A DNA stretch of 13,692 bases, taken from the IMG/VR virus record IMGVR_UViG_3300030320_000050, positions 1 to 13,692 of that record. One strand, given 5' to 3'. Shown piece after piece: positions 1-13,692 of the stretch (positions are counted from its first letter, which is position 1; each line of letters opens with the position of its first letter). Source of the DNA: a virus. A program made the translations under genes and the position numbers. The notes under the pieces were generated by a model that did not search any database, was not told the origin of the DNA, and saw nothing but the letters and a program-made list of their open reading frames with translations.

Positions 1-140
1 GGGACACGTAATAGCATTTTGCACAAATTTTTTCCCCCAAACGCATATATTTTTGTGCAATCTGCTAGTGCCCACAAATAACAGTACCCATCCCCCCCTG
101 CAGGGAATGGGTATGATCTAGTAATGATTATTATGAAATA
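1..140. repeat. Left inverted terminal repeat (perfect 1-96, imperfect to about 140)
   Basis: Base-by-base comparison with the reverse complement of 13552-13692 gives identity for 1-96. After that the left copy has 2 extra C (97-98), lacks a 6-nt AAGGGG block and has an extra 3-nt TAT/TTA unit. Similarity ends after TGAAATA (134-140). The terminus is 5-prime GGGACACG. Confidence 0.95.
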
Positions 141-145
141 ACTTG

Positions 146-154
146 TGCTATAAT
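146..154 (+). promoter_or_regulatory. Extended -10 promoter element TGcTATAAT (early promoter candidate P1)
   Basis: TG at 146-147 and TATAAT at 149-154. There is no good -35, which is typical for extended -10 promoters. It lies just inside the ITR boundary and upstream of an SD-preceded micro-ORF. Confidence 0.5.
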
Positions 155-179
155 ATCACTTAGAAAGGAGATGTAAAAC

Positions 180-257
180 ATGCTTAGTCTGCTGTGGGTC
201 CTTGGGGCCGTGATTGATATTTTGAGAGGGGTGAACAACGATGATTTCGATGATTAG
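180..257 (+). CDS. Micro-ORF, 25 aa (MLSLLWVLGAVIDILRGVNNDDFDD), hypothetical
   Basis: ATG at 180 is preceded by AAAGGAG (164-170) with a 9-nt spacer, and the stop is TAG 255-257. The N-terminal half is hydrophobic and the tail is acidic. It is too short for the supplied ORF track. Confidence 0.3.
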   Translation: MLSLLWVLGAVIDILRGVNNDDFDD

Positions 258-272
258 CAATATTTGCACGGT

Positions 273-329
273 TAGAATGTTATAATAGCAACATATGTAC
301 TATAGAATGTGGTACACTATAATTGTACC
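273..329 (+). promoter_or_regulatory. Early promoter cluster P2/P3 with operator-like repeats
   Basis: P2 is TGtTATAAT at 278-286. P3 is TATAAT at 318-323, sitting exactly in the 7-nt spacer of the inverted repeat GGTACA (311-316) / TGTACC (324-329). TAGAATGT is directly repeated at 273-280 and 303-310. TGTAC at 296-300 is also complementary to GTACA at 312-316. Confidence 0.45.
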
Positions 330-405
330 AAGAAAGAGGCCTACACCGGATGGCCTGACCCGGGCCCGTCCAGATCAGCCCCTTGGATGAAAGGAGATAA
401 CCACC

Positions 406-642
406 ATGATTATTAAAGACGCATTTGGCAACACTGCAGAGGTCCATCTGTACGACAAGGACACCGGCCTGGATTTTGTGGAAGAGTACCTGAATGCAGG
501 GTCCCTTGACCGTGATGCAGATGGCAATTACCTGGTTAAGGATGTCCCCTACATTATCGACTATACCACCGATGCATGCATCGGAAGCAACCCCGATTTT
601 GAAGAGCCATTGAATGCCGAATGGTACTACAAGGAGATGTGA
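406..642 (+). CDS. Hypothetical early protein, 78 aa, strongly acidic
   Basis: ATG at 406 is preceded by AAAGGAG. I count 11 Asp plus 7 Glu against 4 Lys plus 1 Arg. It is the first substantial gene after the left-end promoters. Confidence 0.8.
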   Translation: MIIKDAFGNTAEVHLYDKDTGLDFVEEYLNAGSLDRDADGNYLVKDVPYIIDYTTDACIGSNPDFEEPLNAEWYYKEM

Positions 643-644
643 CC

Positions 645-797
645 ATGAAGAAGATTATCATTGAAATCGCCGATGATTCTGTTGCCGTGAGCAGTGAGGA
701 CTTAAAGGAACTTACCCATGCTGACATTGCCATTTGTTTTAAAACACTTATTGATGTGGCGAAGATGCTTGGGCTTTGGGACAAGGAGGATACTTAA
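645..797 (+). CDS. Hypothetical early protein, 50 aa (MKKIIIEIADDSVAVSSEDLKELTHADIAICFKTLIDVAKMLGLWDKEDT)
   Basis: ATG at 645 lies 8 nt after AAGGAG (631-636) and the stop is TAA 795-797. It fills the gap between the flanking genes exactly. It is below the ORF-track size cutoff. Confidence 0.65.
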   Translation: MKKIIIEIADDSVAVSSEDLKELTHADIAICFKTLIDVAKMLGLWDKEDT

Positions 798-1052
798 ATG
801 GAAATGCGCAAGTTCATCGTTGAAATTCACCCGGACGGCCATGTGACGTGCTGCGAATATGAGGATCCCCGCGATGCCCGCAAAAGTGCCTGGCTTGCCG
901 GATTCCGTCAGGCCCTCGCTCATTGCGAAGAGCAGGTAGATATTTTTGAGGGATTCAAGGATGCCTGCCAGTCTGCCCGGCTCATGTACCAGGGTGCCGC
1001 TAAGGTCCGTGACGTTGTGGCATCCTGCTACCGTGAATACTACAGCGACTGA
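798..1052 (+). CDS. Hypothetical early protein, 84 aa
   Basis: ATG at 798 is preceded by AAGGAGGA (783-790) and directly abuts the previous stop. Its N-terminus (RKFIVEIHPDGHV) resembles that of the preceding ORF (KKIIIEIADDSVAV). Confidence 0.8.
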   Translation: MEMRKFIVEIHPDGHVTCCEYEDPRDARKSAWLAGFRQALAHCEEQVDIFEGFKDACQSARLMYQGAAKVRDVVASCYREYYSD

Positions 1053-1140
1053 TTAAGTCGAAACGGCCCACAGGGCCGTCTACCGGGACCGCCCGCCCGG
1101 TACTGATGATGACAGGGCCAAATGAAAGGAGTTTTGTATT

Positions 1141-1578
1141 ATGTCTGAAGCAATGACCAAATCCGAAAACACTGGTACCGCTATGACGGTGGCTGATGTG
1201 ATGAATACCGGTCTTGGGTACACCGATATGAACCTTGCTGACCGCTCTGCAGCAGTCGCGTTTTACAACGCGACAAGCAACCCCGTGAACAAGCTGAAAG
1301 AGCACATCAACGAGGTGTTGTCCTTGGTGCATGTGTCCGTGGAGTGCGTGGAGGTCAGCAAGGAGGATGCTTCGGAGGGCAAGGTGATCGCCCCGCGTAT
1401 CGTCCTTATCACGGAGGATGGGCAGTCTTACTCGTGTGTATCCGTCGGTGTTTACCAGTCGCTCAAACGTATGTTTGCGCTGCTGGGTGCTCCGGACACC
1501 TGGACCGAACCTGTGAAGATCAAACCCGTGCTGATTAGCACCAAGAAAGGTCAGGTCCTGTCCCTGAACCTGGTTTAA
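1141..1578 (+). CDS. Putative phage ssDNA-binding protein (early replication module), 145 aa
   Basis: Strong SD GAAAGGAG at 1124-1131. The gene sits just upstream of the terminal-protein and polymerase genes, as gene 5 does in phi29. The C-terminal pattern RIVLITEDGQSY..SVGVYQSL...WTEPVKIKPV..STKKGQVLSL recalls phage-associated SSB families. The function is recalled and inferred, not searched. Confidence 0.55.
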   Translation: MSEAMTKSENTGTAMTVADVMNTGLGYTDMNLADRSAAVAFYNATSNPVNKLKEHINEVLSLVHVSVECVEVSKEDASEGKVIAPRIVLITEDGQSYSCVSVGVYQSLKRMFALLGAPDTWTEPVKIKPVLISTKKGQVLSLNLV

Positions 1579-1588
1579 TTTGACCGGT

Positions 1589-1622
1589 GGCCACAGCACA
1601 AGTGCTGTGGCCTTATTTTGTT
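1589..1622 (+). terminator. Rho-independent terminator inside the early operon
   Basis: GGCCACAGCAC (1589-1599) pairs with GTGCTGTGGCC (1602-1612), effectively a 10-bp stem with a 4-nt loop, followed by TTATTTTGTT. Confidence 0.8.
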
Positions 1623-1635
1623 ATAGGAGATCACC

Positions 1636-1863
1636 ATGAAACGTGACAACAAAGCTATACTGCTAGATAGTGGCGACCCTATAGAGGGCCTGGCACTGGC
1701 CATTGTATACAGCGGAGTGATCGAAAAGGACGCAAAGTTTTTTTGCTCCGACTGGGCCAGGACCCTGTTTAGGTACTTGGGCATTGAAACAGATCCCCTA
1801 GACTGGTATCTGATGATTTTGGACAGAAAGGAACGTGAGAAGCATGGCAGCAGGCGCAGCTAA
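1636..1863 (+). CDS. Hypothetical early protein, 75 aa
   Basis: ATG at 1636 lies 5 nt after AGGAGA. The gene is in the replication module and its 3-prime end overlaps the next gene by 20 nt. Confidence 0.7.
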   Translation: MKRDNKAILLDSGDPIEGLALAIVYSGVIEKDAKFFCSDWARTLFRYLGIETDPLDWYLMILDRKEREKHGSRRS

Positions 1864-2443
1864 AGCAAGGGCGACCCTTAAATATGGTCCCGAATTATAT
1901 ACCCCCTATGCCCTGGAATCCTGGCCGGACAGCGAGATGCGCAAAGAATACACGCGTTTACGCGACATTGCACAGAAACGCCTTAAGCGTTTGTCAAAGG
2001 ACCCCATCAGCAGCACGAGCGACATTTACAAGGAATTCGCCGGAGGTTTTCCGACCATCAAAGCAATGCGCGGAGACCGGAAAGCGCTGGAACAAGCCCT
2101 TGCAGATGTGGCGCGTTTTGTCCGCGCCAAAGGGTCCACTGTAGGCGGAGCCCGTGAGGAATTTGCCGAAAAGATGAAAGTCGGCGGCATTGACGTGTCG
2201 GAGGTCCCCGAAGATCAGTACACGGCCCTGTCCGAATGGTGGGAGATCGTCAAGGCCTCCGGTGTGTATTATTATCCGTCAGATCAGCCCGTCATGTATT
2301 GGCGCGAAAAAGGCGGCTATAATGTCAGCATTGACGATTTTGTGAAATGGCAGCAAGGTGAGGTTAGTTATGGCACAGACTGGGACTATAGCGACGGCAG
2401 CAGCTCTGCCGACTTGCGCGGAGGTTTTGGCGGAGGCTTGTAA
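1844..2443 (+). CDS. Putative terminal protein (TP) for protein-primed replication, 199 aa
   Basis: It lies immediately upstream of the protein-primed PolB, as gene 3 does in phi29. The N-terminal segment is basic (EMRKEYTRLRDIAQKRLKRLSK, compare phi29 TP KAEYARLVKNTKAKIARTKKKYG from memory). The C-terminus is acidic and rich in Ser/Tyr (GTDWDYSDGSSSADL). ATG 1844 is preferred over GTG 1835 because of the AAAGGAA spacing. Confidence 0.6.
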   Translation: MAAGAAKARATLKYGPELYTPYALESWPDSEMRKEYTRLRDIAQKRLKRLSKDPISSTSDIYKEFAGGFPTIKAMRGDRKALEQALADVARFVRAKGSTVGGAREEFAEKMKVGGIDVSEVPEDQYTALSEWWEIVKASGVYYYPSDQPVMYWREKGGYNVSIDDFVKWQQGEVSYGTDWDYSDGSSSADLRGGFGGGL

Positions 2444-2465
2444 TTACAATCCCGTGCCCTGGCTT

Positions 2466-4460
2466 ATGGAGCACTTGGATTGCAAGCACACAAAAGGCAA
2501 AAAGCGCAAGACCAACAAAAAGCGGTTATATGTTAATATGCCGTGTGCGTTTGACATTGAGACCAGCCGAGTTTGTGCCGATGCAGACGGCAACCCCCAC
2601 ACTATCATGTATATCTGGCAATGTCAGCTTGGCCTGGATGTTACCATCATAGGCCGCACCTGGGACGAATGGCTGCATTTTACCGACGCGATCAGCGACT
2701 ACTTGCGGGCCAATAGTGGGCCGCAAGGCAGCTGGTATCTGTGCATGTATGTGCATAACCTTGCTCATGAGTTTCAGTACCTTTCCGGGGTCATGACTTT
2801 TGGCCCCGGTGAAGTGTTTGCAAGCAAGCCCCGCCGAGTGCTGAAATGTGACAACCGCGCGATAGAATACCGGTGCAGTATGCGGCATAGTAACCTATCA
2901 TTGGATGCATGGGGCAAACAGCTGGGTGCTCCGCATGCAAAATTAACAGGCACCCTTGACTACTCCAAAGTCCGGTACCCCTGGACCCCATTAACATCTA
3001 CAGAACTAGCATACTGTATCAATGATGTGCGGTGCATTGTGGAGTGCCTGCTGATCGAGATGGAGCGCGACGGCGACGACCTGTACACACTGCCATTGAC
3101 GCGCACCGGATACGTTCGGCGCATGGCGCGGCAAGCAATGTACAAGTGGGGCATTAACCGGGTCAAGCGCCTGCTGCCGTCGTGGGAACTATACCAAATG
3201 TTGCGTGAGGCATTCCGGGGCGGTGACACCCACGCCAATCGGTATTATGTCGGCCTCCATCTTGAGAACGTCGGGTCCGTCGATATGTCAAGCGCTTATC
3301 CTGCTGCGCAGTGCGAATGTTATTTTCCGATGACCCCATTTCGGCAGGAGCCTGCCACCGTGCAGCGGCTCATGCAATGTATGCGGCACGGCAAGGCCTG
3401 CCTGATGCGCCTACAGATCAAAGGATTACGTCAACGGTTTAAGTGGTGGGGATTTCCGTACATTCCGCTAGCCAAAGTCCGGCACTGCGGGGGGTACGTA
3501 AACGACAATGGCCGCTTGCTGTCTGCAGATCATTTTGAAATTACTATCACCGATATTGATTTTAGGATTATCGCCAAAGAATATGATTGGGATGCCCTCA
3601 ATGTGTTGGACTTGTACACGTCCGACTATGGCAAGCTGCCAGCGCCCTTGACAGATTGTGTAAAAGAGAGCTACACCGGCAAAACGTCCCTCAAAGGTGT
3701 AGCGGGTCAAGACCTGTATTATGTCAAAGCCAAAGGTGACTTAAACAGTTATTATGGCATGACAGCACAAGATCCGCTGCAGCTGGACACGCTTTTTGAC
3801 GAGGATGACCCAGATGAACTTTGGAGCGAATGCACCGACGACCCAGAGGGCAGTTATAACGATCACTGCCCGCATTTGTTTTTGCCATATCAGTGGGGCG
3901 TCTGGACTACAGCCCATACACGCAAGCGCCTCAAGATCGCACAATGGGCCGCAGGCAAAAATGGCGTGTACTGCGATACCGACAGCGTGAAATACATGGG
4001 TGACATCGACTTGACGGATTTTAACAAGTCCGTGAAGCAGCTTGCAAAAGATAATGGTGCCTGTGCTACAGACCCCAAAGGGCATGTGCACTATATGGGC
4101 GTGTACGAGCAGGAACGCAGTTATGCGGAATTTATGACCTGGGGCGCGAAAAAGTACGCAACCACCTACACCAAGGGCGGCAGAATTACCACCACGATTG
4201 CCGGAGTGAGCAAGCGCAAAGGCGGGCTGGAACTGGCCCTCTGGGGTGGTTTTGATGCCTTTAAGCCAGGCTTTACGTTTTGCCTGGCAGCTGGCAACAT
4301 GGTCATATATAATGATCGCCCAAAGGTGCCAGATTTTGTAGTTGACGGCCACACGGTCCACATAACCCGCAACCTATGTATCTGTGACAATACCTACACC
4401 CTGGGAATCACCGACGAATACGCCAAGATACTGGGGTATAAGATCATGGAGGTAGTTTGA
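2466..4460 (+). CDS. Family B DNA polymerase, protein-primed (phi29 gp2-like)
   Basis: Motifs in order: ExoI AFDIET, ExoII VHNLAHEFQYL, ExoIII AYCINDVRCIVECLL, motif A DMSSAYP, motif B KGDLNSYYG, motif C YCDTDS, and KxY GAKKYA. The start is ambiguous. ATG 2466 has no SD. ATG 2370 has an AAGGTGAGG SD but overlaps the TP gene by 74 nt. Confidence 0.95.
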   Translation: MEHLDCKHTKGKKRKTNKKRLYVNMPCAFDIETSRVCADADGNPHTIMYIWQCQLGLDVTIIGRTWDEWLHFTDAISDYLRANSGPQGSWYLCMYVHNLAHEFQYLSGVMTFGPGEVFASKPRRVLKCDNRAIEYRCSMRHSNLSLDAWGKQLGAPHAKLTGTLDYSKVRYPWTPLTSTELAYCINDVRCIVECLLIEMERDGDDLYTLPLTRTGYVRRMARQAMYKWGINRVKRLLPSWELYQMLREAFRGGDTHANRYYVGLHLENVGSVDMSSAYPAAQCECYFPMTPFRQEPATVQRLMQCMRHGKACLMRLQIKGLRQRFKWWGFPYIPLAKVRHCGGYVNDNGRLLSADHFEITITDIDFRIIAKEYDWDALNVLDLYTSDYGKLPAPLTDCVKESYTGKTSLKGVAGQDLYYVKAKGDLNSYYGMTAQDPLQLDTLFDEDDPDELWSECTDDPEGSYNDHCPHLFLPYQWGVWTTAHTRKRLKIAQWAAGKNGVYCDTDSVKYMGDIDLTDFNKSVKQLAKDNGACATDPKGHVHYMGVYEQERSYAEFMTWGAKKYATTYTKGGRITTTIAGVSKRKGGLELALWGGFDAFKPGFTFCLAAGNMVIYNDRPKVPDFVVDGHTVHITRNLCICDNTYTLGITDEYAKILGYKIMEVV

Positions 4461-5524
4461 TGATTAAGCTTTATACAGACGAGGGCTGGCCCAACTTTTC
4501 AGAGGATGACGGCATTCTATCCACCGGTGCCCCTATCATTTTTATCTGGGGCGGACGCGGCACCGGCAAAACATACGGAGCCCTCAAGCATGTGCACGAA
4601 AAAGAGGAAGAGTTTTTGTACTTGCGTCGCACGCCGCAGCAGGCGGAGTTGATTTGTTCGTCTCCATTGATGTGGCCATGGTCCCCGCTGAACAACGACC
4701 TGCATACACACTATGCGCCATTCAAAATGTCAAAAATTGCGGGCATGTACGAGGTGGGCAATGCCGGGGCCTATACTGACACTGGTGTACCTATTCGACC
4801 GGCGCAAATGTCTGGGGTGCTGGGCAATGTTGTCACAATGGCCCGCACCCGTGGCTTTTCGAGCCCTAACACCGATATTATAATCCTAGATGAATACCAA
4901 AAAGAGGAATCCGACTATTACCGGCGCGGAGAGGGCGTGGGCCTAGCGAACATATACGAGACGGTCAACCGCAACCGCGAATTGCAAGGACAAAAACCCA
5001 TCACGCTGCTGTGCATGTCGAATGCCGTGGGCATGGCGAACCCTTATTATATGCAATGGGATATTACCGATACCGTGGAAAAGATGATCGGAAAGAAAGA
5101 GCGCATCAAGCTGCTAAAAGACAAGGGCATTTTGCTGATTGACTTGGTGGATAGTCCCATCGCCAAGGAAAAAGCAAATACGGCTCTGTACCGGTCAATG
5201 AGTGGTACCGACTTTTACCGGTCCGCGATTGAAAACCAGTACAGCGCAGAGGAAAAAAGCCTGGTGGCGTCCCGCCCCTTGCGCGAATATTACCCCCTTG
5301 TGCAGATTGGCCGGTGCTGTATCTACGAGCATAAAAGCAAACCCGTCTATTATGTATGTCGGCACCGCTCCGGCGAAATGCCAATGTACGGCACCGGCGA
5401 CTATGAGCGCAAACGATTCCGGGCCGCGTATGGGTATATCTGGCCCGCATATCTGCAGCGGCAAATTGAGTTTGAGCGATATTCGGACGAAATTTTTTTC
5501 CGGGAATACTGCAGCAATACTTGA
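4460..5524 (+). CDS. DNA encapsidation (packaging) ATPase, phi29 gp16-like
   Basis: Walker A GGRGTGKTYG, Walker B IIILDEY, and LCMSNAVGMANPYY matching phi29 gp16 CLSNAVSVVNPYF (recalled). ATG 4460 overlaps the polymerase stop (TGATG) and GGAGG lies 7 nt upstream. Confidence 0.9.
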   Translation: MIKLYTDEGWPNFSEDDGILSTGAPIIFIWGGRGTGKTYGALKHVHEKEEEFLYLRRTPQQAELICSSPLMWPWSPLNNDLHTHYAPFKMSKIAGMYEVGNAGAYTDTGVPIRPAQMSGVLGNVVTMARTRGFSSPNTDIIILDEYQKEESDYYRRGEGVGLANIYETVNRNRELQGQKPITLLCMSNAVGMANPYYMQWDITDTVEKMIGKKERIKLLKDKGILLIDLVDSPIAKEKANTALYRSMSGTDFYRSAIENQYSAEEKSLVASRPLREYYPLVQIGRCCIYEHKSKPVYYVCRHRSGEMPMYGTGDYERKRFRAAYGYIWPAYLQRQIEFERYSDEIFFREYCSNT

Positions 5525-5548
5525 CTTTATCCCACAATCGAATATAAT
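5521..5548 (+). promoter_or_regulatory. Near-consensus sigma-A/sigma-70 type promoter, TTGACT-16 nt-TATAAT (late or middle promoter candidate)
   Basis: TTGACT at 5521-5526 overlaps the ATPase stop codon, the spacer is 16 nt, and TATAAT is at 5543-5548. This is the only -35/-10 pair of this quality that I found in the window. Confidence 0.65.
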
Positions 5549-5554
5549 AAAGAT

Positions 5555-5634
5555 AATCCCCGGTGCCCAAAGGCAGCTCCCAGAAGGAGCGGGCAAGCGT
5601 CAGCCAGCGCAAGAACCGGGGATTTTATTCTATT
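5555..5634 (+). ncRNA. Candidate small structured RNA / terminator-attenuator transcribed from the 5521 promoter
   Basis: A 10-bp closing helix pairs AATCCCCGGT (5555-5564) with ACCGGGGATT (5615-5624) and starts at the predicted +1. Inside, GCCC/GGGC (5565-5568/5591-5594) stacks on hairpin GCTCC-CAGAA-GGAGC (5576-5590), and a small second hairpin forms from GCG..CGC (5597-5610). The structure is followed by TTTTATTCTATT. Confidence 0.4.
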
Positions 5635-5657
5635 CATATTTTACGGAGGTACACAAA

Positions 5658-5813
5658 ATGGATGCTAGCACTGTGATTCAGGCTATTTCGAACGTTGGGT
5701 TTCCCATCGCGGCATTTTTGCTGATGTGGTACCAGTGCAACACTGTCGTGAGGGAAAACACGGCGGCTATTACCGAAATGCGTGTGGCCTTGGACGACAT
5801 CAAAAAAGGGTGA
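5658..5813 (+). CDS. YvrJ-family-like small membrane protein, 51 aa (possible holin)
   Basis: ATG at 5658 lies 7 nt after GGAGG (5646-5650). The sequence MDASTVIQAISNVGFPIAAFLLMWYQCNTVVRENTAAITEMRVALDDIKKG has one hydrophobic segment followed by a polar helix, like YvrJ proteins (..GFPI...FLL...). The longer ORF-track start at 5202 lies inside the ATPase gene and is rejected. Confidence 0.7.
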   Translation: MDASTVIQAISNVGFPIAAFLLMWYQCNTVVRENTAAITEMRVALDDIKKG

Positions 5814-5818
5814 TCGCC

Positions 5819-6052
5819 ATGGGATGCTACATTATTTTTGCTCAGTCGATTACCAACGAGCGTGCATACTTGCTGGCTGACTTGTGCACCCGTCTGGGCC
5901 TGGGCTATTACAGTGACTGGGCCAACGATGCCCGCACGCAGCAGTGCTGTGCCGTGGGTCCCGTCACCAAGGGTGACAAAGACCAGGTAGTTAAATGCCT
6001 GGCGCATGACACTTATGTTATTATGGAGGCGAAAAAAGTTGAAAACCAGTGA
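5819..6052 (+). CDS. Hypothetical protein, 77 aa
   Basis: This is the only + strand ORF filling 5814-6038. ATG 5819 has only a weak purine-rich upstream region (AAAAGGGTG). No motif was recognised. Confidence 0.5.
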   Translation: MGCYIIFAQSITNERAYLLADLCTRLGLGYYSDWANDARTQQCCAVGPVTKGDKDQVVKCLAHDTYVIMEAKKVENQ

Positions 6053-6431
6053 AAAAGCGGCCCTTGCCATGGCCGGTTACACCAAAGCCGAGATTGAGGC
6101 CATGGACAAACCCACGCAGACGGCCCCCGCCGCTGTGCAGAATCCTGCTATCCCGCAGCAGGTCCCGCCGTTGGCGGCTCCGCCCGCCAAGCAGATCGCA
6201 CCGCAGCCCGCCCAGCCCGCGCCGCAGCCCGTCGGCCAGTATGACGGCCTTGAAGCTCTGCTGCAGCAGATTTTGCAGGGTCAGCAGTCCACCACCCAGG
6301 CAATGCAGACCATGACCCAGACGATGCAGGCCAATGCGCTGGGACTTGGTATCCAGCAGCAGCCCGCAGCCGATGCAAGCACGGTGACGGCCCGTATCAT
6401 CGACCCCACGTATGGACAGGAGGTAAAATAA
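6039..6431 (+). CDS. Putative scaffolding protein, about 130 aa, with a Pro/Gln/Ala-rich centre
   Basis: It sits directly upstream of the capsid gene, as gp7 does in phi29. TTG at 6039 lies 9 nt after GGAGG (6025-6029). Alternative starts are ATG 6069 or ATG 6006, and neither has an SD. The C-terminal part is Q-rich and looks helical (LEALLQQILQGQQSTTQAMQTMTQTMQ). Confidence 0.55.
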   Translation: MKTSEKAALAMAGYTKAEIEAMDKPTQTAPAAVQNPAIPQQVPPLAAPPAKQIAPQPAQPAPQPVGQYDGLEALLQQILQGQQSTTQAMQTMTQTMQANALGLGIQQQPAADASTVTARIIDPTYGQEVK

Positions 6432-6432
6432 T

Positions 6433-7707
6433 ATGCCGCTTGGTATGAGTTTTGCGGACATTGCCGCAATTTTGACCGAGATCAACAAGATGGCAACCGG
6501 CCAGGAGCCCACGTCACCCATCGTGGACACCTCCAGTTTTGTGTCTGTAGCGCAGGCCACGCTGCTGACCGGCACCGACAACTACACCAAGGCAATCAGC
6601 CAGGTGCTGGGCCGCACTATTTTTGCGGTCCGGCCCTATGACGCGCCGATGAAGCGCCTGCAGGTTACCGGCGACGACTGGACTAACCACGTTCGCAAGA
6701 TCAATTTTTGCGATTCTGACCCCGTGACGGATAAAGCCTGGGCCCTGGAAGATGGCGATAGCGTCGACATGTACGAGGTACACAAGCCCCAGGTCCTGCA
6801 GACCAACTATTACGGCCAGACCAACTACAGCCGCGTATACACCCAGGCCGATACCCAGATGCAGGCGGCATTTAAGGGGCCGGAGGAGCTGGCACAGTTT
6901 TGGTCCTCTTTTGTGCTCCATCTGTCAAACCAGATCGAGGCCGACCGGCGCAACCTTGCAAACAACCTGATGGCAAACCACCTGACCGGCATGACCGTCA
7001 CCAGCCCCAAAAGCGTGATTTACCTGCTGGATGAGTACAACGCCCAGCAGGGCACCAAGCTCACGGTTGCCGACGTGTACAAAGAGGCCAATTTCCCCGG
7101 ATTTGCTAAGTTTGCATACGGGCGTATCAACGACATTTCCCGCCTGATGAAAGAACGCACGATCAACTGGCACCAGAACTGGACGATCGGCAGCAAGACT
7201 TACAACATTATGCGGCATACCCCGTATGATCGCCAGCACCTGTATCTGTACAGCGGCACCCAGAGCCAGATTGATGCCCGCGTTATTCCGGAGGTATTCC
7301 ACGATGACATGCTCCGGTACCGTGACGCGGAACAGGTCACGTTTTGGCAGGACATTGACGACCGCGAAACGATCGCCGCAACCCCTGTTGTTACCAGTAC
7401 GGCAGGCGCGGCAACCAAAAATGAAGCGGTGCAGCTGACCAACGTGTTTGGGTGCTTGCTGGACTGGGATGCAATCGGGTACACTCCGCGCCTGTCGCGT
7501 GTGGTCCCGACGCCCATGAACGCACGCGGCCTGTACACCAATTTCTGGTATCATTACGGCTGGAGCTGGTATGACGATTTTACCGAAAACGCCGTCCTGT
7601 TTTTGATGACGAAGGGCGACGTGACCGCGCCCAGCACTGGCCGTGCAGCCAAAGTCACCACCCTCAAAACTACCATGCACAAGGACGCTGACCCCTCCAA
7701 GTCCTGA
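6433..7707 (+). CDS. Major capsid protein, phi29 gp8-like
   Basis: 424 aa, with GGAGG 9 nt upstream. The C-terminal block ARGLYTNFWYHYGWSWYDDFTENAVLF parallels phi29 gp8 [27 protein letters not shown] (recalled). The gene is followed by a strong terminator. Confidence 0.9.
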   Translation: MPLGMSFADIAAILTEINKMATGQEPTSPIVDTSSFVSVAQATLLTGTDNYTKAISQVLGRTIFAVRPYDAPMKRLQVTGDDWTNHVRKINFCDSDPVTDKAWALEDGDSVDMYEVHKPQVLQTNYYGQTNYSRVYTQADTQMQAAFKGPEELAQFWSSFVLHLSNQIEADRRNLANNLMANHLTGMTVTSPKSVIYLLDEYNAQQGTKLTVADVYKEANFPGFAKFAYGRINDISRLMKERTINWHQNWTIGSKTYNIMRHTPYDRQHLYLYSGTQSQIDARVIPEVFHDDMLRYRDAEQVTFWQDIDDRETIAATPVVTSTAGAATKNEAVQLTNVFGCLLDWDAIGYTPRLSRVVPTPMNARGLYTNFWYHYGWSWYDDFTENAVLFLMTKGDVTAPSTGRAAKVTTLKTTMHKDADPSKS

Positions 7708-7712
7708 CCGGC

Positions 7713-7745
7713 ACCGGCGGGCTTTGGCCCCGCCGGTTATTTTAT
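7713..7745 (+). terminator. Rho-independent terminator after the capsid gene
   Basis: ACCGGCGGG (7713-7721) pairs with CCCGCCGGT (7729-7737) around a 7-nt loop, followed by TATTTTAT. Confidence 0.8.
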
Positions 7746-7760
7746 AAGAAGGTGCGCAGC

Positions 7761-9164
7761 ATGCAAGCAGTATTTTACCAAATCAACAAGCGCTCCAATA
7801 GTACCAAGTTACCCACCGGCGGGCGAACGTTTGAGATCAATCTCAAAAGCCCGTGTACCATCATCGACCCTGAAATTAAGATTGCTACAGAGAGTAACCC
7901 CACCGGGTACAATTATTGCAATATCCCCATTTTTGGCCGGTACTACTGGATTAAAAACTGGACATATTCGGACGCGCGCTGGATTGCATCCTTGACCGTC
8001 GACACCCTTGCAAGTTACCGGGACCAGATCAGCAGCGCTACAGAGTACGTTGTGAGATCGTCCGCCAAGTATGACGGCACAATTTCAGACGGCCTTTACC
8101 CGGCAACCGCTAAAGTGCAGAGCGTAACCACCTCTTTTCAAGGCGGATTTGCTGAAACAATCAGCGGTGGTTTTTTCGTGATAGGGTTTATTGCCAAAAA
8201 TGCCAACTCTATCGGAGCTATAACCTATGTAGTTATGACCCCCGGAAACGCTAAAAAACTATCTGCAAAATTGCTGACCGATGTATCATATCTTAGTATT
8301 GATAACACCGAAATCAGCGACAATTTGACAAAGGTCCTTTTCAATCCGTACCAGTATATCGTAAGTTGCAACTATTTTCCATTTGACATCGCTGAACTCA
8401 CCGCGCATTTGCCGCTTGTGGCTAAGATCGACGTGGGGTGGTGGTCTGTGGATGTCCCCGGCTGGATTTTGGGCGAAGATAACAATAACTTCAAAAAATC
8501 GGTAAGTGTGACTGTACCGAAGCACCCCCAGGCGGCAAATCGTGGCGAGTATTGCAATGTTGCCCCTTACACGGATTACACTATTTATTTGCAGCCCTAT
8601 GGAGTGATACCCCTTGATGCCTCTAAAATGTGGGGGGCTGCCACATTATCTATACAATATGTGACGGACCTTTTCACCGGTGACAGCGTACTGCGCATAT
8701 TTACAAATGGCAAACAGCTGGTACACGAGACGACCGCAAAACTAGGTGTGTCGGTGCAGCTGTCAAATATTAACTTTGGTATCCCCTCCGGCAGTGGTGG
8801 GCTTTTACAAACCGGTATTGCTGCAGCGTTTGGAGGTCTACAGGCGGCATTATCTGGCGGTACTTTTTCGGACGTCGGAAACGGTATTTTAAATGCAGCA
8901 CAAGCAACTAATGCGGATGTCGCAAGCAAAGGTGCTACAGGGTCTACAATCGCTTTTGATATGGCGCCCTACATGGTTGCCAGATTTAAAATTATTGTGG
9001 ACGACAACAACGAGGACCACGGCAGGCCCCTGTGCCAGCGGGTGCAGCTGTCCACCATCCCGGGGTTTATCATGGTTGATGACCCTGACCTTGCCTTACC
9101 GGCAACGGCCGCAGAGATCGACAGCGTCAAAAGCTTTTTGCGCAATGGATTTTTCCTTGAGTAG
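7761..9164 (+). CDS. Tail knob protein, phi29 gp9-like
   Basis: ATG 7761 lies downstream of AAGAAGGTG, and GTG 7752 is less likely. The layout matches gp9: a conserved N-terminal region (FGRYYWIKNW...), a Gly/Ala-rich flexible segment (GGLLQTGIAAAFGGLQAALSGG) and a C-terminal ...IDSVKSFLRNGFFLE, compare gp9 ..IRTIFDNGITLW (recalled). Its position after the capsid gene fits. Confidence 0.75.
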   Translation: MQAVFYQINKRSNSTKLPTGGRTFEINLKSPCTIIDPEIKIATESNPTGYNYCNIPIFGRYYWIKNWTYSDARWIASLTVDTLASYRDQISSATEYVVRSSAKYDGTISDGLYPATAKVQSVTTSFQGGFAETISGGFFVIGFIAKNANSIGAITYVVMTPGNAKKLSAKLLTDVSYLSIDNTEISDNLTKVLFNPYQYIVSCNYFPFDIAELTAHLPLVAKIDVGWWSVDVPGWILGEDNNNFKKSVSVTVPKHPQAANRGEYCNVAPYTDYTIYLQPYGVIPLDASKMWGAATLSIQYVTDLFTGDSVLRIFTNGKQLVHETTAKLGVSVQLSNINFGIPSGSGGLLQTGIAAAFGGLQAALSGGTFSDVGNGILNAAQATNADVASKGATGSTIAFDMAPYMVARFKIIVDDNNEDHGRPLCQRVQLSTIPGFIMVDDPDLALPATAAEIDSVKSFLRNGFFLE

Positions 9165-9178
9165 GAGGTGCCAAAACA

Positions 9179-9733
9179 ATGGCAGTATATAAGCAATGTA
9201 TTACAGGGGTATCACCAATTAGGGTATCGGCGGCATACCCCGCATACTCCGACGGCAGCTACCATGGCGGCATTGACACGGTGCATAAAGATCACAAGGC
9301 ATATGCACCAATGGCCGGCACGATCGTCACGGCCCATAAGTGGCAAGGCGGCACGACCGGCAACGATTCTTGGGGTAACTATATTGTAATTAAAATGAGC
9401 GATAACAGCTATTGGCTTGCAGCTCATTTTGCAAGCCAGATTCACAGCGTCGGCGAGACCATCACGCGCGGCCAATTTATTGGGCAGCAAGGCCAGACAG
9501 GCAACGCGAGCGGCATTCATACGCACTGGGAATACTGGGTAGGCGGTTATGGTACCGCGAACAGATCAGACCCCTCCGCCATTCTGGGCATTCCGAACCA
9601 GGTGGGAACCTGGGAAGTCGAATGGGATGCAAGCAATCCCCCCGGGCCGGGTCCTGGGCCGGGTCCGTGGCCTTCCGGCAAGCTGCCGGTGTGGCTGCTG
9701 TTTAAGATGGCAAAGGGGGGCAAGCTGCTGTGA
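9179..9733 (+). CDS. M23-family metallopeptidase (peptidoglycan endopeptidase; tail-associated lysin and/or endolysin)
   Basis: HxxxD motif YHGGIDT. The block AAHFASQIHSVGETITRGQFIGQQGQTGNASGIHTHWEYW matches the M23 consensus, including HxH. The C-terminus has a (PG)4 linker followed by GKLPVWLLFKMAKGGKLL. Confidence 0.9.
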   Translation: MAVYKQCITGVSPIRVSAAYPAYSDGSYHGGIDTVHKDHKAYAPMAGTIVTAHKWQGGTTGNDSWGNYIVIKMSDNSYWLAAHFASQIHSVGETITRGQFIGQQGQTGNASGIHTHWEYWVGGYGTANRSDPSAILGIPNQVGTWEVEWDASNPPGPGPGPGPWPSGKLPVWLLFKMAKGGKLL

Positions 9734-10671
9734 GTGCACCCTATAGCTATGATCAGATCAATGCCCATGTATCACCGGTAACACCGTCTGTCATGCACAC
9801 TAAGGGCAACAATCTGTCTTATTATTTTCGCAAATACCTGTTTTTGGAGGCGGTGGCAATGGTCCGGTGGACGCTCCCCGAAACCTGGCCCAGTAACCGC
9901 TTGCAATACCTGGTATTTGGCTCCGGCGGTGTGACGGTATTTAACACTGACCGGTATGGCCTGGTATATGATCGCATGGGACTGACCGGCATTAACATTT
10001 TTTATAATCCGACGCACTCAATCGTTGCAAATCCCTTTATCAAAGGGTCCCCGTATCTGCAGATCGGCAAGCAGTGCGAGATCATCAACCTGCAGCCTGA
10101 CTATAGGGGCATGGTGGACATTGTGGCATATTATGGGGACCTGATGGCCCTTGCCGCCCAGACCATCCAAAGCAATTTGATCAACAGCCGTTTGGCGTAT
10201 GTGTTTGCGGCAGGCAACAAGGCGGGTGCGGAATCTTTCAAAAAAATGTTTGACCAGATCATGCAGGGTGACCCCGCTGTATTCGTGGATTCCTCTTTGC
10301 TCAAAGCGTCCAAAAATGGGGGCACCGGGCAGAGCCCATGGATGTACTTTTCGGCAGACCTCAAAGGCAACTTTATCACCAATGAGCTGTTGACGGCCCT
10401 AAAAACCATCAAGGCGCTTTTTGACACGGAGGTCGGTATCCCCAACACCAACACGAGCAAAAAAGAGCGCATGTTGACCGATGAGGTCAATTCCAACAAC
10501 GTGGAGACAGCTGCAAAAGCGTCGCTGTGGCTGGACAGCCTGCAGCGCAGCTGCGAGCGAGTGCACAAACTTTTCCGCATTGACAGATCACAGTTGTGGG
10601 TTGATTGGAGATTCCCGCCCGACACGGGCACGCAGGAGGTGAGCAACAATGCACGCAACACTAAGCTTTAA
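9730..10671 (+). CDS. Portal / upper collar connector protein, phi29 gp10-like
   Basis: 313 aa. IPNTNTSKKERMLTDEVNSNNVETAAKASLWLDSLQRSCERVHKLF parallels gp10 [46 protein letters not shown] (recalled). The GTG start overlaps the previous stop (GTGA) and AAAGGGGGG lies 9 nt upstream. Confidence 0.9.
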   Translation: MSAPYSYDQINAHVSPVTPSVMHTKGNNLSYYFRKYLFLEAVAMVRWTLPETWPSNRLQYLVFGSGGVTVFNTDRYGLVYDRMGLTGINIFYNPTHSIVANPFIKGSPYLQIGKQCEIINLQPDYRGMVDIVAYYGDLMALAAQTIQSNLINSRLAYVFAAGNKAGAESFKKMFDQIMQGDPAVFVDSSLLKASKNGGTGQSPWMYFSADLKGNFITNELLTALKTIKALFDTEVGIPNTNTSKKERMLTDEVNSNNVETAAKASLWLDSLQRSCERVHKLFRIDRSQLWVDWRFPPDTGTQEVSNNARNTKL

Positions 10672-11338
10672 CGGGTTACTGGCAGGATACCCCACACTAT
10701 TCGACGACCTGCGAGTACCTGACAGCGTATCCAAAGAGGCGGTATGCAACCAGCTACTTTTTGATACGCTGGAGCTGGAGGTACTTTATACCGATGGCCC
10801 CACCATGCAAAGGGCCCTGGGGGTGTTTTCCCAAACCATGCTGCCCAGCTGGACCCGGTATGCCAAAGCCCTGGGCCTTGACTATGACGTGCTGGCCTCC
10901 GATGATCGTACCAGGACCGTGGAGCACAAGGGGACCAACAGCGGCGCCAACAGCAGCAAAAACGTGGTGGCAGGCAAAACTACCCGCACCCCGAACCTTA
11001 CCACTATCGGCCAAAACAATGGCAGTGACAACACTACCAGGGATGTGACGGGTTTTGACAGCGGGGCCTTTGTGCCCGCCGAAAAGAGTACCACCACCCT
11101 GGGCACCGGTAACAAGATCACCAGCACCGGCACCGACACAACCACCGACGACCAGACAACCACCAACAACGGCAGCACGAAGGCCGAAGACAGCTACAAA
11201 GACACCGTGACCGAAAAGGGCAGGGCGGGCAAAGACCCGCAGGACCTGATCGCCAAGGAGCTGACCATTGCGGCCAAAAACGCGGTGAATAAGATCGTTG
11301 CAGATATTCAGGCAAACTTTTGCCTGCTGGTATATTAA
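10649..11338 (+). CDS. Putative lower collar / tail tube protein (gp11 position)
   Basis: ATG 10649 follows GGAGGTG and overlaps the portal gene by 23 nt. The assignment rests on synteny (portal followed by lower collar in phi29-like phages). A long Thr/Asn/Gly-rich segment is compatible with beta-hairpin tube elements. No motif-level match was recalled. Confidence 0.55.
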   Translation: MHATLSFNGLLAGYPTLFDDLRVPDSVSKEAVCNQLLFDTLELEVLYTDGPTMQRALGVFSQTMLPSWTRYAKALGLDYDVLASDDRTRTVEHKGTNSGANSSKNVVAGKTTRTPNLTTIGQNNGSDNTTRDVTGFDSGAFVPAEKSTTTLGTGNKITSTGTDTTTDDQTTTNNGSTKAEDSYKDTVTEKGRAGKDPQDLIAKELTIAAKNAVNKIVADIQANFCLLVY

Positions 11339-11352
11339 GGAGATGGCAGCGA

Positions 11353-11994
11353 ATGAATGACATTTATCCGATTCACAAGGCGCCTTACACCAATTTCCAC
11401 GATCTTAATCTTGACTGGATTATTGACACGCTCAATGACATTGACCGGAGGCTTGCAAATTTTGTTAGCCTGAATACAATCAAGTACGCAGACCCCATTA
11501 AGTGGGACATCACCAGCCAGTACGCGCAAAACACCCTGGTTCTGGACCCGCAGGACGGCACTGCATATCTTTCCGTTCAGCCCGTCCCCCAGGGGGTGCA
11601 GATCACAAATACTGACTACTGGACCCCCGTGTTTACCCTGCAAAATTTTATTGACCCGCTCAAAAATGCTATCACAGCAGCCCCGCAGCAGGAAAACGGA
11701 CAGGCCGCAACCGAACAATTACCCGCAAACAGTGTGTTTTTTGTTGGGGATATCCTTTGCACAAACCCCCAGGTCATCCCAAAAACGTCGCTTGTGGTGA
11801 TTGGAACGAATTGCGTGGAAGTTTCCGTGGTCGACCTTATTTCACGACTGTTTAGCACGCCCACGGCGTGGTATCGGGTAAGCGATACTAGTATTAACAT
11901 GGGATTCCCGTCCAGTGCGGCAAGTACCGTATACGGCGGTGACGTCCATGTGTATAATCCGACAGACCAAACCATTACCATTACAGGGAGGTAA
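11353..11994 (+). CDS. Putative tail fiber / appendage (receptor-binding module) protein, 213 aa
   Basis: ATG 11353 lies 9 nt after AAGGAG, and the ORF-track start at 11320 overlaps the previous gene. The N-terminus ...FHDLNLDWIIDTLNDIDRRL... resembles the conserved N-terminal anchor of Firmicute phage fiber or spike proteins (recalled, weak). The position after the collar genes fits. Confidence 0.5.
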   Translation: MNDIYPIHKAPYTNFHDLNLDWIIDTLNDIDRRLANFVSLNTIKYADPIKWDITSQYAQNTLVLDPQDGTAYLSVQPVPQGVQITNTDYWTPVFTLQNFIDPLKNAITAAPQQENGQAATEQLPANSVFFVGDILCTNPQVIPKTSLVVIGTNCVEVSVVDLISRLFSTPTAWYRVSDTSINMGFPSSAASTVYGGDVHVYNPTDQTITITGR

Positions 11995-11999
11995 GTACA

Positions 12000-12260
12000 A
12001 TGCCTGATGTATCTATTTTTAATCTGGGTGGCCAGAACCTTAACGTAAAAGACGCCACTGCCCGCAGCAACGCGCAGAGCGCCAACACCGCAGCCACGGA
12101 GGCAGCAAAAACGGCAAACGAAGCGCTTAAAAAAGCTCAAGAGATTGAGAAACTTTCCCGCGTGACTGTTACCTATGAGCCGACTCACGAAACCATCACC
12201 ATTACTACCGCAACCCACACCACTACCGCAACCCGCACCGCGACCGATTCCAAGAAGTAA
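12000..12260 (+). CDS. Small fiber-associated coiled-coil protein, 86 aa
   Basis: GGGAGG lies 9 nt upstream. The N-terminal NLNVKDATAR motif is shared with the next gene (YKVKDTTAR). It has an Ala/Lys/Glu helical segment and a Thr-rich tail containing an 18-bp x2 repeat (12204-12239). Confidence 0.55.
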   Translation: MPDVSIFNLGGQNLNVKDATARSNAQSANTAATEAAKTANEALKKAQEIEKLSRVTVTYEPTHETITITTATHTTTATRTATDSKK

Positions 12261-12270
12261 GGAGGTTACC

Positions 12271-13542
12271 ATGGCAGAGTTTGATAAAATCAACATTGAT
12301 GCCGTCTCCTACAAAGTCAAAGATACCACCGCCAGACAGCAGATCGCTGACGAAATTACCGCCCGCGAGCAGGCAGATACACAGCTGCAGCAGGCCATTA
12401 CAGCAGAGCAGAACGCCCGCAAGCAGGCTATTACGGCAGAGCAGACCGCCCGCGAGCAGGCTATCACAGCAGAGCAGAACGCCCGCGAGCAGGCGGACAA
12501 AAAGCTCCAAAACGAGATTGACGTCCTGCATAGCATCGCCCGCCCGAAAAAGTACCTATTTGTCGGTGACAGCTATTCAATGGGAGAGGGGGCCGGTGTA
12601 AGTCCTGGCATGGGATGGGCTCAAAAAGTCCCGCAAATTCTGGGCCTTGCATCCGGTGAATATTACAAAGCATGCCAAGGTGGATATGGATTTTCCAGGG
12701 CTGGCTACAAATTCGCAGACCTTGTAACGTCCGTATTGCCCACAATCCCGGACCCGACTGAAATCACCGATATTTACGTTTTCGGCGGGTACAATGACAA
12801 CAACTACGCCGGCAACACAATCACGGCAGACATCGCTTCTTTTGCAAGGCTCTGCAAAACAAATTTCCCGAATGCCATTGTGCATATTGGTATGATTGCA
12901 TGGAGCCCGGACAGGCAAGCCAGAGCCAACATTGCCAATAACGTACTGCCCGCATATGCCGCATGTGGTGAGAGCAACTGTGCATACCTGCCGGGATGTG
13001 AGCAGATCATGCACAATTATACACTGTTTTCGTCCGACAACATTCACCCCAATGATGCAGGGTATCAGTTGCTAGCGGGAGCTATTGTAAGCGCTATTAA
13101 AACGGGCGCCTATGCCGCGCAATTTGCGTACAACAGCATTGAGCTTACACCCGCTGGCATTGCAACAAAATATTCATGGGGTGGATTTTCGGAATGCATT
13201 TATGCAAACACCTGGACCCTTGCAAAAGCAGACGACAACAGACTGACCGTCACTTGTGCATCCCAAACAATTAAGGGAGACACAAAGTATAGTATCGGCA
13301 CACTTTCGACAAAATACGGACGCCCGTATGATATCGCTATGGCTTGCCAAGCTATGACGACAGGGTATGTTGTGGGTGATGGAGGATTCCACAAAATCAA
13401 CTGTCAGCTAATGGTAAAAGGCACGGACCTCTCCATTCTAAACGTTACATTGCCCGACACGGGTGCATATGTCAATTTGACAGGAGTAACGCAGATCGCC
13501 CTACAGATTCCAACGTTTACTATGTGTTCGTTGTTTGTGTAA
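12271..13542 (+). CDS. Tail fiber with coiled-coil stalk, SGNH/GDSL esterase domain and C-terminal beta-rich domain, 423 aa
   Basis: ATG 12271 lies 5 nt after AAGGAGG. SGNH blocks are present: block I YLFVGDSYSMGEG, block II QGGYGF, block III FGGYNDNN and block V SSDNIHPNDAGY. The N-terminus has a VKDTTAR motif followed by 3 x 11-aa repeats. The upstream in-frame extension to 12175 is rejected. Confidence 0.8.
   Translation: MAEFDKINIDAVSYKVKDTTARQQIADEITAREQADTQLQQAITAEQNARKQAITAEQTAREQAITAEQNAREQADKKLQNEIDVLHSIARPKKYLFVGDSYSMGEGAGVSPGMGWAQKVPQILGLASGEYYKACQGGYGFSRAGYKFADLVTSVLPTIPDPTEITDIYVFGGYNDNNYAGNTITADIASFARLCKTNFPNAIVHIGMIAWSPDRQARANIANNVLPAYAACGESNCAYLPGCEQIMHNYTLFSSDNIHPNDAGYQLLAGAIVSAIKTGAYAAQFAYNSIELTPAGIATKYSWGGFSECIYANTWTLAKADDNRLTVTCASQTIKGDTKYSIGTLSTKYGRPYDIAMACQAMTTGYVVGDGGFHKINCQLMVKGTDLSILNVTLPDTGAYVNLTGVTQIALQIPTFTMCSLFV
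12394..12492 (+). repeat. Tandem repeat, 3 x 33 bp, inside the fiber gene (AITAEQNARKQ / AITAEQTAREQ / AITAEQNAREQ)
   Basis: Units at 12394-12426, 12427-12459 and 12460-12492 differ at only a few positions. A partial related unit (ITAREQAD) lies just upstream. Confidence 0.95.
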
Positions 13543-13551
13543 TAGCGTTTA

Positions 13552-13692
13552 TATTTCATAATCATTACTAGATCATACCCATTCCCCTTCCCTGCAGGGG
13601 GATGGGTACTGTTATTTGTGGGCACTAGCAGATTGCACAAAAATATATGCGTTTGGGGGAAAAAATTTGTGCAAAATGCTATTACGTGTCCC
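13552..13692. repeat. Right inverted terminal repeat (perfect 13597-13692, imperfect from about 13552)
   Basis: Reverse complement of the left end, as described for 1-140. Confidence 0.95.

Follow-up and report, generated by a model that had tools for sequence, protein, structure and literature searches.

The window analyzed here is the whole of a 13,692-nucleotide stretch of viral DNA, which constitutes a complete 13.7-kb phi29-like genome with inverted terminal repeats. This genome matches phrog_2150, phrog_2038 and phrog_2006, and its relatives match PF05894, PF03175, PF25622 and PF05352. A gene coding for a gp16-type DNA packaging ATPase is located at positions 4457..5524 of the plus strand, where it is the upstream neighbor of the RNA described below and lies outside the RNA unit. 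A preliminary description of this DNA had called the adjoining gene a gp16 homolog, and this identity is confirmed by PF05894 (Podovirus_Gp16, matched on homologs) and by phrog_2150 (terminase). Downstream of the RNA, a GGAGG RBS (5645-5649) precedes the ATG (5658) of the first late gene (feature 5645..5813, plus strand), which codes for a 51-aa YvrJ/holin-like protein. The protein matches phrog_4898 (holin), and its homolog in lineage L121 has a weak match to PF12841 (YvrJ). A strong terminator at 7713-7737, after the capsid gene, is internal to the late operon. A long ORF that spans the RNA (5202-5813) was discounted because it overlaps the ATPase gene and because the region evolves as paired helices with indels. 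ARAGORN detected no tRNA or tmRNA gene in the window.

The −35 hexamer of the promoter, TTGACT (5521-5526), includes the TGA stop codon of the ATPase ORF, and the −10 hexamer, TATAAT (5543-5548), follows on the same plus strand after a 16-nt spacer. With an 11/12 match of the sigma-70 type and the top score in the window, this is indeed the best promoter of the stretch, as had been claimed. It ends (5548) 6 nt upstream of a structured RNA of 70 nt (5555-5624, plus strand), and the predicted start falls at about 5554-5556. The earlier observation that the promoter is located upstream of the terminator-like structure, and not downstream of it, is borne out by these coordinates. The TTGAC of the −35 hexamer is constant in the window group, where the spacer is variable, and TTGACA/T is found in 16 of 18 lineages. 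Across the 18 lineages, 3-8 nt (mostly 6) separate the end of the −10 hexamer from the first base of the P1 stem, and thus the transcript is predicted to start at this helix.

P1 closes the RNA as a perfect 10-bp helix of AATCCCCGGT (5555-5564) with ACCGGGGATT (5615-5624), a pairing that was proposed previously and is verified here. Inside P1, the P2 stem pairs GCCC (5565..5568) with GGGC (5591..5594) and carries a 7-nt 5' bulge, AAAGGCA (5569..5575), followed by the P3 hairpin GCUCC-CAGAA-GGAGC (5576..5590), whose pentaloop occupies 5581-5585 and has the consensus C-N-G-A-A. The P4 hairpin GCGU-CAGCCA-GCGC (5597..5610) is linked to the 3' strand of P1 by the junction strand AAGA (5611..5614), whose N-N-G-A-N motif recurs in closer lineages. 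The GGC of the bulge (5572-5574) and the GCC of the P4 loop (5603-5605), which had been singled out as complementary, are both present and are paired in the model. A terminator-like U-rich run (5623..5634; T5623-T5626, then ATTCTATT) is located directly after P1.

RNAfold assigns the element −34.3 kcal/mol (z = −4.08), and 0 of 200 shuffles fold as well. The minus strand of the element also folds well. The MFE structure of the window alone contains the hairpin GCC-CAAA-GGC, which was rejected because L122, L081 and other lineages compensate GCCC/GGGC and break this alternative. The stacking of GCCC/GGGC on GCUCC-CAGAA-GGAGC, as first described, is therefore supported by the relatives against the window's own MFE.

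We detected the unit of promoter and RNA in 21 phage lineages; their packaging ATPases share 25-99% identity. The element was found in all 80 of the 80 IMG/VR relatives of the first set and in distant lineages in addition, and the cultured Amedibacillus phage AD70P3 carries a member of the family (L129, 5864-5925). Relatives of the Enterococcus phage RNA are 97-100% identical, leaving no variation for covariation. L141, L142 and L134 have larger forms of about 100-115 nt, in which P1 is long and interrupted.

The alignment of 33 sequences from 18 lineages was parsed by hand because plain MAFFT misaligned the helices of distant lineages, and each parse was checked against its source sequence. 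For the covariation tools it was N-padded and ungapped. In this alignment 95.1% of cells are paired (33 sequences, 18 lineages), versus 61.7% in shuffles and 27-41% with slid partners, and 27 of the 29 pairs of this hand-made alignment have changed on both sides. Compensatory changes, which the preliminary description had looked to related genomes to reveal, occur in every helix. All nine aligned P1 pairs have changed on both sides with 100% of cells paired, and even the window group offers the variants CCCCGG/CCGGGG, CCCAGG/CCTGGG, CCTTGG/CCAAGG and CTCAGG/CCTGAG. P2 (helix 2; 100% of cells paired) covaries as GUCC/GGAC, GACC/GGUC, GGGU/ACCC and CCUC/GAGG. Double changes are also evident at 5/5 pairs of P3 and at 4/5 pairs of P4 (helix 5), which is 100% paired. 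Sequence conservation is confined to the hairpin loop C-N-G-A-A, the only universal sequence among the hand-parsed lineages, which appears as CAGAA, CUGAA, CGGAA or CCGAA in 18 of 18. The fold is conserved far beyond chance. In addition, 36 G-U cells are compatible with the plus strand only; the RNA structure is real and strand-specific.

MFE folds of eight lineages independently yield the same layout of P1, P2, bulge, P3 and P4. A covariance model trained on the closer lineages only finds untrained ones at their exact sites with E = 1e-10 to 6e-3, and it gave no further match at E<=10 in 210 kb. The covariance model R1 missed L133 and L129 and recovered L132 in part only, so these three lineages are linked to the family by the hand parse. 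Most of the tested sites were picked up by a Python descriptor that takes the C-N-G-A-A loop as its anchor; it missed L132 and L144 and returned five extra matches that have no U-rich tail and look false.

The complementarity of the bulge and the P4 loop is kept as their sequences change, including GGC:GCC, GUGC:GCAC, UAGCA:UGCUA, AAAAGGAA:UUCCUUUU, UGUGC:GCACA (L141 and L134) and AGCAA:UUGCU (L142). Its length is 3-8 nt over the 21 lineages, and the three central pseudoknot pairs are each 97-100% paired with three to four standard pair types. Since the structure guided the alignment and each sequence was given its own pseudoknot register, a register-free comparison of cognate with non-cognate bulges and loops was added. 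The mean complementarity is 4.4 nt for cognate and 2.39 nt for non-cognate combinations, with 2.71 +/- 0.20 nt in a loop-shuffle control, and the cognate value was reached in 0 of 100,000 permutations. The GGC:GCC contact had originally been distrusted as only 3 bp. Its length in the window is indeed 3 bp, but these nucleotides represent one state of a covarying pairing.

Genome layout speaks to the association of the RNA with other genes. In L144 and L140 the ATPase gene is kilobases away or on the opposite strand, and the RNA still heads the late operon; in L142 the RNA is located directly upstream of the gp16 gene. The adjacency seen in the window is thus not kept in any of these three lineages. 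We therefore rejected the view that the RNA is tied to the gp16 gene, and its location beside this gene, formerly offered in support of a pRNA, is incidental. Whether the layout is collinear, divergent or convergent, the late operon always has the RNA at its 5' end, and we count this against a pRNA-type reading. The first gene downstream varies with the lineage and can be YvrJ-like, holin_4_1, scaffold-like or the ATPase.

The P1 stem and the sequence UUUUAUU of the window together resemble a terminator. A simple terminator scan leaves this site unlisted, since its 'loop' would be a folded domain of 50 nt. Given that the U-rich run is directly after P1, this stem would serve as the stem of a terminator. 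In most lineages with the mini form, a run of at least three U nucleotides lies within 8 nt after P1; the run is weak in L081, L132 and L139, whereas L141 and L142 lack it altogether. In the latter two, where no U tract precedes the next RBS, a small RNA could be set free only by processing. In the window, the gap between U run and RBS is about 20 nt, which leaves no room for a second promoter. Such room is also lacking in L144 and others, so there, as in the window, the late mRNAs must begin at the promoter described here and cross both P1 and the U run.

The architecture of the RNA recalls the pRNA of phi29 (Rfam RF00044), which is known from the Bacillus phages phi29, PZA, B103, M2, Nf, SF5 and GA-1. 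The RF00044 consensus consists of the A helix, C helix, 9-nt 5' bulge, E hairpin, C 3' strand, 3 nt, D hairpin and A 3' strand, and the helix topology of the window-type RNA is identical to this consensus (structure line on phi29). Both RNAs have paired 5' and 3' ends and a three-way junction, and both carry a conserved apical loop on the C-E arm; a consensus sigma-A promoter precedes the first paired base of each by a few nucleotides. Moreover, both have a bulge whose 3' part can pair with the D-type loop and covaries with it between phages; the AACC:GGUU pairing of phi29 is found at the 3' end of the bulge, a position that the window-type RNA shares. The phi29 promoter A1 sits 7 nt before the pRNA, a spacing like that seen here, which we count in favor of a pRNA-type reading. 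Also counted in its favor is that every phage with the RNA is phi29-like and has a gp16 ATPase, a connector and a capsid protein of the phi29 type. The phi29 pRNA and the window RNA alike come from protein-primed phi29-like phages with a gp16 ATPase, although the hosts of the former are Bacillus phages and those of the latter gut Firmicutes phages (Guelinviridae-like).

There are also clear differences. The window RNA has 70 nt versus 117-174 nt for pRNAs, its P1 has 10 bp whereas the phi29 A helix has about 25 bp with bulges, and the lengths of the junction strands differ. The gp16 protein of phi29 needs the long bulged A helix, and the lack of such a helix in the window counts against a pRNA-type function, as does a kissing pair of just 3 bp. 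The E-type loop is C-N-G-A-A in the window family and UUGAGU in phi29. The RNA gene in the window heads the late operon with a U run right after P1, whereas the phi29 pRNA gene is located at the genome end and has a separate terminator domain. Finally, the Rfam pRNA model, which had been proposed as a check, gave no match at E<=10 on the element, the window or 10 relatives, with phi29 as the positive control at 145.4 bits (gathering score 100 bits). The pRNA-like reading of the preliminary description is partly borne out: the helix order and the covarying bulge-loop pairing lend it strong comparative support, but neither the adjacency to gp16 nor the Rfam model backs it.

Several observations, most of them published, bear on these differences. 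Known pRNAs share only about 12% sequence identity (PMC5066667), which makes the RF00044 model a narrow test. Small size is no bar to a pRNA reading, because a piece of phi29 pRNA of about 75 nt (nucleotides 23-97) is enough to bind proheads and to self-associate, and natural pRNAs use 2-5 kissing pairs (PMC4201828). The forms of 100-115 nt with long A helices in L141, L142 and L134 bridge the sizes of the mini-RNA and pRNA. The apical loop C-N-G-A-A parallels U54 G55 A56 of the phi29 E loop, which contact the capsid (PMC6542822).

On balance, we lean toward a miniature pRNA-type packaging RNA, a relative or analog of phi29 pRNA that is expressed as a terminated leader. By this model, host sigma-A RNA polymerase would start at about 5555, and the RNA would fold into a three-way junction in which P1 joins the 5' and 3' ends as the A helix does. 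The P2-bulge-P3 arm would correspond to the C helix, the right-hand (CE) loop and the E hairpin with its E loop, and P4 to the D hairpin, which bears the left-hand loop. Neighboring molecules would pair through the bulge GGC of one and the P4-loop GCC of the next, and might thereby form a ring at the prohead's portal vertex. There, the invariant C-N-G-A-A loop might contact prohead proteins, and the gp16-type ATPase could dock on P1. In genomes as small as these, the gene for the RNA would have become joined to the beginning of the late operon, and P1 together with the U run would be a leaky terminator, such that a single promoter yields many free RNAs and fewer read-through late mRNAs.

A different model, which we consider rather unlikely though worthy of attention, is that the late operon has in this RNA a cis-acting 5' leader, in which the bulge and loop form an intramolecular pseudoknot that controls late transcription. 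Unlike in phi29, such a contact is sterically conceivable, since the P2 (4-5 bp) and P4 (3-5 bp) arms are similar in length. The leader could be an attenuator in which P1 and the U run terminate transcription as long as no phage factor is bound, a conceivable site for it being the C-N-G-A-A loop, much as in the lambda PR'-6S RNA with Q. Alternatively, it could be a processive antitermination RNA comparable to HK022 put or the B. subtilis EAR element. A cis-acting function agrees with the constant position of the RNA at the head of the late operon in all three gene layouts, with the strong terminator inside the late operon (7713-7737), with the need for late mRNAs to pass P1 and the U run, and with L141 and L142, where the RNA runs straight into the RBS without a terminator. 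However, it leaves unexplained why pRNA topology is copied in exactly the phage group that uses pRNA. Beyond the pentaloop, no binding-site sequence is common to the lineages, and the first downstream gene differs between them. Furthermore, we saw no alternative antiterminator pairing, no antiterminator protein has been named as a candidate, and the window and 10 relatives have no Rfam match to EAR or any other leader at E<=10.

Simpler functions explain less of the structure. The RNA might be a mere intrinsic terminator of the early operon, a 5' stabilizing hairpin of the late mRNA, or both, with inner helices that have no role. The GC-rich closing helix and the U-rich run that follows fit this proposal, and 5'-terminal stem-loops are generally known to stabilize mRNAs in Firmicutes. 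That the minus strand also folds well agrees with it too. However, the promoter is upstream of the helix rather than downstream, L139 has a separate, ordinary terminator ahead of its promoter, and the G-U pairs are compatible with the plus strand only. Across ATPase identities of 25-99%, the RNA keeps its three inner helices, its fixed pentaloop and the covarying tertiary pairing, far more than termination or stabilization needs, and we regard this proposal as very improbable. Even more doubtful is a metabolite-sensing riboswitch whose P1 doubles as the terminator stem. The order of promoter, three-way junction with a tertiary loop contact, U run and RBS fits a riboswitch, but the junction strands J12, J24 and J41 vary in sequence and length (0-8 nt) and so provide no conserved ligand pocket. 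No Rfam family matched the element at E<=10 in the window or 10 relatives, and the downstream genes have structural and lysis functions that lack metabolic logic.

If the RNA is indeed a pRNA-type packaging RNA, its fusion with the late-operon leader would represent a new coupling of motor assembly with late gene expression. It would also provide a natural minimal self-assembling three-way-junction RNA for pRNA nanotechnology and would inform the question of whether pRNA is an ancestral component or was recruited late. A 2024 review describes pRNA-dependent packaging as unique to phi29 and related Bacillus phages (PMC11476376). Tentatively, and as a possibility that we rate below the packaging function itself, we speculate that pRNA could be an ancestral and widespread part of phi29-type motors rather than a peculiarity of Bacillus phages. 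In the smallest gut phages it would have shrunk to about 65-75 nt and become one with the late-operon leader. Its docking helix would double as a terminator and so determine how much packaging RNA is made relative to late mRNA, and a single RNA would serve as motor part and transcriptional gate alike. The main connection between the ATPase and the prohead of phi29 is pRNA (10.1101/2020.07.06.188573), and a pRNA-type RNA in gut phages would make the attachment of gp16-type ATPases to the prohead testable in other phi29-like phages. One phage that bears the RNA, Amedibacillus phage AD70P3, is already cultured. Should the RNA act in cis instead, it would constitute a new, unreported class of structured late-operon leader in small Firmicutes phages.

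Other known systems share parts of this arrangement. The lambda PR'-6S-tR' region and the window both have a constitutive-looking promoter and a short transcript to a terminator-like site, followed by lysis and structural genes. The 6S transcript is not known to have a conserved three-way junction or tertiary pairing, and read-through in lambda needs Q acting at the promoter. The PR'/6S-like arrangement suggested in the preliminary description holds for the layout of promoter, short structured transcript, U-rich run and late genes, but L141 and L142 depart from it, as their U tract is missing. This idea and the pRNA-like reading are compatible and do not exclude each other. HK022 putL/putR, the B. 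subtilis EAR element and the window RNA are all structured, about 70-120 nt long and located at the 5' end of a long operon with internal terminators. However, HK022 put consists of two stem-loops, not a three-way junction, and put- or EAR-type elements are not known to have a terminator-like end directly after the RNA. In Rfam, the window RNA lacks similarity to any processive antitermination RNA family. Regarding RNAs linked to gp16, the article on an IMG/VR survey by Fremin et al. (2023) gives no structure, pRNA reading or covariation analysis for such candidates (PMC10690425). The same article reports six unnamed candidate RNAs that are consistently upstream of Podovirus_gp16 genes in phage contigs (PMC10690425), and the RNA of L142 is likewise upstream of its gp16 gene, in this case directly.

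The structured RNA at 5555-5624 lies directly downstream of the window's strongest promoter candidate, which consists of TTGACT (5521-5526), a 16-nucleotide spacer and TATAAT (5543-5548) and is an 11/12 match. The preliminary description proposed that the two ends of a short transcript pair, and indeed AATCCCCGGT (5555-5564) is complementary to ACCGGGGATT (5615-5624). This outer helix, P1, is followed by UUUUAUU. The bulge GGC (5572-5574) and loop GCC (5603-5605) are also located as described, and every other statement made there about the sequence proved correct. The predicted fold of the 80-nucleotide stretch has a free energy of -34.3 kcal/mol (z = -4.08). Searches of the element with Rfam (E ≤ 10) and ARAGORN gave no match.

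The window is a complete 13,692-bp linear genome because its ends are inverted terminal repeats. The first ~96 and the final ~96 nucleotides are exact reverse complements of each other, and similarity with small indels extends to ~135 nucleotides (1-135 and 13558-13692). Each repeat carries a GC-rich hairpin (85-113 and 13576-13608) followed, reading towards the genome end, by CTGTTATTTG. All large genes are on the + strand, including those for SSB (1141-1578), type-B DNA polymerase (2358-4460), gp16-type packaging ATPase (4457-5524), a YvrJ/holin-like protein of 51 amino acids (5658-5813), major head protein (6433-7707), M23 peptidase (9179-9733) and upper collar connector (9730-10671). The phage is a very small phi29-like podophage. 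Its closest deposited record is MT836263.1, an unannotated human-faecal phage contig, and its closest cultured relatives as judged by the ATPase are Amedibacillus phages AD70P2 and AD70P3 (Guelinviridae), followed by Bacillus phi29-like phages.

The early operon carries a separate RNA, a full-length type II hammerhead ribozyme (RF02276) at 1056-1121 (+), immediately 5' of the SSB gene (46.1 bits, with the gathering score set at 37; E = 6e-7). A second example (47.9 bits) occupies the equivalent relative position, 6816-6879 (+), in L144, a lineage with 57% ATPase identity (L-numbers denote loci or contigs of relatives). Neither the close relative MT836263.1 nor the remaining loci scanned contain a match above the gathering score.

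Among 80 IMG/VR contigs fetched via the ATPase (91-99% amino-acid identity), the element is directly 3' of the ATPase gene in every one. The 46 distinct variants in this set have invariant core loops and carry compensatory changes in P1 (CCCCGG/CCGGGG, CCCAGG/CCTGGG, CCTTGG/CCAAGG and CTCAGG/CCTGAG) and in the P3 hairpin (GCUCC/GGAGC and GCCCC/GGGGC), and the promoter spacer drifts while the -35 and -10 boxes stay. One subgroup (L041, L042, L044, L047, L049, L052, L054, L057, L062, L064-L066 and L069) keeps the RNA and promoter, and its first late gene codes for another small protein (MNVYAVL...) rather than the YvrJ-like MDA(S/N)TVIQ....

More distant representatives came from contigs whose ATPase homologs have 82, 74, 57, 55, 42, 41 and 38% identity, and from GenBank gut-phage records at 35-25%. 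We parsed 18 lineages by hand, verifying every parse against the source sequence, and read three more (L134, L141 and L142) from folds and sequence. All share a common plan, in which a sigma-A-type promoter precedes P1 and P2. A 5'-strand bulge of 7-10 nucleotides then leads into P3, a hairpin capped by a pentaloop. After the P2 3' strand come a junction of 0-4 nucleotides, the P4 hairpin, a second junction of 0-8 nucleotides and, last, the P1 3' strand. In eight lineages, single-sequence MFE folding arrived independently at this three-way-junction layout, which settles the choice in favor of the GCCC/GGGC helix of the preliminary description over the window's MFE alternative.

In an N-padded alignment of 33 sequences, which was fitted to the structure so that the values are somewhat inflated, standard pairs occupy 95.1% of cells; shuffled controls reach 61.7% and slid partners 27-41%. 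Changes on both sides occur in 27 of 29 pairs, and the covariation score is 0.72 versus 0.14 in shuffles. Given the effect size, the slid-partner control and the independent MFE folds, the predicted helices can be considered secure. Moreover, 36 G-U cells would become A-C mismatches if read on the opposite strand, which places the structure in the transcript of the + strand.

A covariance model whose training set was limited to lineages of ≥55% ATPase identity recovers the untrained 41-42% group (E = 1e-7 to 1e-10) and nothing else at E ≤ 10 in 210 kb. With filters off, it finds L139 (1e-5) and L131 and L140 (both 6e-3) precisely at the sites located by hand; L133 and L129 (Amedibacillus phage AD70P3) were not recovered. 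An expanded form of about 110 nucleotides plus a separate terminator hairpin is present in L134 (MT837693.1, 4075-4225), where two hairpins replace the simple P3, and bulge AUGUGCA and loop UCGCACA retain UGUGC:GCACA. This parse is tentative, as MFE folding points to a helix that would compete with it.

The GGC:GCC match of the window had been viewed as only 3 bp. The match stands, and comparison across lineages identifies the predicted pairing as one state of a covarying bulge-loop interaction. The equivalent pairs are GGCA:UGCC (L122), GUGC:GCAC (L081 and L144), UGUGC:GCACA (L137), UAGCA:UGCUA (L116-L120), GUGCA:UGCAC (L138), GAGCA:UGCUC (L139), GUCG:CGAC (L133), GCUA:UAGC (L140), AAUCA:UGAUU (L131) and AAAAGGAA:UUCCUUUU (L132). 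In a test that is independent of alignment register, 15 distinct bulge/loop combinations average 4.4 complementary nucleotides when cognate versus 2.39 when non-cognate. None of 100,000 permutations reached the cognate value, and a loop-shuffle control gave 2.71 ± 0.20.

Proximity to the gp16 gene was originally offered as an argument for a packaging role, and this argument does not hold up. In L144, the ATPase gene occupies the right end of the genome and the late genes run on the other strand, with the promoter-RNA unit 5' of the holin gene, heading that late operon. In MT835998.1, the ATPase gene is at 9375-10439 (-), and the RNA (1048-1122, +) is ahead of a YvrJ-like gene and the late genes. 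The order in L142 is polymerase, RNA, ATPase, capsid. Thus, what stays with the RNA is not the gp16 gene but the beginning of the late operon, where early genes give way to late ones. A 183-nucleotide non-coding gap separates the ATPase gene from the next late gene in L142 (MT836502.1, 2601-2784), where the RNA is upstream of the ATPase.

The -10 box ends 3-8 nucleotides, mostly 6, before P1 in the 18 lineages. In the window, L144 and others, the next ribosome binding site (RBS) is too close for another promoter, so late mRNAs must start with the RNA and cross P1 and the U run. Most lineages with the short form have a U run after P1, which is weak in L081, L132 and L139; L141 and L142 lack it, and their RBS is within ~10 nucleotides of the RNA. 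Between RNA and RBS, L116-L120 and L138 share a conserved palindrome, TTGTATACA-N2-3-GTATACA (e.g. L118 ~4140-4165), immediately 5' of the first late gene's Shine-Dalgarno sequence; the palindrome could be an operator or an RBS hairpin. The strongest simple terminator of the window is located within the late operon, directly 3' of the major head protein gene (7713-7737, +; a 9-bp stem with 8 GC pairs, then TATTTTAT), and thus the tail and connector genes downstream need read-through.

Structure, tertiary pairing and phage group lead us to favor, by a modest degree, a pRNA-type packaging RNA, which may well include cis attenuation as a side-effect. The RNA would be made from the constitutive-looking promoter and freed at P1 and the U run, acting as a leaky terminator, or, where the U run is absent, by processing; read-through would supply the late mRNAs. 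A fixed position as late-operon leader is what is expected of an RNA acting purely in cis, either an attenuator or an antitermination RNA with an intramolecular pseudoknot. Its P2 and P4 arms are similar in length, and therefore the bulge and loop could conceivably dock within one molecule. The corresponding phi29 loop pairing was at first drawn as intramolecular, and trans-complementation later showed it to be intermolecular. We consider the purely cis-regulatory explanation possible but rather unlikely. Little weight is given to a plain terminator or stabiliser, or to a riboswitch, since the junction strands vary too much to form a ligand pocket.

A 2024 review describes pRNA as restricted to phi29 and its Bacillus phage relatives (PMC11476376), and papers on Clostridium phi29-like phages name it solely as the phi29 ATPase partner. 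A preprint mentions a predicted pRNA in an archaeal ampullavirus, and a large survey lists six structured-RNA candidates, unnamed and uninterpreted, that lie 5' of Podovirus_gp16 genes (PMC10690425). We found no literature report of this RNA family or of a pRNA-type reading for such an RNA.

Enterococcus phage vB_EfaP_2/Chl-5 (L143, PV455607.1, region 4590-4760; Salasmaviridae) has an unannotated 268-nucleotide gap between its early and late operons. An extended -10 promoter in this gap is followed by a structured RNA of ~115 nucleotides with its own hairpin-plus-U7 terminator, and then by a second promoter ahead of the scaffold gene. The RNA has a C-helix, 6-nucleotide bulge, hairpin and second hairpin, with UGU:ACA complementarity, and is a possible unannotated pRNA candidate. 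RF00044, the Rfam pRNA model, does not match it, and its sole relatives are 97-100% identical.

RF00044 matches phi29, used as positive control, at 145 bits and gives no match on the window or any RNA of its family tested, so formal membership on that criterion fails. Known pRNAs share only ~12% sequence identity while keeping their structure (PMC5066667). The family of the window's RNA has the helix topology of the RF00044 consensus, in which the A helix and, 1 nucleotide on, the C helix lead through a 9-nucleotide 5' bulge to the E hairpin; the C 3' strand, a spacer of 3 nucleotides, the D hairpin and the A 3' strand complete it. In phi29, AACC at the 3' end of the bulge, adjoining the E helix, pairs with D-loop GGUU, and the window family pairs likewise. 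Natural pRNA kissing interactions involve 2-5 pairs, and a 75-nucleotide phi29 core (nucleotides 23-97) is enough for prohead binding and self-association (PMC4201828). The larger L134, L141 and L142 forms, the last two ~100 nucleotides with a long, interrupted P1, narrow the size gap to pRNA. By analogy, the C-N-G-A-A loop, invariant in all 18 hand-parsed lineages, would be the counterpart of the phi29 E-loop, whose nucleotides U54, G55 and A56 contact the capsid (PMC6542822).
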